Position numbers and translations under genes: made by a program. Under the pieces are notes generated by a model. That model worked only from the letters and a program-made list of their open reading frames with translations. It was not told the DNA's origin and did no database searches. This document shows, piece after piece, positions 1 to 64,000 of a stretch of 64,000 nt of DNA. Position 1 is the first letter of the stretch. The number at the start of each line of letters is the position of its first letter. This stretch comes from Auanema rhodensis. Lineage: Eukaryota; Animalia; Nematoda. The stretch spans positions 6,448,001 to 6,512,000 of the forward strand of contig OZ059896.1 of NCBI GenBank assembly GCA_964057225.1. The letters are read 5' to 3'.

Positions 1-2688
1 TTATTCATAAAATAATAGATGACAGGGTTGAAAACAGTTGAAGACATTCCTAACCAATATATATTTATATAAATATATAATTGTGTCTAAAACAGTATTT
101 ATAAATAAAAATTAAGAATATTAAACTAATCAAACCATGTGATCATTTGGTTTCGGAAGAAAATCAGCTAGGACGAAGTAGGTGTTATACGGAAACCAAA
201 CAACCATAAAAATGAAAACTACTAGTCCTAACATGACGGATGCCTATAGTATATCAATTTAATTTATGACATCTTGTACAAAGTTTGATGAATAATCATT
301 TATTATAGATTATAACTTACTCTTCGTTTTGCTGCTATAGATTTAGCGTGCTGCGAATCTCCAACACATTTACTTTTACGTAGAACAGTTCCAACTCGAA
401 AATAAGCGCAAGCCAAAATGAGTAATGGTATAAAGTACTGAACTATTACCAGTCCAGATGTATATCTTAAATTATAAAATTTAAAACAAAAACTTTCTTT
501 TTGAGTTTTTTTTAGACTTTTCCACTAAATTTTTAAAAGTTTTCAATGCAATTTTCTTGGAATCCATATTATGTCTTACATCTTCTGGTTTGACTTATTT
601 TGCAACACTAACAATGATATAATCTCATTTTTCTTTCAGAAAAATCATGGATCATTAGAACTTTGAATTTATCTTGTATCTCTCTAGAGAGACTTCAGGC
701 ATTGATATACGGAAACAGCAACAGCAAATGACACTAAGAACGGAGAGCGACATAAGAAACTCACAATTTGCCCCAAGGGTATTCTACCGGATAATTATCT
801 GCCATACATACAATGTGTTCATACAATGTTTCTCCGTCATAAAAATATTGACGTTCAATCTGGAAGTTGTCATGTTAATACGTTTCTTCAAGTACAAATA
901 TATATACTTTGGAAAAGAAGTAGCTTGGTAAACCACATAGTATTGCTAACAGCCAAACTGCCCAAATTGTAGCTCCAGTAGATCTTCGGCTCATACGAGG
1001 TCTTAATGGATGAACAATAGCCCAATATCTAAAATAAAATTTTAATAAATATTTATATTTCATAGATCTCAGTGCTTAGAAGTTAAATTATATTTTCTAA
1101 TGAAAAGGTTAATACCTGTCAATGCTCATGGCTATCATTGTGAAAACACTTGCACATATTGGAGTAATACCCATAAGATTATTCACACGACAGTAATAAA
1201 GTCCAAATCTGAAAATATATTTGTATAGATTAGTGAATAAGTAAATTAGTAAATAGAAATATATATATATATATATATAAAACTCTATATTATACTCTGA
1301 ATCCCTTTGAAATAGTCTAGGACAACTTTGATCAAGTTTTAGAGAACGAACATAACCATAAAGTATGATGTCTCCTTCTATATATCTTATTTTCTTCTTA
1401 AGTGTTTCTCAAAAAGTTCTACTTTTTGTCACATTCAGTTCTATCGTTTTCCTTATATCTCTATCTCTATCCCTCTTTCTTTCTTTCTCTCTCTCTCTCT
1501 CAGCGAAAAAAGAAAAAAATGCTATGCATATCAACGACTATTTTTTTCTGTTTTACATCTATTTCAATTTTTTCCAGATAAATTGTTTGAAAAAATAGAT
1601 GCATAAAGCCTATATGATGGCATTTGGTCTGAAAATGGTCTAATCTCTAGAGAGATTTGACTTAGTTTCTCATCAATATGTCTACGTATCCTTTAACATA
1701 AACAGAAATATATAAGATATATATAGTCTAAAGTATATGTACTTCGATAATTTATCATATTTGATCATTATTTGAAACCTTTAGTCATCTTCAAATGAAC
1801 AATATTGAATGTTAAGTTCATGTCTGTTGTATATCAACGATTGTTTTAGTCTCAAATAAAGTATAATCATGATTAAAGCACATAACTAGAACATGAAGTG
1901 AACCCCAAAAAATGAAATTTCCTTGTTTTCATGGGGAATATCATGATGTTTCAATCTATCTCTATATGAAATCTTGTACTTTATATGTTATGAAAAACTT
2001 TATTATTATTTTCATTTTGTTTCAAAAGGAGCATTAAACAGTATAATAATTATAATTTTATAATTGATTTATCATTTTTTTCAAAGTAGAAGCCTATAAG
2101 TACACTTCCAATATACATATATGTACATATAGCTTCTATTATTCAGGAGATGATCAAGTTTTTTATTAAAATTTTTATAAAATCTCTTAAAATAATTAAA
2201 AAACAATTATTTTATTATATATTATTGTGTTTATCAAATTATTATTAAACTATGTTGTTTATTTTTTTTTATTAATAATTTAAATATTTAAATTTTAAAA
2301 TGTATGAATAGCCTAAACAAAAAAAAAAGTAGAAATCTTATAACAATTTATATGAATTATACTGTATAAAATTTCTTTAAAATAAAAACTTTCTTTCAAT
2401 TAAAATGTTTTTACAAATCTATAGAAAGGATAACTATTTTACTTTTCTTATGATTTTATAAATTTTATATGAATAAAGTCAAATATACTACGTCAAACTT
2501 TTAATCGACATAAACAGGTGATATAACTGACATCTGGTTAATATCTTTTTGTGTAATTGAAATATGAAAATGTTATTTGCAAGTCAATGTCAAATTAGAC
2601 AAAAAATCTTTTTATCTAGTAAAGTATTAGATGAAAATTATAATTTATAGTAAGTGAGCAAGGTAACGTAGGAAATAGAGAGAGAGAG

Positions 2689-2748
<60 letters not shown>

Positions 2749-4125
2749 TACTCAAAGAAACAATTGAAGTTGTATTAGAATTTTGGAAATCCTTACAAAT
2801 GACATGAGGCAATTATTAGATGAAAGGAAAGGAATAAGAAATTAGTAATAACATATGATGATTGACTAATGTTTAAAATGATTTTCAAAATGACATATAA
2901 ATTTCATTTTTTTTTAAATATATGAAATATTTATATTATTTATAATTATTTTTTTATATAATAAAGGTTATAAGATTGTTCAAGATATGTGTATTATAAT
3001 CCTTGATCAGTAATTATATGATACTAACTATAATACAAGTTAGATATATGTATGTACATAGTATGTATAGTAAATTATCTAATAAAATAGAGAGATAATA
3101 TAATTCATTTAAATAATTATATTAATTTATGATTAATATATAGATAATATAATATAAATTAATTTATAAGATTATAATTATTATTTTAATTATAATCAAT
3201 TTTTAAAAACAAAAAAAAATACAAAAATGGTATGAAGGAATACGAACTAAATGAATAATTTATATAAAAATATGAAGAAGAGATTATTCATTTAAAAGAA
3301 AAAACATTATGTTCAGGTTAAAGTTTTACTATTTTTATTTGTTTTATCTTATAATTAAAATTAATAATCTTTTTTAAAAATAAAAATGAAATTGAAAAAT
3401 AGGTCAAAGAGACAAGATATTCCCCTTTTCTAATACTTTGAATATCTTGATCACTCTTACTTTATATCTCTTCCTCTTTCATTTTCTTTGCAATTGCAGG
3501 AAAACTTGATTATAAGTAGAAAGTAAATGAGTTATTTGCTAATTTCATATATGACATTTGCATTTCTCAATAGATGATGGTCAAGTCAAATCTAGTAAAA
3601 TTCGATAAAATTCTTCTTCTCTCAATTATGAAGAAATATGAATCAGATAGAAATATTATATAAAATAATAATTCAAAAGATAATATAATTTAATTTACTA
3701 TGTTTAAAGAATACTAAGACTTCCTTTTCTCTCAAATCGTCTTAGTTTCTCTCTACTTATTTACATAAATGCATCTCTCTTCATATATGACAACATCATC
3801 CTCTTAATTTCAAATTATTTTAGAGCTTCTTTATTTCATTTAATTTTTGGAAACATATTTATAAATGCTGTATATAGGTTATATTATAAAGTTTATCATA
3901 AATATATATATATATATATATCATGATTTTTATCTAATTAAATAAGATTATATTCAAAAATAGATGAAGCCTGTCTTTCTAATTCTTAAAATTCCTCACA
4001 ACCTACACCCCCCCCCCCTTTCTTTCAAATGATTTTACAATTTTACAAAGATGGCAACTATCAGAACAAAATTTATAAAATATTCTATATCCTTTCTCTC
4101 ACTTTTCTTTCTTAGTTATTCTCTC

Positions 4126-4186
<61 letters not shown>

Positions 4187-6147
4187 ATTGCTCTTTTCTT
4201 ATCTCTTTCTCTCTCTCTCTCTATCTTTATTGCTCTTTTCTTATCTCTCTATCTCTCTCTCTCTCTCTTCAAAGATATCAATTGTTTTCTATTGTTTTTC
4301 TTTTTATCTTTTTATTCCGTCTGCTGACAATATTTAGTTTTTTCCATAAAAAGAAGAAAATGCAAAGAAAATGAAAGGACTCACATCCATTGATAATAGA
4401 AGTTGTAAGTCCAAGAGAAGCCAGTATTAAATATAGAAATTGATGCATCAGCAATTGCTAAATTAAGAAGAAAATAATTGGTTATAGTCCTCATAGATCG
4501 ATGTCGTAATACAATCCTATAAATAAAAATAAAAATAATAAATAAATTTAAATAAACATTATTTATTTAAATTTTTTAAAATATTTCAATCATTTTAAAA
4601 CTTTTTCCCTTTATTTATTGTCAAATACTATGATCATAAATTAAAATTAACGAAATTTAACAGATTTGCTGTTATCGATATAGCAGGTGGAAATGATCTT
4701 TTGATTATTCAGCCGCCTACTATTCAGTTTTATCTCTTCTCTCTAAATCTCTATTACTATAACCATATATATATATATATATAGTTTATAATGAATGTAT
4801 AAGAACGTACTTCATAAGAATATCAAGAATATATATATATATATATATATACATGTGTTTATATGTATTTGATCCAATTTATAAGAAAGACAACAAAAAT
4901 ATAATTAATAGTTTTACTTGTTATTTATTATCTTCAAAAAAATCAAATAGCTTCATCATGAACAGATGAAACGAAGGAAAAAAGCAGATAGACGAATACA
5001 AATTATAAAAGGAATAGGAATATACATATGTATACATGATATGTATAAGAAAATTGTAAAAGTCAATATTTCTATCATTAAAATCAGCAAAAGAAATCAA
5101 ATTTCTTTATTTGAATTCAAAATATTCTTAAAGTTTATATAAAATTAAATAAGAATTCATAAGAAATGTATTTCATTTTAAACAACAAAGAATGAAAATT
5201 CAATTTTTGACACAAAAGGTCAATTGCGTATGAGAATTCTGAACTTCAAAGAAACATCTTTGATGATTTTTGGAACGTTCTTCTTTAAACATTCACTTTG
5301 ATTATGCAGGTTTTTTTTCTTTTTTTTTCTCCTTCTCAACTGCTTCATCAATATGTTCTCTATCCCCTTCGAAGCTCAAGACATATGAAAATCCCAAAAG
5401 AATCATTGCAAACAATCATGTTGTCCTAATCCTTCTGTGCATAAACAAGAGCTTTTCCTTTCGACAATTTCAAAGTCCCAGGACAATTGTTTCAACTACA
5501 GATATATCGAGAAGTTGAAGTAGAATAGTATATGAGATGCATAAATTTCTCCGAAAACTTTCAATCACATGGAGATGACTGTTTTTTTTAATTTTTGGAG
5601 AGAAAGGAACTGTTCTACAAAAACGAAGAATTAACAGTAGTACTGTTACTTCTGATTTAAGAAAATGTTAAAAACTTCATATATAGCTTTAGGGATTAAA
5701 GATTAGAAACAATAATTTATTTATAATTAAGTGAAAATCTTTAAATCATACTTATTTTGAATATTTAAATCAATTATTTAAAATAAAAAGAAAATAAAAA
5801 AATTTTATAACATACCACATAACCGTGAAGTTTCCAACCAAAGCAAGCAAAATTGTTATAGAAAACAGTAAAATATAGAAAATTTGGATCCAAATAGGAT
5901 GAACGAATGGGAATTCTTCACAATGTAATCCGATGTTATAAGTACTTCTGATGTAATCATCAATCATTGGGCACATACAGTTCTCGTCAGATCTCATCAC
6001 ATCCATTATATATGTTTCGTTAACATCAGAAGCTGATATTCTATTCTTTTCAATAGCCAACTGACGAATTTGAGATTTGAGGTCATTTAGTGTCCTGAAA
6101 CACATCGCGTAATTTGTTTTTTTTTCTGCACTAAAATCCATTTTCAT
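1..6147 (-). CDS. tkr-2: Tachykinin-receptor-like class A GPCR (tkr-2 orthologue), at least 8 coding exons, 3' end beyond the left edge
   Basis: Spliced translation gives PFVHPIWIQIFYILLFSITILLALVGNFTVMW / IVLRHRSMRTITNYFLLNLAIADASISIFNTGFSWTYNFYYQW (~4385-4518) / YCRVNNLMGITPICASVFTMIAMSIDRY / QYFIPLLILACAY / VWFPYN / YWLGMSSTVFNPVIYYFMN. DRY, WxP and NPxxY motifs are present, with GT-AG junctions. Closely resembles C. elegans TKR-2 as recalled. Confidence 0.9.
2677..2746. repeat. (AG)n microsatellite
   Basis: Long GAGAGA run in a GPCR intron. Similar CT/AG tracts occur at ~4121-4268, 7305-7353, 10588-10667, 10957-11001, 49680-49800 and 52424-52487. Confidence 0.95.
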
Positions 6148-9100
6148 TACTACATGTTTTCAAATTTTAGTTGTGGAATATTTAAAAATCAAAAATTTTC
6201 TAAATATTTTCTTCTAATCTGCTATAATAGCTCTTAAGCACATTTATCAGTTATATCGCGACAAAATGTCATTTATATCTACATTTTAACTAAAAGACAA
6301 GTAAAAAATTTAAAAATATACATATGAAAGAGATTAGATGAAAAGAAATCTGGAAAAAATCAAAGATACTATACTAATAAATGAATAAATTAAAATTTTT
6401 AAATTATATTATATTATAGTTATTAACTTCTTTTGTAATTAAAATATTCATGAAAAATATAATGTGTAAAAGTCATATAACACGGAAAAGGTAAGAAATA
6501 TTTTAATTGGAAAGATACAGATGGATATTCAACAACATGGATACTAATGAAAAAAAGGATTTGTATGGTTCTATTCATTAAAAACCTATTTCTCATTATC
6601 TTACCTGAGTAATGAAGTTTCAGAAAAAGACTCAAGCGTCCACTGGCAGGAGGTCATCTCGGGCATCTGCATAACCGACCGCGGTTTCAGTGTGACACTA
6701 AGCCACGCCTACACTCTGTATGCCTGGCTATTTAAAAGAGAAGGAAACAAGAAAAAGTGAAAAAAAAAACGAATAAAATGTTTTAAAAAGATAAAGGGAG
6801 AATACAAAATATTCTCAATGTAATTTTAAAATGGATGAAACAAAAGAAAATGAGGTAATAGCTTTGGTTAGATCAAAAGAAAAATAAGAGTTATTTATAT
6901 AAAATTATCGTATAAGATGTATGTATATAGTGATTATTATGAATTTAAACTTTAATATAAGTTGATTGATGATCTTATAAACCTTATACAGGAGAGTTTA
7001 TCTGTGAACAATACATTTCAAAAGTAAAAAGAAATATTTAATAAAGAAAAACAGAAAAAATAATAGATTTTTATAGAACCATATGGTTTAGATAGAATAA
7101 AATATCTTCTAATATTTGTAATATGCCCAAAAAAAATTATGTGACAACATGAATTTTTTAATATTAGAGAGATGCCTGATCTCAAAACTGAAAAACAAAA
7201 AATTGAAGTGTCAAGAAAGTATTTGAGTGACTCAATATGAAAATTTAAACTGAAATGCAAGGATATTTGGAATCTGTCTATATTCAGTTCTTCTTATTAT
7301 CTACCTCTCTCTCTCTATATCTCTCTCTCTCCCTCTCTCTCTCCCTCTCTCTCTATATATATATATATCTTTTCATTCAATGAGTTTTTGCCTGTTTATT
7401 TTCAAGCATATTCTTTATTTCAATTAAGAAGTTTAGAGAATATAACAAACGTTTTCAGGAATAAGACAAAGAATGACGTAAAGATTAAGAAAAAAAAATT
7501 AAACGAACATCATTATTATTTCAATTCGTCAAGATTGAGGTTTATTTGATTATTTGAAGTTCTTCTTCACAAAATGGCATATGATTACTATATATACATC
7601 TATACTAATTTCAGATTTTAATCCTTTTCCATGTTTAGTAAAAAAGAAATCACAGAAAAATGAAGAAACTGATCATGTTGTCATTGAAATTTCAAAATTA
7701 TTAGCATTTCCCATGTAACTAATTCTAATTCTTTATTTCACAAAAAAAGGAGTTAATATGAAAACACTACAAATTTCTTTATGTTTAATAGACAATTTCA
7801 TTCATCGGTCACTGAGTACAATTAAAATTTTAAATTCCGTCCATGCTAAAGATTGTTGTTTATTTATTTTATTCTAAAATAAAGATTTTTTTTTAAATAA
7901 ATATGTATATTATTAATAAAAATAAGAAAATTTGAAATTATTTTTTAAAAACTTAATTCTTTTGGATTTTGTCAATTTATTCAAATATACAATACTATGA
8001 ACAATTAAAATTGTTAAAAGAAAATTATAAATTTTATAAAAGTAATCCAAAAGAATTTTCATAAAAACTAAAAAGAGCAAAAGAATAAATGAGAGAGAAA
8101 AGAGAGGGTGAAGAAATGTGTTCAAGAATATTTGTTTAATAAACACAAAAATTGAAATTTTGAAACAAGATGTAGGAACTACAAAATCTAAAATATCAAA
8201 ATTATATGAGAATTATTACAATGATGCAATTTTTCGTTCACCTTTCAACGACATTTAAACGATTTCGAGCTTGGTGCCAACCAAACGTCAAGAGAAATCA
8301 GACAACATTGGGGGAGGGGGAGGAGCATTGCAAGGTTTAGGAAATAGTGAGACAAGATATGGCTGTGAAAGATAAAATTTTAACTCGAAAACTCTGTTGT
8401 GAAAGCTCATAAGTTCAGATAAGAGTAGACTTGAGACAACTTTAAAATGTTTTCAGTATCACAACTTTCAAGGAAATAAAATGGCAGTGTGGACGAAGTT
8501 CATTGAAGTGCATACCAGCGTTGCTGAAAATTTGAGAAATAGCATTGATATACATCATGTTTTGTATTGCCTTTCTTGTATTAGACTACTCGAGCAGATA
8601 CAAGTAAAACATAAGAAGAATAAAACCAATAAAAGGATGGAAGATTAAAAGTAAAATAGATACAACTAACTTAATCTCACACTAGACCAGGAAGAAGTTT
8701 AGTAACAATTGAATGAAATGAATCAAAAATAATAGTTAAGGTATAGAAATGTTGCGATTATAGAAGCATAAACGATGAATGAATTAAGAAGTTCTCTCCC
8801 GAATTTACTAAGCTTTTGCCATTAACTAACCACTTTGTTGTTTGGTGATTAATCTGATATTAGATGGCAATTTACATAGCTTATGCAAATGTACTAGGTC
8901 GAAATACTAACATCAAAATGAAATTTATGAGGCTTACGCAGATGATATTAATGATTTATTGGAAAAAAAAGGAATTGACTCATGATAATGGTGATGAGAA
9001 TGACGTTCATGATGTCAATGATGATGATCATCATACTGCCTGGATTATACAAATAAAAAAAACTTGAGAGGAATTTAATAAAATCTAATAAAATGATAGT

Positions 9101-9198
9101 CAAAATAATAAAAAAATATCAAGTATATTACAATTCTAGTAATTGATTTGTTATGAAGACTACTAACAATTGCAATTCAATTTGATATATGAAGATGG

Positions 9199-9315
9199 AT
9201 GTATATGGTTATATTGCTCACGTATAGTTAAGAATATATATACTATATATGTATATATGTATATATGTATATAAATATATTCTTAACTATACGTGAGCAA
9301 TATAACCATATACAT
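9199..9315. repeat. Perfect 41-bp inverted repeat with a 35-bp TA-rich spacer
   Basis: ATGTATATGGTTATATTGCTCACGTATAGTTAAGAATATAT (9199-9239) is the exact reverse complement of 9275-9315. Confidence 0.9.
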
Positions 9316-10588
9316 ATCTATATATGTATAGTATTTATAATTTTATTTTAAGATAATAAATATAAATATTTAACAATATTGAAATAAATAAACTGTTTAT
9401 AAACAACTATTTTAAAGATTAAAAAAAAGGATTACTTAATAACAAATTAACTTAAATCTTCGTAATCATATTTTAATATAATTGTCAAATATTATATACT
9501 ATATATACTATATATATATATATAATATTTATATATTTATATATGGATAGGGACTAAAGATTGTTAGCTCAGTATGCTTATTGAAGTTACACTTCTATAA
9601 AAGCTATTTTGATCTTATTGTTCTATTTCCTTCACATTATCATCATTAATACTACTTTAGTTAAAGAAAAAATACACAGATATTGAAAACAAAACAGTTT
9701 TTCTAAGGAAAACGATAGAAATAGAGAACAATGGAATGAAAAGCCTCCATTTACATCAGCGTCAAATTTTTTATTTTCATAAATGTCAGTAGTACATTCT
9801 GTTGTACATAGTTACTAGTTACTTTTAGAGATATGTACAAAATTTTTACGAATAATTAAAAATGTTTATTATCATATATTATATAGTTAATATAGATATA
9901 TAAACAATAAAAACAATATAATAATTTAATAAAAGATCTAATAATAATTAGAACATTTAATTTAAAAAGAAAAAAAAAGGAGAAGATTAAACTAATCAAT
10001 GAACTATGTTATCTTTGTATAATTTTTATAAGGTTAAATCTAACTCGTGTCTGTTAACATTGTTCTTATTAAAGTTAAATCTTCTAGAAATATTTATTTT
10101 TCTCTCTTTATATGTATATATCCTTGTATTTTGTTATTACAAACTATAAGCACGTTAACACCATGTTTTGCGATGAAGTTTTTTTTAAAAAAAACGAATA
10201 ATGAAACTATTTTGTTTTAATGATAAAAGAAAAAAGAAATGTGTATCTGTTAAACAATACTAAACGAAACAAAATTTTAAAGAGAAATGATACTTAAATT
10301 ATTTTAGTTTTGATTTGATCTAAGATCTTCAATCTTTTTAATTCGCTATATTTGACATGTTTTTTTGAATAAAAAATTTCGACGTCACCAACGATGTCGA
10401 TGTTGAAGGTTTAGAGTAGTAGTAGTAGAAGTAGTAGAAGTAGTAATGTAGTGTGGTTTCAAGGGATCTGTTTGAACCTTGTCAATGTTCTCCACATAAC
10501 ATAATTTTTTTTGTTACTTATGTGAAAATACTAATTGAGAGGATAAAAGGAAGAACAAATAAATTGTATTTGAAGTGTTTCAGTCTAC

Positions 10589-10667
<79 letters not shown>

Positions 10668-10970
10668 TTCAATACTAAATAATAATAATAGTAATAATAG
10701 TATTTAGATACTAAATCTGATTTATTTTATTTTTATTCTTACTTATTTCTTCTTTCTTTACAACTAAATAGTTATAGCTGTTGACTATGTTTATATATAT
10801 ATTCCTATTAAGCTTCTAAACAGTTTAGTTCACATTTTTTTTGTATGAAAGAACATCTGAAATGAAAAAAAATTTTTGAGAAAATGAATTTTTTTCCCAC
10901 AAAATTTAAAAAAAAACTCTTGTTAGTGTTATTTGAATACTTAACAACTCTCCCTTTCTCTCTCTCTCTA

Positions 10971-11023
<53 letters not shown>

Positions 11024-12398
11024 GAGCATAATATTATAAAACTTAAATACATTTATGCAGATGCGATGAAAAATATTCTTAACGGCAAAAATTCTATTGA
11101 AAATACAGATAGAATAGGAAGAACATATTCAAGATAGGAAAATACAGTAATATAATACAATTATATTTATTTTTATAACTTTATATGTATAAACTTATAA
11201 ATATTCCACATTATAATATTTAATTATTGATTTCTTATGATGAAAATTTTAAACTTTACTTTACATCTCATTTAAAGTATTTTCTTTTTTTCTTTTTTAT
11301 TTTTCTCTCTACATTTACTTATATTATACAACGTTTGACTGTTAGCTGATCTTCTTTTTTTAATTATCTTAAGGAACAAATATGGTGTGTGAAATCACTT
11401 TGTATGTTATGGCCAGACAACTTGATTGATAGCTTTTCGTTTTCATTTTAATTTTTTTTATTTTCCAGATTAACAACCAGTCAATAATATTTCCAAACTT
11501 TTTGCAACAATTTTCATGAAAAATAGACAACTTTTATTAGTTTTTCACATACAATTATTTATTCTTTTATACTTTCAGTATATAAAAGGACATTACAACA
11601 AGAAAAGATCATTCCTGCTGAATAACTTGAATATTTTATAAGAAAAAGTTTTACTTATTAGTATAAAAAATACTGTAAACAAAAGTTTTTTTCATCATGA
11701 ACCTATTTAAAACTTTGAATCATGAGAATATTAGGATATATATTTGTTCATATTTGTACTATTTAAGCTTGATTTCAAGTCCCTGCTCATCATTGACAGC
11801 ATATTTGTGTTTTCAAGTTACATCTCATCCTAATCTCGTTTAACAAACTTAAGGATTCAAATTATTTTATAAATATTCTACTCATTTATACAATTCCTGC
11901 ACTTTTAATCACAAACTTGACACTAGCACACAAAGAATCATAGAAACAGCAATCATTAATATGAATCTGTTTGAGAACATGCTTCAATTTTCTCAAATAC
12001 GTAAGATGAATTTGTTGAGAATTTGAGCAGGCTGATCACTGATTAGAGTAGCGGTAGTCATAATCAACTGAGAAAATTCATCTTTCCAACAGACATTCTT
12101 TTTTTAAAAAATATATATAACTATATAAAAAGAACTAGAACAATAATGAAACCAAAAAAAATATAAAATTTTATAAAATCTTGCACCTTTTCGCATCCAG
12201 ATAATTGGAACCAACTGTTAATATCACATTTTATATTGGGAAAATAAGTTATATATGAACAGGTACCAAAAGATATACATTTTAAACAGGTTAACTAAGG
12301 CTTGAAATGAATCTTTTTTAAATTAGATGTTCAAAATATGCACAATATATGATTCAAATTCTTTGCCATTAGAGCATACATCATTTCATCTTCTGCAA

Positions 12399-12852
12399 TC
12401 ACCTTGCCAAGTAATAAATTATGAAGAACACTAATAAGGCAAACCCAATGAGGTAAAGCATCAATTTGTGACCTAAAATACAAATTATTATTTCAAGTAT
12501 TGCTGAATAAAAGTAAAAGTATACCTCCGGCTTTTTGAACAACTTTCAACTTTCCCATAACACCCGATAAGAATCCGAAATTTGAATCAAAATCAGAGCC
12601 CATAGTATCAATATAACGATTTTGATCCCGTACTTCGTCACCAATAGATATAGCAAACTAAAAAAACAATGATAATCCAACAAAAGACAATGCTTACTCT
12701 TTTTAAGGTGTTAACTTTCTCTGACAATAGTTCAACATTGTCATCATTTTGTCGTTCTACGTAACTGTCATATCCATTACTACCAGGGCCTAAAAATAAA
12801 TAATAGAATTTCTTCATAGGAATAAAGTACCTTTCATACCACGATATGCCAT
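12399..12852 (-). CDS. nbet-1: BET1-like Qc-SNARE (ER-Golgi), 4 coding exons
   Basis: MAYRG..YDSYVERQNDDNVELLSEKVNTLKR / FAISIGDEVRDQNRYIDTMGSDFDSNFGFLSGVMGKLKVVQKAGG / HKLMLYLIGFALLVFFIIYYLAR*. This is a SNARE motif with a central Q and a C-terminal TM anchor. A TTTTCAG trans-splice-type site lies at ~12904-12910. Confidence 0.88.
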
Positions 12853-13588
12853 ACTCGAGGGATAGGATCAGCAAAACAAGTTTGATAAAAAATTAAAGCG
12901 AATCTGAAAAGAAAATACATTATAAAAGTAGAAAAAATGATCAATTTCTTCAAATTCAGTAGCCATGATATAACAAATATATATATATATATAGAAAGAG
13001 AGAGTTTAGATTAAAAATAATAATTAGTATATTGATATAATCACAATGAAGAAATTTATAATATCGATTAAAATCTATATGAACTTTGATAATATATTTA
13101 AAATTTTTAAATAATAATTTATAACTATTTAAGAGATTTATATAAGGCTACTTATCTTTAAAAGTTATATATTTATATATCTATATGCTTTAGTACACGT
13201 ATGTGTTTGCCGTATATTGCATAGTTGCTTGTAAATGTAGTACGCAATGTGCATCATCAAAGAGCTCGTGCATTCCATAAATAAGTATTGTCTATGGCTG
13301 CATTTTTATTTTATTAAATATTGCTTGAAATCATCATCATGTTATATCTGTATTGATAACATTTATCGATTCTAAATGAGCCAATATATATGTTATGTGT
13401 GATTTTTACACGACAGATCAATAGAGACTTTGATTTCACATGACTTTTATATAGTCATTCTAGTCCATTCTTCTTGTTTCTATCATTTAAGTAGAACTTT
13501 TTCTCATTTACGTTAAACTTATTATGGCTTATTTAATTTTCTAAAAAATAATAATATTATTTCAGGTGATGGTTAATACGAACTAAAA

Positions 13589-14267
13589 ATGGTGTATATT
13601 GATTCTAGTAAGTGTTTATATAATTTTAATCTTTATTTAATTATTCACTGATATCTATCCTTCTTAAATACTAATTAATATATATTTTGTAGTTCAATTT
13701 ATAATTTTTTAGAAGGAAACGTTCTTGAGAAGAAGGCGTCTATCTTCGCCTGCATTACTTCTTTTTTCGGCGTTTTCATTGCTTTGTAATTTTTTAATTT
13801 AATTACCGAAAATTAATGAGCTTACTATAGCTTCCTGTCTCTGTTTGGGTTGGACCGAAGCAATTCAACGCCTAACTCATATCGAGATCAACTTCGTAAC
13901 GGTGATGGTGGGACTTGGCCTGGAAGCGGGGGCCCTGGAGGACCTGGTCGCCGGGGAGATGGCAAGTTATTATCATTCTGCAATGCTTTTGGTTACTTGA
14001 AATAACAGCGTACTTTCTTAAAATGATTTCAACAGCCCTGCCGCCTAGACCTGCTTAAAGAATGTTTAAATTATCTACTTTTTCTTCTTCCAGGTCTACG
14101 TCGTCCAATAGGACGGCTTCCTAATAGTAGTGGAATGTCTTGTCCCCCAATGGCTGGGGGAGGATGAGGAAGGTTAGCTTTTTTTGTAAATCTTTTCATG
14201 CTATTATTCGTTTTTTTTTTCGAAAACGAGAATTATTTACAATTTAGTAACGTTTTCTTTTAGGTAA
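13589..14267 (+). CDS. SELENOK: Selenoprotein K (SELENOK/SelK), 101 aa, Sec encoded by TGA at 14165-14167
   Basis: Exons 13589-13607, 13713-13785, 13831-13961 (GC donor), 14094-14172 and 14264-14267 total 306 nt. Protein: MVYIDSKGNVLEKKASIFACITSFFGVFIAFFLSLFGLDRSNSTPNSYRDQLRNGDGGTWPGSGGPGGPGRRGDGLRRPIGRLPNSSGMSCPPMAGGG-U-GR*. It matches the SelK pattern: MVYI..G.VL start, one TM segment, Gly/Pro/Arg-rich tail, PPMAGG-U-GR end. A SECIS lies downstream. Confidence 0.93.
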
Positions 14268-14269
14268 AT

Positions 14270-14288
14270 GTCTGGGTCGCGCCCAGAC
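14270..14288 (+). promoter_or_regulatory. Proximal stem-loop immediately after the SelK stop (candidate UGA-recoding element)
   Basis: GTCTGGG-TCGCG-CCCAGAC forms a 7-bp GC-rich stem in otherwise AT-rich UTR, 11 nt after the UGA in the spliced mRNA. Confidence 0.6.
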
Positions 14289-14409
14289 TGCCTTCACTAA
14301 CAGGAACTCATACATATTAATCGCCCTTAATTTCCGTTTTTTCTGTTTAATCTAAATTATTTAATTACTTTTACCCCTGTACTTTTTCTTTTGTATGATT
14401 CCTGTTATG

Positions 14410-14520
14410 TTCTCATGAAGCCTATCAAGGGTAGGCGTGGCTTTGTGATGCGTACTCGCCAAATCCCATAGAGGAAGCGACTCGTTGATGTACATAGCAT
14501 ACCTTCGATAGCCATGGGAG
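14410..14520 (+). promoter_or_regulatory. SECIS element, form II, GUGA variant, with extended helix I
   Basis: GTGAT at 14445-14449 faces TGAT at 14486-14489 (tandem G.A quartet). Helix II is GCGTACTCGC/GCGACTCGT. Unpaired AAA at 14461-14463 follows the GA after a 12-nt spacer. Apical mini-stem TCC/GGA. Helix I pairs 14422-14439 with 14493-14511 and 14410-14417 with 14513-14520. Confidence 0.85.
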
Positions 14521-17500
14521 CTTCAGCTTCGGCTGCCAATCGAAATACCTTAGCGGGTTTTGTTGGTAATGAAAAACAACCTAAGATTCTTGTCCTCGGT
14601 ACGTTATATCTATTATGTCGTGTTTCATTCATTGTATCTTAAACAAATTATTGATATGTTAACGAGAGATGTTCAAGAAAATATCAATATGATTTATAGT
14701 AAAATGCCTTTCTTGCTGATATTGGTTCTATATTTTTTAATTAGTTGAAAATAAATCCATCTTCAATTGGATAAAGTTGTATAGAATTTTCTCGTTGGCT
14801 GGCTTTGAACATTTTCAATAAATTATAGCTACACTTCTTCAAGATAAATCTTTTCTTTGATAACTAATTACAGATTTCTCAGCAGCGAGAGTAGTAATTA
14901 TAAAAATCACGCGATTTTAACGATAATCTCTTTTATTAATTTTGAATATTTAGGTTGCATGGGCTCGGGAAAGACGTTGTTATGTCGTCAATTAATGTAT
15001 GTTTAAGGCTATATGATATAAGGCCTAATATAATTTTTTAAAATTTAAAATAAAATATTTTGAATAGGTGGAGGAAGTTTCCATTTATTATAATTATTAA
15101 AAAAAAGAAAGTAGATGATTTAAAAAAGAAAACAAAAGTTGAATCTTATTTCATAGAAAACTCATCGTTTTCTTTATTGTTACTTCTTAAAATTCCATTG
15201 TGTTTTGCTTTCTAAAGAATAAAATTTTTACTATAACAACTGAAAAAAAGTGGTTTTGAAAAATGGACAAATGTTTTACTTATGTAGTAATTATATGATA
15301 AATGTTTTTTCCGCAAAAAATAAAGTAATCTTTTTGTAATTTAGTAATTATTTTTTTTAGATAAAATAAATACCAATACTTGTCAAAAACTGAGTATTTC
15401 TCATACGGATTCTGATTAGGAAGATCCTTTAAAATTATGTAATAGATCAAAAACAAAATTATCAAAAAACAAAATAAATCTTAACATAACAGGAAATTTA
15501 TGAATTTTTTTTTATTATATGATTTAGCTTACATAAACAAAATATTATATTTATGTATTATGTATAGAGTTAAATAGTATCAAAATATTATTTATTTTTA
15601 TATGTTTTAAATATTAGATTATCAATTTCTTTAATAAATTTTAAAACAAAAAGATATTTAAACAGATCAAATGGCCTTTTTTATAATTTTACACCTCATT
15701 GTATAAATATGTAATTCATCACCTCGATGATTTTTAGTTCGTTTGTCTAATGTTTTGAATTGTATAATCTTTTGATTTTCTAACTATAATAACACTAAAA
15801 CAACATTGAAATTCTTAAGAAACAGAAAACATATAATGCATTTTAATTATTTAATTATTTAGGAGATATTCCCGAACTCAGACACCTGTTATTTCTTATT
15901 ATATACACACAGTGCAACATCACATCTTAGTCATTTATAGAGCTTTGGAAGATGTTTGTAAGCAACTCGAAGTTGATTATTCCAAGCGTAAAGTAAGCAA
16001 ATTACTTTGAAACTTAATTAATCACATCACTTTAGGAAGAATTTGATATAATAAATGATTTCCGACATAAGGAAACATTAAAAGAAAGCGTTGTTGAATC
16101 TCTTTTGAAGATTGCTTCATCAGGGCTTTACGAAGAATGTCAGACAAAGTCTCGTCGGTTGAAACTGCCTTATAACTATTCATAGTGAGTCTCTCGTTTG
16201 GTGTTAATTTTCTGTTTTTCCTCACTTTTCATTGAGTTTTCCAATTGGGTAAGCATATCTATATTTGTATGTTTACAAACTATTTTTTTATTTAGTTTAT
16301 AAACACTGATAAACAATAAAATAAAAACAAAATGAGTTGAAGCAATCATTATCAATTATTTGTTCGAAGTAACTTAAAGATAAAAAGATGATATTTCTGT
16401 TGCCATGGTAAGATAATCATAACATTGTTCAATGCAAAAGATGAAAAAAAAAGATGAAAAGAGTCATATCGTTAAGACAATCTGCCAAAAATTATTTTTT
16501 TTGAGTAAGCGAAGCTTGAAAAAACTGTCAGCACTTTGAATGTGGTTCCAAATCTTGATCTTTGTTTCTTCATGACGCAACAAATGTCAATTAATTTACT
16601 TTGTGCTGTTGTTAATACTAAATTAAAAGAAGATTTCAGTTTATTTTAAAAAGTACTGTATCTTTAAAGAAATCTTTCTTATGAAATCTCAACAAAAGGT
16701 TTATAGCTCAAAGATTTTCGTATTCAAAGAGAAACTTAAATGCCATAATTTGGTTTCAATGTTAGCGCCGTGAATATTTGATACAACTTAATCTATTCAT
16801 ATGAGATTATTTAAGATATCTCAGTATATTTCATGACATTATAATTTCTTCATATTTATGTGCTTTTATATATTTCAATATATCTCTTAATTATGTTTAT
16901 TCAGCTTCATTTCTTCATTGAAACGGATTTTGGATGAGAAATATATTCCAACCGAGAGTGATATTATCAACTCATATGCTCCAACTATAGGAATATCTGA
17001 TTATCCTATTCGTGTTGGTTCCGCACGCTTTCAGTAGGAATAGATTATTATGATCTGAAATCGTTTTTTTTTTTCAGTCTAGTAGAGTTACCAGGGCATC
17101 ATGTTTTTCGAAGACGTTGGCACGATTTTTTTAAATACACTATGGCTGTTTTCTTTTTAGTTGATTTAAGTGAACTTTGTGAACCTGAATTTTACAAGGT
17201 ATTATCTTGATTGGTATAAACTTTACATAATGATTTACAGGGATATTTGAAAGGGAAAACTCTACAAATATTTAAAGATTTACTGCCTAGTCCGTTACTA
17301 CGAAACGCTGGACTAATTGTTCTGTTTAACAAGAAAGATAGATTTCAAGAGTTGTCAATCAATGTTAATTGGTCAAACTTGGCTCAACACGTAAGAATAT
17401 TGTTTTTCTTCCTTTAAATCCTCAACAAACATCATTTTAGGTTCGTTCAAGTAACGAAGCTTTGTCATTCTATCGATCACAATTTGTAACATTACTTCCA

Positions 17501-17617
17501 AAAGGAAGAAGTTATCATCATTTGGTTAGCATGATTTCATCAAAAAGTTCGGGAGTACTGACTGAATCATTGTCAGCGATTATTAAGCATAATAAAGAAA
17601 ATATGAAGCCATTGTGA
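14514..17617 (+). CDS. Divergent heterotrimeric G-protein alpha subunit, 8 exons, 327 aa
   Basis: Exons 14514-14598, 14954-14996, 15863-15992, 16036-16184, 16905-17033, 17078-17198, 17241-17390 and 17441-17617 total 984 nt and are open. Motifs: MGASAS myristoylation consensus; KILVLGCMGSGKTLLCRQL P-loop; helical domain; YIPTESDII..T.GI; FRRRW..FF; FLVDLSE; LFNKKD. Confidence 0.85.
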
Positions 17618-18246
17618 ATTATATAAGTATATTTTTAGAAAATCATTGTATAGTATGTATAACTAATAAGCATATATTCAAAATTATTATAAATCATTAT
17701 CACTATAATATGTATTCATTGTTAAGCTTTTGATAATAAATGAGCTGAACATTAGATATTGAGATGAAAATCTGTTAAAAGATTGAAAATCAATCCCAAT
17801 TTAAACAATATGGAAGAAAAATGTCTTGAAGGCAATGTCTCTTATTTATATTTTTATAAACTATAGATTATATGAAATGGAAACTAATATATATATATTG
17901 ATGATAGAACAAAGAACATCAACTAATTGCACTAAACATTAGTAAACATCTTTCAACAAAATAAAATACATTATTTATTTTCTCACTATTCCTACTTCTA
18001 AACTATTAGAATTTCCAAATATTGTTCACCAACTTAAATAAGTGTTTTGACATAAGGGCATGGTTAGGTCAATCTGACCAAAGCACCTAGAAGCTTGGTC
18101 ATATAGAACGATAACCCTCACCAAAGGTCACATTAATATCTAACAGACGAATCTAATAATTTCATAGTTATTGTATATAATTTATATATAATTAAAGCAA
18201 ATTTTCATTCTTATCTTTATTCACTTCATTTAAAAAAAGAAGATAT

Positions 18247-18760
18247 GGCTCTTTTCTGTTATTTCCCCCCCCTTGCTAGGCTCCGCCTCTTCTGCCGAAA
18301 CGCGCGCAGTTTTACAACCTGGGGATGAGACTCTGAACCACCCTATAGACTCTAAACCACCTTCACGCACAACTTCCGAACTCCGGGGGTCTGGGGGGTA
18401 TCCCCCCAGTGGGGAGAAGTTATTTTAATAAAAATTATTAACCTATAAATCAGCTTTATTCTCTCTCCCTCGCATAAAAAGTACAATATCTTCAAAAATG
18501 GTATCAAATAGTCTTTTTTGATTGTTCCGTCTTCTCCACACAAAAACTTTTATAACCCTTTTAAAACATGTTAACTTTGTACTTCTTTCAATTGGGGTTA
18601 AACTTCTCCCCACTGGGGGGATACCCCCCAGACCCCCGGAGTTTGGAAGTTGTGCGTGAAGATGGTTTAGAGTCTATTCCGTCCCCAGGTTGTAAAACTG
18701 CGCGCGTTTCGGCAGAAGGGGCGGAGCCTACCGAGGGGGGGGAAATAACAGAAAAGAACC
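18247..18760. mobile_element. Non-autonomous DNA transposon (MITE), 514 bp, ~160-175-bp TIRs, 8-bp TSD; Merlin-like end structure
   Basis: 18247-18421 is a near-perfect inverted copy of 18600-18760. Termini are GG...CC. The direct repeat GAAGATAT flanks both sides (18239-18246 and 18761-18768). The AT-rich spacer has no transposase. Confidence 0.88.
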
Positions 18761-20399
18761 GAAGATATTATTTGATAATCAGTTTTGTATTTAGGATACA
18801 AAATGATATCAGCTTGATATATATATATAATATTTGCAATTTCTGCAGATCACATACATATATATCTTAATACTTTTTCATACAATATATCTTATTCTTT
18901 AATTTTCTATGCAATTTTTTTCGAATTAAACAGCTGTTAACTCATTATACGATAAATTAAGCTATCAATTCTAAGGTCGATTAAAGAACACTTGATACTC
19001 AGTCTATCTTTCCAAGCTGCTAACCGATTCTTTTTTTTTCTTCTCCTATTTTCCACCTGCTTCTTCCAGGATTCATTGTTCTATTCGACTTTTCTATTCC
19101 CTTACATTAAAATGCCGACCCCATCCATCCCTCAGACATTCGCTATTTGTTGGGCGGTACAAAGTGACCTTTGTCCTACAATATCTCTTGTTCTCATATT
19201 TTCTTATACTATTTCAGATATTTCTTCCCAAGATAGAGGTGAGAATGGAATTTTCTACCATCTCTAACATATCTTTTAGTAGCCAAAATACTCACCGCAC
19301 ATATGACTTAATTAACTTTTATGTTGGAGATTTCTATAAGGACCTCTAATGACACATTGTATTGTTTCTTTTACTCAATCTTAAATGAATATCTTATAAG
19401 ATACATCTTTATATAATATTATAAATATGACATCAACTACTCCATTAATCTAATATGCATTATACAATAACGTTATTCATCATCATCTTATTATTTCTAT
19501 ACTATACCATTACTTTCTTCTTCGTTATGTGCATCTATATACATACATATATAAGTTAAGCTTTACAGTTGTCATATCTGATTGGTCATGTTCCAACGTC
19601 AACACCATCGTTAGTTATATTGACTGTACTCTAGAGCTAGATAGTTCTTACTTTGCTGTTGTCTGTTCTATATGGCAGGGTTATGTTTGATCTGTACTTC
19701 TGCTCTCGTAGTGCTCTAGTTATCTCTTGGCAAATAGCCATTAAACCATATTGTACCATACACATCAGGTTTAGCTGAACAGAGGGGAAGGACGCGCAAG
19801 ACGCGTGGCCCATACCAATTTTCTAACATTTCATTTGACTCTATAACTTATTTCTGTTTTATAGTTTAAACTATAAGAAGTCTTTTTCTTTTGTTTTAAA
19901 TTCTCTTACAAATCATGGACTTTTTGCTCAAGAATGATCGTCATTTGGGATTATGTTAGTTTTGCTTTGTTCTTTATTCATTGCGACTCAATCGTCTTTA
20001 ACCTTTTTAATTATAAATACTTTTCTTCGCTATCATCATACTAATTAGGCTCTGGACGATTGCCCTCGTCAATGTTATCATCATCTTCCATATTCGTAAT
20101 TATATGTCCATATTCTCGACCTTGATAACATTTGGCCTGTTGCCCCCGTACCTCTGTTCCCTCGTTTCTTCGTTTCATTCTCTTCTTGTTTCTGTCTCTA
20201 CATCTCTTTCTCTCTATCTATCTTTCTCTTTCGTGTATTTTCCTTACTTCCATCTATATACTAACTCGAACTTTCTGTTGCAATCCTAATCTTTATCTTT
20301 TACATAAGTATACATAAGATAATAACGTTACAGATTCCATATTGATTTTTTTATTTCTTATGGATTTCGGTAATCTTCTTCCCTTAAATCATTTAAGTC

Positions 20400-20900
20400 T
20401 CAAAACTCTAGTGAAGTGTTGCAGTTGCATTCCTCGTTTTCCACATACTTTGCATCTCATATCCACTGCCAGAGGTCATTGCTTCTATTTCAAAATCCTT
20501 TATCCGTTGAATGTTCTCCCCCTTTTTAAGTTCTAAGAGATAAAAGCTGCAATTAACAAGCAAGACAGTTGGCACGATCGATCTACACTATCATTTAATC
20601 AGCTATTTCTCTTGTGTATCTTTTTCACCTTTTCGTTTTTCCAAATCTTCGATGTTATTCTCTTAATACTTCTGACTCAGATTTGATGCCCTTTCTACCG
20701 CTGCAGCATTATTCTTATGTCTTGTGTGTGTGGCCTGTTTGTCAATTCCAACAAGACTTTTCACAACATCTTACCTTTTTACGTTTTAACATTTAAAACA
20801 ACAAATGTTGGGGCCAAATGGATGAGCAATCTGCTTTCGAATGACAATAACCTCTCCCTTGACCGTTATGACTATAAATGGCTTTTCTTTTCACTTCAGT
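20400..20900 (+). mobile_element. Possible highly decayed non-LTR retroelement fragment
   Basis: Frameshifted peptide scraps FSTYFAS, PPF..EIKAAINK and KTFHNIL occur in the order expected just before a LINE reverse transcriptase. There is no intact ORF and no YADD motif was seen. Confidence 0.2.
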
Positions 20901-22692
20901 ATACTATTTTCTAGTTTTTGGCTCTTGTTAGCAAAAACGTATACAGGCTTAGCGACATCCCAGAGATAAATATGAACAAAAGTTCATCCAATAGTTCCAT
21001 ACAGGCTGCACCCGCTCTGAAAAAGAGAAGTACGATCTCACATGTGTCTTCTTTATGTCTTCAATGAACACATGTCTGTCTGACCATCTGCTCTTCGAAG
21101 TTTTTCTTTCTGAAGTTTTCTAAAGAGTTTTTCTGGGAAAGCTCCGCCTCGTTATATTTTGTTTTTGCTTTATCTATTCGTAATCAGATACGGTAAATCT
21201 AAATCTTTGATGTTGTCATATTGTACGCTATCCTTTTATTTCAAATCAAAGTGTTCATTGCCATAAACCTTCTAGAATTTACATCTCAATAAGATATGCT
21301 TGTCTTTCGGTGCTTATGATTGAGCCACATGTTGCTACATATTGAGCCCAAATGCCATCAGAATTAGAAAGTATTTTCATTCTCTCTCGATCTGAATTTC
21401 AATTGTCGATTGCAAAAAAAATTTTTATTGGAAAAAGTTGCTTGCTGTCATAATTTTGTTGTGTATTATTTGTCTTCGAAACTATAACTTGCGCAATGAT
21501 CTCAGGAGATGCCAAAGAAGCGAAGGAACAATGAAAGTGTAGGCAAACATACAGGATGTAGAAATATCCTTTTTGGCCATTCCTTTTACTCACGACCTTA
21601 TCATTTATATTAGTTATCAGAAAAGACGCGACCTTTCACACATCGACCCTGTTCACCCCTGCTGCTAAAAGGAATAGTGAACTTTAAGCATTAAGAGATA
21701 TTTGAGTATATAAAAAACAAACCTACAATCATCCCTAAAATTAACATTATTTTCCCAAAATAGGAGATTTTCTTTCATAATTTGTATTTATAGTATTATT
21801 TAAAAAATACACCCCCCTCCCCAACCTACAATATCAAATTGATTTCTGCTATAGATAGTGCACATTGTGATCACTTACAGAACGCGTTTTTGGCAGTGAT
21901 AAGCGTTTTTTTTTTCGAACGAGACATTCATACTTATTTCATACCGTTCGTAAAAAAAGTAGTCCTCCTACTTATCTAATCAATGTTTCTTGATTTTCAA
22001 ATTATCTTGTATTCTCGATTCAACTTCTTCACATACTGAGCATTTCTTTGGTTTATGAAGTTCACGAACCATCTGCTGCATTTTTTCTCGTACTGAAAGG
22101 AGATCCATTGATTGATTCTGCCCGTTTTCTTCTCATCCGGCTCTCATTGCCTTTTTATAATCCTTTTCTATCTGCCGAAGAACAGTTGTGCCTAGTCGAA
22201 GGCGTATCAAATGAGTCATTCGAACTGTTTGTTGGAAAGGAGGAAAAAATCGGGGATCTCAATTATTCTAGTACCAGCTTGTTATTCCTCACTAAGGAAA
22301 CGATACAGTCGTGAAAGAATAAGAAGATTCCATTTATATGAATAGCTCTGATACTTGTATTACAAATCGTCTGGATGGGCTTGATAACTGAAGTTGAAAT
22401 TAATTATACGATAGAGTCGATGGAGGAGATCTATTTGTTCTAAAACTAAAAAATATTTTAGAGTTCCTTTTTGCTTATCAATTGATAGTTTATAGATAAT
22501 TTTCATTTCGGATATGTCAAGATTTGATTTTCATTGTTTCATTTACTATTATTCTGCCATAATTTATTCTTACCGTCGTCTTTTGTCCTTTCCTCTCAAT
22601 CAACTTATGGAACTCGTTTTTTGATCAACTTATAGAAATCGTTTAGGTGGAAACCTGGTTTAGCCACCACAAAGGAGCTCAAAGCCGTGAGG

Positions 22693-25600
22693 ATGCATAT
22701 AACCTCGTGGGTTTTGCTCCTTCTAGTTGCTGCTTGCTCGGCACAGCATGGTGATGATCGATGCAAAGATCGTTCCTGTTATCCAGTTACTGGTAATCTT
22801 CTGATTGGACGTAAACATAGGCTCAAAGCCTCATCCTCATGTGGTACTACTAAAAGAGAAAGGTTGATAAAAACAGATATTTGGTATTTATGAACTTAGT
22901 TGTTAAGATTTTGCATTGTATCTCACTTGGAAGAACAAACTAAATGCTTTTACTGTGATTCAAGAACTGAGTGGCAACCATACAGGGAACCTTACAGACT
23001 CAGTCACAGGTTTGATTAATTTCATATACTAGCTTTACGTCGATATTGAAGAATTGAAAATGTTGTAACCGATCCTTATGATAACAACAATAAAAATAAG
23101 AAATGGTGGCAATCTGAAAATGGATTCCAAAATGTTTCTGTAAGTTAATTCCCGTTCCTCAGTTATCACTTCAACAGCAACTTTTCTTCAGATTACATTA
23201 GATTTGGAAGCTGAGTTTCATTTTACTCATTTAATTATGACTTTCAAATCTTTCCGTCCTGCGGCTATGATAATTGAAAGATCTGCAGATTTTGGAAAGA
23301 CATGGTGAGTTTCTAACGAGAAAAGTACCATTGCAAATGTCAACTGATAATTTTTCTGCGCATATTGCGTAACGTTGAAAACCGAAGTAAAGTGTAATCA
23401 TTCGCTTCCTACCGTTTTTTGCTAACTCAAAGTTTTTTATTTTTTCATTTTTTCTATTAATAATTTGTTCTTAGTAGATGAAATTAGTTTTTATGATATT
23501 TTTTTAAGGAAAGTTTATCGTTATTTCGCTTACGATTGCGCTGGATCATTCCCTGGAATTCCTGAAGGACCTCCAAAGAAACACGAAGATGTCATTTGTA
23601 CTAGAGCTTATTCCGATGTTGCACCTTCTACTGGAGGAGAGGTTATTTTTCGTATAAAGAATTATATTTAAAATTATATTTTTCAGTTAGTGTACAAAGT
23701 AATATCACCACATATTGCTACTGAAAATCCATACGCCGAAGAAATTGCAAACTTATTGAAAATTACTAATCTTCGATTTAATTTTACCAAATTGCATACT
23801 TTAGGAGATGATCTGTTAGATTATAGGTAAATCATTGAATTCAGTTGGCATATTAATACTGAATTTTTACAGACCTGAAATTGATGAGAAGTACTACTAT
23901 GCCATTTATGAAATTGTTGTTCGTGGTTCCTGCTCTTGCTATGGTCACGCTTCTCGTTGTATTCCCATTGATGGTAGTGACGGCGAAAACAGACCTGATA
24001 TTGTAAGTAATTTTTTCTTTTATTAATTTTTTTTTCTCCTTGTTTCAGGTTCATGGTCGTTGTGAATGTATGCACAATACAGAAGGCTTGAATTGTGAAC
24101 GCTGTCGCGATTTCTACAACGATCTTCCCTGGAGACCTGCCATTGGAGAAGATACTAATGAATGCAGACGTTGTGAATGTAACGGTCATGCAGCTCGTTG
24201 CCATTTCGACAAGGCTGTATATGAAGCCAGTGGTGGGCTAAATGAAACGTTTAAAATGCTTATTTGTTTTTGTAGGCTTTGTATCTGGTGGTGTGTGTGA
24301 TGATTGTCAACACAATACTCAAGGAAAGAACTGTGAACAATGTAAACCATTCTTTTACCGTGATCCCCGTCGCGAGATTTGGGATCCTCATGTATGCATG
24401 CCCTGCGATTGTGATAAGAGCGGTTCAGTAGATGGAGTATGGTCTCGGTATATAAAATATATTTTAAACATTTATTTATAGGGAATCTGTGAAGGAGAAG
24501 AAGACAAAGAAAGAAACCTCGTTGCTGGAAAATGCTATTGTAAAACAAATGTGGATGGACCAAGATGTGACCGATGTAAAAACGGCTATTGGAATCTTAC
24601 CGCTACCAACCCCGATGGATGTATTGCTTGTACTTGCAATTTATTGGGTACCTACAACAACGAAGGATGCGATAAATATTCAGGAAAATGTGCCTGTAAA
24701 CGTCTTGTTACGGGAGAAAACTGCGATCGCTGCTTGGTAAGAAATCTTCAAAGTACTTTAAATTTAAAAAATTTGTTTGTAGCCAGAGCATTATGGTCTG
24801 TCTGAAGATCCTGATGGATGCAAAGCCTGTGATTGTGATATTGGAGGATCCTTTGATAACAGTTGTGACTTGGCCACAGGACAATGTAAATGTCGCGAAG
24901 GATTCAATGGACGAAGGTTACATATTTATGATATAATTCACATAATATGTTTCTTTATAGATGCGAAACTGCTGATTCTAGTTTCTATTGCGCTAATATT
25001 GATCATTACACCTATGAAGCTGAAAAGGCTAATGTGACATATGTAAGATTAAGACTTAATACTATTTTCTTATTTTTTTTTGTAGGGTGATATCGAACAT
25101 CGTGAAATTCCAATTGATAAATATCAACATACTTGGACTGGCGAGGGATTTGCTCGTATTAATGAAAGAACTTCGATTGAGTTCGATGTTAATAATCTGC
25201 AAATCAGCCAGCTATATAACGTAATTCTGAGATACGACACAGGAAGAGATCCAGTCGGTTGGGAGAATGTTGAAATTACCATTGTAAGACCAGGAGAAGT
25301 TGATCCTAATGGAAAGTGTGCAAACAGTGATCCTTCTAATGATTTCTTAATTGCTCGTTTGCATCCAGGTAGAGAATCTTCGAAATGAAATTATTTTAAA
25401 AGAAACTGTTTAGGAGGACGATATGTTGAGGTTAGACCTGCTGCATGTCTTGAAGCTGGAGTAAACTACAAAATACTCGTTCAATTCGGAGAAAAGAGAT
25501 CTGGAGCTCAAGACAGGGCAGCCTGGGCCTTGATAGATTCTCTAGTTTTGGCTCCCCCCTCTGACGAGTTGGAAATATTCAAGACCTCTAGAGGCCAGCA

Positions 25601-28600
25601 ATATCGCACGGAATATGACCGATACCAATGTAGAAACTTGGCTCTTGCACTCACTCCTCGTGAGCAAATTTCCGAGGTTTCATTCGCATCTTTTTTTCTT
25701 TTTTATTTCTTTTTTTCTAGACTTGCGCTAGATATATTTGTCCTGTAGCTGCTGCCATATTAAACAAGACTTCAGAATGCGATTGTGACCCTACCGGATC
25801 TGTTTCTGGAATATGTAATGTTAAGGGTGGTCAATGTGAATGTAAACCAAATGTTATTGGTAGAAGGTAAGTATCGTTTCTTTTTCAAAGTGTTTATATA
25901 AATCTATAGATGTGATCAATGCGCAGTTGGAACCTACGGTTTTGGTCCACAAGGCTGTGCTGAATGCGCTTGTGACTCTGTTGGATCTTTGAACAATCGT
26001 TGCGATAAACTTAGTGGACAATGTGTTTGCCGTGAGAAGGGAATATATGGAAGACAATGTAATCAATGCCAGCCAGGATTCTGGAGTTTCCCAGATTGCC
26101 GAGTAATTATAATCTAAATACATATATTTTTTAATACGAATCTTAGGTTTGCCAATGTAATGATCATGCCAATATTTGTGATCAAGTTACTGGAGCTTGT
26201 ATCGAATGTCGTGACCTTACTGCTGGGCACTATTGTGACCGCTGCCAAGATGGATACTACGGAGATCCAAGACTTGGCGTTGGACTACCTTGCAAACCTT
26301 GTCCTTGTCCAGGTGGCCCAACTAGTGGATTCCAGCATGCTGATACTTGTTACTTACGTCCTGCAAACAATACCCAAGATGTTGTTTGTAATTGCAAGTA
26401 TGTTTTGTTATGGAGTCCCAACACTAATAATTTGTTTGTAGTGCTGGTTATTCTGGAGAAAGATGTGGAAAATGCGCTACTAACTATTGGGGAAATCCAA
26501 CTGAAGTAGGAGGAACTTGTGAGCGTTGTGATTGTAATGGAAATATTGATATGGTCATCGAAAAAAGTTGTGATGCCGTTACGGGAGAATGCTTGAAATG
26601 CCTTCATAATACTGAAGGAGCTCAATGTGAACATTGTATCGAAGGATTTTTCGGAGATGCTAAAATTCGTAGCTGTCAGCACTGTGTTTGTAACTCCTTG
26701 GGAACTAATTCTTCGATGGGAGCTTGTGATCGCATTACTGGACAGTGTCCATGTTTCCCTAACGTTGTTGGAGGACAGTGTGATCAGTGCGCAGAAAATC
26801 ATTATAATCTTTCAAGTACGCACGTAAGTTTTTCAGATTTGTTCTTCAGTTTTCACTTATATTTGTCTTTTATAGGGATGTTCCGCATGTGACTGCGATC
26901 CTAATGGTGTTATTCCTAAAGGTGATGGTGAAGCAGATCTTCAATGCAATGCTTTCGATGGGCAATGTAAATGCAAACCTGGAAGAGGAGGACGAACATG
27001 CTCAGAATGTGAAGATTATTATTGGGGTGATCCAACAAAGCCTGACGGTTGCAACAGATGTGAATGCAACCCAACTGGTTCGGCTAGCCAGCAATGCCAT
27101 CGAAACAACGGTACCTGTGCTTGTTTACCTGGGTCTGGTGGAGCTCTTTGTGACGAATGTGCCCGTGGGTACACCGGCAGATGGCCTTACTGCCAACCAT
27201 GTGGAGAGTGTTTCCATCAATGGGATGGCATTATTCAAGGACTCAAAGAGCAGGTCACTAATCTTATCGATAGTGCTAATAACATCGAAGATACCGGCGT
27301 TGCTTCCGCATATGATTCTGAGTTTGAGAAGATGGAAGCTACATTGGAAGAAACTAAGAAGAAATTAGCTGACGCTAATATCAGCAAGGAACATATGGAG
27401 CAATTGGAAGAAGAAGTGGGTAGATTGAAAAAGGAAGTTGCTGCTGCGCACAGCCGTTTGGAGGGAATTGAATCCAGAATTTCAAACGCTACCCAAGCTG
27501 TTGACTTCGCTCAGGAAGATCTGAAGAGAATTCAAGAAGATTCTGAAAAGTTGACACAAGCTGCTGACGATCTAAATGAGAAAGCTAACAAAATCAAAGA
27601 AGCAGATGTACAAGGAGCTTATAATATTACAAAAGAATCTTCGACCAAGTCTCTACTAGCTCAACAAAAAACAGATGTAGCTATCAGTAAGCTAGCTGCA
27701 GCAGAAAGTGAAGCCCGTGCTGCTGAAGAGTTGTTAGATAGCAATAAAGATGATTTCGAGAAACAATACTCTGAAAACGAAGCTGCTTTGGTTGATAGTG
27801 AAAAGGCGGTAAGTATTAAGATGTGTTACTATTAATTGAATTTGCTTTTAGCTCCATATGCTCGAAGCTGCCTTGCCTGCCCTTAATGGTGAGGTTTGTG
27901 GTGCTGCTTCTGCTCCTTGTGACTCGTTATGCGGTGGACCTGGATCATGTGGATTCTGTGGTGGAATGACTTGTCCCAAAAAGGATGGTGCAGTGAATAA
28001 AGCAGAACAAGCTAAGAGTTTTGCTTTGGAAGCAGATCATAAGCTCAACCAAAAACAAAAAGAAGCTGAAGACGTTTTGACTTTAGTGCGTGACGTTCAC
28101 CAATGGACTGAAACAGCTAAAAAAGATGCGAACGGAGCTTTAAAAATTGCTAAGGATGCCGCTGACAAAGCGAACGTCACTAGAACTGAGTTAGACGAAA
28201 TCATTGATCAAATGCAAAGCTTCTTGAAATCACCAAGAAGTAGTCCTGAAGAAATCCGAACTCTTTCCGAAGAAGTCCTTGCCATGAAAATTAGCTCTAC
28301 TCCAGAACAAATCGCAGAATTATCTGAAAAAATTCGGGAAGCTTTAGCCAAGATTAATAACATCAAGGATATTCTGGATGAAACTAAAGAGAAAAAGGCT
28401 ATTGCTTCCGATCTTGAATCTCGAGCTCTTGCCGCTAGTGAAAAAGCAGCTGCAATTAAAAATACAACTGACACTGTTAAAGAAGCTCTAGGAATTGCAT
28501 CAGACGCCCAAACTGCTGCATCTGAAGCTATTCTTGCTGCCAATGAAGCTATGAAGGAAGCTAGGGAAGATTTGGAATCTGCCAGAAACGAAACAGTTGC

Positions 28601-29132
28601 CACTGAATTGGCTGCCAAGGCGGCAAATGAATCTCTCTCTGGTTTGGAAGGTGAAATGAAAAAAGTCAAGGTTCAATATCTTCAAATCGCCGATGATGCC
28701 AAGAGTGCTTTTGAATTAGTGGACAAAGCTTTACAAGCTTCTTCAACCGCCGAACAGGGAAATAAGCAGATGACGGTATGAAAATTCGGAAATTTAGTGG
28801 ATTATCATATACTATTTTAGACTGATATCGAAAAAGCTCGCGAATTACTTGAAGAGCGATCTGAAGGAAATGATGGACCCCAGAAAAGAGCTGACGATTT
28901 GAGACAAAGAGCTTCAAAATTGCTTTACAATGCTTTACGTCATAATGAAGATATTAATGGTACCTCTTCAATGAAAAAAAAATGAATTAATCTCTTTTCA
29001 GCTTTAACAAAGGACGCTTCAGATGTTAAACTTGACGATTATCAAAGAGCATTAGATGAATTGACTACTCGGTTGGAGTTGGTTACGAAAGATATTCACA
29101 CTAGAACAGAATTCTACGCACATTGCGACTAA
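22693..29132 (+). CDS. lam-1: Laminin beta chain, more than 20 short introns
   Basis: Signal peptide [17 protein letters not shown]; LN domain ([55 protein letters not shown]); many laminin EGF repeats; LF domain; coiled coil with the [12 protein letters not shown] beta-knob; ends FYAHCD*. Confidence 0.97.
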
Positions 29133-29737
29133 ATCATAGATAAAATAAACCAATATGTAACATATTGATTTATTATAACTATACATCTCCTTACTGGTTT
29201 TTTTCGGAACTTTCTAACAACCTGACGAGCACTATTACGTTATTCTAAAGTTAATCAAGTTAATAGAAAAGGAAATGCTTTTGTTATAGCCCCAATTTAC
29301 TTCTTTTCCTCATCTATTGCCATCTAACATTATTTCTTTTCACACGTGTACGTGCCTTATTGTGAAACAAAATGACGCGCCACGTCTTTCACGTAAAACA
29401 TTATTATTATTAATATTTTTGAAAAAACGGTCTCTAAACTGCGTTTTACATGATATCTCCTTACGAAGAAGATATTGGAATCATATTTTCACAGTATTTT
29501 AAGAGTAACTTCACCCTTCATTGTTATAATTTTTATATTTCTTCTTCATAACTTAAACCGCGGATACTAATTATTATATTATAAGTAGGACAAATAATAT
29601 TTATCCTGTTTTCCCGGTTGCGTTTTACTACTTAATAAAGTTTCTATATATCTGTTGATAAAGTTTAAATGGGTTGAGTTTCAATTTATACTTTTGAAAA
29701 AACATGGGAGCTATTGTAATCCAAATGATATTCCTAG

Positions 29738-31203
29738 ATGTTCAAACTTACTAGATGTATAAGTAATAAAAAGTTTTCAAATATTTTAAATACGGAAGCA
29801 GGTGAGATCTTTGTAAAAGAGGTTACAAGTAGAATGAATAAGGTAAACATATTCTACTAAGTTTTAAATCCTACTGATTAGGCCAAACTTGGAGAGATAT
29901 CAACGACCAGTAATACTGTTCGATATTGGGAGAAAGTTGCGAATTACTCAGAAATTGTTGAATTAAAAAAAAAAGAATTACAGCAAATAAGAAGTTTGAT
30001 TGAGGGTGAGAGTTCGCCTACATATTCCATTAAATATTCACTATGAATGATTTAGAAAATACAGATCCAGAATTAAAAATTCTTGCTGAAGAGGAGGAAA
30101 TTTCAGTTAATGATTCTTTAAACCATGACATGCTTAATCTAGCACACGCTATCGTTCCATTAACCGAAATGGATGTGCTTCGAAAATGTCAAATAGAATT
30201 CACGAGGTAAACGTGTATATTATTCAAGGAGACCATTCATTTAGTGGAGCTGGTGGACAAGAAGCTATGTTGTTCACAGGGGAACTTTTAGAGATGTATA
30301 GAAAATACGCTGAATGGAAAGGATGGAAGGTTACATACACCTTCGTATTCTTCATTTATACCGATATATTGTAGTGGGAACCGATTCAATTGGAAGACGT
30401 TGCACTAGGAGGTGTACGCTCCGCTCTCATCGGTGTTTCTGGAGAAAATGCGTATTCCAGTTTAAGGTATGTATATAGTTTTCCATGCTAAACCGTATTC
30501 AAACTTAGATTTGAAGCGGGAGTTCACAGGGTTCAACGTATTCCATTAACGGATAAATCAAGAATGCATACCAGTACTGCAAGTATAGCTATTTTACCAG
30601 AGCCTGAAGAGGTTTTATTGAGTTCCTTCACATGTTTAACAACAGTTCTAGGTATCAGTCGTTGTTCCGTCCGATTCTGTCAAAATCGAGACGATGAGAG
30701 CTTCTGGCCCTGGTGGCCAAAATGTGAATAAACGTTCAACAGCAGTTAGGATGACGCATAAAGAGACAGGAATAGCTGTACACTGTATGGACGAACGATT
30801 CCAGCATCTCAATATTCAAGTTAGAACTTGGGAGTTTATATGACTTATAATAAGCTATTCAGATCGCATATAAAAGATTGGCTGCTATTTTGTTGCAGCG
30901 TCAAGTTGATGAGCAAAGTGATAAATTTTCTTCAGATAGAAAATTACAGGTCATATTACAAATTATAGTTTTTTAATCATTGTTTTTCTTTTTCAGGTAG
31001 GATCTAAGGCCAGAGCTGAAAAAATTAGGACATACAATTTTCAACATGATCGAATAACTGATCATCGGGTACAAATGCACATTGGCAACATTGAAGAATT
31101 TATGAAAGGTACAGAATCGTTGGAATCAATGATTACTAGACTAAATGAAGAACATATGCTAGAGAGATTACGATACATCATCAATAATTGTACCCTTGAA
31201 TAG
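29738..31203 (+). CDS. Mitochondrial peptide chain release factor 1 family protein
   Basis: Basic N-terminus [12 protein letters not shown]; [27 protein letters not shown]; [14 protein letters not shown] (PxT motif); [12 protein letters not shown] (GGQ motif); [19 protein letters not shown]. Confidence 0.9.
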
Positions 31204-31267
31204 TTAAATTTTAGTAAAAAATACAAAATTTATAATAAAATTATTTTATTTTACCCGTTTTTGAAAT

Positions 31268-32063
31268 TTATACAATATTATCGATAGTAGAGATTATCAA
31301 CAGAGGCAAGTGTATAGATAAAAAACCCGCTATCATGGAAACGGTGTCTTGCATGAAACGAGGAATCGTGCTCAGAAGCAAAGCTGAAAAATTAAAGCGA
31401 TGATGTGCTAAAGAAAATCAAACTTACGAATATGTTCTGCATATTGTCTTCTATTAGGTGGTACAATGGACATTAGCATCTGCATGCTTTCATCGTTTAT
31501 TTTACTTGGATCGCCCTGATAACAAATAAATAAGCATATTAAAAGTAAAAAAACCTTATAAGTGAAAAATGCTAAAGTGAAATGAAATACAGCCCAGGGA
31601 AGAATGACATTGGCATCATAAATAAACAATGTCAGAAGCTTTAACAACATTCCTAAACTTGTGAGGTATATTGAGGATAAGAACAGTAGCGTTACCAAAA
31701 CATAAAGCAGTGCAAATATTTCTTCTCCATAACACATGAAAAGGAGACGTTTTACGAGGTGGGAACGAAGCAACATTAATATTATTACTGGTGGCATCTA
31801 AAATTGCTCTAATGATGTATAAGAACTAAAAGCAGTACCTGCAGGAGGAGATGGAACAAAAGAAAAAGCTTCTCCTCCTTCCATAGCTGGAGCTAAACGT
31901 TTTTCATCTTGAAGAAACTATTTTTAAATTTTTTATCGAGTTTAAGCTAACCTCCATCAACACCAGATAATATCATATTCATTCTCTCAGCTGAATTCTT
32001 TAATATTTTTTGCCTTCTTCTCTCACGAAGCTCGGCAGCTGTAGGTCCACTAATATTATCCAT
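31268..32063 (-). CDS. Get2/CAML-like ER membrane protein (tail-anchored protein insertase subunit), ~6 exons
   Basis: N-terminal AAELRERRRQKILKNSAERMNMILSG matches the basic Get3/TRC40-binding motif of Get2/CAML. A low-complexity linker and three hydrophobic segments follow, the last being FMQDTVSMIAGFLSIH. Confidence 0.7.
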
Positions 32064-32325
32064 TATTCTTTAAAAAAATAATGACTTCAAAATAATTATT
32101 TGTGCTATATAAGTTCAAGAAAGAAGCTCAATTTGATTTTTAATATGCAAAAAATATTATATGTAGTTGTATAATTGCTAACACATCACACTTCTGCTCT
32201 AATGCTAAACTCGCCCTCGTCGAGTATTGGTCCTGCAACGCCTATTTCATGCCACCGTAATAGAGTTGCAGGCGGTGTAGACCCCTGATTTTTATCCCAG
32301 AGTCGTAGTTTTTGGGACTTTTTAA

Positions 32326-32893
32326 ATGTTTTTAACTTCACCCGTATTTAAAGAATCTGCTCTTACTAAAGGTAGATTTGTCTATCCTAAAGTAACTGTT
32401 TTTTCTGAGATACTCCCTTTGGCCTCAAAAAATCAAGTTGCCGTGAAAAAGGCTCGCGCTGCAGGTAAAAAAATGTTATTTTTATTTCTGCTATTTGTTT
32501 GTTGTTTTTAGCATCATCTTGTACTCAAGAATTGCAAGCGCTTTTTGGATGTCTTAAAAAATGGGAGTTTGATGATAAACCATGTTCAAAGCAACACGTT
32601 GAGTATATGGACTGTGTGCACGAGTCTGAGAAGGCTGCTAGGGAATTTAAGGAAGCTGCGAAAAAGGTTTTTTTTTTCGGATTTTTCTAGATTTTTATAT
32701 TTATCGTTTGTAGGGTGCTCTTGGTGAGGGTCAGAGTGGATCAATTACATCTGCGCAGTTTAACAAACTTATGAAGCTCTTTCCTCAGCCTGATCTCGGT
32801 CAGAGCCCATATCGGCAGATGAATCGTTTACCTACCCAGTCATACGCGGATGATATTTTTCATCGCAAACACTGGAAAGGAAAACGTAGTTAA
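32326..32893 (+). CDS. CHCHD1 / mitoribosomal protein mS37-like, 3 exons
   Basis: Twin CX9C motifs (CTQELQALFGC..CSKQHVEYMDC) follow PLASKNQV; LKKWEFDD and FNKLMKLFPQP are also present. Confidence 0.82.
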
Positions 32894-33069
32894 ATTTAGA
32901 ACACGATATTTTATCAAAATAGTTGATTTATTTGTCCAACGGGTATTATGTATAAACTTAGGTTTTCATTTTGTCTCATTTCTCATGCGTTGATTCGCCT
33001 CTTATCTTGTTCGTTTTCTTACTGTGTTTGTCATAGGAATCATTGATATTCATTAACTTACAGGGTATA

Positions 33070-33273
33070 ATGGCCGCCTTGAAAAAGTTTTTCATCAAGC
33101 GCAAGCTCGCCAAGAAGCAAAAGCAAAACCGTCCAATGCCACAATGGGTGCGCATGAAGACTGGTAACACCGTAAGTACAAGAATATGAATACCAAGTAC
33201 TAAATTTATTTGATTTAAGATCAAGTACAACTCCAAGAGACGCCACTGGAGACGCACCAAGCTGAAGCTCTAG
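33070..33273 (+). CDS. rpl-39: 60S ribosomal protein L39 (eL39), 2 exons
   Basis: [34 protein letters not shown] / [17 protein letters not shown], with an intron at 33172-33219. Confidence 0.97.
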
Positions 33274-36200
33274 ATGTTGTGGCATCATCTGTTATTGTTA
33301 TATTGCTTCAATCCTTATTCTTGAATGAAGACATTGTTGCATCGTTTCGTGTGTTCTTCTTATGCCTAATTGAGTTGCAAGAAATGTGTCGGGATATCGA
33401 TTCGTAATGGGAGGGAGTCCGGACAGAGTAGCTAACTAGAACTCTGTTCGTATGAGTGATGCGACATTTAGCTGTTGCTCTTTTATTTGTTAACTGGTCT
33501 AAAATATATTCGTTGGTGTGCTACACCTGTGGTTCAGAGTCTGGCAACAGCTCTTGCGTCGTTAATCCACAGAGCCACAAATGGCAATTGTGTGAGGGGC
33601 AATGTCAAGTCCGTTAATGATTGTTGCTATTAAAAATAGATTTGAATAGGTTTGGCGTTTATACTCGGAGGTGGACTCTTCTGTATACATGTTTGAACGG
33701 TCTTGCAATACGCTTTGTAGGGAAGGTTGTACATTCCTTTCAGACATGGAACATAGATTTGTCGGGTTTGTATATTGTATTTTGTTTGCGTATTAATAAT
33801 TCACGGATATCTTAAAATTGTTCAGGTGCTCTTCATGTTGCGAGACAGATTTCTGCAATACTGGAAACTCTTCTGATAGATTGCCATCAAAGTCACCATT
33901 TATTATTGTGTTTTTTTACTTGTGCAAAGTGTATTTTTAATTTTTGGTCCAAGATCGATTGACATTTGTGTTTATTTGATGCTTGGTCTTTCAGTATAGT
34001 CTTCGTTTTTGTAGTCTAAGTAAAGTTAATCTGTTGCTCATTTGATGTACTTGATCCCAGATAAAGTAAGGGTATTAAAAAAGGACCTGTTCTTTAGTTC
34101 TGCTAATCTGTTTCCATATGAGTCCCCATTGCTCTAAGTAAGTGTGCTATTTGACATAGGCACAACTGTTTTTTATCAACAGAAATGTGAAGAATTCTGA
34201 GAATGAACAGCAACATTTGATATGGACTGTTTGTTCATTTTCAAATTTCATTTTCTGTTTAATTATATTGTTATATAATGTTCACGAATGTTCTTATAAA
34301 ACTAGCTTCATGTGTTTAAATTATTATTTTCGATATTAGAAATATTTTTATTTGTAAGAAAGCATTGTAGTATTCATTTATCGAAGGCGAAAGTCAATCA
34401 ATTGTGAATTAAATTTTTTCTAAAAACCCATCTGTGTATCACAAGACTACTCAAGATAGGTGTAACTTGTATAAACTGCACAACGAAGTAACCTCATTAT
34501 TGTTTCTATGAAGATATAGAACTATATTTGAATTCTGAGTTGAATTTGTACGTTTCTTTTTCTCGATTTTATAAAAAGCCGATTGGAAAGACATCTCCCA
34601 TTTTCGGTTTTGTGTCTTTGGCTCATGATTCCGAAATCGGATAGCATGAATTGAATTTAGCAAGAAGAAGTCATCGTTCTTTCAACGTACCCGCCACAAC
34701 ATCCTGAAAGACTTTACCTTTCTCTTAGTGTAGTACTCTACTATTTTTTTTTATAAAAAAAAATATATATATATACGTATCATAAGTATTCTAACACTTG
34801 TTTTCTGCCTAACTAGCTGAAATAAGAACAATAAACTATGATTTTAAAGAAAATAATTTCAATCAATAACTTGTTATTAAATGATTGTTCGCGATAGTAT
34901 AGTAATTAAAATTCAATATAGTAGTTATCTGGTATACCAATAACTTTTGTCTTATTGACTTCTTTTTTTTTCTGAGATCAAAAGGTATTACTCTCTCATT
35001 CTTCTTATGTTTTAAACCATGCACGTATTAACTGTTTTCTTAGCCTTATTAGTTGTTATTGAATATTTATTTTATGTCCATTTAAAAGAAAGTGAATTTA
35101 TTTTCTCTTATCCTATTTTAAAAAATGTTTCAAGAGTTATTGACGTGAACTGTTGAATGCCATAATGTCAAAATTACAGACAAAAGCAACTTTGAACATG
35201 TTTCAATAAACCAATAAAATTCAATTCACACAGTGTTATAAGTATATGTTCATATGTTATAAGTCGAAATATTAAGTTAAATATGATTTCTTATTAAGAA
35301 AAGACTTGATGCATACTCATACTCCGCATTTCCTGCTCATCTGAAGTTTTTTGAGCGTACACATAACTTTTTACAATCAAAAGAAATAATCTTGAAATTT
35401 ATTTTGATATTTGAGTTTAATAGAATATAGATATAATCTATATTCAGGTACATACATACATATATTCAAATTTCAATCTATCTTAAGTAGACAAAAAGTT
35501 TGTTTTAGACTATATAAATATGATATAGGGAACTGAATTCAACATGAAAACGTTTTTATTGGTTTAGACTAATCATTGGCTTAACTTTTTTGAACACAGA
35601 GATTAAACCTAACTATATTTACAAAGCTAACACTTTCCCGATCATTATAAATAATTTTAATGAGAACTTTTTTTTATCTTGAAAGAAAAAAAATAATAAT
35701 ATAGAAATATCTAGTTTTTTTTTGATTTTCATATAGTTAAACTTCATTCTGGAAACAACTAAAGAATATTCTTTGACTTCGTATTGATTTGAAATTATTT
35801 CTTACTAATATGGTTTATTAATAATTTTGTTTTTCATGTCTACTTTTTCAGAATCTTTGATTACAATATAAAAACTTAAATCGCATATACAAAATATTTG
35901 AGCAGTTTGAGATCATTGGAGAGAAAGAGAGAGGGGACAAACCGTTTGATAACAACTTAATTGCCAGTTTGTTCTGAGCTTTTTTGCAGTTGTCAACAAA
36001 AGTTCAAGGCTCAAAAAAAATTCCTTGTTTATGCCCTTTGTCATTGGCTTCCTTTTCAATGTTATTCTGAACGAACTTCACCAAGACGTTAAAAGTATTA
36101 AACGATCAAATCAGAGCACTATTCTGAAGTGTTCTTTGAAATTCGTTTTTCCCTTTCTAAATATTAGATGATCTTTTTGTCTCAGTTTCTGAATATCTTG

Positions 36201-39200
36201 ATTTCATATATTTCCTGAAGATCGTAATAACAATTTTTCAGTTTATAGCGGACGGCTTGTTTCGTTCGCTCTCAAAAATTCTTGCCATGATCATGACAAT
36301 TTTGAAAAATATCATAAACAATATTGCAACAGTTCTCTCATACGACTCCACCAATAGTTGAAATATTCTCATACTTTTAATTATAATTTCGATGACTATA
36401 CGGATTTTCCAATATATATATATATATATATTTACTTTCAAAACAAAGAGTTTTGTATAAACCTTACTAAAATTAAAACAGAATTAGTATGATTGGAAGA
36501 AGTAAGTCGATTTTAACAAGAAAGTCGTTAGTTTTTACCCAATTTACCGAGTATATCCATAATAGAAATGTTGAAAAGAGAGAGATTTAGCAATTAGATA
36601 AAAAAATAGATAGAAACAGAAAGTAATAGTGTAAGAACTTAGGTAGATAGAATAATAGATACAATAGATGATTGATATAGAGAAAGAAAGAGAGAGTTTG
36701 AGTTTGAAAACTATATATATATATATAGTATAAGAGGTGAAAAATGAAGAAAAAGAAGCAACTAACACAATGGCTTAGTGGGAGATGTTGTAGAGATGGG
36801 AAATTGAAATCTCGTGGGACTATACATCCCTCCATTCTGTGAAGAAGCCTAAAAATTATCGAAAAAGTCCACCGGTCAAAATTTCATTTGTTAACTACAC
36901 CAGAGATTTTATGAAATCTATTTATTCCTATAGATGTTTTTATTTTATTTATTCGATTTATATATGAATATATATTTGAATATCTTATATAAATGTAAAT
37001 TTTAAAATAAAAGTTTGTAGTTGTGGTTAATCAATTACTTTTTATTTGAAAGGTAAATAGGACTTTTATATTATTATATTATGCTAACAAAAGGCGCAGT
37101 TTCACAGGTGATTTGTCATATAATATTGAAATTTCTTTTAAATTCCTCTATGACAATATAAAATTTATTTTTATAGTGAAGTTATTCTTGAAAATGTTCG
37201 ACTTTCTTAAGTCTTAGATTCATTTGATTCAATTTTCATTGATTATTCGTATAAATCTAAACCAAAAACTTTTTCGCAAGAAGTTAAAATATTTTTTGTT
37301 TTTGTTTTTTTGAGAGGAAAAAAAATAATATAAGATCTTCTTTTTAACAGTCTCACATTTCATCTAATTCTCACCAAGCTCATCCCGATTTTTGAATTCC
37401 GAACTGATCTTACTATGCGCCAGCTTCATTTTTCAACTTGTCACAGCTTATTGTGTGCATAGTTCTGACCTATTTTTCAAAGTTCTTTTAAAGAATCGCC
37501 TTTTATTATTTTCCTTACACAAATGTCGTTCTTGTTCTCTTTTTTTGATACTTTCTTTGCTACTTAACTGCACTTCGACTTGCCATCTTCGACCGTTGTC
37601 AGCTTTCTTTTCTCCTCTGCTCTGTTCCAATTGTCGGTGTTTCCTTCAATGTATTTACATACACGAAGACAATGTTAACGAGAAACAAGAAAAGTGTGAG
37701 GTTTTTGGTAGTAAATTGCTTTTGCGCAAGAGTACATTGAATATATTATGTATGCTGATAGGATTCACATATAAAACATACATATTTAGTTGAATAGAAG
37801 GATATGATTATACATAAGAACTAAGCAGAAGATATTTAGTTTTATAAAAATAATGTTTATATTTATATTTTTTTAATTTGAAATATAATGTGTCAACAAA
37901 TAAACTGAATATAATTATATTTGAATATTATTAATAATTAGCATAATACATATCATTTATGTTTTCTCCTTTTAGTATTTGGAAGAAGCTTTTTTCAAAA
38001 TCTTAATTGGCATATTCAAGTATGTTACGTCAATTAGCATAAAATATGTCATATCATATTGATTAACTAAATCATTGTATTTCGTATATCCTTATAATAT
38101 ATCATCATTTATTTGTTAGTCAACAGTGTAAGAAAGTTGATTGTCTAACAACTTGTTATCAAAATAACAAGAGTCCCATTAAATTTGTTCGAAAATGAGT
38201 TACCGATCACGTGAATATCATGAACGAAATAATATACTTAGGTGAGAAAACTATTTTATTTATGTTTATTTTATGTTTATTATATAATATATTAAGAAAT
38301 ATAAGTATATATATTATATAAATAAATATATATATATATATATGATATAGATACATGCATTGCTATCTATATACAGCTAGCTTATCTTAGGAAATCTAGT
38401 AATGCTAATGTTTTATTCTAACTTCTCAAGTTGCTAGCTTTATGGAGACGAACACTTAAGCAACTAGCCTTAGAGTGAGAGGGAATGGGTCTGCTCTTCA
38501 TTCCACTGCATTTTCTTCAGCTGTTTTGTGTTTTTTCAACCTTCATAACATGTTCCAACAGAATCTTGTCAGCGGAATAATAAGAGGAAGTAGCTCTGCA
38601 ACTCTGATCCAATTTTGTTGATTTTTTTTTGCTTTTTTATGTTTTGTCATTGTTAGAGACTTGAGCAGTAGTTGCGCGGCTTCTTTTCTTAATTTTTGAT
38701 CAATTCAAATTATGTATTAAAGCAGTTTTTTGTATTTATTCTTGCCTTTTTTGCTCTAACTCAATTTCCATCGAATTCAAATTTATTCTGTCAGCTTTTT
38801 ATATTCGAAATATCGAGTAATTGTTTGTTTTTCTCGATGCACGATAGTTGCCAGTCGTAAGGTGTTTAGATTACGTCAACTTTCTGGACACGAGGAGAGC
38901 TTCTTTTGAGTTATGAAACTGTATAATGTTCTCATACTCTCCCATGATGTGTATATATCCATGATATCGTGTCCGTTGACATCCGTCTGGAAATTCTTCT
39001 ATTACTTTTGATGTGATAAAAGAAAAACTGAAAATTAGTTGAAAAGCTAAGATAACATTCAAAAGCAATAAATAGACTTATCGATATTATATTTCGAATT
39101 GTTTTACTTAAGTTATTTAACATCGATTAAGCTATATTATTGGTAAAAATGTAAATTCTGTTTGAATCAATTCTCTCAATAGATGTCTTCTAAGCTCAGA

Positions 39201-39512
39201 TCGTACATTCTTCATTGTCATTACTTTCTCATTGAAGAAAACATTCTCTCTAAATATTTTTTTAATGTTTTGTTATTGTTTTAAATATTTCATATGAACA
39301 TAATGACTTGAAAGCTTTTCTTTTATACATTCGGTGTCGCGTTTATGCACTTGGTGAATTTTCGCGCTTGTTTTGTTTTGAATAAACTAAAAAAATAGAA
39401 AGAAACAGAGTATATAGTACGCGTTTAATACAAGAAGACTAATAACTTTAATTGATAACGTTTCAGAAGCAATGCAAGCGGACAACGGATAGTTCACCAA
39501 CAAAATAGAAAG

Positions 39513-42500
39513 ATGTTCGATTGGCTTTGTCTACCATGTGCATCATGCACTTCATACAAGAAGGTACAGTCTTTTATTTTTATTTTTATATAATTATTCA
39601 TTTAATTCTGTTTTTCTTTTAAGTTTTTATAATCTTGCTATCATAATTTATTTCGTAATATATTAAACTTTCAACTATCTAGTCTATACCTTAAAAGCTG
39701 ATTCATATAGTCTATACTATGTATGCTTATCGACTCAAATTTTCTTTGCAATTTCATGCTTTCGATTGATACAACTATAAGATGTATGTAAGATGTTACT
39801 TTCTTCGAATCATGCATATCATCAGTTTGAAACTTATTTCTTTTAATGCGTGTGAGCCTGTCCATTTCTAAGCAATGCGGCAGTTTTTTTTAAATCTTTT
39901 TTTGTCAACTTTCTTCTTTATTTTTTGTAAGTTTATTCGAATATAGTTAGTGTCGGTTTGAGGCTCAGTTTTTAGAAATGGCATTCTGCTTTTCGTAGCC
40001 ATTTCACTAATGAATGAAGGCATCGCACTCATTTACGTAGAACATAGTTTCTTTGATTTTGAGTATGTGAAATGATTTCGTCTCCTAAAACTGAAATACG
40101 CGTACAACGACTGAAAAAGCAATGTCTATTTTTGTCTTTTTGACTCGTCTTTTATACTAATTTGACTAAGATAGTTTTGTGAAAAGTCTGCAGCTTACAT
40201 TTGCATTTTCTCAACTATGTTACTGCTCTAATTTGTATAAACTTTTATAAAAAATTCCATCGTTTGTATGAAAGAAACCGAAAAAAGATTTTCTTGATCT
40301 ATTGTTTTTGAGACATCAAGAAGTGTTTTCTGTCAGCAAGATCTTTTTAATTTTTTTTACATTTATTTTCGAATTTTCTTGAATCTTCCTCCTTTTTTGT
40401 GAAGCAACATTAAAAAATCTCATTGAATATACGTTTGTCATACAATAAAATATTCGCATGCTGAACATTTTTTGATCTTATTCTCTTTCTCTTCACTATT
40501 TTGGTTCTTTATTTTTCAGTCTTGAAAAATTGCAATAGTTTCCCAAATTTGTTTAGCCATCCAATTTCCGTTGAATCTCGTTGTTTTTAATGAAAATACC
40601 GTTTGCTTAATGCTCAAGACAGAGTTTCTGTTTCCTTCGGAATTCTTTACCATTTTTTCCTTTTCCTTCATCTTCCACTTTTTTATTTTTCTCTTATATA
40701 GAAGTTAGGATTGGGAATTCATTCCTTCACTTGCCTACTATATTAAGTTTGATGAGCAATCGTTCTCTTCATTGACTTACTTTACTAACCTAAATAAAGT
40801 TCAATTTAATTATTTGAAATCAGACAGCTGCTTGAACTTTCTTAATTCTTTTTTTATCTTTTGATCAAATTTATCAAACGTGGAACAGTACTCACTTCAT
40901 GTCGTAAAGGTGAATCTAATATCAGTTTTGTTTATCTCTCTCTCACACTCTTGGTATTGACCGGTAGTTGTTGAATTCTCTTTATGATTGCTTCCAGGAT
41001 TCAATATGCTTCTTTACAATGCTAGATTGAAATCCGGATAGATTCAGCTTTCCAAAATAGCTTGTCTATTCATCACCTGTGTGCAATGGGAAACGAGAGA
41101 GAACAGCTTGAATTGGTCATGATAGCTAGTCAATCATGTTATCGCTATAGAGTTATTATCTGTGCACAACATTAGCATCAAACATTATTTTTTTGAAATT
41201 CAGTATTGAAATAATGTGTTTTTCTTCTGATATATCGCTTGATGTGTACATTTCGTATTAAGAAGGTACGTATGACAAGAATAACGGAAACGCGTTATTT
41301 CTAAAATGATCAGATAAAACCAATGTATCATCTTTTAAGCGTTCAAATATGGTTCATCTTTATTTCCAATTTCGAATTCTATAATAATTTTTTATTGGTT
41401 TTAATGAATCTGATAGTAGTTTTACTTAAAATTCAAATACATTTATGTTTCATTCTGTTTGCTCCTCTTCTCATACTCTCTTTCACTTTCTTTTTCAAAT
41501 CCTCTCTTCCCTTCTTTCTCTTATTCTCTCCTCATTTTGTGAAATTCTGATAAGTTGTCTTTTAATTAATTTTTTTGTTGGAAAATTGTGAATTCCAATG
41601 GGATTTTAAAGATCAGTCTCTAAGCCAATTTTGTCACATTCGCTTTAAGCTTTGCCATTTCGATCTCTTTTTTTTGGAAGATATTTCCAATTTTTGTCAA
41701 AATATTTTTTCTAAATGACTATAAACTAATAGATATATTTAATTATGTTTAGTAGTTGTTTCATAGGAAATGAAATGTAGATAGATAAAAGTACCATTCA
41801 ATTTGAATTAAATTCCGCAAGTTTTCTGTCGTTTTTTTTGCATTTTCTTCATTGCTTCAGCATACCGATTGTCACTAATAGATTTCGGTCATGTTGTTAC
41901 ATCTGTCATGACATTTTGCTCTTTGCCCGTGTTCTCGTTATCCTTCAGCAGCATATCTTTACGTCCTACACCAGCATTTTGCTTGTTGTATTAGTTAATC
42001 TAACCAACACATAGTTACTGCATCTTTAAACCTTAACATAATGTTTATTTTGCTCTGCTACATGTTGTTGTGTTTGTATAAGATGTGTAGATTTGATAAT
42101 CTAAGAAGAACAGTTTCATCTAATCCAAAAGATTTCAATATTGAGCAGTTTTGAAAGAACTATACATTTAGAATGCTCATTTACAAATATTTCAATATTC
42201 CAGATATTTTTTTATTTAGTTTTCTTATTATTTATTTAAATCTATTTCATCTCATAAATATCTATGTATTCATTCTCACATTTCACATTTCAGGATAACG
42301 AACTCATTTATACTAAAAGTGTCACAGCATCTGCAGCATCTCAAAACGCAAGTTCTCCAATCATAGTATCGAGTGGCAGTCTCCTACGTCGCCGTAGTAA
42401 TCGGACAAAAAGTACCGATAGTGAAAAGCAGGTAAGATGCTTAATATTCTTTCTTTGTTTTTGTCGGCAACCCATTAATCTTTAAGTTGTTAGTCTTGAG

Positions 42501-44925
42501 TTGTGCTCATTACTTCAAAGCGGAATGTTCAATTCAATGTGTTTAAAATTATTTTCAAACAAATGAAGGGCAAATAGTATGGCCATGAGATGTAGTTTGT
42601 ATGAGTGAGGTTTAAATACCGGAGGTCGCTTAGCCGTTCATATCGTCTTATATGCATGAGTGTTTTATTTTTCAAACGACAGTCCTCTTCATGATATATG
42701 TATCTATTTGTTTTTTTTTCTTCACCAAATCAATATGACTACTGTGAATAGTTCAAATTTTATCCATTTATGACTAGTTTGGACTTCAAAATTGTATTTT
42801 AATTCAAGTAATGTTAGTGGGTAATGAATGTATTTTAGAATAGGAAGTGGATAAAGAAAGTCTTTAGAAATCAGTGAGAAAAGGGATAATAAGGAGGAAA
42901 AATCTAAAACTATATGTAGTCTTTATGATGCTAACCTTCTTCGAATGTTTAAGCATGCTCACAGACTTATGAGGTTATTCCATAAGTATGCTTCATGCTG
43001 ACTTATCTATTGGAAGTAGTCTTTGTTCGACTTCTTTATTATTCTTTTGCTCTCTCATTCTCTCTCTCATTCTCTCATTTTTTTTGTTAACGTGTATGCA
43101 TGTTCATGTGTCGTCATTCTCATATCGCTCATTTAACCACATACAAATGACCATTTTGCAACTTTCTCAGCTTTTCGCTCAGTTTTAGTCTTATTTGGGT
43201 TCTTTTTGTATTTTTCAACAATCTTTTTATACCATGATATGCAACACTATTACGATTATTAACTGATTGTCTTTCTGAATATATAACTTCTCAATCTGGA
43301 TGATTCATCCAGATTGAGAAGTTATGGCTTATCGACTGTTGCTTGCTCAATTCGTTTTTCAATATATTCCATCATCATCACCTCGAAATTCTCCTCGTTC
43401 CGATTGTCAGCCTCCGTCTCAACTGTCTTCTCTGTTCTGTTCCGCTAGCTTGAATATAAAGCAGTGGCTGTCCTGCAAACATGCTTGACAGCTGACCTAC
43501 ACGTACTTATCAGGTACTGATTCAGCAGCTGACGACGTCATTGCTGATCATCAGATCTTTATGTAGTTTACTTGCACGCCGCCTGGCTGTCTGTGTTTCT
43601 CAGCTTATTTTTCTAATATTCTTCCGCATTGACAGTAGTAGCATTAAATATTATGAAGATTTTTTCATCTATTTTATCTATTTTACATTATTAATAGTTT
43701 TAACTTACTTTATTTTCTTCATAATATTTCTATTGACTACGAGTTTCCTTGGAATCTCGGTAATGATATGATAAATAGGGTCCTTGAGCATTATTTTCAT
43801 TGAGTAGAATTTATTGATCATCTTTAACCTTATATTCTAATCCACCTCCAAGAGGTCATTCCGGAGCTACGAGGTACCAGCCATTTACCGCTCTTCAAGT
43901 TCTGGTTTCTCTCATGCTCTTCACAGTGTTATAACAAAACTTAACTGAATATTCTACTAACTATATATACACTGCTACTAATTTTTACTTCAATCGTTTT
44001 TGCACTTTAACCATTTCATAATCAGCATCCCCTTTGTCTTATATCTGTAGTATGTAAAAGGAAAAATAAGAAAATGTGAAATTCTTTTAATTTTTGTACA
44101 CGAATAGTATTTGAGTTATATTACATTTTTTCTTTTCTTTATTTCTATGTTTTTCATTGCTTTGGGAGATTCACAAACGTTTTTAAAGTCGTCTTATCTA
44201 TGTGTGAGATGAGACTCGTCTAAACGTGTAAACAGGCTCATTTCATTTTAGTTTTCCTTTTCGAATTTCATTTCATTCTTAGTTAGTAGATCACAAAGCG
44301 TTACCTAAATCCCTCTAATAGGCTTTATAGCTTTGAAAATCGTTAATAATATTAGCTGACATGCTAGTTCATTAACTATGTGTATATTTGGCCACCTAAA
44401 AATATTTGGTTAGGTATTTATTTTTTTGTTGAGAATTTTTCCTCAAAGCAACAAGGAAATTTTGCTTTTTTGATGGTTCGCTTCTACGCTTTACGTGTTT
44501 AATGTGTTTCTTACCAACAGTCTTTTAGGGAATTATTTGAAAAAAATACTTTAACCTTTCATCTTATAATTTGATTTGTGGGACATTTTCCAGCGAACGT
44601 CTCACTGTCTTTAATCTATTTCAAAATATAGTCATTCGAATAGATTTGTTAATATTATTTTGTATTCTGTGATTTCTAGCTTACAGCTTCTATTCATTAG
44701 CCCTATTGATACGTAAAACTGCACTTTGAAAGACTATAAATTGCAATAACCAGACACCTTTTGTCTTTTACTAATCACATAATTCACCTTTGTTTCGTTT
44801 ATGAAATCACTTTTATATTCTATTTTTAGCAATCACAAGAAGAGAAGAAGATGCTTGTATCTAGTCGTCCGGACTCTGATGCTTGGTCCAATACTTCTCT
44901 AAACGTCACTTGCACTCCAAAAAAG
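39513..44925 (+). CDS. soc-2: Probable distal alternative N-terminal exons of soc-2 (39513-39563, 42294-42431, 44830-44925)
   Basis: Three open exons with good splice sites, all phase 0 (51, 138 and 96 nt): MFDWLCLPCASCTSYKK / DNELIYTKSV..RRRSNRTKSTDSEKQ / QSQEEKK..CTPKK. They are compatible with the phase-0 soc-2 acceptors at 51886 or 59892. Confidence 0.5.
43283..43325. repeat. 43-bp near-perfect palindrome
   Basis: ATAACTTCTCAATCTGGATGA-T-TCATCCAGATTGAGAAGTTAT: 21-bp arms around a 1-nt centre. Confidence 0.9.
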
Positions 44926-47900
44926 GTACGTCTTTTTTTTTGTTCTGCTACGGATATTTTGGGACTATTGAGACTTGGTAAACTATTAAGCTAGTTTATA
45001 TGATATTAATATAACATTCTGTTAATCAGCATCATTTTACGTTTGGTTAATACTAATTAATAGAACTTTACTAATTTTTTTATTGCAGTTTGAAATTTTG
45101 CATTTTTAGTATAATATTATATTATCAGAAAAATAATTCTTTTTATGATTATAGAATCAATTCATTGAGCCTAGAAGCAAAAAAAGCAAAAGGCTTAGTT
45201 TGTATATCCGCTGTTTTCTGATAGTGTTTTATTCTGGGAATATATATATATATATATATATATTGCGAGCTCATACATATACATACTTGTTCATTTGCTA
45301 TTCATCGCACCACTATTCTGATGACTTGAGTTCGGAATAGTTTCATCCATACTTGGCGAAAATTCTCTGCTACACATGCGCAGGCAACGATGGTTTTTGT
45401 GCTTTCATATGTCTCATTTTACTCATATTTGTCTATTCTTAGCAATACATTCATCTATTATCTTCATGTTCTCTGTTCATTCACTCTCTCATTTTCATAT
45501 TCTCGTTATCTGAATATTTCAATCTTCTATTTTTTCCTTTTCAACCACCGTGACTGTACTTATTTTTTTGCTACTTGTCTTCATTTTTTACTTCTCACCC
45601 ATTTTGTCTCTTCTTCCTCATCTTCGTGGGAAATCCTTAAAAGTTTTCTCATGAACATATATGAGATTGAGATCTTTGCAATTGTTTTACATCAAACATA
45701 TATAACATTCATATATGCACACAAACTCATACCCTATCCTCTAACGAAGCATTCGATAGTGTATTTAATTTTTTTTTCATTTCAACCTAATTATTTTGGG
45801 AAAAAATATTTATTGGGAAATAGATTATAACTAATTTACTTATTTTGATCAAAACGTTTTGTAAATTTCATACAGATGGCTTTGGTTTTATCTATTATAA
45901 GTATGAAAGACATATTTCAAATGTTGTAGTGTAGGGTTATGAAATCAAATATTTCAAAGTTATCATCTCACCACTTTGGAACATTGTTCTGGTAGCTATT
46001 GTGAGTCTACCATGTGTTTTCATGTTTATGAACTATGCTTTACTGATATGTTCAAAGATAGTTATTTTATTAATATGCTCTTAGTTATGAATCATATATA
46101 TGTACTCATCTATGCATTTATAATTAACTATTATTATACATTTTTATAGTTATATTGTTATATATTATTATTTTTTAACTTCAGTATATGAAGCTGAGTA
46201 AGTAAACCAATCACTACCAACTCAATTTGTCTACACTCTCTTGTTAGCCAATGCTCTCTATCTAGTTAATCTTTCTATATATATATATGTATATATAAAG
46301 ATATGCAGGAAAAGCTGATACTAAATGAGATGAACGGAGAATAAGCCTCAAAATATCAATATCTCCTATGGCTCCTCCCAATTTCTGATAAAAGTTTTGC
46401 TTTTCCTTTGCGGACATAGTTAGTAAATTTAAATTTTCTCTTTCTAATCTTGTGAGTAATGTTTCACGTAGCATCAATTTGGGATGCTTGGTTACATCAA
46501 AAGAAATGTATTTGCTGGTATTATTTGTAAGCGTAAACATATAATTCCATTTATTACGAAAGCTGTAATCTTGCTTGTTACTATTTGGGCAAAATACTTT
46601 CGTTTTATTCGAAAAATAGGCTGATCTTGATGAAATCCGTAAAGAGTTTTCAATCTATCATGTGATATATAATAATCTTAGAAATCGTCGCATGACGAAG
46701 TTCTCATTTTCCTATCTTATGGCTGGCATCGCAGAGAAGCTATTTAAGCAAAACCAAGGCATTTGCAATTATTATCTGAACATTTTTGAACTTTCTTTTG
46801 ATGATAGCACTCGTTTACCCACTATTGAAAAGCCCTTTTTAATAATTATAATTCAAATATTTCTTAAAGCATATTACTTCTATTATATTGACAGTTGTTC
46901 AGTTTTATTTTTATAGTTATTATACATATTACTAAGTATTTTACCATACCATATATAACTAATAATGTTCATCAATCAGTCGCACTGATAAAAGTTTTGT
47001 ATTAAAGTATATATTATTCTCAAATTTATTCTATTAATACTAGTTTCCAAATATCTTGCTCGCTCCGGTTGCGTGTGTCCTTATGAAAGTTCAAAAGTGA
47101 TGGTCAATATATTTAATATGCTATGTGTTAATGAACGCGATGATTTTTGACATTTATTTTTGCAATCATAATGATTCTATTTATAATATTTGAATCTTTC
47201 CTGACGTGACATCGAAAAATTCATTCGTTACTTATATGGAGATTCTTCTATTACTTAAATATATATTTATATAATAGTAATAATGAAAGTAATAATTTGA
47301 GTAAGGCGTTTCCATTTGTTTGGACTAATAAAATGCTCATGCTCATGCTCATTACCATTACCATTACCAACAAGTTTTCCATTGAAAAAAACTTCCTGAA
47401 AAAAAGGATAATCTGGTCTTTTTTAAGCCTGAAATGTTTTTTTCAAATGATCCAAATATACAGCAATACATATATATATATATATATATATGATTGAAAG
47501 ATGATTTGTTTCATACTAAAGAAAGGATTGAATGTAACTACAAACGAGCTGCATAATAATGAATAAGAAAGGCGTATTCTTCCGCTTCGAGTTGCTCAAT
47601 TTCTTTTGTTTTGTTCCAATTAAAGCCATTCTTTTGCCAGGGTAAGATATCCCTGTTTCTCGTTTTCAATCATTGAATTTTTACTTGCCTACTATAAGTT
47701 AATGCAATCATCAAAATCATTATAATTTCCTGTTCATTTCATTTATTTCTGTGCTCTTTTGCTTTTACTATCTCTCAGTTTCGCCCTCATTCCCTGTTCT
47801 CCTTTTTTTCTTTGTATCTCTCGTTTTCTACTCCTCTCTACTCACCTCGTTTTTCCTTCAGCTCCACTGAAAAAAAAACATGATGTGCCAATACTTTCAT

Positions 47901-50900
47901 CGAAATAACGTTGGAGGAATCTCATTAGCGTTGGAAGCCGCAGTCTTGCTTAAGACATTTCTCAGAGCAAGACCTCATTAAACATCCCGCTTTACTTTCT
48001 TCTGATGCTTGGTTGAATACCATACTTTCTTACAAAATTCTTCTGTCTAGCTCTTCACCAAGTTGATTTAAACAAGTTTGAAAAGCACGCATATATGTTG
48101 CGATTTATAGAGCATTTTCACAATCTTGAAATGAAAATGAATGAATCAAATTCATTTTAGCAGTTCTCGAATTTCCTCCGCTAATTTGATTTTATATCAT
48201 TTTTTATTCAATATTTTTGATATCTGTTGAAGTGATTTAGAGAATTCATAATCATAGATTTGAAATTGAAACTTTTTTTTTAATGTTTGCAAGTAATTTG
48301 ATCATTTTGTCCGTTTAGCCTTATGATATCAAATTTTTCTGAACAATTAGTATCTTCATACGTTTTTTAATGTTATGCCGTTATGCTGTTAGGATTTTGG
48401 TATCTTTCTCAAATATTTTCTTTTCTCTTGCTTAGCTAATAATTTGCTTTCATAAATCATGTTGGAAGCAATAGTTAAACTACTCAAATCGATGTTTAAC
48501 CAACTAACTATCTGCTTCCTGATTGTCAATCACGATTTAAAAAATTATACCATGACTACTAATGTTATATGATATATAAGTATTCATCTGGCCAAATCTG
48601 AAATAGTCTTCTTGTTTCTGTTTATGAATAAATTAACTAGAAAATTAGTCATATACTCTTAGTTTCTTTGAAAATCAAGTATATGATGTCAGTCATATCC
48701 TCATGCATTTCTAATGAGTTTCATTAGAATATATAGGTCTATTCTGTGTTCTCTGTTAGGAATTGGCAACTGATTTTGAGGGATTATTCTATATAAGAAT
48801 GAAAATAGATAAGAGAACAGTTTTGCCTAGTTTTCCATATTGTCGATATTTTATGTTGATCATTTTTATTTTTTTTGTTTCTATGTTTCTGCATTATATG
48901 CTTCTAGCAATCATTCTAGCTTGCCTATTCTATCATAATTTACCACGTAACTTTGTACGAAAATGTGTTGCTGTCATGTTCGGAAATTCCATTCTGTCCA
49001 ATGCAGCTTCTTCCTTCGTTCTATTTTCTCTTTTCTTTTATTCTCTCTTATGAGTGTGCTCTCTCTTTTCTTGTTCCTCTCTTTTTACAATCTATTCCTC
49101 TTCGTGTGTCATCTTTATCTATGCTCTCTGTTTTTTTTACCAGCTAAGAAATCCTTTTCCGAGAGAAGATGATGCAAATTTCCGTTTTTTAGCCACTTTC
49201 GCTGATATTTTACTGCACTTTACTTGTTCAGAAGAAAAAAAAATTGGGCTTGTTAGCGAGATGAGCACTTAGGCATTGAAAAAGATACATGTTTCTATGC
49301 AAGAACTTTGATTCTTCATACTCGAGAGTGTAGTTATTACTAAATGTTTCAAGTCATCAGTATTGCAATGTTTGATGATTGTGCACATACGATGTCTCTT
49401 TTTCGGAGTTTTATGAAGCCCACTGACTTTGCAGATAGATTGTATAAAACGCAAGCTTCATGTTGGACTGATAGCTTTTTCTCATTGTGTTTTGAATAAT
49501 CCTTTTCTATTCTGGTATACTGGACTAATCTGGAAACCAAGCTTTGGATATGCTGTTTCAAATTATTTAATCTTCTTTCCGTTGCCCTTATTTTCTCTTT
49601 CTCAACGAAATTCCAATTTTGGTTTCGGAGTCTTTACGAGGTTGGTGCTTGCGGCAGCTGCTCTTCGTTATTCTCTCTTTTTCCCTCTCTCCCTCTCTCT
49701 TTCTCTCTCTTTCTCTTTCTCTCTCTCTCTTTCTCCACCTCTCTCTCACACTGCCCAAATTCTTCTTCTTTCTTTCTTACCTTTTCTCTCTCTCTCCATC
49801 TATATATCTGTCTATCTAACTATCTAACTTTCTAACTATCTCTGTAGCCTTTTATATCTTTCATCCTGTCATGAACCTCTCCAGAATTTTATAACTTTTT
49901 TCATTCGTTATTCATCCGTTTACTTTTGTCTATATATTTTATATCCTCATACTCTATTAAGTTCTCATTTGATGATGATCACAATCATCTTCATCTTTTT
50001 ACTTTTCATTTTATTTTCTCCTTTCTCTCTCTTTCCCTCTTTCTCTATTTCTTTATCTCTTTCTCTTTTTCTCTTTTTCTTTGTATGTTATGTCCTGCCC
50101 TCTACATATATGTATATATATATATATATATATTTACATATATTAAATAATTACGTCTTGCCCGTCTTTCTCTTTCTATTTCAAAATCTAATTCCTTCTC
50201 TCATTTTTTTTGTTCTTTCAAATTTGTAAGTCTTCTTTTTGTAACTCGAAAAATATTCCGAAATCATATTTTAAAATTTTCTATTTTTATTCATATTATA
50301 TGATTATTTTACAACAAAAAAAACCTTTATTAGTATTATTTATTAATTATGTGATACATTTATTGAAATACTCACCCTTTTTATTATTTCGTTTTTGGTC
50401 TTTTTTTCGACTATGCTATACAGGTGGAATACTTCAAAGTTCTCAATTAAACGAAAAGACGAAAGGGTCCCATCAGGGAAAAATGAGTTGTTCAAACTTT
50501 TATCGCAATTTGTAGACAAATGTTTTATGGTCACAATCAAAATAAGAAATTGGAAACAAACGTTTCTTTCTAACTTTTTTTTGAACATGTATCTTTAATT
50601 TTTTTAATATTCAAAAGAATTTCATTTAATTCTCAGACATTTCCAGCTTGAATAATTTGAAAACATCTTTTTAATTTATGCGATTTCAATATAAATCCTT
50701 TTGTAGCGTTATCAAATTCATTCAAGCATCAAATGAAATAGTATAATTTTTTGCTATTTTTCCATTCCTAGTTTATTTCAGATCGTTACAGACGATCAGA
50801 TAGGAAAATAAGAGGGGGGGGGTGGAGTAGAAATTGATATGCTTTCTAGTAGTTTTCAGTCAGTAATAGCCTTTTGTTTTTGCTCATTATACTATGCATT

Positions 50901-51390
50901 TTCAAATGTGCTGCCCCATTTACGTGAAATAAACAGTCGATATTTTGTTTTCAACAGCTAATTTTATTGATCTCCTCACAGATAGAAGGTGATACGTATT
51001 GAGTATAATAGTCTAAAGGAGACACAGAAGTTGGCATTGTGTAGAAAGCCAATAGAAAGAGAGAATTTAAATTTTTTTGATTTGGTGAAAAAAATTACTT
51101 TGCTTCAACTCTATTCCCCTCAGGCTCAAAACTCGGAAGAAGTTTTATTTGTAAATTTTGCGTTCATTGTTCACTTCTATAGTTTTTCGAAAAGTTATGC
51201 TTTCCCTATCCGAAACTTGCACTGTTAACGTCGGCAGACTTGATGCGGTTTTATTTCCGGGAGTGCTTTCCACTTTGTTTTCATGAAACTTATATCTCTC
51301 ATGTCATTCTCAATTTTTTATATCTATCTCCTTTTATTTAAATGTACTGTATTTCATCGTTACGCATTGTAAATTCAGGAGATTTATAAT

Positions 51391-51987
51391 ATGACATCAA
51401 CTGTCTCCTCATTTCTCCGCCGATTCTCCATGGACTCGGCGGACACCACTTCTTCGACTTCGTCCACGTCATCACCTTCGCGGTCTCGAAAGATTAGCTT
51501 TCGTGCGTTGCCGGTGTCAGCAATGAGACCTGTACTTGTGACAGCAACGCCATTGACGTCGTCAATTACTTCGAATTCTCATCAACAACAAGGAGTACCT
51601 GCCTCCGGGCAGATGAACGGATCACGACCATCTTCAACTTCTCGACGTTCGAGAATTCTAGATTCAGCACGACGACGATTTTCACTTCAACATAATAACG
51701 ATATATGTTTACATATGCAAAATGTCTGCTTATCACATGTTGGCAAAGGTGAAAATGGAAGTTTACCAGATCTGCTAGAGGTGCTTACAGTTGAATATCC
51801 ATGTCTCATTCTATCCGTAGCAAAATATATTGAGACCTAAATAATATTATTTAACATTTTGCATATTAAATGTTTTCCATTTCAGAAAGGTATACGATCT
51901 CCACAAACAAAACGTGTGTCTGTTGTTACTGGTGGTGATAAAGCAATATTTCCGCACAAGAACCGCAAAAATCATATACATCATAAA
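51391..51987 (+). CDS. soc-2: Alternative N-terminal exons of soc-2 (51391-51780, 51886-51987)
   Basis: An ATG 12 nt after an ATTCAG acceptor starts a 130-codon Ser/Arg-rich exon. A second phase-0 exon encodes KGIRSPQTKRVSVVTGGDKAIFPHKNRKNHIHHK, which resembles the recalled TKRVSV segment of the C. elegans SOC-2 alternative isoform. Confidence 0.7.
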
Positions 51988-52445
51988 GTACGTTAATTTC
52001 TTTTTTTTTTCTGCATTATTTGGTTTTCTTGAACATATAAGTTATATGAAGCTATAAGGTAAGATTATCATAGTTGAAAGTTGTAAGTTTTTCTTTTGTA
52101 GCTTTTTACATTGCCTTTTGGGCATTTGATTATACTAAAGCTTATGGACGTGCGAATTTTTTATACGTATTATATTCAAGAAATAGATTACGTTTCACTT
52201 AGCATTATTTCTATTTTTGGAGCATGTAAGCAAATGTAACCAGATGCAAACTACTTCTTAAAAAGTGAGCAAAATGTGTTAAGATGTAATGCATATTCAA
52301 ACTTCATTTTGAATGAGGGTGGTAGAGGATTAGTTGAAAATACTTGCCATGCTCATAGCACTAAGCCACATCTGCTCGTATTTACTATATAATGTCACTT
52401 TTGATAGGGCAAAGCTCTGTTATTCTCTCTCCCTTTCTCTCTCTC

Positions 52446-52491
<46 letters not shown>

Positions 52492-53582
52492 ATTCTTATT
52501 ATCTTTTATATTCATTGTGGCCTCTTCGAGTTACAAACAATTTTAAAATTGACTGAATAAGAAACACAATGAGGTATTACTTAATTTCTAAATTTATTTT
52601 TCCACTACCGTTAAATAAACATTGAACAAGGAAATTATTATTGTGATGCTCTCAGTATCATGTTGAGTATTGCTGACTTCTTACTTATTCGTATCCTCTT
52701 TATGCTTTCTATTGCCGATATATGTTGAGCACAATACATGAACTTCTATAGACATACTGTTTTCCCTTGTGAACGACAGGCTTATCAAAAATAATTTGTG
52801 CTTTGTCCTCTTTCGTTTTCACTAATTCTCTATCTATATCATTCTTTCTTGCTTGTGATTCTGTGGAATAATGACATCTGAATAAAGCCTAACAAAGGCA
52901 GCAGACATCTGCCTGGTGTCCTGTCATTCGGCTTGAATCCCAAGAGAATGAAAGCTCAACCAAAAATGTGAAGAATGAGAAAGAGAAGAGTAAGAAAGAA
53001 AGGCAGAACGAGAGAAAGATGAAGATGCTGAACGTTAAAGAAATGAGAGATAGAGAGAGAGATAGAGAGAGAGATAGAAAGAAAAAAGAGGGGAGAGGGG
53101 AGTGAAAAGTGGAATCATACAAAAACTGCCAATTTGGCCTTTATCGCTAAAGTGCCAAGTTTTATCTAATGTTGGAAAAAAATTGTTTCCTCAGAGTTCA
53201 GAGGTTCAAAAGTTAGCTATCGTATTGCCTTTCTTACGTTGTTAACATTGTACTAATTGGAATTCATTATTGATTCATAGTAACCAGCTAGTTCAATGTT
53301 ATGAGCGATGTCTCCCATGTGGTGCCAAGCCTTCTTTTGGTTTCATCCAATGCTCTATTTCTAACGTTTTTTCTCTTTGAGCTTCCAACACATCGTATGC
53401 AATTAATTCATATTCTAAACTTTTGTTGTTGTTTTTTTAAATGCAACTAGTATAACATTTGAGCTAAATAATTTGCCCTCGTTGCGTTTATGTCATCCGC
53501 TTGATTCCTGATTTTCGTTGTTTTTTTGCTCCCGAGCTTGAATCAGTTGTTGGTTTATGTTGCTCATTGATTTACCAATATA

Positions 53583-53613
<31 letters not shown>

Positions 53614-56600
53614 GAAGTATCCAGCAAAAAAAAAGCTCAGTTGTCGCTACTTGATTAATCTTTACAATTTGCTATCTTTTGTTTTGTTTCAGTCACTTCA
53701 TAGGAATAATACTGCAATTGCAAATACACCTACGTACTCTTGAACGGGTCATGCTTATAACTCAATGTATATATTAGTTTTCAAGGTTTTTTTCATTTAA
53801 CAACTTCAACCGATTTAAACTTTCGCTTTTACTTCAAATAATTGCTCTCATCTTCTGAAATTATATGTGCTAACTGTTTGCAACTTGATAAACAATAGGT
53901 TTTTAAAGTTTTTTTTTCAAAGTTTCGATTGTTTTTTATCTTTGCTGAACAATAGTCTTGTCCTCCGATCACGTTATACTTGTTCTCTATCTTCCAATTT
54001 TTATATCCTTTGAAAGTGGTTGAAAACGTTTCAATTCAACGTTTTATCGACTTTGCTAAGAGACACTCCTATTTTCGCATCTTTGGCAATTGGCTAGCGG
54101 CTGACACTCAGTTTGTGTTGGGTGTCGTCTTCGTTGTCGTCGTGATTGCCAATCAGACAGCCTGATTTGGTAGACAGACGAGTCGAATAGAGATGATTTT
54201 AAAACATATTCCGGCCTTGTCCATTGTAAAGTATCAATATATGTTTTTAAAAAAATCTGATCTTTTTCAAAAATCTCTAATAGTTGACACAAAACTGAAG
54301 GAATTATCCGATTACTCAGAGAAGCCTGACAGCAAAAAAAACTTTGCCTATAGAATGTCTGAAGACAATATATAAATGAAACATATAGATATACGATTAA
54401 GAATATATTTATATATGAAATTAACTAAATGAGTTTGTTCTCTTAGCAAATATAACTGTGACAAACCAATTAGAAATTAGTCAGTGAAGTCAATTTTGGG
54501 AAAAAAAAGTTCAATCACTCAGAAACAAGTTACGTTGTGCTGTAAGAAGGGTTTATTGGTTTCTTCACTATGATTTTTGGTTCAAAATATAGTATTTTTT
54601 TATGAAAAAAGACAGATCTTTTAATACTCTGAAAACATCATTTTTATTAATATTTTTTGTTCAATGATTAAAACACAAACTAATTAAAGCCATACTCTTT
54701 GTTTGATTGTCAATTTATAGAAATAGAATGATGTTGTAAGAAAATTGAGCTAGAGGAAGGAAAGATCGAATGAAGGAATACTTACAATATCTGATTCATT
54801 GGTGTGATCTTGATTTCATCTCAGATAGCTTTAACAGCTTCAGGCACGAGAATAATGGATGCTATGAATAAAAAGGGCTGATAAACAATTTATTATGTGC
54901 TGTATTGGAATTTTCTCATCATTTATAAACTCTCTATCTCTCTTTGGCTTTCTCCACTCAACTTCTCGCCAATCTCCTACTTGTGCCTTTTCTCATTTAA
55001 ACGTCTTCATCCTCTAAAATCTAACATCCATAGGAGCATCTATCTTAAGTATTGGATTCCTTTTTCTTCTTGATGTTGTCAGCTTTCTGGACAACCTATC
55101 GCTCTCTCATAAGTTTTTTTCTCAGATGCTACCACCAATTATTTGATTCGTGCTCTCTTTCAACTCCTATACATTTCAATCTTACACGCTCCTACAGCTG
55201 GTGTTCTGATTGTACGACTCTATCAGCTATAAGTCTCTGTCTCTCTTATTCTATCCATTACACAGTTGTGGTCCAACCCTAGTCAATCAACGACTAGCGA
55301 AAGAACCCGTAGTTGCTGAGCTTATCCCTCCCAATATCTAAAACACGCCGGCCTCACTAGACGAACGAAGTAACCATCATCTTATTCTTTTTGACTTTTC
55401 TCCGTTCAACAATACTTTGAATGCTGAATCTTCCCATCTATGTGTCAACACTACTTTTCACATTTCCATTGAAGTACATGTTAGTTCGGCACCCCAATCT
55501 TACTAAGCTGTTTGAGTATATGGCTTTGACTTTTGTTTATGGTGCGCTTGCTTATGTTCATCTTTCTTATAGCATTGCACTGCAGCTTTCATCTCAAATT
55601 TTAGTTTTTTTTTTGCCGTCATCGTTTTGTCAGCTGCTTTTTTCAATTTTTTCTTAATTTACGAAAGCGTTTATCTCTGCGTTTTCCTTATTTCAATTAT
55701 TTGATGTTCTCTGTGGTTGAGTTGTAGCTAAAAACAAGAGCTTTTCTTTTTCTGCTTAATCTGATTCATCTGTCTTAAACATTTTCTTTTGTTGAAATAT
55801 ATATTTTTTAACAACATTTAAGAGATCTTCTTTCATTATAACTAAAAAAATAATATTTTTTTCAAATTGCTTGATGTTTATATCTTCATTTCTAAGTATA
55901 ATCAAGAGGACAAATTCTTATTGATTAATGTATGATATCCTTTTTGCAATGATGATATTGGTGAATGATCATCTTGGCTAATGAACCACTGATGTGCTCT
56001 TTAACTTTTCCTAGGCCCAGCTGGAGCAATGTCATCGGAAGTTTCTAGTTGTAACTGGGGGCAGCTTTCTTCTCAAGTGGCCACGCATCTGCTGCTTTTA
56101 CTATCTAACAGCTTTTCTTTGTGCTCTTCTTCGGCATATTCTTAACATTCCAAAAAAGTTCTATTTTTCTTTTCAATGTTTACAGTTGCATTCTTTTTCT
56201 TTATTTCTCTATTCTTCTAAGCTGCATCTTCTGCAGTCATAGTCATCATTACATACTGATGTGCTTGCTTCGACATCTATCTAACAAACTTTACTAGTGG
56301 AGCAACCATAACGAAGAAAGTGTTCATGTAGTTCTAGAGATATTAATACATATTCTTCATTTTTCAAATCATCATTGAGCAAAAATAATGAATAGTTGTT
56401 GATCATTGGTATTAGCATTCGTATACTAAATTTTATGGTATAGTTGCTAATTTCTTTGTCGTATATTTCGTTCGATACTCTAAAATGTTTTCTCTTCATT
56501 TCTCTTATTCCATTGTCCTATTCCTGTTACCCTTTCTGTTTTCTTTTTTCACCAACTATATTTCTTTTTTTTTTAAATTTTGTGTGTTCTTGATCTTGCT

Positions 56601-59600
56601 TATATAGTTTTACTTTAGCAACTATGAAACTCTTGAATTTTTTCTCATTTTTCATTCAAATATCATCTTTTTTTTTGTCAAAATTTGATTCTACACATAC
56701 CTGATTAATCTTGTATGCTCCTCATGTAATTCTGATTCTGTTAATAGTGTAATCGGACTCATTCAACCGTCTGGTAATCCATTGATTCCAGCAGTTTCTT
56801 AAACATGAACCTATATAGAGAAGGACATCAACTGAAGGTCAATAATATTCCAGCAATTGAATGAAGATGCTCATTTTCTGGTGAATTTTTCGGCTATAAT
56901 GTCATTGTTTTTCGATTTTTGTTTAACAGCTTGCACTCCCAACATTTTCAATTCGACGAGTGATCAATGTCTATTACTTTGTTACTAAGATGAGAACGTT
57001 TTTCCATTTTAGCGTGACTAGCTGAATTTAGTTGCCCTATACAAGCCGCTATCAATTTTTCTCTATTCTTATTCCCTCATTCTCATTCTCACTCTAGTAC
57101 TCTCTTCATTTTTCAATTGAAACGAGAAAAAAGGATTTGCTTTTTTTCTTTGTTAAAACTGCTCTTTTCGGATGTTGCTGATGCTGAAGGCGAATATGTC
57201 TTTGTGTCTCTGTGTCTATGCGTGTATTAAGGGAGGGGGGGGGGTAGTAGTAGTAGCGATGGCCACCCGGACTTCTCCAGTTTCCGTTTTGCTTGCCCTT
57301 ATCCATTTTTCTTATAAACGCATAATGTCTCTTATGTCGTCGTCATTCTTGTCTCCCTCCCTCCTTCAATATCAATTCCTTATTCTGTTAAACCGATCCA
57401 ATATACTCTGTCGCCCTTTCAAGTACTTGGTTCTTTCATGATTAGCTTTTGTATGAGATCAAAATTCTAATTTTCAGACTAAGTAGCATCCTTATGCGTT
57501 TTTGCATAAGCATTTGTTTGTTACAAGCTATGCTTCATCAGAAGATCTTTAGCCTACTAATGATAGTTTTATGACCTTTTCATTATGACAATGTTTCAAA
57601 GAGACCGTTGATGACATCAAAGTGTATGTAGACTCGTTTACATTGTTTTCATTATGTTTTTGAGTTAAGAATGTTTTTTTGCTTCTCGTGTAGAACATCA
57701 TATATATGAAAACAATGCTTGATTGTGGAACTAATTTATTTGGTCAGTTCCACATGTTTCATGTTGTTCTAAAAGAATTATTCACAACTAATTAATCTTT
57801 CTTATAATGATAACTCATGATTTACCTAAGTTTTGAATAATTCTTACTCGAGGAAAATAATTACTGTGATCAGCCCATTGTGCTACGGACCCATCATCCA
57901 CCGTTAGAGTCATCAACGACGTTGTCTTCCTTAACAGTCTTCTCTCGGTGAAATGATAATGAAGAAAAGAAGATGGATAGATAGCTTTCTTTTCTCTGTC
58001 TCTTCTAACCGGTCCACCCTCCACACAGCCGCAATCATCATCATCATCAGCAGCGCCATCATCCGCTCTTCCTTTCTTTATCATCTTTTGCCTTTTGCTG
58101 ATAATGACGCTAACCCTTTTCTCTTCAACTCGAATATACACACATATATATATATATATTATATATAAATATATGTATGTATGTGTATGTATATAATATT
58201 ATTCGCTTAATCTTTGTCTTTCTTTAGTACATGATGATTCCTCAGCCCTCAGTCATGTTACCGTTTGGTTTTGTACGTAGACAGGAAGCGAATTGCTGAC
58301 ACAGCTTGTGGCAATGGCGATAATCTAGCTTTTGACAGCTATTGTAGCTAGTGTCCACTGCTCTGCTTTATTTCTACTCTATATAACAATCTCTGCAGAC
58401 AATGTTGTACCTTCATCATTCAGTGCCATCTCCGTTCTATTTTCAGTTATTTCACCAGCATTGTCTTACACAAATTCCTAGTCGCAAACAGATAACCGGT
58501 TATCATAGTTTCACATGATGATAATTGTCCTCGTAGCCATTTAGGTATATTTGCATGATCACGATAATGAGGTTTTCAAATTTGAAAAACTTATTCTACA
58601 ATCAGATCACACATCCTTACTAATGACAAGTGGTGCGATGTCCAGTTGAGCGCAGAATAACGTGTCCCTTTTCGTGTCATTACGAATGCCATATCATTTT
58701 ATTCTTTTTTTCCCGTAAATTCTCTGCAAACTAATCGAATTGAATTTATTTTTTCAAAGCTTTGTTGCATATTGTTTATAGTTTACTATTTGTTTCTAGA
58801 CTTTTGATAATTTTCATGTTTATTATTTTTTCAAAGAATATTTTCAATTTGAAAGATGAAATCGTTTCTCTCTCTCTGTTTCTCTCTCTCCCTCTCTCCC
58901 TTTCCCTTTGCCTCTGTCTTATTTTTTCCCGTTCTCTCTTTGTCTTTTTGTCATTTTCTCGTTAGTTTTTTTTGTTTTCTTTCTTATTAGATGTATATAT
59001 TGCAAGGTATTTGGTCACAATTTCTAGCACTTTACTTTCTGTTTAAAGTTAGTAGAAATGCCTGGACTGATTACGCCCCCTTTCTTGGTTTATACCAATC
59101 AATTTTGCCAATCACTGTTCTTTATTTTATCATTTTGTCTATTCTCCTAAATATCTACCGATTCATAGATTTAAATCAATATATCAAGAGTTTTGCAACC
59201 AAGATGATATGTTTCTATAAGATACTCAGAGTTACTTATTTTGAATTTGTACTTAATATGCCATCGATTAATTGATTGATGAAGCTGAATTTAAGATTTT
59301 TATCTTTCAGCAACAATTTCCTTGAAAATGTTTTTATGATCCTATTAGTTTGTTTCGAAATACATTAACTACCAATACTTTCTTTACACATGTGTTTCTT
59401 GATGATCATGTAACTCATACTTATACATTCAGCTAACGCTCTTCTGAATCTTCATACCGTTGCTGAATTCCAAGATTATACTTTGTTGATTCAAGCTCGG
59501 CCACCGAATTTTTACAGTACTCTGGCTCTCTTGGGAAAAGGAAGCGTAGGGGGCACTTCGCGTCTGTTCGACGCCTTGTCCCTATGTCTGAACTCGGCAA

Positions 59601-59602
59601 CT

Positions 59603-62219
59603 ATGGATCACAATAGTAGTAATGCCAAAGAATTCGAGTTCCGTCCTACAAAAGAGGGCCAAAGAAGTAAAAGTCCAGGTGTCATTGGAAGACTTAGTAG
59701 CTTTGCTAGAAGCAAGACACGTAACAGTTTAAGTGAAAAAAGTGCAAATTCGACTGGTTTTAATGAAAAGCCGAAAAGGGTATGTTCTTAACTACATATT
59801 ATCAAGCTCATATGTTCAAGAAGACTAAATACAGAAGAATAAAATGACTAGCATGATCCATTTAAGAGTATTTAAAGTTTTCTTTTTTCAGGATCTTAAT
59901 AGAGAATTCCAAAAATGTCGTGAAAATAATGATAGTCGACTAGACTTGAACTCTAGTGACGTAAGTTATATATTTGCTTACTGTTCCAAATTTATTTTTG
60001 TTATTTTCTTAGATTATTTGTATCCCTCCGTCTATTCGTGATCTTACACAGCTGACGGAATTATTTATTTATAAAAATAAGTTGACAACTCTCCCTTCAG
60101 AATTGGGATGTCTAGTATCTTTGAAGAAATTAGGTATGCATTTTTTTTCATTTGTTTATGAAAGATGATCAAATCTTTTAGGGCTTAGCGAAAATTCCCT
60201 TACATCTTTACCGGATAGTTTGTCGGCTCTCACTCAATTGGAAACTTTGGATTTAAGGCATAATAAATTTACGGAGGTTTAACCCTATTTATATAAAAAT
60301 TTTTGTGTTCACTAGAACATTTTCAGATTCCTCCTGTTATATATCGCATTTCTTCTTTGGAAACATTATGGCTACGTTATAATCGTATTGTAGTAATTGG
60401 AAAAGATATTAGCAATCTGAAGAGGTTTTCTTTGTACTTTTCTTCTTTTTAAATCTAAATGTTTAGATTGAAAATGCTCGATTTACGGGAGAACAAAATA
60501 CGGGAATTACCAGCTTCAATAGGCCAAATGAAATCATTAGTTATTTGTCTATTAAGCTATAATCATCTCACTGTCATTCCACCAGGTTCGCTAAAATTAT
60601 TGTTTACAATAGCAATATCATATTATGTTTTTCAGAAGTTGGTGATTGTCAAGCATTAACGCAACTTGATCTGCAACACAATGATCTCGTTGATTTGCCA
60701 ACTTCAATCGGACAGCTTGCTAATCTTGAAAGATTAGGCATTAGGTATTTCATTTTAACTTAACATGTGCTTGAACTCTGAATTTAGATATAACAAGCTT
60801 AAAACACTTCCCAATAATTTGAAAAACTGCACACATTTGACAGAGTTTATCGTTGAAAGTAATCATTTGCAGAATCTCCCGGTTTGTCTTTTTTTCCATT
60901 CGATTATTTATTTGCTCCTGTTTAGGACAATATGCTTACCTTCCTTCCAAAATTAACAACAATCAACTTATCTCGAAATGAACTATCAGCATTTCCTACA
61001 GGTGGACCTCTTCAATTCTCGAGTGCGGTGGTGAGTTACAAACTACTTTGTAGCTTTTCAAGTTTTTTTGTTACAGTCAATAAATATGGAGCATAATATG
61101 ATCAATAAGATACCAATCGGTATATTCTCCAAAGCTGCTGGCTTAACCAAGCTAAATCTTAAGGAAAATGAATTATCATCCCTTCCATTAGGTAGAATTT
61201 CTTTTTGTTTTTATTTGTAAAAATTATATTTTCAGACATGGGCACTTGGACTTCAATAACAGAGTTGAATCTGTCAACTAATCAGCTCAAGGTCTTGCCG
61301 GATGACATTGACAAATTGGTAGGATAATTCATATGATAACATGAAAATCAACGTTTTTTGAAATATTGATAAAAATAAAAATAATATTTTTGTGAGAATA
61401 TTATGTATTTTATATTTCATGTTACAGGTCAATTTGGAAATTTTAGTTTTGTCAAACAATCAGTTGAAAAAACTTCCATCACAAATTGGAAACTTAAAGA
61501 AGTTACGCGAATTAGATTTGGAAGAAAATGAATTAGAAGCTATTCCAAATGAAATAGGTAAAACACTGTTAAGATTTATTTTTCTACCCTACATTTACAG
61601 GATTTCTTCTTCAACTAAGCAAGTTGTGGCTACAATCTAATCGCATGGTTAGCCTACCACGAACTATTGGAAACCTCGCTAGCTTGGTTGATTTCCGAGT
61701 AGGAGAAAATAGTTTAACAACGGTTCCTGAAGAAATAGGTATTTCACATCTTTTTATATTATTTTATTAATTATATTAAATATAATTTATAGGTCATTTG
61801 GATAATATGAAAACTCTTTATCTTAATGATAATTTGTCGTTACATTCGTTGCCTTACGAACTATCATTGTGCCAATCTCTCGAAATTATGTCAATTGAAA
61901 ACTGCCCCTTAAGCTCTATTCCGCAAGAGATAGTAACTGGAGGTCCTAGTTTGGTCATACAGGCAAGTTCATTTGAATATTTAGTGCATGATTGTGTGGA
62001 AAGCATTTACAAGTACACCGCGCGGTTATAATATAAACTTTCTTTCTGAAACTTTTTTCCAAATTTGACTTCTGAGAAGTAAAATTTATAAATATCTCGT
62101 GCCGTTCATCTTGTATTTATGCATCGTGTTTCAGTATCTTAATATGCAACGTTCATGTCGTCTTATTTCAGTACCTTAAAATGCAAGGGCCATATCGGGG
62201 TGTTATAATCACACCGTAA
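59603..62219 (+). CDS. soc-2: SOC-2/SHOC2 leucine-rich-repeat Ras/MAPK scaffold
   Basis: [29 protein letters not shown]-terminus; a long LRR series ([38 protein letters not shown]); C-terminal [25 protein letters not shown] / YLKMQGPYR. Confidence 0.95.
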
Positions 62220-63151
62220 GCCTTACATGACGTGTCTCTGGCTGGAATACGGGAAGAACCAGAAATGACAATATAAAATGTTATATCTTGGTTCTACCTA
62301 ACATTGCTCCTCGTAAAATTGTGATAATTATCCATTTAGTTTTCCCTCCAATGTTTCTTGTTTTATATCTTTTTCTGTCTTCAATTCATTCTTTCGATAT
62401 TTTATTATTGCTGCATGCTCATACTCTTCTAATAAGTAAAAATGATACTTTTGTATTTATCAAACAAATAATTTCATATATGATAGTACTCTTTGTCAAG
62501 GTGATCTGCAGAAAATATATTAATCCTAAGATACCTCTTTTCTATATACGATGTGTTCTTATAATCAATCAACAATATCGTTAACCAAGAGTTTCCAGAT
62601 ATTTATATAAATAAATAAATAAACAAACAAACATATTTGTTTGTTTGTGTGTGTATATATCTTTTACATCCATTCAGTGTATAAGATAGTCTTGTTTCTT
62701 CTTCTATTCTCTTACTACGTTTTCTTCTCTTCATTTGCCTCCCACACAGCTCTCACAAATTCTTCCTTCGGTCTGTTTTTTTTGAGATTATTTAATTACT
62801 TGTTTAATGTATGTATAGTTTAACATTAACTACTCAGTGATATGTGATTTATGGTAGCCAAATTAACCAGATTTGGCTTAAAATTGTAATTTGTTGATGT
62901 AAGCCAACATTTTTTTTGGTGAAGCATTTACAACTGTTTCGTTTTTGATTCGCGGTTTGATTCATCGTTCTTATTAGTAAAATATTACTAATAAATTTTA
63001 ATTAAATAAAAAAATGTTTGAAGAATTTTAAAGTTTTGAATGTGAATTAGATAATGAAGTAACAATTAAGATTGCATTTTATTTTATCTCAGAGACTGAC
63101 TGTACAACAATAATAATAAAATATAATAAATATATTTAAATTAAATTAGTT

Positions 63152-64000
63152 TTAATCATTTTTTGGAAATACTTTCTTTGGATCTCCCAATATTATTATT
63201 TTATTTCTTTGACTATGAATTGATTCTTTGAATGTTAAATTAGTTTGATGATAGTCATCCAACCATCCTAATACTCCGAAGCATTCATTAAATCTGAATA
63301 AATAATTATTAACTATATATGAATATAATAAACATTTTTCCAAACTTACACTTTATGATGATAATCATGAGGTTCAGGTGATGGCTGTAATGGAAAATGA
63401 TAACCAGAATGTGATGATGTTGTTGATAGTAAAGCTATAGCACTCCAAATCCATAAAGTAGTAATATGTGATCCACATAATAATGGTCCTATAATTAATT
63501 ATAATTTTAAAGAAAATAATAATTTATTATTACCTAATACAACAGGAGTAACATTTGAAACAGCATGTTCAATTGGATGACAATATACACTTGTAATAGC
63601 TAAATTATAAATTTTATATGAATATAGTTATAGATTAAGATATTAAATATTTAAAACTTACATACAGGTGCTGTCCATTCATGATGTTTTTTATGAATAT
63701 ATTTATATATATTTGGATGATGGAATAATCTATTAAAGATTTCTTCTTCTTCTTTTTCAAAAAAAAAACTTTATATACCTATGTGTATAGTAAAAACCAA
63801 GTTCTTCAATAATTAGACTAATTATTAAATCTCTGAATACTATTAACCATGAAGGTAGCTCTTCTAATGAGTAAATCATGCCTAATAAGTTTAAAATTAC
63901 AAGTTTCAATGATAGTTGTTACCTCTTGATTGGCTTATATAAAACCAAAACATCATTGTAGTTGGTCCAACTATACATATATTTATCAAACTTACTTTAA
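63152..64000 (-). CDS. Fatty acid hydroxylase / sterol desaturase family protein (FAXDC2-like), 5' part beyond the right edge
   Basis: His boxes FYYTH/RLFHHP, HKKHHEW, YCHPIEH, HSGYHFP and HDYHH, followed by FNECFGVLGWLD. Confidence 0.9.

What the first reader, a model, noticed from the sequence alone, without database searches (positions are those of the whole stretch)
13589..14267. Hidden Sec-containing selenoprotein K in a rhabditid-type nematode
Seen: a five-exon gene missed entirely by the ORF track. Its in-frame TGA (14165-14167) is followed by GGA AG|G TAA, giving a C-terminus of CPPMAGGG-U-GR, nearly identical to vertebrate SELENOK (PPPMAGG-U-GR). Established: C. elegans has a single selenoprotein, thioredoxin reductase TRXR-1; additional selenoproteins including SelK have been reported in some other nematodes. 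Inference: this lineage keeps a larger selenoproteome than C. elegans, and standard annotation would truncate the protein at the UGA. Cys91, 8 residues before Sec99, could act as a resolving partner.
Basis: partly seen in the sequence, partly recalled or inferred. Interest (0 to 1): 0.85.

Follow-up and report, generated by a model that had tools for sequence, protein, structure and literature searches.

The report
Nematode selenoprotein K gene with selenocysteine
A small five-exon gene in this roundworm encodes selenoprotein K with a selenocysteine UGA codon and the RNA signal needed to read it. The gene is real, but many other nematodes carry the same one, so it is an unannotated member of a known family and not a surprise.

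Summary
On the + strand at 13589-14267 there is a five-exon SelK gene. It has an in-frame TGA at 14165-14167, then two more codons (Gly, Arg) and a TAA that only forms once the last intron (14173-14263) is removed.

A GUGA-type, type II SECIS lies at 14422-14511. It is the most conserved segment between the window and its closest sampled relative, Auanema sp. JU1783 (about 90% identity; exons 64-89%, introns 30-61%). Nine nematode sequences fold into the same architecture with compensatory changes.

The same layout (TGA, one or two codons, stop, then a SECIS) occurs in strongylids, Auanema, Aphelenchoides and Brugia. A Cys paralogue ends in GGCGR. A spliced RNA contig from a strongylid relative shows the last intron removed.

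However, Sec-type SelK in non-Caenorhabditis nematodes was reported in 2005, so this is a new member of a known kind.

The scan had already noted this gene's SECIS on this same window (s1-420608, s1-420707).

The parts
13589..13607 (+). Exon 1: start codon, MVYIDS plus the first base of a Lys codon. The donor gtaagt is at 13608.
   Evidence: The Auanema gene has the same sequence and a phase-1 intron here.
13713..13785 (+). Exon 2: (K)GNVLEKKASIFACITSFFGVFIA, the first part of the single hydrophobic membrane segment.
   Evidence: tblastn to P0008/P0010; phase-2 intron as in Auanema.
13831..13961 (+). Exon 3: the end of the hydrophobic segment and the Gly/Pro-rich tail (WPGSGGPGGPGRRGD).
   Evidence: A phmmer search with this exon alone found Auanema SelK at E=1.1e-6. 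Also tblastn.
13962..14093 (+). Intron 3, GC-AG type (donor gcaagt), phase 1.
   Evidence: Only this donor restores the frame and keeps the residues that align with orthologues. Auanema has a phase-1 GT intron one codon away. Not confirmed by RNA.
14094..14172 (+). Exon 4: LRRPIGRLPNSSGMSCPPMAGGG, the TGA, then GGA AG.
   Evidence: This piece matches the last 18 positions of the Pfam SelK_SelG profile (E=0.21 on its own). It is conserved in all relatives.
14165..14167 (+). In-frame TGA, the proposed selenocysteine codon (residue 99), third from the C-terminus.
   Evidence: TGA sits at the same position in nine other nematode sequences. An Aphelenchoides paralogue has Cys here, ending GGCGR.
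14173..14263 (+). Intron 4 (gttagc...ttttag), phase 2. It splits the Arg codon, so the TAA stop follows only after splicing.
   Evidence: An intron lies at the same place in Auanema, O. dentatum, H. contortus, P. tenuis and H. polygyrus. The spliced form is seen in the RNA contig L003 of a strongylid relative.
14264..14267 (+). Start of exon 5: the last base of the Arg codon and the TAA stop (14265-14267).
14270..14288 (+). Hairpin directly after the stop codon (7-bp G+C-rich stem, 5-nt loop).
   Evidence: The fold is -16.8 kcal/mol, z=-3.9, and 0 of 200 shuffles fold as well. It is invariant in clade V relatives, with a compensatory change in L004 and a different but pairing stem in Brugia. 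Mammalian SelK has a comparable proximal stem-loop (PMC6844570).
14422..14511 (+). SECIS element, type II. The core is G-UGA at 14445-14448 and the AAA is at 14461-14463, 11 nt after UGAU. A mini-stem follows, then the 3' UGAU at 14486-14489. The long lower helix pairs 14422-14444 with 14490-14511.
   Evidence: Constrained folds of nine orthologous elements give one architecture. Covariation count: 70% of cells paired against 34-50% when slid, 14 pairs with changes on both sides, and 0 of 500 shuffles reach the score. My covariance model has a single hit in the window, at 14412-14509, 67 bits. Identity to Auanema is 90%.

Best explanation
This is the orthologue of selenoprotein K (SELENOK/SelK-SelG family) in a clade V nematode, and it is a true selenoprotein gene. 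The mRNA is made from five short exons. It encodes a protein of about 101 residues with one N-terminal membrane segment and a disordered Gly/Pro-rich cytosolic tail. UGA codon 99 is read as selenocysteine, directed by a nematode-style SECIS (G instead of A before the UGA/GA quartet, AAA bulge, mini-stem) about 250 nt downstream in the 3' UTR. Translation then adds Gly-Arg and stops at a TAA that follows the junction made by removing the last intron. Shown: the gene structure by homology, the conserved TGA, the Sec/Cys pairing with a paralogue, and the conserved and covarying SECIS. Inferred: splicing in this organism (including the GC donor), the presence of the Sec machinery, actual Sec insertion, and an ER-membrane role like that of mammalian SELENOK.
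For: Reading and translation of the exons. Exon 3 alone retrieves Auanema SelK. tblastn of nematode SelK proteins onto the window gives E=1e-33 to 1e-26. These relatives carry precomputed Pfam PF10961 hits. Genomic loci of Auanema, O. dentatum, H. contortus, P. tenuis, H. polygyrus, Aphelenchoides and Brugia, and two intron-less contigs, all have TGA at this position followed by one or two codons and a stop. The Cys paralogue ends GGCGR. The spliced RNA contig L003 carries the coding sequence, the TGA, the stop, the hairpin and the SECIS on one molecule. Literature: a G before the quartet is typical of nematode SECIS elements and clade V keeps the Sec machinery (PMC4114682). [quoted passage not shown] Mammalian SELENOK has Sec third from the C-terminus (PMC9344019).
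Against: Rfam's SECIS families give no hit even at E<=10. Helix II of the window's SECIS is weaker (3+4 bp around an internal loop, -6.4 kcal/mol) than in strongylids. Intron 3 needs a non-canonical GC donor. No tRNA-Sec or Sec-machinery gene lies in this window, and the rest of the genome could not be searched. Pfam on single exon pieces is not significant.
Confidence: 0.85

Rival explanations
1. The TGA is simply the stop codon. The worm makes a 98-residue SelK homologue without Sec, and the downstream hairpin serves another purpose, for example for the adjacent G-alpha gene.
For: Only two codons follow the TGA, so coding conservation beyond it is weak evidence. Every public annotation ends there. 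The SECIS ends 2 nt before the G-alpha ATG, so it could in principle belong to that gene's leader.
Against: The element has the full SECIS signature: UGA/GA quartet, AAA at 11 nt, a mini-stem and two helices. It covaries across nine taxa. It is kept in Aphelenchoides and Brugia, where no G-alpha gene follows. A paralogue has Cys-Gly-Arg exactly where this gene has TGA-Gly-Arg. The stop after the two extra codons is conserved.
Confidence: 0.06
2. The gene is real but the mature mRNA differs from the model. Either intron 3 uses the weak GT at 13947, giving a protein five residues shorter, or the last intron is partly retained, adding about 24 residues after Sec-Gly-Arg.
For: GC donors are rare. 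The GT at 13947 is also phase 1 and in frame. The intron 4 donor gttagc is not optimal. No reads were available.
Against: The residues between 13947 and 13961 align with orthologues (GPGRRG against GPGRNG or GPGRPGRG). The GC donor has the strong extended consensus (AAGT at +3 to +6). Intron 4 and the G/C-TAA after it are conserved in five clade V genomes and are spliced in L003.
Confidence: 0.07
3. This copy is decaying: the GT-to-GC change in intron 3 has inactivated it.
For: The non-canonical donor, and a SECIS helix II weaker than in strongylids.
Against: All exons are open. All other splice sites are intact. The SECIS is about 90% identical to Auanema's, which has the same helix II sequence. 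There are no frameshifts or extra stops.
Confidence: 0.02

Closest known systems
Vertebrate SELENOK (selenoprotein K)
   Same: A protein of about 95-100 residues with an N-terminal MVYI start, one membrane segment and a Gly/Pro-rich cytosolic tail. Sec is third from the C-terminus and followed by Gly-Arg, the SECIS is type II, and a stem-loop lies right after the stop codon (PMC9344019, PMC6844570; the window's features are).
   Different: The nematode tail has a conserved Cys eight residues before Sec; by my recollection the human protein has none there and dimerises through a diselenide (PMC9344019 for the dimer). The SECIS has G instead of A before the quartet.
Sec-type SelK of other nematodes (Taskov et al. 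2005, as cited in PMC2679728; database entries such as H. polygyrus 'Selenoprotein K' and D. immitis 'Selenoprotein')
   Same: The same gene, with TGA at the same place, a GUGA-type SECIS and a post-stop hairpin. In clade V it also shares the last intron and the downstream G-alpha neighbour.
   Different: The window's copy has a GC donor in intron 3 and a much longer lower SECIS helix, shared only with Auanema. Filarial and L004 forms have one residue after Sec instead of two.
Caenorhabditis SelK homologue (Cys form)
   Same: The same family in the same nematode clade (PMC4114682, PMC2375036).
   Different: It has Cys in place of Sec, and the only Caenorhabditis selenoprotein is TRXR-1 (PMC4114682). 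I did not retrieve this sequence myself.
C. elegans trxr-1 SECIS
   Same: A guanine immediately before the non-Watson-Crick quartet, described as typical of nematodes (PMC4114682).
   Different: The trxr-1 element is described as type I. The SelK element here has an AAA bulge plus a mini-stem, which makes it type II.
SELENOS (Cys174-Sec188 selenenylsulfide)
   Same: An ER membrane protein with a C-terminal Sec and an upstream Cys in a disordered tail (PMC3628699 abstract).
   Different: It is a different family. The Cys-Sec spacing is 14 residues there and 8 here, and no bond has been shown for nematode SelK.

Membership tests
SelK_SelG (Pfam PF10961) | Sequence homology over the whole short protein (N-terminal MVYI/MPYI motif, membrane segment, WPGSGGPGGP tail, CPPM-GGG end) | tested here: met
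   tblastn of P0008, P0010, P0012 and P0013 onto the window gives E=1e-33 to 1e-26 over exons 2-4. Exon 1 encodes MVYIDS. Those relatives have PF10961 hits on record.
SelK_SelG (Pfam PF10961) | The window's own product passes the Pfam gathering score | tested here: inconclusive
Only exon pieces could be scanned. Exon 4 matches profile positions 69-86 of 86 with E=0.21 (12.7 bits; cut-off 23.3), and the other pieces give no hit.
SelK_SelG (Pfam PF10961) | Single transmembrane segment near the N-terminus and a Gly/Pro-rich tail | tested here: met
   Read directly from the translations: a hydrophobic run spanning exons 2-3, then a Gly/Pro-rich exon 3-4 tail. No topology predictor was run.
Eukaryotic selenoprotein gene | In-frame UGA aligned with Cys in homologues | tested here: met
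   The TGA is conserved in nine other nematode sequences. The Aphelenchoides paralogue P0031 ends GGCGR, and Panagrolaimus and Parascaris have Cys forms.
Eukaryotic selenoprotein gene | SECIS in the 3' UTR: UGA/GA quartet, unpaired AA(R) 10-13 nt after the core, and helices I and II | tested here: met
   The spacing is 11 nt in all nine sequences. Covariation exceeds the shuffled and slid controls.
Eukaryotic selenoprotein gene | Recognition by curated SECIS models (Rfam) | tested here: not met
   No SECIS family hit at the gathering score or at E<=10. SECISearch3, the specialist tool, was not available.
Eukaryotic selenoprotein gene | Sec machinery in the same genome (tRNA-Sec, SecS, PSTK, EFSec, SBP2, SPS) | not testable with these tools
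   Only this 64-kb window is readable, and it holds no tRNA. The scan's notes for this genome mention none. Clade V Caenorhabditis retains the machinery (PMC4114682).
Eukaryotic selenoprotein gene | Sec is actually inserted | not testable with these tools
   This needs 75Se labelling, mass spectrometry or ribosome profiling.

The most novel reading that the evidence does not exclude
Nematode SelK may work differently from the vertebrate protein. The conserved Cys eight residues before Sec could form an intramolecular selenenylsulfide, a SelS-like switch, instead of the intermolecular diselenide of human SELENOK. The structurally conserved hairpin right after the stop codon (nematodes of clades III and V, and a comparable stem-loop in mammals) could be an ancient element that tunes UGA recoding or termination for C-terminal Sec codons.
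Probability: 0.2. Interest if true: 0.45.

Novelty: new member of a known kind. Interest (0 to 1): 0.25.

Why it matters
The result corrects an annotation. In this genome the gene is invisible to an ORF track, and in its relatives the public proteins stop at the UGA or run into the 3' UTR. It also shows that the single-selenoprotein state of Caenorhabditis is the exception within clade V. Free-living relatives close to Auanema keep a second selenoprotein with a type II SECIS. Such worms could serve as genetic models for how the short nematode SBP2 handles more than one SECIS type. It does not change the known picture of nematode selenoproteomes.

Tried and rejected
- **Rfam:** scans of the whole window (gathering score) and of 13400-15000 (E<=10) gave no SECIS hit, only three chance matches.
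- **My own SECIS scanner:** an energy-based scan of both strands was too permissive (447 candidates) and its constraints were not enforced properly, so I discarded it.
- **The AUGA at 14415:** I rejected it as the SECIS core because the AA lies only 7 nt after it. The hairpin it sits beside is not conserved in Auanema.
- **Pfam and PDB searches on single exons:** not informative.
- **Read evidence:** Four small runs hold about a third of the sampled words of 13400-15400. That share is roughly what a spliced SelK mRNA would cover, but this is only a hint.
- **Literature:** the Taskov 2005 paper is not held, so its content is cited second-hand. A text search for the human C-terminal peptide found nothing.
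- **Post-stop hairpin with Brugia:** MAFFT misplaced Brugia's 3' arm, so I compared that hairpin by single folds.

Full report
**What is in the sequence.** The + strand between 13589 and 14267 holds five short exons that read as one protein.
- Exon 1 is 13589-13607 and encodes MVYIDS plus one base.
- Exon 2 is 13713-13785.
- Exon 3 is 13831-13961.
- Exon 4 is 14094-14172.
- Exon 5 starts at 14264.

The in-frame TGA is at 14165-14167. It is followed by GGA AG, the intron 14173-14263, then G and TAA (14265-14267).

The GT four bases later gives a frame with three stops. A weak GT at 13947 is in frame but removes residues that align with orthologues.

**Is it more than chance?** A full-library phmmer search with exon 3 alone (43 residues) found two proteins. 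One is a 98-residue protein of Auanema sp. JU1783 (73% identity, E=1.1e-6). The other is a mis-annotated fragment from Oesophagostomum dentatum. The Auanema protein begins MVYIDSKGNV and ends at CPPMGG.

Using that protein and then a profile, I found SelK_SelG proteins (Pfam PF10961 on record) in many nematodes. By tblastn they align to window exons 2-4 with E=1e-33 to 1e-26. Against the Auanema gene, all four introns sit at the same places with the same phases. Intron 3 is shifted by one codon.

The laminin-like exon at 27858-28778 is 65-70% identical to strongylid proteins. The host is therefore a clade V nematode, and its closest sampled relative for this locus is Auanema.

**The TGA and what follows it.** I read the genomic loci of seven relatives:
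- Auanema (L001)
- O. dentatum (L002)
- Haemonchus contortus (L005)
- Parelaphostrongylus tenuis (L007)
- Heligmosomoides polygyrus (L008)
- Aphelenchoides avenae (L006)
- Brugia malayi (L009)

I also read two intron-less contigs: L003, a Logan contig from run SRR12213804, and L004, an ENA contig.

All have TGA at the homologous position, followed by one or two codons and a stop. In the five clade V genomes a phase-2 intron sits exactly where the window's intron 4 does, and the next exon starts with G or C followed by TAA. Aphelenchoides has TGA GGC AGG TAA with no intron.

L003 has all SelK introns removed and reads TGA GGC AGC TAA. It is closest to the P. tenuis locus, where the last intron is about 2.4 kb. 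This shows that the last intron is spliced in a relative.

A second Aphelenchoides protein (P0031) ends GGCGR, with Cys-Gly-Arg where the others have TGA-Gly-Arg. Panagrolaimus and Parascaris also have Cys forms. This Sec/Cys pairing is the classical signature of a selenoprotein. It also indicates that the two codons after the TGA are translated.

**The SECIS.** Rfam finds nothing.
- The 5' core is G-UGA-U at 14445-14449.
- Eleven bases later comes AAA (14461-14463).
- A three-pair mini-stem follows.
- The 3' core UGAU is at 14486-14489.
- A long, imperfect lower helix pairs 14422-14444 with 14490-14511.

Nine orthologous elements, each folded on its own with only the AA kept unpaired, give the same architecture. 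The spacing is 11 nt in every case.

On the MAFFT alignment A2, the structure I named has 70% of cells paired, against 34-50% when the partner is slid by one to three columns. Fourteen pairs have changes on both sides, against 4-9 when slid. The covariation score is 0.34, against at most 0.17, and no shuffle of 500 reaches it. Helix II of O. dentatum shares almost no sequence with the window's, yet it forms ten pairs.

The window and Auanema need a one-base shift in the upper half of helix II, so these counts understate their fit. Between the window and Auanema, the lower helix has one double compensatory change (A-U to C-G).

A covariance model built from A2 has one hit in the 64-kb window, at 14412-14509 (67 bits). 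The window was a training sequence, so this shows uniqueness only and is not independent detection. A 20-base degenerate core pattern matches once in the window, where 0.05 matches are expected by chance.

The SECIS is the best-conserved segment between the window and Auanema:

| Segment | Identity to Auanema |
|---|---|
| SECIS | 90% |
| Coding exons | 64-89% |
| Introns | 30-61% |

A guanine before the quartet is described as typical of nematode SECIS elements (PMC4114682). Mammalian SelK also has a type II SECIS (PMC6844570).

**How it most likely works.** The mRNA encodes a small ER-type membrane protein whose UGA-99 is recoded to selenocysteine by this SECIS. Two more residues are added, and termination occurs at the TAA that follows the last exon junction.

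The function is inferred from mammalian SELENOK. That protein has a single membrane span and a cytosolic Gly/Pro-rich tail with Sec third from the end. It takes part in ER-associated degradation and in DHHC6-dependent palmitoylation (PMC9344019).

The gene structure, the conserved TGA, the Sec/Cys pairing and the SECIS are shown. Splicing in this organism, the presence of its Sec machinery and actual insertion are inferred. I put 0.85 on this reading.

The rivals carry little weight:
- TGA as a plain stop (0.06). The SECIS and the Cys paralogue argue against it.
- A somewhat different splice pattern (0.07).
- A decaying copy (0.02).

**Comparison with what is known.** C. elegans and other Caenorhabditis have one selenoprotein, TRXR-1, and a Cys-type SelK homologue (PMC4114682). 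Lobanov et al. 2007 wrote that SelK is replaced by a Cys homologue in nematodes (PMC2375036). But Taskov et al. 2005 reported further selenoproteins in other nematodes. Bae et al. 2009 cite that paper for "Trx reductase and/or SelK" (PMC2679728), and Otero et al. 2014 repeat that other lineages have more than one selenoprotein. I could not read the 2005 paper itself.

Database entries already call the H. polygyrus, Steinernema, Loa and Litomosoides proteins "Selenoprotein K" and the D. immitis one "Selenoprotein", although the sequences stop before the Sec. Truncation at a C-terminal Sec codon is a documented, general annotation flaw (PMC12822975).

This gene is therefore a new member of a known kind. 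A specialist would not be surprised, and I score interest at 0.25.

The Cys in the MSCPPM motif is present in nearly all the nematode SelK tails I saw. It is shifted by one residue in Aphelenchoides, and Parascaris has Ala there. It also occurs in a rotifer and in an unnamed JGI sequence. That fits a functional role but does not test it.

**Limits and rules followed.**
Two local scans used the whole window as the target, with a pattern and a model derived from elsewhere. I also read that stretch once with get_sequence.
The joined protein, read through the UGA, was never built, searched or folded.

Noticed in passing
window 14270-14288; L001 4489-4507; L004 ~408-426; L009 ~2384-2407: A stable hairpin sits two bases after the SelK stop codon. 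Its sequence is invariant in clade V relatives. L004 and Brugia have different stems that still pair (U-A to C-G, G-C to A-U, G-C to C-G). It matches in position the 'proximal stem-loop' described for mammalian SelK, whose function is unknown (PMC6844570).
   Followed up: partly
window 14511-14516; L003 505-1029: The SECIS lower helix ends 2 nt before the ATG (14514) of the next gene, a G-alpha. This holds in all clade V loci read. The spliced RNA contig L003 runs from the SelK coding sequence through the SECIS and G-alpha exon 1 into the unspliced first G-alpha intron. The SelK 3' UTR therefore overlaps the start of the neighbouring gene.
   Followed up: partly
window 13569-13586; L001 3981-3998: A five-codon upstream ORF ends 2 nt before the SelK start codon, just after a tttcag that could be a trans-splice acceptor (13560-13565). 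Auanema has a five-codon uORF at the same distance (-20) with a different sequence. P. tenuis and L003 have a two-codon one at -22.
   Followed up: partly
window 13962-14093: Intron 3 of SelK needs a GC-AG donor (gcaagt). The orthologous Auanema intron starts with GT.
   Followed up: partly
P0009, P0016, P0017, P0024, P0034, P0039 (strongylid annotations): Several public gene models avoid the TGA by splicing around it. They then translate the conserved post-stop hairpin as '...AKCLGSAQT...', which produces false C-termini. The Auanema annotation also calls an 85-residue gene that starts within the SECIS region and takes in G-alpha exon 1 (L001 4641-5115).
   Followed up: partly
L004 575-578: In the low-coverage ENA contig L004 the 3' SECIS core reads UAAU instead of UGAU, although helix II forms ten perfect pairs. 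This is either a sequencing error or a broken quartet.
   Followed up: no
L006 and P0031 (Aphelenchoides avenae): This clade IV fungal feeder has both a Sec-type SelK with a GUGA SECIS and a Cys-type paralogue. The plant-parasitic Tylenchina studied earlier were reported to have lost Sec altogether (PMC4114682).
   Followed up: partly
L009 2440-2485 (Brugia malayi): The Brugia SelK SECIS candidate has U, not G or A, before the UGA core (UUGAC, then 11 nt, then AAA). I read it by eye only and did not fold it.
   Followed up: no

Follow-up and report, generated by a model that had tools for sequence, protein, structure and literature searches.

The window analysed here (the whole stretch of 64,000 nucleotides of Auanema rhodensis) carries a selenoprotein K (SelK) gene of the Sec form and, on the same strand, an ortholog of Caenorhabditis gpa-18 whose start codon lies about 10 bases beyond the end of the SelK SECIS. 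The adjacency of the two genes and the SECIS itself are conserved, and in Diploscapter the pair is co-transcribed. The explanation that we favour, at somewhat better than an even chance, is that SelK and gpa-18 form an old co-transcribed operon-like pair, the spacer of which has collapsed in this genome and in that of Auanema sp. JU1783.

The SelK gene and its SECIS element

The features of the upstream gene and its 3'UTR are as follows.

13552-13565, plus strand: candidate SelK trans-splice acceptor (tattatttcag/G, the slash marking here and below the splice point), read from the sequence, 23 nt before the SelK ATG
13589-14267, plus strand: selenoprotein K gene, five CDS exons (13589-13607, 13713-13785, 13831-13961, 14094-14172 and 14264-14267) from a manual model and its translation
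14270-14288, plus strand: 7-bp hairpin, GTCTGGG-loop-CCCAGAC, with a conserved stem
14391-14408, plus strand: 18-nt block TTGTATGATTCCTGTTAT, identical in Auanema sp. JU1783
14428-14505, plus strand: SECIS proper, starting about 160 nt after the SelK stop (this and the following parts from a constrained fold)
14428-39 with 14493-14505, plus strand: SECIS helix I
14445-48 with 14487-88, plus strand: SECIS core, GUGA with GA (UGAU at 14486-89)
14450-59 with 14477-85, plus strand: SECIS helix II
14461-63, plus strand: SECIS AAA motif, 12 nt after the core
14464-66 with 14473-75, plus strand: SECIS apical mini-stem

The identification of the upstream gene as Sec-type SelK is supported by the gene model, by an in-frame UGA at the position typical of the family and by annotated orthologs. 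Members of this family have a short N-terminus, a single TM helix, a tail rich in Gly and Pro and a Sec residue close to the C-terminus. The Sec codon is TGA 14165-14167, and the product ends in ...CPPMAGGG-U-GR, with U at the family's ...GG-U-GR position. Exon 13831-13961 ends in a GC donor (GCAAGT), while the stop codon TAA (14265-67) is formed by the last splice (AG/G TAA); both the UGA and the split stop are found in Auanema sp. JU1783 and Diploscapter as well. The C-terminal exon shares 87% identity with the Auanema sp. JU1783 gene annotated with Pfam SelK_SelG, and this domain (PF10961) is carried by the orthologs of Auanema sp. JU1783, Diploscapter and the RNA contig L025, which align with the exons of the window. 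A Pfam search with the window's SelK exons taken singly, not as a spliced protein, returned no match, and the exon-3 stretch used as a protein query returned none either. The site at 13552-13565 is a candidate trans-splice acceptor of SelK by analogy with the equivalent Diploscapter site, gcag/G, which bears an SL1 tail. In the same genome a tRNA-Sec and SL2 genes score above the Rfam cut-off and SL1 genes occur in arrays, indicating that the Sec machinery and operon-type trans-splicing are both present.

In the mature SelK mRNA the hairpin at 14270-88 begins 11 nt past the Sec UGA and spans the stop. Its stem is invariant in Auanema sp. JU1783, with differences confined to the loop, and a counterpart read by eye in Diploscapter (GCCAGTGG...CCCTGGC) shows two both-sided changes. 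Sec redefinition elements are stem-loops located just 3' of Sec UGA codons. The SelK hairpin shares this placement in the spliced mRNA and its stem is conserved; unlike such elements, it lies across and past the stop, only three codons from the UGA. It may possibly represent a Sec-redefinition-like element.

The element at 14428-14505, named as a SECIS in the initial annotation, is a credible one of the nematode type (GUGA), judging from its motifs and their spacing, its place in the 3'UTR and its conservation in three lineages. Eukaryotic SECIS elements have an (A/G)UGA core facing a GA on the 3' side and an AAR motif 10-13 nt past the core, a range that includes the 12 nt counted here. It differs from its counterpart in Auanema sp. 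JU1783 at two positions, while the 3'UTR just upstream, apart from the 18-nt block, is only about 50% identical in the pairwise alignment; Diploscapter keeps the 5' half and all motifs. The 80-nt element takes the expected fold at -15.9 kcal/mol with the core kept unpaired, and the free minimum-energy structure is another fold (-19.6 kcal/mol), the energy model being unable to score the non-Watson-Crick quartet of a SECIS. The Rfam SECIS models, which may miss nematode GUGA elements in general, gave no match at the gathering score or at E <= 10, also when a 101-nt slice was used, and the Diploscapter SECIS likewise found no match among them. Weak Rfam matches to snoR28, LPR10 and CRISPR-DR47 were set aside as chance. 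The outer AUGA (14415-18) was ruled out as a SECIS core, having no matching GA or AA geometry, and an X-box-like reading of GTTCTCATGAAGCC was rejected by eye, since it matches poorly and lacks conservation in Auanema sp. JU1783.

The layout UUGUGA-N12-AAA...UGAUG is identical to that of the tested C. elegans trxr-1 SECIS (quoted in PMC4114682; Taskov et al. 2005); both are of the nematode type with G before the quartet. Compared with the trxr-1 element, the host gene here is SelK, the apical mini-stem gives a form-2 look, a 3x2 internal loop breaks helix II and the lower helix has a far greater length.

The gpa-18 start and the extended lower helix

The features around and beyond the junction are the following.

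14409-14426, plus strand: 5' strand of the lower helix (folds, pair probabilities about 0.9)
14507-14521, plus strand: 3' strand of the lower helix, holding the candidate acceptor AG (14510-11) and the gpa-18 ATG (14514-16)
14514-17617, plus strand: gpa-18 ortholog (G-alpha-like), stop at 17615-17, from stop-free segments, tblastn and Pfam pieces
14514-14598, 14954-14996 and 15863-15992, plus strand: gpa-18 exons 1-3, from stop-free segments and tblastn with the Auanema sp. JU1783 and C. auriculariae proteins
16036-16185, 16906-17020, 17061-17200, 17235-17396 and 17441-17614, plus strand: further gpa-18 exons, approximate
14568-14573, plus strand: AATGAA in gpa-18 exon 1, the first poly(A)-signal-like hexamer past the SECIS
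14750-14755, plus strand: AATAAA in gpa-18 intron 1, the first after the SelK stop

The downstream gene had been described as a G-alpha starting at ATG 14514-16 after the in-frame TAG at 14469-71, and both the start and the family assignment hold. Exon 1 opens with MGASAS, an N-myristoylation-type start, and three exon pieces match PF00503 in colinear order, with scores of 30.3, 17.0 and 22.4 bits that all stay under the cut-off of 48.8 set for the whole protein. The gene is the ortholog of Caenorhabditis gpa-18; its nearest proteins are annotated as G-alpha or Arf and comprise CBR-GPA-18 as well as a C. elegans protein labelled 'G Protein, Alpha subunit'. The P-loop has the sequence GCMGSGKT, and ELPGH stands in place of DVGGQ at switch II; GTPase activity of the product is therefore doubtful. 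A literature search gave nothing useful on gpa-18.

Only about 6 nt separate the end of the SECIS from the AG at 14510-11. The AG dinucleotides in 14489-14513 are, as originally listed, only those at 14496 and 14510. The initial annotation regarded both as poor TTTCAG matches, but the second one (cgatag/CC) fits the local standard: local cis acceptors are mostly (T)TAG, with one tactatag/C. To hold that gpa-18 lacks a usable acceptor would be wrong. An AG stands 1-3 nt before the gpa-18 ATG in every ortholog read, the start contexts being gag/ccATG in Auanema sp. JU1783, gag/ATG in Diploscapter and cag/aATG in C. briggsae. The reported absence of AATAAA between the SelK stop and the SECIS was confirmed and can be extended, with none of 13 AAUAAA-type hexamers present from the SelK stop to 14567 or within the 250 nt upstream of the acceptor AG. 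AATGAA 14568 was rejected as a conserved SelK poly(A) signal, Auanema sp. JU1783 having AATGAG at the same codons. The latter species also has an intronic AATAAA in gpa-18, in a region where the alignment is weak.

The pairing of TTCTCATG (14410-17) with CATGGGAG (14513-20) that had been pointed out is indeed complementary, with two G.U pairs, and the true extent of the helix is 14409-17 with 14513-21, from where it passes on into helix I of the SECIS. When 400 nt of sequence are folded, both here and in Auanema sp. JU1783, the predicted probability that the acceptor AG and the ATG pair with the 5' strand is about 0.9. Species with no SECIS nearby also have a gpa-18 start region predicted to pair, with other partners, so pairing in silico means little by itself. 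Shuffling of the flanks with the SECIS fixed gave z = -3.2 to -3.4 (p 0.002-0.006) for tightly chosen flanks and z = -1.8 (p 0.05) for 30-nt flanks; in an unconstrained fold of 14395-14535 the stability was not above that of shuffled sequences (z = -0.54). Nine substitutions in the helix-flank strands, seven in the 5' strand and two in the 3' strand before the ATG, distinguish Auanema sp. JU1783 from this genome, and the helix there reaches -32.8 kcal/mol, as compared with -33.8 kcal/mol here. The same number of random substitutions leads to -24.4 +/- 3.7 kcal/mol; the resulting p = 0.026 for helix retention in this two-species test is marginal, and the boundaries were picked after looking. 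The Diploscapter SECIS also has a long lower helix, with no involvement of gpa-18, which suggests that a long stem may be a trait of the SelK SECIS in itself.

Synteny, transcripts and competing readings

The view of SelK and gpa-18 as one tight same-strand unit is supported by comparison with other nematodes. In Auanema sp. JU1783 the genes are adjacent on the same strand, with a near-identical SECIS and the same gap of about 10 nt. Both D. pachys copies retain the adjacency (the annotation there fuses the two genes), and the SECIS lies about 245 nt before the gpa-18 ATG. The adjacency was not found within 5 kb in C. briggsae, C. auriculariae or Pristionchus, all of which keep gpa-18, and at the Angiostrongylus locus gpa-18 extends so far that the region upstream of it stays out of view.

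The most direct transcript evidence comes from L025, an RNA contig 99-100% identical to D. pachys. Its first bases are the final 10 nt of SL1, the four SelK introns are all spliced out, and it then follows the genome colinearly for 449 nt, crossing the SECIS and the spacer and ending 74 nt inside the gpa-18 CDS. By joining SL1, SelK, SECIS, spacer and gpa-18, it indicates that the pair is co-transcribed in D. pachys. The contig is a short-read assembly at about 5x coverage and may join reads of mature SelK mRNA with pre-mRNA reads; what it demonstrates is hence transcription that reads through, not a stable mRNA with both cistrons. In one study, four small runs (contigs of 8-16 Mb per run, transcriptome-sized) contain 0.49 of the sampled words of 13580-14610, near the value of about 0.5 calculated for the SelK exons plus 14264 to about 14590, a weak hint in favour of the operon-like reading. 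Exact-ORF look-ups for unspliced read-through transcripts found none on record for 14514-14639 of the window, for 4432-4698, 4468-4698 and 4567-4698 of the Auanema sp. JU1783 locus (L018), or for the D. pachys gpa-18 cut from the fusion model.

The operon-like reading would bring these observations together as follows. SelK and gpa-18 would be an old same-strand co-transcribed pair of rhabditid nematodes, and the collapse of the spacer would have let the lower helix of the SelK SECIS reach over the gpa-18 acceptor (AG 14510-11) and AUG (14514). The gpa-18 mRNA would most likely arise by spliced-leader trans-splicing between 14511 and 14512, the SECIS being lost with the outron. A SECIS has to remain on the mature selenoprotein mRNA, and a Sec-competent SelK mRNA must therefore have its 3' end at or beyond the gpa-18 acceptor. 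One primary transcript would then yield either SelK or gpa-18 mRNA, not both. For this genome we infer co-transcription, use of the 14510-11 acceptor and such an end of the SelK mRNA, and the lower helix may take part in setting the ratio of the two mRNAs. Against this reading stand the lack of an AAUAAA-like signal upstream of the acceptor and the missing adjacency in C. briggsae, C. auriculariae and Pristionchus; G-alpha genes of restricted expression, moreover, are not known as typical operon genes.

In a rival reading the two genes are independent and merely overlap. A separate promoter, within SelK or upstream of it, would drive gpa-18 in a cell set of its own, and SelK transcripts would continue as far as a poly(A) site within exon 1 or intron 1 of gpa-18, the spacing having no regulatory meaning and the helix serving the SECIS only. 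The first poly(A)-like hexamers do lie inside gpa-18, Caenorhabditis and Pristionchus lost the adjacency yet kept gpa-18, and the Diploscapter helix is long with no gpa-18 in it. Nevertheless, we consider such independence unlikely, as the adjacency is common to Auanema and Diploscapter, an RNA contig of the latter crosses from SelK into gpa-18, and the region from the SelK stop to the SECIS has no promoter-like conserved block, bar the 18-nt element. That both proteins come from one stable SL1-capped dicistronic message, on which ribosomes reach gpa-18 by reinitiation or leaky scanning, seems highly improbable. The structure of L025 (SL1 tail, spliced SelK, SECIS, gpa-18 start) is just what such a message would show, but the contig may be of mixed origin and stops inside gpa-18 exon 1; the conserved AG just 5' of the ATG suits trans-splicing, and about 250 nt of structured RNA with upstream AUGs (e.g., at 14415) would impede reinitiation.

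The remaining proposals assign a regulatory role to the helix. It might act as a structural gate on the shared pre-mRNA: once formed or stabilised through the Sec machinery, it would bury the gpa-18 acceptor and AUG and favour a SelK mRNA extending past them, gpa-18 being trans-spliced and the SelK 3'UTR destroyed when it is open; this model we regard as improbable. We see an equally slim chance for a selenium-linked switch, in which SECIS folding or SBP2 binding would steady the helix and hide the gpa-18 acceptor and AUG, with selenium or Sec load setting the SelK:gpa-18 ratio. The predicted pairing of AG and AUG in both Auanema genomes and the retention of the helix through compensating substitutions are in its favour, yet nothing ties the pairing to selenium, and gpa-18 starts are predicted to be paired in SECIS-less species too. 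SBP2, furthermore, binds the SECIS core and helix II and is not known to bind the base of helix I. Since the Diploscapter SECIS, about 245 nt away, does not touch the gpa-18 start, any helix-based coupling would be lineage-specific. Coupling of SelK and gpa-18 through selenium or SBP2 is pure conjecture.

Relation to known operons and significance

The SelK-gpa-18 pair, read as operon-like, resembles SL2 operons in its co-directional genes, in its adjacency across genera and in the co-transcription seen in Diploscapter, which also has a spacer between SECIS and gpa-18 acceptor. In SL2 operons the downstream gene receives SL2, and the gap from the upstream poly(A) site to the downstream acceptor is usually about 100 nt; such a gap is impossible here, where the SECIS ends so close to the AG. 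Searching the literature turned up no report of a SECIS situated in an operon.

A closer parallel is offered by the SL1-type (zero-spacer) operons of Caenorhabditis, in which, according to PMC9258526 (citing Williams et al. 1999), each pre-mRNA serves one product only. These too consist of two same-strand genes with no spacer, the upstream 3' end and the downstream trans-splicing falling at the same place. In operons of this type the poly(A) signal lies shortly before the trans-splice site and the downstream gene takes SL1, whereas SelK-gpa-18 has no AAUAAA-type signal before the acceptor, its last 100 nt or so being a SECIS with the acceptor and AUG in its lower helix. The shared or dicistronic transcript of the initial annotation is supported in so far as an orthologous Diploscapter RNA joins both genes, and its either/or logic, already known from SL1-type operons, is no new principle.

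A published survey of Caenorhabditis lists trxr-1 as the only gene with Sec (PMC4114682). The locus described here documents, for rhabditids other than Caenorhabditis, a SelK of the Sec type with a GUGA SECIS, together with a SelK-gpa-18 transcription unit conserved across genera. Gene prediction also goes astray at this locus, where models in Diploscapter and Auanema are fused or extended at the N-terminus. Ahead of the gpa-18 trans-splice site no space is left for a poly(A) signal and spacer of the usual kind, and the question raised is how a nematode forms the 3' end of a selenoprotein mRNA within the beginning of the gene that follows, and whether RNA structure picks the mRNA to be made. 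If the helix did act as a gate, a G-alpha-like signalling output would be tied to selenoprotein expression.

Selenoprotein K and its SECIS element

The selenoprotein K (SelK) gene occurs once in the window, and the stretch from its SECIS to the ATG of the downstream gene, gpa-18, has no second copy in the 181-Mb genome (112 contigs). The presence of a tRNA-Sec gene (G000:C4:14839741-14839826, 76 bits, above the Rfam cut-off), of tandem SL1 RNA genes with the canonical leader GGTTTAATTACCCAAGTTTGAG and of SL2 RNA genes above the cut-off indicates a rhabditid-type nematode with Sec decoding and operon-type trans-splicing. Another contig (G000:C8:6567447-6573912) carries about 40 tRNA-like units in tandem, spaced by 168 nt, with a weak tRNA-Sec model score (~41 bits).

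Features of SelK and its SECIS
13589-13607, 13713-13785, 13831-13961, 14094-14172, 14264-14267 (span 13589-14267), + strand: SelK gene, five exons
14165-67, + strand: SelK Sec codon TGA
14428-39 paired with 14493-14505, + strand: SECIS helix I, constrained fold
14445-48, + strand: SECIS core GUGA, opposite UGAU at 14486-89, constrained fold
14461-63, + strand: SECIS AAA motif, constrained fold

The SelK protein ends in ...CPPMAGGG-U-GR, and its stop codon is made by the last splice (AG/G TAA). Intron 3 is of the GC-AG type; its GC donor (ATG/GCAAGT, 13962-13967) is required for the frame, which is lost if the GT four bases downstream is used, and yields the junction RGDG/LRRPIG, comparable with RGDG/FRRPIG in Auanema sp. 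JU1783, where an ordinary GT donor serves the same junction. A 7-bp hairpin (14270-14288) lies directly 3' of the SelK stop; in the spliced mRNA it begins 11 nt downstream of the Sec UGA, and it may be a Sec-redefinition-like element. Its stem is invariant in Auanema sp. JU1783, with the loop alone differing. In Diploscapter pachys the stem differs in sequence but remains complementary, with changes on both sides at two pairs as judged by eye.

When the core is constrained to be unpaired, the fold of 14428-14505 comprises helix I, an internal loop, the core, an interrupted helix II and a 3-bp apical stem. Its motifs are arranged (UUGUGA-N12-AAA...UGAUG) as in the C. elegans trxr-1 SECIS that has been used in experiments, and a G preceding the quartet is typical of nematodes (PMC4114682). 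Rfam models, uncalibrated on other nematode SECIS, gave no SECIS score at any threshold, which counts as a missing mark of class membership. The element differs from that of Auanema sp. JU1783 at two positions, the 3'UTR just upstream being ~50% identical, and D. pachys keeps its 5' half and all motifs. Directly 5' of the lower helix described below, an 18-nt block, TTGTATGATTCCTGTTAT (14391-14408), is identical in Auanema sp. JU1783, in a UTR that is ~50% identical just upstream of it; Diploscapter, whose UTR is shorter, lacks the block.

The gpa-18 gene and the lower helix

The initial annotation rightly recognized a G-alpha downstream of SelK, as Pfam G-alpha matches on exon pieces are colinear and the gene is a gpa-18 ortholog. 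An exhaustive protein search with one exon returned 14 proteins in all, headed by Auanema sp. JU1783 (72% identity), with the other best matches in Angiostrongylus, Heterorhabditis, Diploscapter, Caenorhabditis and Pristionchus; among those of Caenorhabditis are CBR-GPA-18 and a C. elegans 'G Protein, Alpha subunit'. The ATG at 14514, preceded by an in-frame TAG (14469-71), opens MGASAS, an N-myristoylation-type start common to all gpa-18 orthologs. The protein is degenerate at the P-loop (GCMGSGKT) and at switch II (ELPGH for G-alpha DVGGQ; 17061-17200). Since ELPGH is common to all orthologs found, gpa-18 probably encodes a conserved G-alpha-like protein that is either GTPase-dead or atypical. 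Just downstream of it (18234-18790), two stretches on opposite strands translate to similar Pro/Gly-rich peptides, suggestive of an inverted repeat that may be a small transposon. Farther on (26350-28781), a laminin chain gene unrelated to the SelK-gpa-18 finding is indicated by long ORFs that encode laminin-type EGF repeats and a coiled coil.

The coordinates given in the initial annotation all proved correct. The pairing reported below SECIS helix I, whose 3' strand holds the candidate trans-splice AG and the gpa-18 ATG, also exists but is longer than first described (14409-17 with 14513-21), and in the folds further pairs (14420-26 with 14507-12) stack this lower helix onto helix I. Shuffling the flanks with the SECIS fixed gave z of about -3.2 (tight flanks) and -1.8 (30-nt flanks), and the whole stretch, folded without constraint, was unremarkable (z = -0.54). 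In a 400-nt context, the AG and ATG are predicted to pair with the 5' strand with a probability of ~0.9 in both this genome and Auanema sp. JU1783. However, gpa-18 start regions are also predicted to be paired in species without a nearby SECIS, and the prediction alone is therefore weak evidence.

In Auanema sp. JU1783 the middle of the helix has diverged (seven changes in the 5' strand, two in the 3' strand before the ATG), yet the fold is kept (-32.8 versus -33.8 kcal/mol in the window); one clear change affects both sides of a pair, 14424/14509, where A-U is replaced by C-G. An equal number of random substitutions in the same stretches gave -24.4 +/- 3.7 kcal/mol, and 2.6% reached the observed value; with two species and boundaries picked post hoc, retention of the helix despite substitutions is suggestive only. 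The AG at 14510-11 (cgatag/CC), previously dismissed as a poor acceptor, is in keeping with local cis acceptors, which are mostly (T)TAG and include tactatag/C. An AG lies 1-3 nt upstream of the gpa-18 ATG in every ortholog read, which fits a conserved trans-splice site directly preceding the start codon.

Related loci and transcripts

Adjacency of the two genes extends to Auanema sp. JU1783 and D. pachys; SelK was not found within 5 kb upstream of gpa-18 in C. briggsae, C. auriculariae or Pristionchus fissidentatus. In Auanema sp. JU1783 (L018), the same SECIS and the same short gap separate an annotated SelK (Pfam SelK_SelG, 98 aa to the UGA) from gpa-18 (ccATGGGAGC...). Both D. pachys copies (L017 and L023) show the SelK-gpa-18 order; the SECIS there has a long two-tier lower stem of its own without gpa-18 involvement. 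In Auanema sp. JU1783 a second, diverged SelK-like copy precedes the Sec-type SelK in tandem by ~1 kb (L018 2819-3207). In P. fissidentatus, the opposite-strand gene upstream of gpa-18 encodes Sep15_SelM, another selenoprotein family (L020 3299-4474), probably by coincidence. The arrangement misleads gene predictors: because Auanema sp. JU1783 has TAT in place of the TAG within the SECIS, an ORF there runs from the helix 5' strand through the SECIS into gpa-18 (L018 4432-4698, 4468-4942) and has been called as an 85-aa gene model, and the Diploscapter annotation merges both genes into one 414-434-aa protein (L017 4001-8383). Exact look-ups of the read-through ORFs gave no matches.

A protein search retrieved a 104-aa SelK (P0025) from an ENA assembly, encoded on an 824-nt contig (L025) that matches D. 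pachys L017 at 99-100% identity in five blocks corresponding exactly to the SelK exons. Its 5' end is CAAGTTTGAG, the 3' end of SL1, and the last SelK intron is spliced out, so the contig is RNA-derived. It then continues unbroken through the SECIS, the entire spacer and the ttttgag/ATG acceptor, and ends 74 nt into the gpa-18 coding sequence. This shows that in D. pachys transcription proceeds from the SelK 3'UTR into gpa-18 and that some RNA molecules, at the least, span both; being a short-read assembly at ~5x, the contig may join mature mRNA and pre-mRNA reads and falls short of proving that a dicistronic mRNA exists in stable form. Four small runs of one study (8-16 Mb contigs) each contained 0.49 of the words sampled from 13580-14610. 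The SelK exons plus 14264 to ~14590 would give ~0.5 and a genomic run ~1, so this share fits expression of the SelK-gpa-18 unit and places no RNA end.

A probable operon-like unit ending in a SECIS

The initial annotation proposed a selenium-linked overlapping or dicistronic unit. A shared transcription unit is likely, given the D. pachys RNA contig, while the coupling to selenium did not gain support. A selenium/SBP2 switch between SelK and gpa-18 is improbable, and what speaks for it is solely the predicted pairing of the acceptor and ATG; it is weakened by D. pachys, where the SECIS lies ~245 nt upstream of the gpa-18 ATG. The preferred reading of the locus is an ancestral operon-like unit, whose spacer is modest in Diploscapter and essentially absent in the window's lineage.

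By geometry alone, the SECIS ending at ~14505 and the acceptor AG at 14510-11 would impose an either/or outcome on each transcript: trans-splicing there would drop the SECIS along with the outron, and cleavage for SelK at or beyond the acceptor would leave a transcript unable to yield gpa-18 as well. Candidate ends for the SelK mRNA are 14506-12, which would involve no canonical signal, gpa-18 exon 1 (AATGAA at 14568, absent from Auanema sp. JU1783) and gpa-18 intron 1 (AATAAA at 14750). A passage of PMC9258526 citing Williams et al. 1999 describes this either/or logic for SL1-type operons, which have no intercistronic region. In contrast to these, SelK-gpa-18 has no AAUAAA-type signal upstream of the acceptor, and its terminal element is a SECIS with a lower helix holding the acceptor and AUG. 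On this reading the pair would be a zero-spacer nematode operon, a known class, that here carries a SECIS at its end.

What the first reader, a model, noticed from the sequence alone, without database searches (positions are those of the whole stretch)
14420..14512. Non-canonical GUGA-type SECIS with an unusually long lower helix and a competing hairpin
Seen: the core is G-UGAU/UGAU rather than A-UGA, with correct spacing to an apical AAA and a form-II mini-stem. Helix I extends roughly 25 bp with few mismatches. Its 5' strand can instead fold on itself (GCCTAT 14420-14425 with GTAGGC 14431-14436), which would free 14496-14511, where the candidate G-alpha acceptors lie. Established: the C. elegans trxr-1 SECIS also uses GUGA. 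Inference: GUGA may be a lineage-wide nematode trait, and the two folds could act as a conformational switch.
Basis: partly seen in the sequence, partly recalled or inferred. Interest (0 to 1): 0.7.

Follow-up and report, generated by a model that had tools for sequence, protein, structure and literature searches.

The report
Selenoprotein K SECIS, nematode G-type
This hairpin is the real signal that lets a roundworm read a stop codon as selenocysteine in its selenoprotein K gene; its odd G is the normal nematode form, its proposed switch is not conserved, but its long stem holds the next gene's start codon in eight worm species.

Summary
The hairpin is real and is the SECIS of a selenoprotein K (SelK) gene (exons 13589-14267, Sec TGA 14165-14167). 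It ranks first of 2174 geometry-compatible sites in the window. Orthologous elements follow SelK in Auanema, Oesophagostomum, Haemonchus, Ostertagia, Heligmosomoides, Parelaphostrongylus and one spliced cDNA contig. A covariance model built from the six strongylid sequences alone puts its best window hit on the element. Its upper half has the same predicted geometry as the C. elegans trxr-1 SECIS used by Otero et al. 2014.

The G before UGA is not new: Otero et al. 2014 call it "typical of nematodes".

The lower helix has 26 bp only when extended to 14409-14521, and it then pairs the ATG (14514-14516) of the next gene, a G-alpha. That pairing occurs in all eight rhabditine sequences, with compensatory changes beside the AUG. 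The cDNA contig shows the SelK last exon running through G-alpha exon 1.

The competing hairpin exists (-7.7 kcal/mol, about 4% of the ensemble). It is no better than shuffles give and loses three of six pairs in Auanema, so the switch idea is not supported.

The scan noted this SECIS/start-codon overlap before, on this same stretch (s1-420608).

The parts
13589..13607 (+). SelK exon 1 (MVYIDS)
   Evidence: 92% DNA identity to Auanema L001 4001-4025.
13713..13785 (+). SelK exon 2 (transmembrane part)
   Evidence: Matches P0001 residues 8-14.
13831..13961 (+). SelK exon 3, probably ending at a GC donor (GCAAGT at 13962)
   Evidence: 73% identical to P0001 residues 32-73, E 1.1e-6 against 1.84 billion proteins. 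Only the GC donor keeps the frame and the ..RGDG-F/LRRP.. junction seen in P0001.
14094..14172 (+). SelK exon 4, with the Sec codon TGA at 14165-14167
   Evidence: 86% identical to P0001 residues 78-98. Only Pfam hit is SelK_SelG, profile 69-86 of 86. TGA sits at the same place in 9 orthologues.
14264..14267 (+). Start of the last SelK exon: completes the Arg codon, then stop TAA 14265-14267
   Evidence: The same junction is spliced in cDNA contig L004.
14270..14288 (+). Proximal stem-loop just after the stop (8-bp stem, 3-nt loop)
   Evidence: -13.2 kcal/mol, nearly invariant in 8 rhabditine orthologues. ENA contig L007 has a different hairpin sequence at the same place.
14409..14439 (+). SECIS lower helix, 5' strand
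   Evidence: 26 pairs with 14493-14521.
14420..14436 (+).
   Evidence: -7.7 kcal/mol. 3.9% of the ensemble. 3 of 6 pairs lost in Auanema.
14445..14449 (+). G, then the 5' half of the non-Watson-Crick quartet (UGAU)
   Evidence: Invariant GUGA in all orthologues.
14450..14485 (+). SECIS upper part: helix II (14450-59 with 14477-85), AAA 14461-63, mini-stem 14464-66 with 14473-75
   Evidence: Same predicted fold as the C. elegans trxr-1 SECIS. Only 2 changes against Auanema in 14429-14503, both at unpaired positions.
14486..14489 (+). 3' half of the quartet (UGAU)
   Evidence: Fits UGAN/KGAW (PMC3753652).
14493..14521 (+). SECIS lower helix, 3' strand, running into the next gene's first three codons
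14514..14598 (+). G-alpha exon 1; ATG 14514-14516 pairs with CAU 14414-14416
   Evidence: Later exons hit Pfam G-alpha at colinear profile positions, E 3e-7 to 3.5e-3. Annotated G-alpha genes start at the same ATG in Haemonchus and Parelaphostrongylus.
14568..14573 (+). First poly(A)-signal-like hexamer after the SelK stop (AATGAA); AATAAA follows at 14750 and 14817
   Evidence: no such hexamer lies between 14268 and 14567.

Best explanation
The hairpin 14409-14521 is the SECIS element of the selenoprotein K gene just upstream.

Shown here:
- The gene has an in-frame TGA (14165-14167) at the position where SelK orthologues also have TGA, followed by Gly-Arg-stop across a short intron.
- About 186 nt further along the spliced mRNA lies a kink-turn-type core (G-UGAU / UGAU), an AAA triplet 11 nt after it, and two flanking helices.
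- The element is kept in eight rhabditine sequences with compensatory changes.

The G before the quartet is the normal nematode state. The lower helix is long because it continues through the short spacer into the first codons of the next gene. The SelK 3' UTR therefore contains the G-alpha start codon, base-paired. This is shown for a strongylid cDNA contig and inferred for this genome.
For: SelK identity:
- Exon 3 finds a 98-aa Auanema protein that passes Pfam SelK_SelG at 2.1e-13.
- Exon 2 and exon 4 pieces match the same protein colinearly.
- The exon 4 piece alone hits only SelK_SelG, at the profile's end.
- TGA is conserved in 9 orthologues plus Aphelenchoides.

SECIS evidence:
- Rank 1 of 2174 candidate sites in the window.
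- Same predicted geometry as the C. elegans trxr-1 SECIS printed in PMC4114682.
- That 50-mer's best nhmmer hit in the window is 14444-14483, in register, though E = 20.
- Model R1, built from six strongylid orthologues without the window, has its top window hit at 14419-14516: 15.6 bits, E 0.07 over 128 kb.
- Rfam SECIS_1 aligns the Oesophagostomum orthologue at 29.7 bits, E 0.088.
- 93% of cells pair and 15 of 27 pairs change on both sides; 0 of 500 shuffles reach this (on a model-fitted alignment).
- This is the best-conserved stretch of the locus against Auanema: 83.5% over 230 nt.

Overlap with G-alpha:
- The AUG is paired in all eight sequences, with compensatory changes at -1, -2 and -3.
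- The spliced cDNA contig L004 runs through the SECIS, G-alpha exon 1 and more than 380 nt of its intron.
- No poly(A) hexamer lies before 14568.
Against: - Rfam SECIS_1 does not report the window's element even at E <= 10.
- R1's E-value is borderline and its calibration is rough.
- Free folding of the region is not exceptional (z = -0.78). The SECIS fold lies 2.2 kcal/mol above the unconstrained minimum. The energy model ignores the G.A quartet.
- The Sec machinery of this genome was not examined.
- The joined SelK protein model was never searched.
Confidence: 0.9

Rival explanations
1. Dual-purpose stem. Besides serving as helix I of the SECIS, the basal part that pairs the G-alpha AUG (and, in the window and Auanema, an AG two bases before it) controls G-alpha expression. 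One version: it hides the start codon in SelK mRNAs. Another: SelK 3'-end formation and G-alpha mRNA formation become alternative fates of one primary transcript.
For: - AUG pairing occurs in all eight sequences, although the stem length differs by 10 nt per strand between lineages.
- There are compensatory changes at -1, -2 and -3 of the AUG.
- The basal extension is beyond genomic background, 0.06%.
- The cDNA contig shows that the two genes share RNA.
- SelK followed by G-alpha is kept in Auanema, Oesophagostomum, Haemonchus and Parelaphostrongylus.
Against: - No RNA data show where G-alpha mRNA starts.
- The six strongylid sequences have no AG in the 14 nt before the AUG, so acceptor masking cannot be general.
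- A helix I that simply uses whatever sequence lies next to it would also show compensatory change.
- The 3' strand is held fixed by coding (Met-Gly-Ala).
Confidence: 0.3
2. The 5' strand folds on itself (14420-25 with 14431-36), frees 14496-14511, and so toggles between SECIS function and trans-splicing of G-alpha.
For: - The hairpin exists at -7.7 kcal/mol.
- With it enforced, the best fold is only 1.6 kcal/mol above the minimum.
- Isolated strongylid 5' strands can also fold, at -9 to -13 kcal/mol, by a different pairing that takes 2-16% of the ensemble.
Against: - It takes 3.9% of the ensemble, and 15% of shuffles fold as well.
- 3 of 6 pairs are lost in Auanema, where intra-strand pairing is 0.00.
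- There is no homologous hairpin in strongylids.
- The lower duplex is -28.4 kcal/mol.
Confidence: 0.05
3. A chance inverted repeat or another kind of hairpin (microRNA precursor, transposon end) that only resembles a SECIS. The SelK TGA would then be a plain stop.
For: - No Rfam SECIS hit in the window.
- A loose SECIS descriptor of my own gives 8 hits in 128 kb.
Against: - The element is conserved in position, core, spacing and pairing across eight species.
- The sequence occurs only once in the window.
- There are no microRNA family hits here.
- TGA followed by one or two codons and a stop is conserved in all orthologues.
Confidence: 0.02

Closest known systems
C. elegans trxr-1 SECIS (Buettner 1999; Taskov 2005; Otero 2014, PMC4114682)
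   Same: - UU-GUGA-N core and UGAU on the 3' side.
- 11 nt to AAA.
- A 3-bp mini-stem with a 6-nt loop can form.
- Upper part is 36 nt here against 37 nt there.
   Different: - A different gene (SelK, not thioredoxin reductase).
- Helix II differs in sequence.
- The lower helix here is 26 bp and reaches into the next gene. The printed 50-mer has no lower helix to compare.
Rfam RF00031 SECIS_1, and the mammalian SelK SECIS (type II, AAR in an apical bulge; PMC6844570)
   Same: Quartet, A-rich bulge, mini-stem and 3' UTR location. The Oesophagostomum orthologue aligns over all 64 model positions.
   Different: - G replaces the consensus A.
- Helix II has an internal loop.
- The window's element scores below E = 10, and the best orthologue reaches 29.7 bits against a gathering score of 35.
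GUGA_AA SECIS elements of green algae and the sponge Amphimedon (PMC2375036, PMC3473315)
   Same: G directly before the quartet as a lineage-wide habit.
   Different: Unrelated lineages. Those papers report no overlap with a neighbouring gene.
Nematode operons of the SL1 type, where the upstream 3' end and the downstream trans-splice site adjoin (from my own knowledge; not checked in a paper here)
   Same: Two same-strand genes with essentially no spacer. In the window and Auanema an AG lies 2 nt before the downstream AUG.
   Different: - Here the upstream mRNA runs past the downstream start codon (strongylid cDNA).
- Strongylids lack an AG near the AUG.
- Trans-splicing was not shown.

Membership tests
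Eukaryotic SECIS element | Lies in the 3' UTR of a gene with an in-frame UGA at a position where homologues carry Sec | tested here: met
   SelK model, TGA 14165-67. The same TGA is present in 9 orthologues plus Aphelenchoides. The element starts 141 nt after the stop.
Eukaryotic SECIS element | Core quartet UGAN / KGAW able to form tandem G.A pairs (PMC3753652) | tested here: met
   UGAU 14446-49 and UGAU 14486-89. Invariant in the eight rhabditine sequences.
Eukaryotic SECIS element | Unpaired A-rich motif in the apical loop or bulge at a fixed distance from the core | tested here: met
   AAA 14461-63, 11 nt after the core. The count is the same in C. elegans trxr-1 and in the rhabditine orthologues.
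Eukaryotic SECIS element | Helices I and II flanking the core, kept by compensatory change | tested here: met
   93% of cells pair and 15 of 27 pairs change on both sides; 0 of 500 shuffles reach this, and slid partners give 28-52% (model-fitted alignment).
Eukaryotic SECIS element | Reaches the Rfam SECIS_1 gathering score (35 bits) | tested here: not met
   No hit at E <= 10 in the window. The Oesophagostomum orthologue scores 29.7 bits. SECISearch3 was not available.
Eukaryotic SECIS element | A directly before the quartet (usual, not universal) | tested here: not met
   G14445. Reported as typical of nematodes (PMC4114682).
Eukaryotic SECIS element | Binds SBP2 and directs Sec insertion | not testable with these tools
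   Needs selenium-75 labelling or a reporter assay.
Selenoprotein K (Pfam PF10961) | Passes the Pfam SelK_SelG threshold | tested here: inconclusive
   - The gene could only be scanned exon by exon. The exon 4 piece scores 12.7 bits, E 0.21, at profile positions 69-86.
- The Auanema orthologue P0001 scores 51.1 bits.
- P0001 is 73-86% identical to the window's exon pieces.
RNA conformational switch | Two mutually exclusive folds, both conserved and of comparable stability | tested here: not met
   The alternative fold takes 3.9% of the ensemble and is not beyond shuffles. It is lost in Auanema.

The most novel reading that the evidence does not exclude
The basal stem of this SECIS is a conserved two-gene element. 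By pairing the G-alpha start codon inside the SelK 3' UTR, it couples the two genes. In one version, each primary transcript becomes either a SelK mRNA with an intact SECIS or a G-alpha mRNA. In another, SECIS-binding proteins set G-alpha translation. Either version would link selenium status to a G-protein signalling gene across rhabditine nematodes.
Probability: 0.2. Interest if true: 0.75.

Novelty: new variant of a known kind. Interest (0 to 1): 0.5.

Why it matters
The SECIS itself is an ordinary nematode-type element. It does show that Sec-containing SelK persists in Auanema-like rhabditids and in strongylids, unlike Caenorhabditis, whose SelK homologue has Cys (PMC4114682).

The unexpected part is the arrangement. 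The helix I of a recoding signal contains the start codon of the next gene. This is kept through a 10-nt change in stem length per strand and through compensatory substitutions. I found no paper describing such an overlap. It offers a simple, testable case of two genes sharing one RNA structure.

It also warns annotators that SelK is truncated at the TGA in public nematode gene sets, and that Rfam misses these elements.

Tried and rejected
- Rfam at gathering score on the window, at E <= 10 on 2 kb, and at E <= 10 on 126 nt: no SECIS hit.
There is therefore no RNA evidence for this genome. The four candidate runs were never laid.
- Handling of 15025-15066: no query was drawn from those places afterwards. 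The model scans of the whole window and my local scripts did read the window as a target, including those places.
- Word search with SelK exon 3: nothing found.
- Protein atlas with the exon 4 piece: nothing usable.
- PDB search with the exon 4 piece: nothing.
- Exact look-ups of two window ORFs: not on record.
- My strict SECISearch-like descriptor missed the element by one terminal mismatch and gave 8 other hits, so I replaced it with an energy ranking.
- A model built from the C. elegans SECIS alone could not be made, because DNA alignment needs two sequences.
- Taskov et al. 2005 is not held.
- One paper search was wasted on a loose setting.
- Rejected readings: microRNA precursor or repeat end (single copy; no family hit), and a plain stop at the TGA.

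Full report
**What is there.** The stretch 14420-14512 lies on the + strand between two genes. Upstream is a five-exon gene (13589-14267) that reads MVYIDS..., then a hydrophobic segment, a Gly/Pro-rich region and ...SCPPMAGGG-TGA-Gly-Arg-stop. The Arg codon is split by a 91-nt intron. Downstream, ATG 14514-14516 opens an MGASAS... exon. Its later exons hit Pfam G-alpha at colinear profile positions, with E from 3e-7 to 3.5e-3.

- The exon 4 piece alone hits only Pfam SelK_SelG, at the last 18 profile positions (E 0.21 for the whole library).
- The word search with exon 3 found nothing. That justified the exhaustive search, which returned a 98-aa protein, P0001, 73% identical to exon 3 (E 1.1e-6).
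- P0001 comes from Auanema sp. JU1783 and passes SelK_SelG at 2.1e-13.
- The window's exon 2 and exon 4 pieces match P0001 colinearly. Its ...RGDG-FRRP... junction fits only a GC-AG intron at 13962.
- A word search with P0001 added SelK from Haemonchus, Parelaphostrongylus, Heligmosomoides, Ostertagia and Aphelenchoides, plus two unnamed contigs. Oesophagostomum came and was named.
- All carry TGA at the same position, followed by one or two codons and a stop.

The window therefore comes from a rhabditid close to, but distinct from, Auanema sp. JU1783.

**The hairpin as a SECIS.**
- The core is G14445-UGAU with UGAU 14486-89, which fits the UGAN/KGAW rule of SECISearch3 (PMC3753652).
- Eleven nucleotides separate the core from AAA 14461-63. 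A 3-bp mini-stem with a 6-nt loop follows.
- I scored every NUGAN...AA...NGAN site on both strands by upper-fold energy plus flank-duplex energy. This site ranks first of 2174: -34.8 against -25.9 kcal/mol for the next.
- The C. elegans trxr-1 SECIS printed by Otero et al. (PMC4114682) folds to almost the same dot-bracket. It has the same core, the same 11-nt spacing and the same mini-stem and loop sizes.
- The best nhmmer hit of that 50-mer in the window falls on 14444-14483, in register, but with E = 20, so it is not significant on its own.

Rfam does not report the element at any threshold I tried. It does align the Oesophagostomum orthologue to SECIS_1 over the full model at 29.7 bits, against a gathering score of 35. 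The miss therefore reflects the G and an internal loop in helix II, not a different kind of RNA.

**Comparative evidence.** In Auanema, Oesophagostomum, Haemonchus, Ostertagia, Heligmosomoides, Parelaphostrongylus and a cDNA-like Logan contig, the best or second-best candidate after SelK is a G-UGA element at the same place.
- Against Auanema, this is the best-conserved part of the locus: 83.5% over 230 nt and 111 of 127 over the element.
- Only two changes fall in 14429-14503, and both are at unpaired positions.
- A covariance model built from the six strongylid sequences alone has its top hit in the 128 kb of window at 14419-14516. The core, AAA and UGAU align in register at 15.6 bits, E 0.07.
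- On the model-fitted alignment, 93% of cells pair and 15 of 27 pairs change on both sides. None of 500 shuffles reaches this, and slid partners give 28-52% paired. That alignment leans towards the structure.
- The gapless strongylid alignment gives 93.5% paired but little covariation, because those species are close.

**The long lower helix.** The helix continues to 14409-14417 with 14513-14521, giving 26 pairs and -28.4 kcal/mol. That extension is matched by only 0.06% of background pairs. It pairs the G-alpha AUG with CAU 14414-16.

The same holds in all eight sequences folded on their own. The distance from the 3' core to the AUG is 24 nt in the window and Auanema, and 14 nt in strongylids. 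Anchored on the 3' strand, the positions before the AUG covary with their partners:
- at -1, C pairs with G, or A with U;
- at -2, C pairs with G, or U with A;
- at -3, the pairs are G-C, G-U or A-U.

**Shared RNA.** Contig L004 (SRR12213804) lacks all four SelK introns when compared with the Parelaphostrongylus genome. It then runs colinearly through the stop, the SECIS, G-alpha exon 1 and more than 380 nt of G-alpha intron 1. In that strongylid, therefore, the SelK 3' UTR contains the G-alpha start.

In the window, no poly(A)-signal hexamer occurs between the stop and 14568, which points the same way. How G-alpha mRNA is made is unknown. The window and Auanema have an AG two bases before the AUG, but strongylids have none within 14 nt.

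**The competing hairpin.**
- It folds at -7.7 kcal/mol.
- With it enforced, the best fold of 14405-14525 is -34.4 against -36.0 kcal/mol, and it takes 3.9% of the ensemble.
- 15% of shuffles of the 5' strand fold as well.
- In Auanema three of its six pairs are broken and the 5' strand alone folds at -4.1 kcal/mol.
- Strongylid 5' strands can fold on themselves by an unrelated pairing, taking 2-16% of the ensemble.

**What is known.** G before the quartet is described as typical of nematodes (PMC4114682). It is also reported in zebrafish, green algae and a sponge (PMC2375036, PMC3473315). I found no paper on a SECIS that overlaps a downstream start codon.

**Limits.**
- I drew no query from those places afterwards.
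- SECISearch3 was not available.
- The E-values of model R1 are rough.

**Verdict.** This is a genuine, conserved SelK SECIS of the known nematode G-type (confidence 0.9). The switch is unsupported (0.05). The conserved pairing of the next gene's start codon inside helix I is the one feature worth following up.

Noticed in passing
window 14270-14288: An 8-bp stem-loop sits two bases after the SelK stop, about 11 nt after the Sec UGA in the spliced mRNA. It is nearly invariant in eight rhabditine orthologues. ENA contig L007 has a different hairpin sequence at the same place. It resembles the proximal stem-loop (PSL) described for mammalian SelK and SelS (PMC6844570).
   Followed up: partly
window 13962-14093: SelK intron 3 seems to be a GC-AG intron (donor GCAAGT). 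The nearby GT donor breaks the frame, and the Auanema protein supports the GC junction.
   Followed up: partly
window 14173-14263; L005 8710-11108: An intron 5 nt after the Sec codon splits the last sense codon. It is kept in all rhabditine orthologues (2.4 kb in Parelaphostrongylus) and is spliced in cDNA contig L004. It is absent in Aphelenchoides.
   Followed up: partly
L007 521-575: An unnamed ENA contig with a Sec-type SelK scores 29 bits with model R1. On the 3' side of the core it reads UUAAU where UGAU is expected. The cause may be low coverage (2.9x) or a truly odd quartet.
   Followed up: no
L008 4085-4130: Aphelenchoides avenae (Tylenchina) has a SelK with in-frame TGA and a G-UGA SECIS candidate, with no G-alpha next to it. 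Plant-parasitic Tylenchina were reported to have lost Sec (PMC4114682).
   Followed up: no
window 18270-18420 and 18590-18750: Two GC-rich arms look like reverse complements of each other around an AT-rich centre, like a foldback or miniature transposon (seen by eye).
   Followed up: no
window 16891-17207: The G-alpha reads ...SYAPTIGI... and ...ELPGH... where canonical G-alpha has the catalytic Arg and the DVGGQ Gln. This agrees with the scan's note that both GTPase residues are missing. The canonical motifs are from my own knowledge.
   Followed up: no
L002-L006, L009, just 5' of the stem: All six strongylid sequences keep CCACGCC before the stem. It can pair either with G-alpha codons 2-3 or with GGCGGUG of the 5' strand.
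   Followed up: partly
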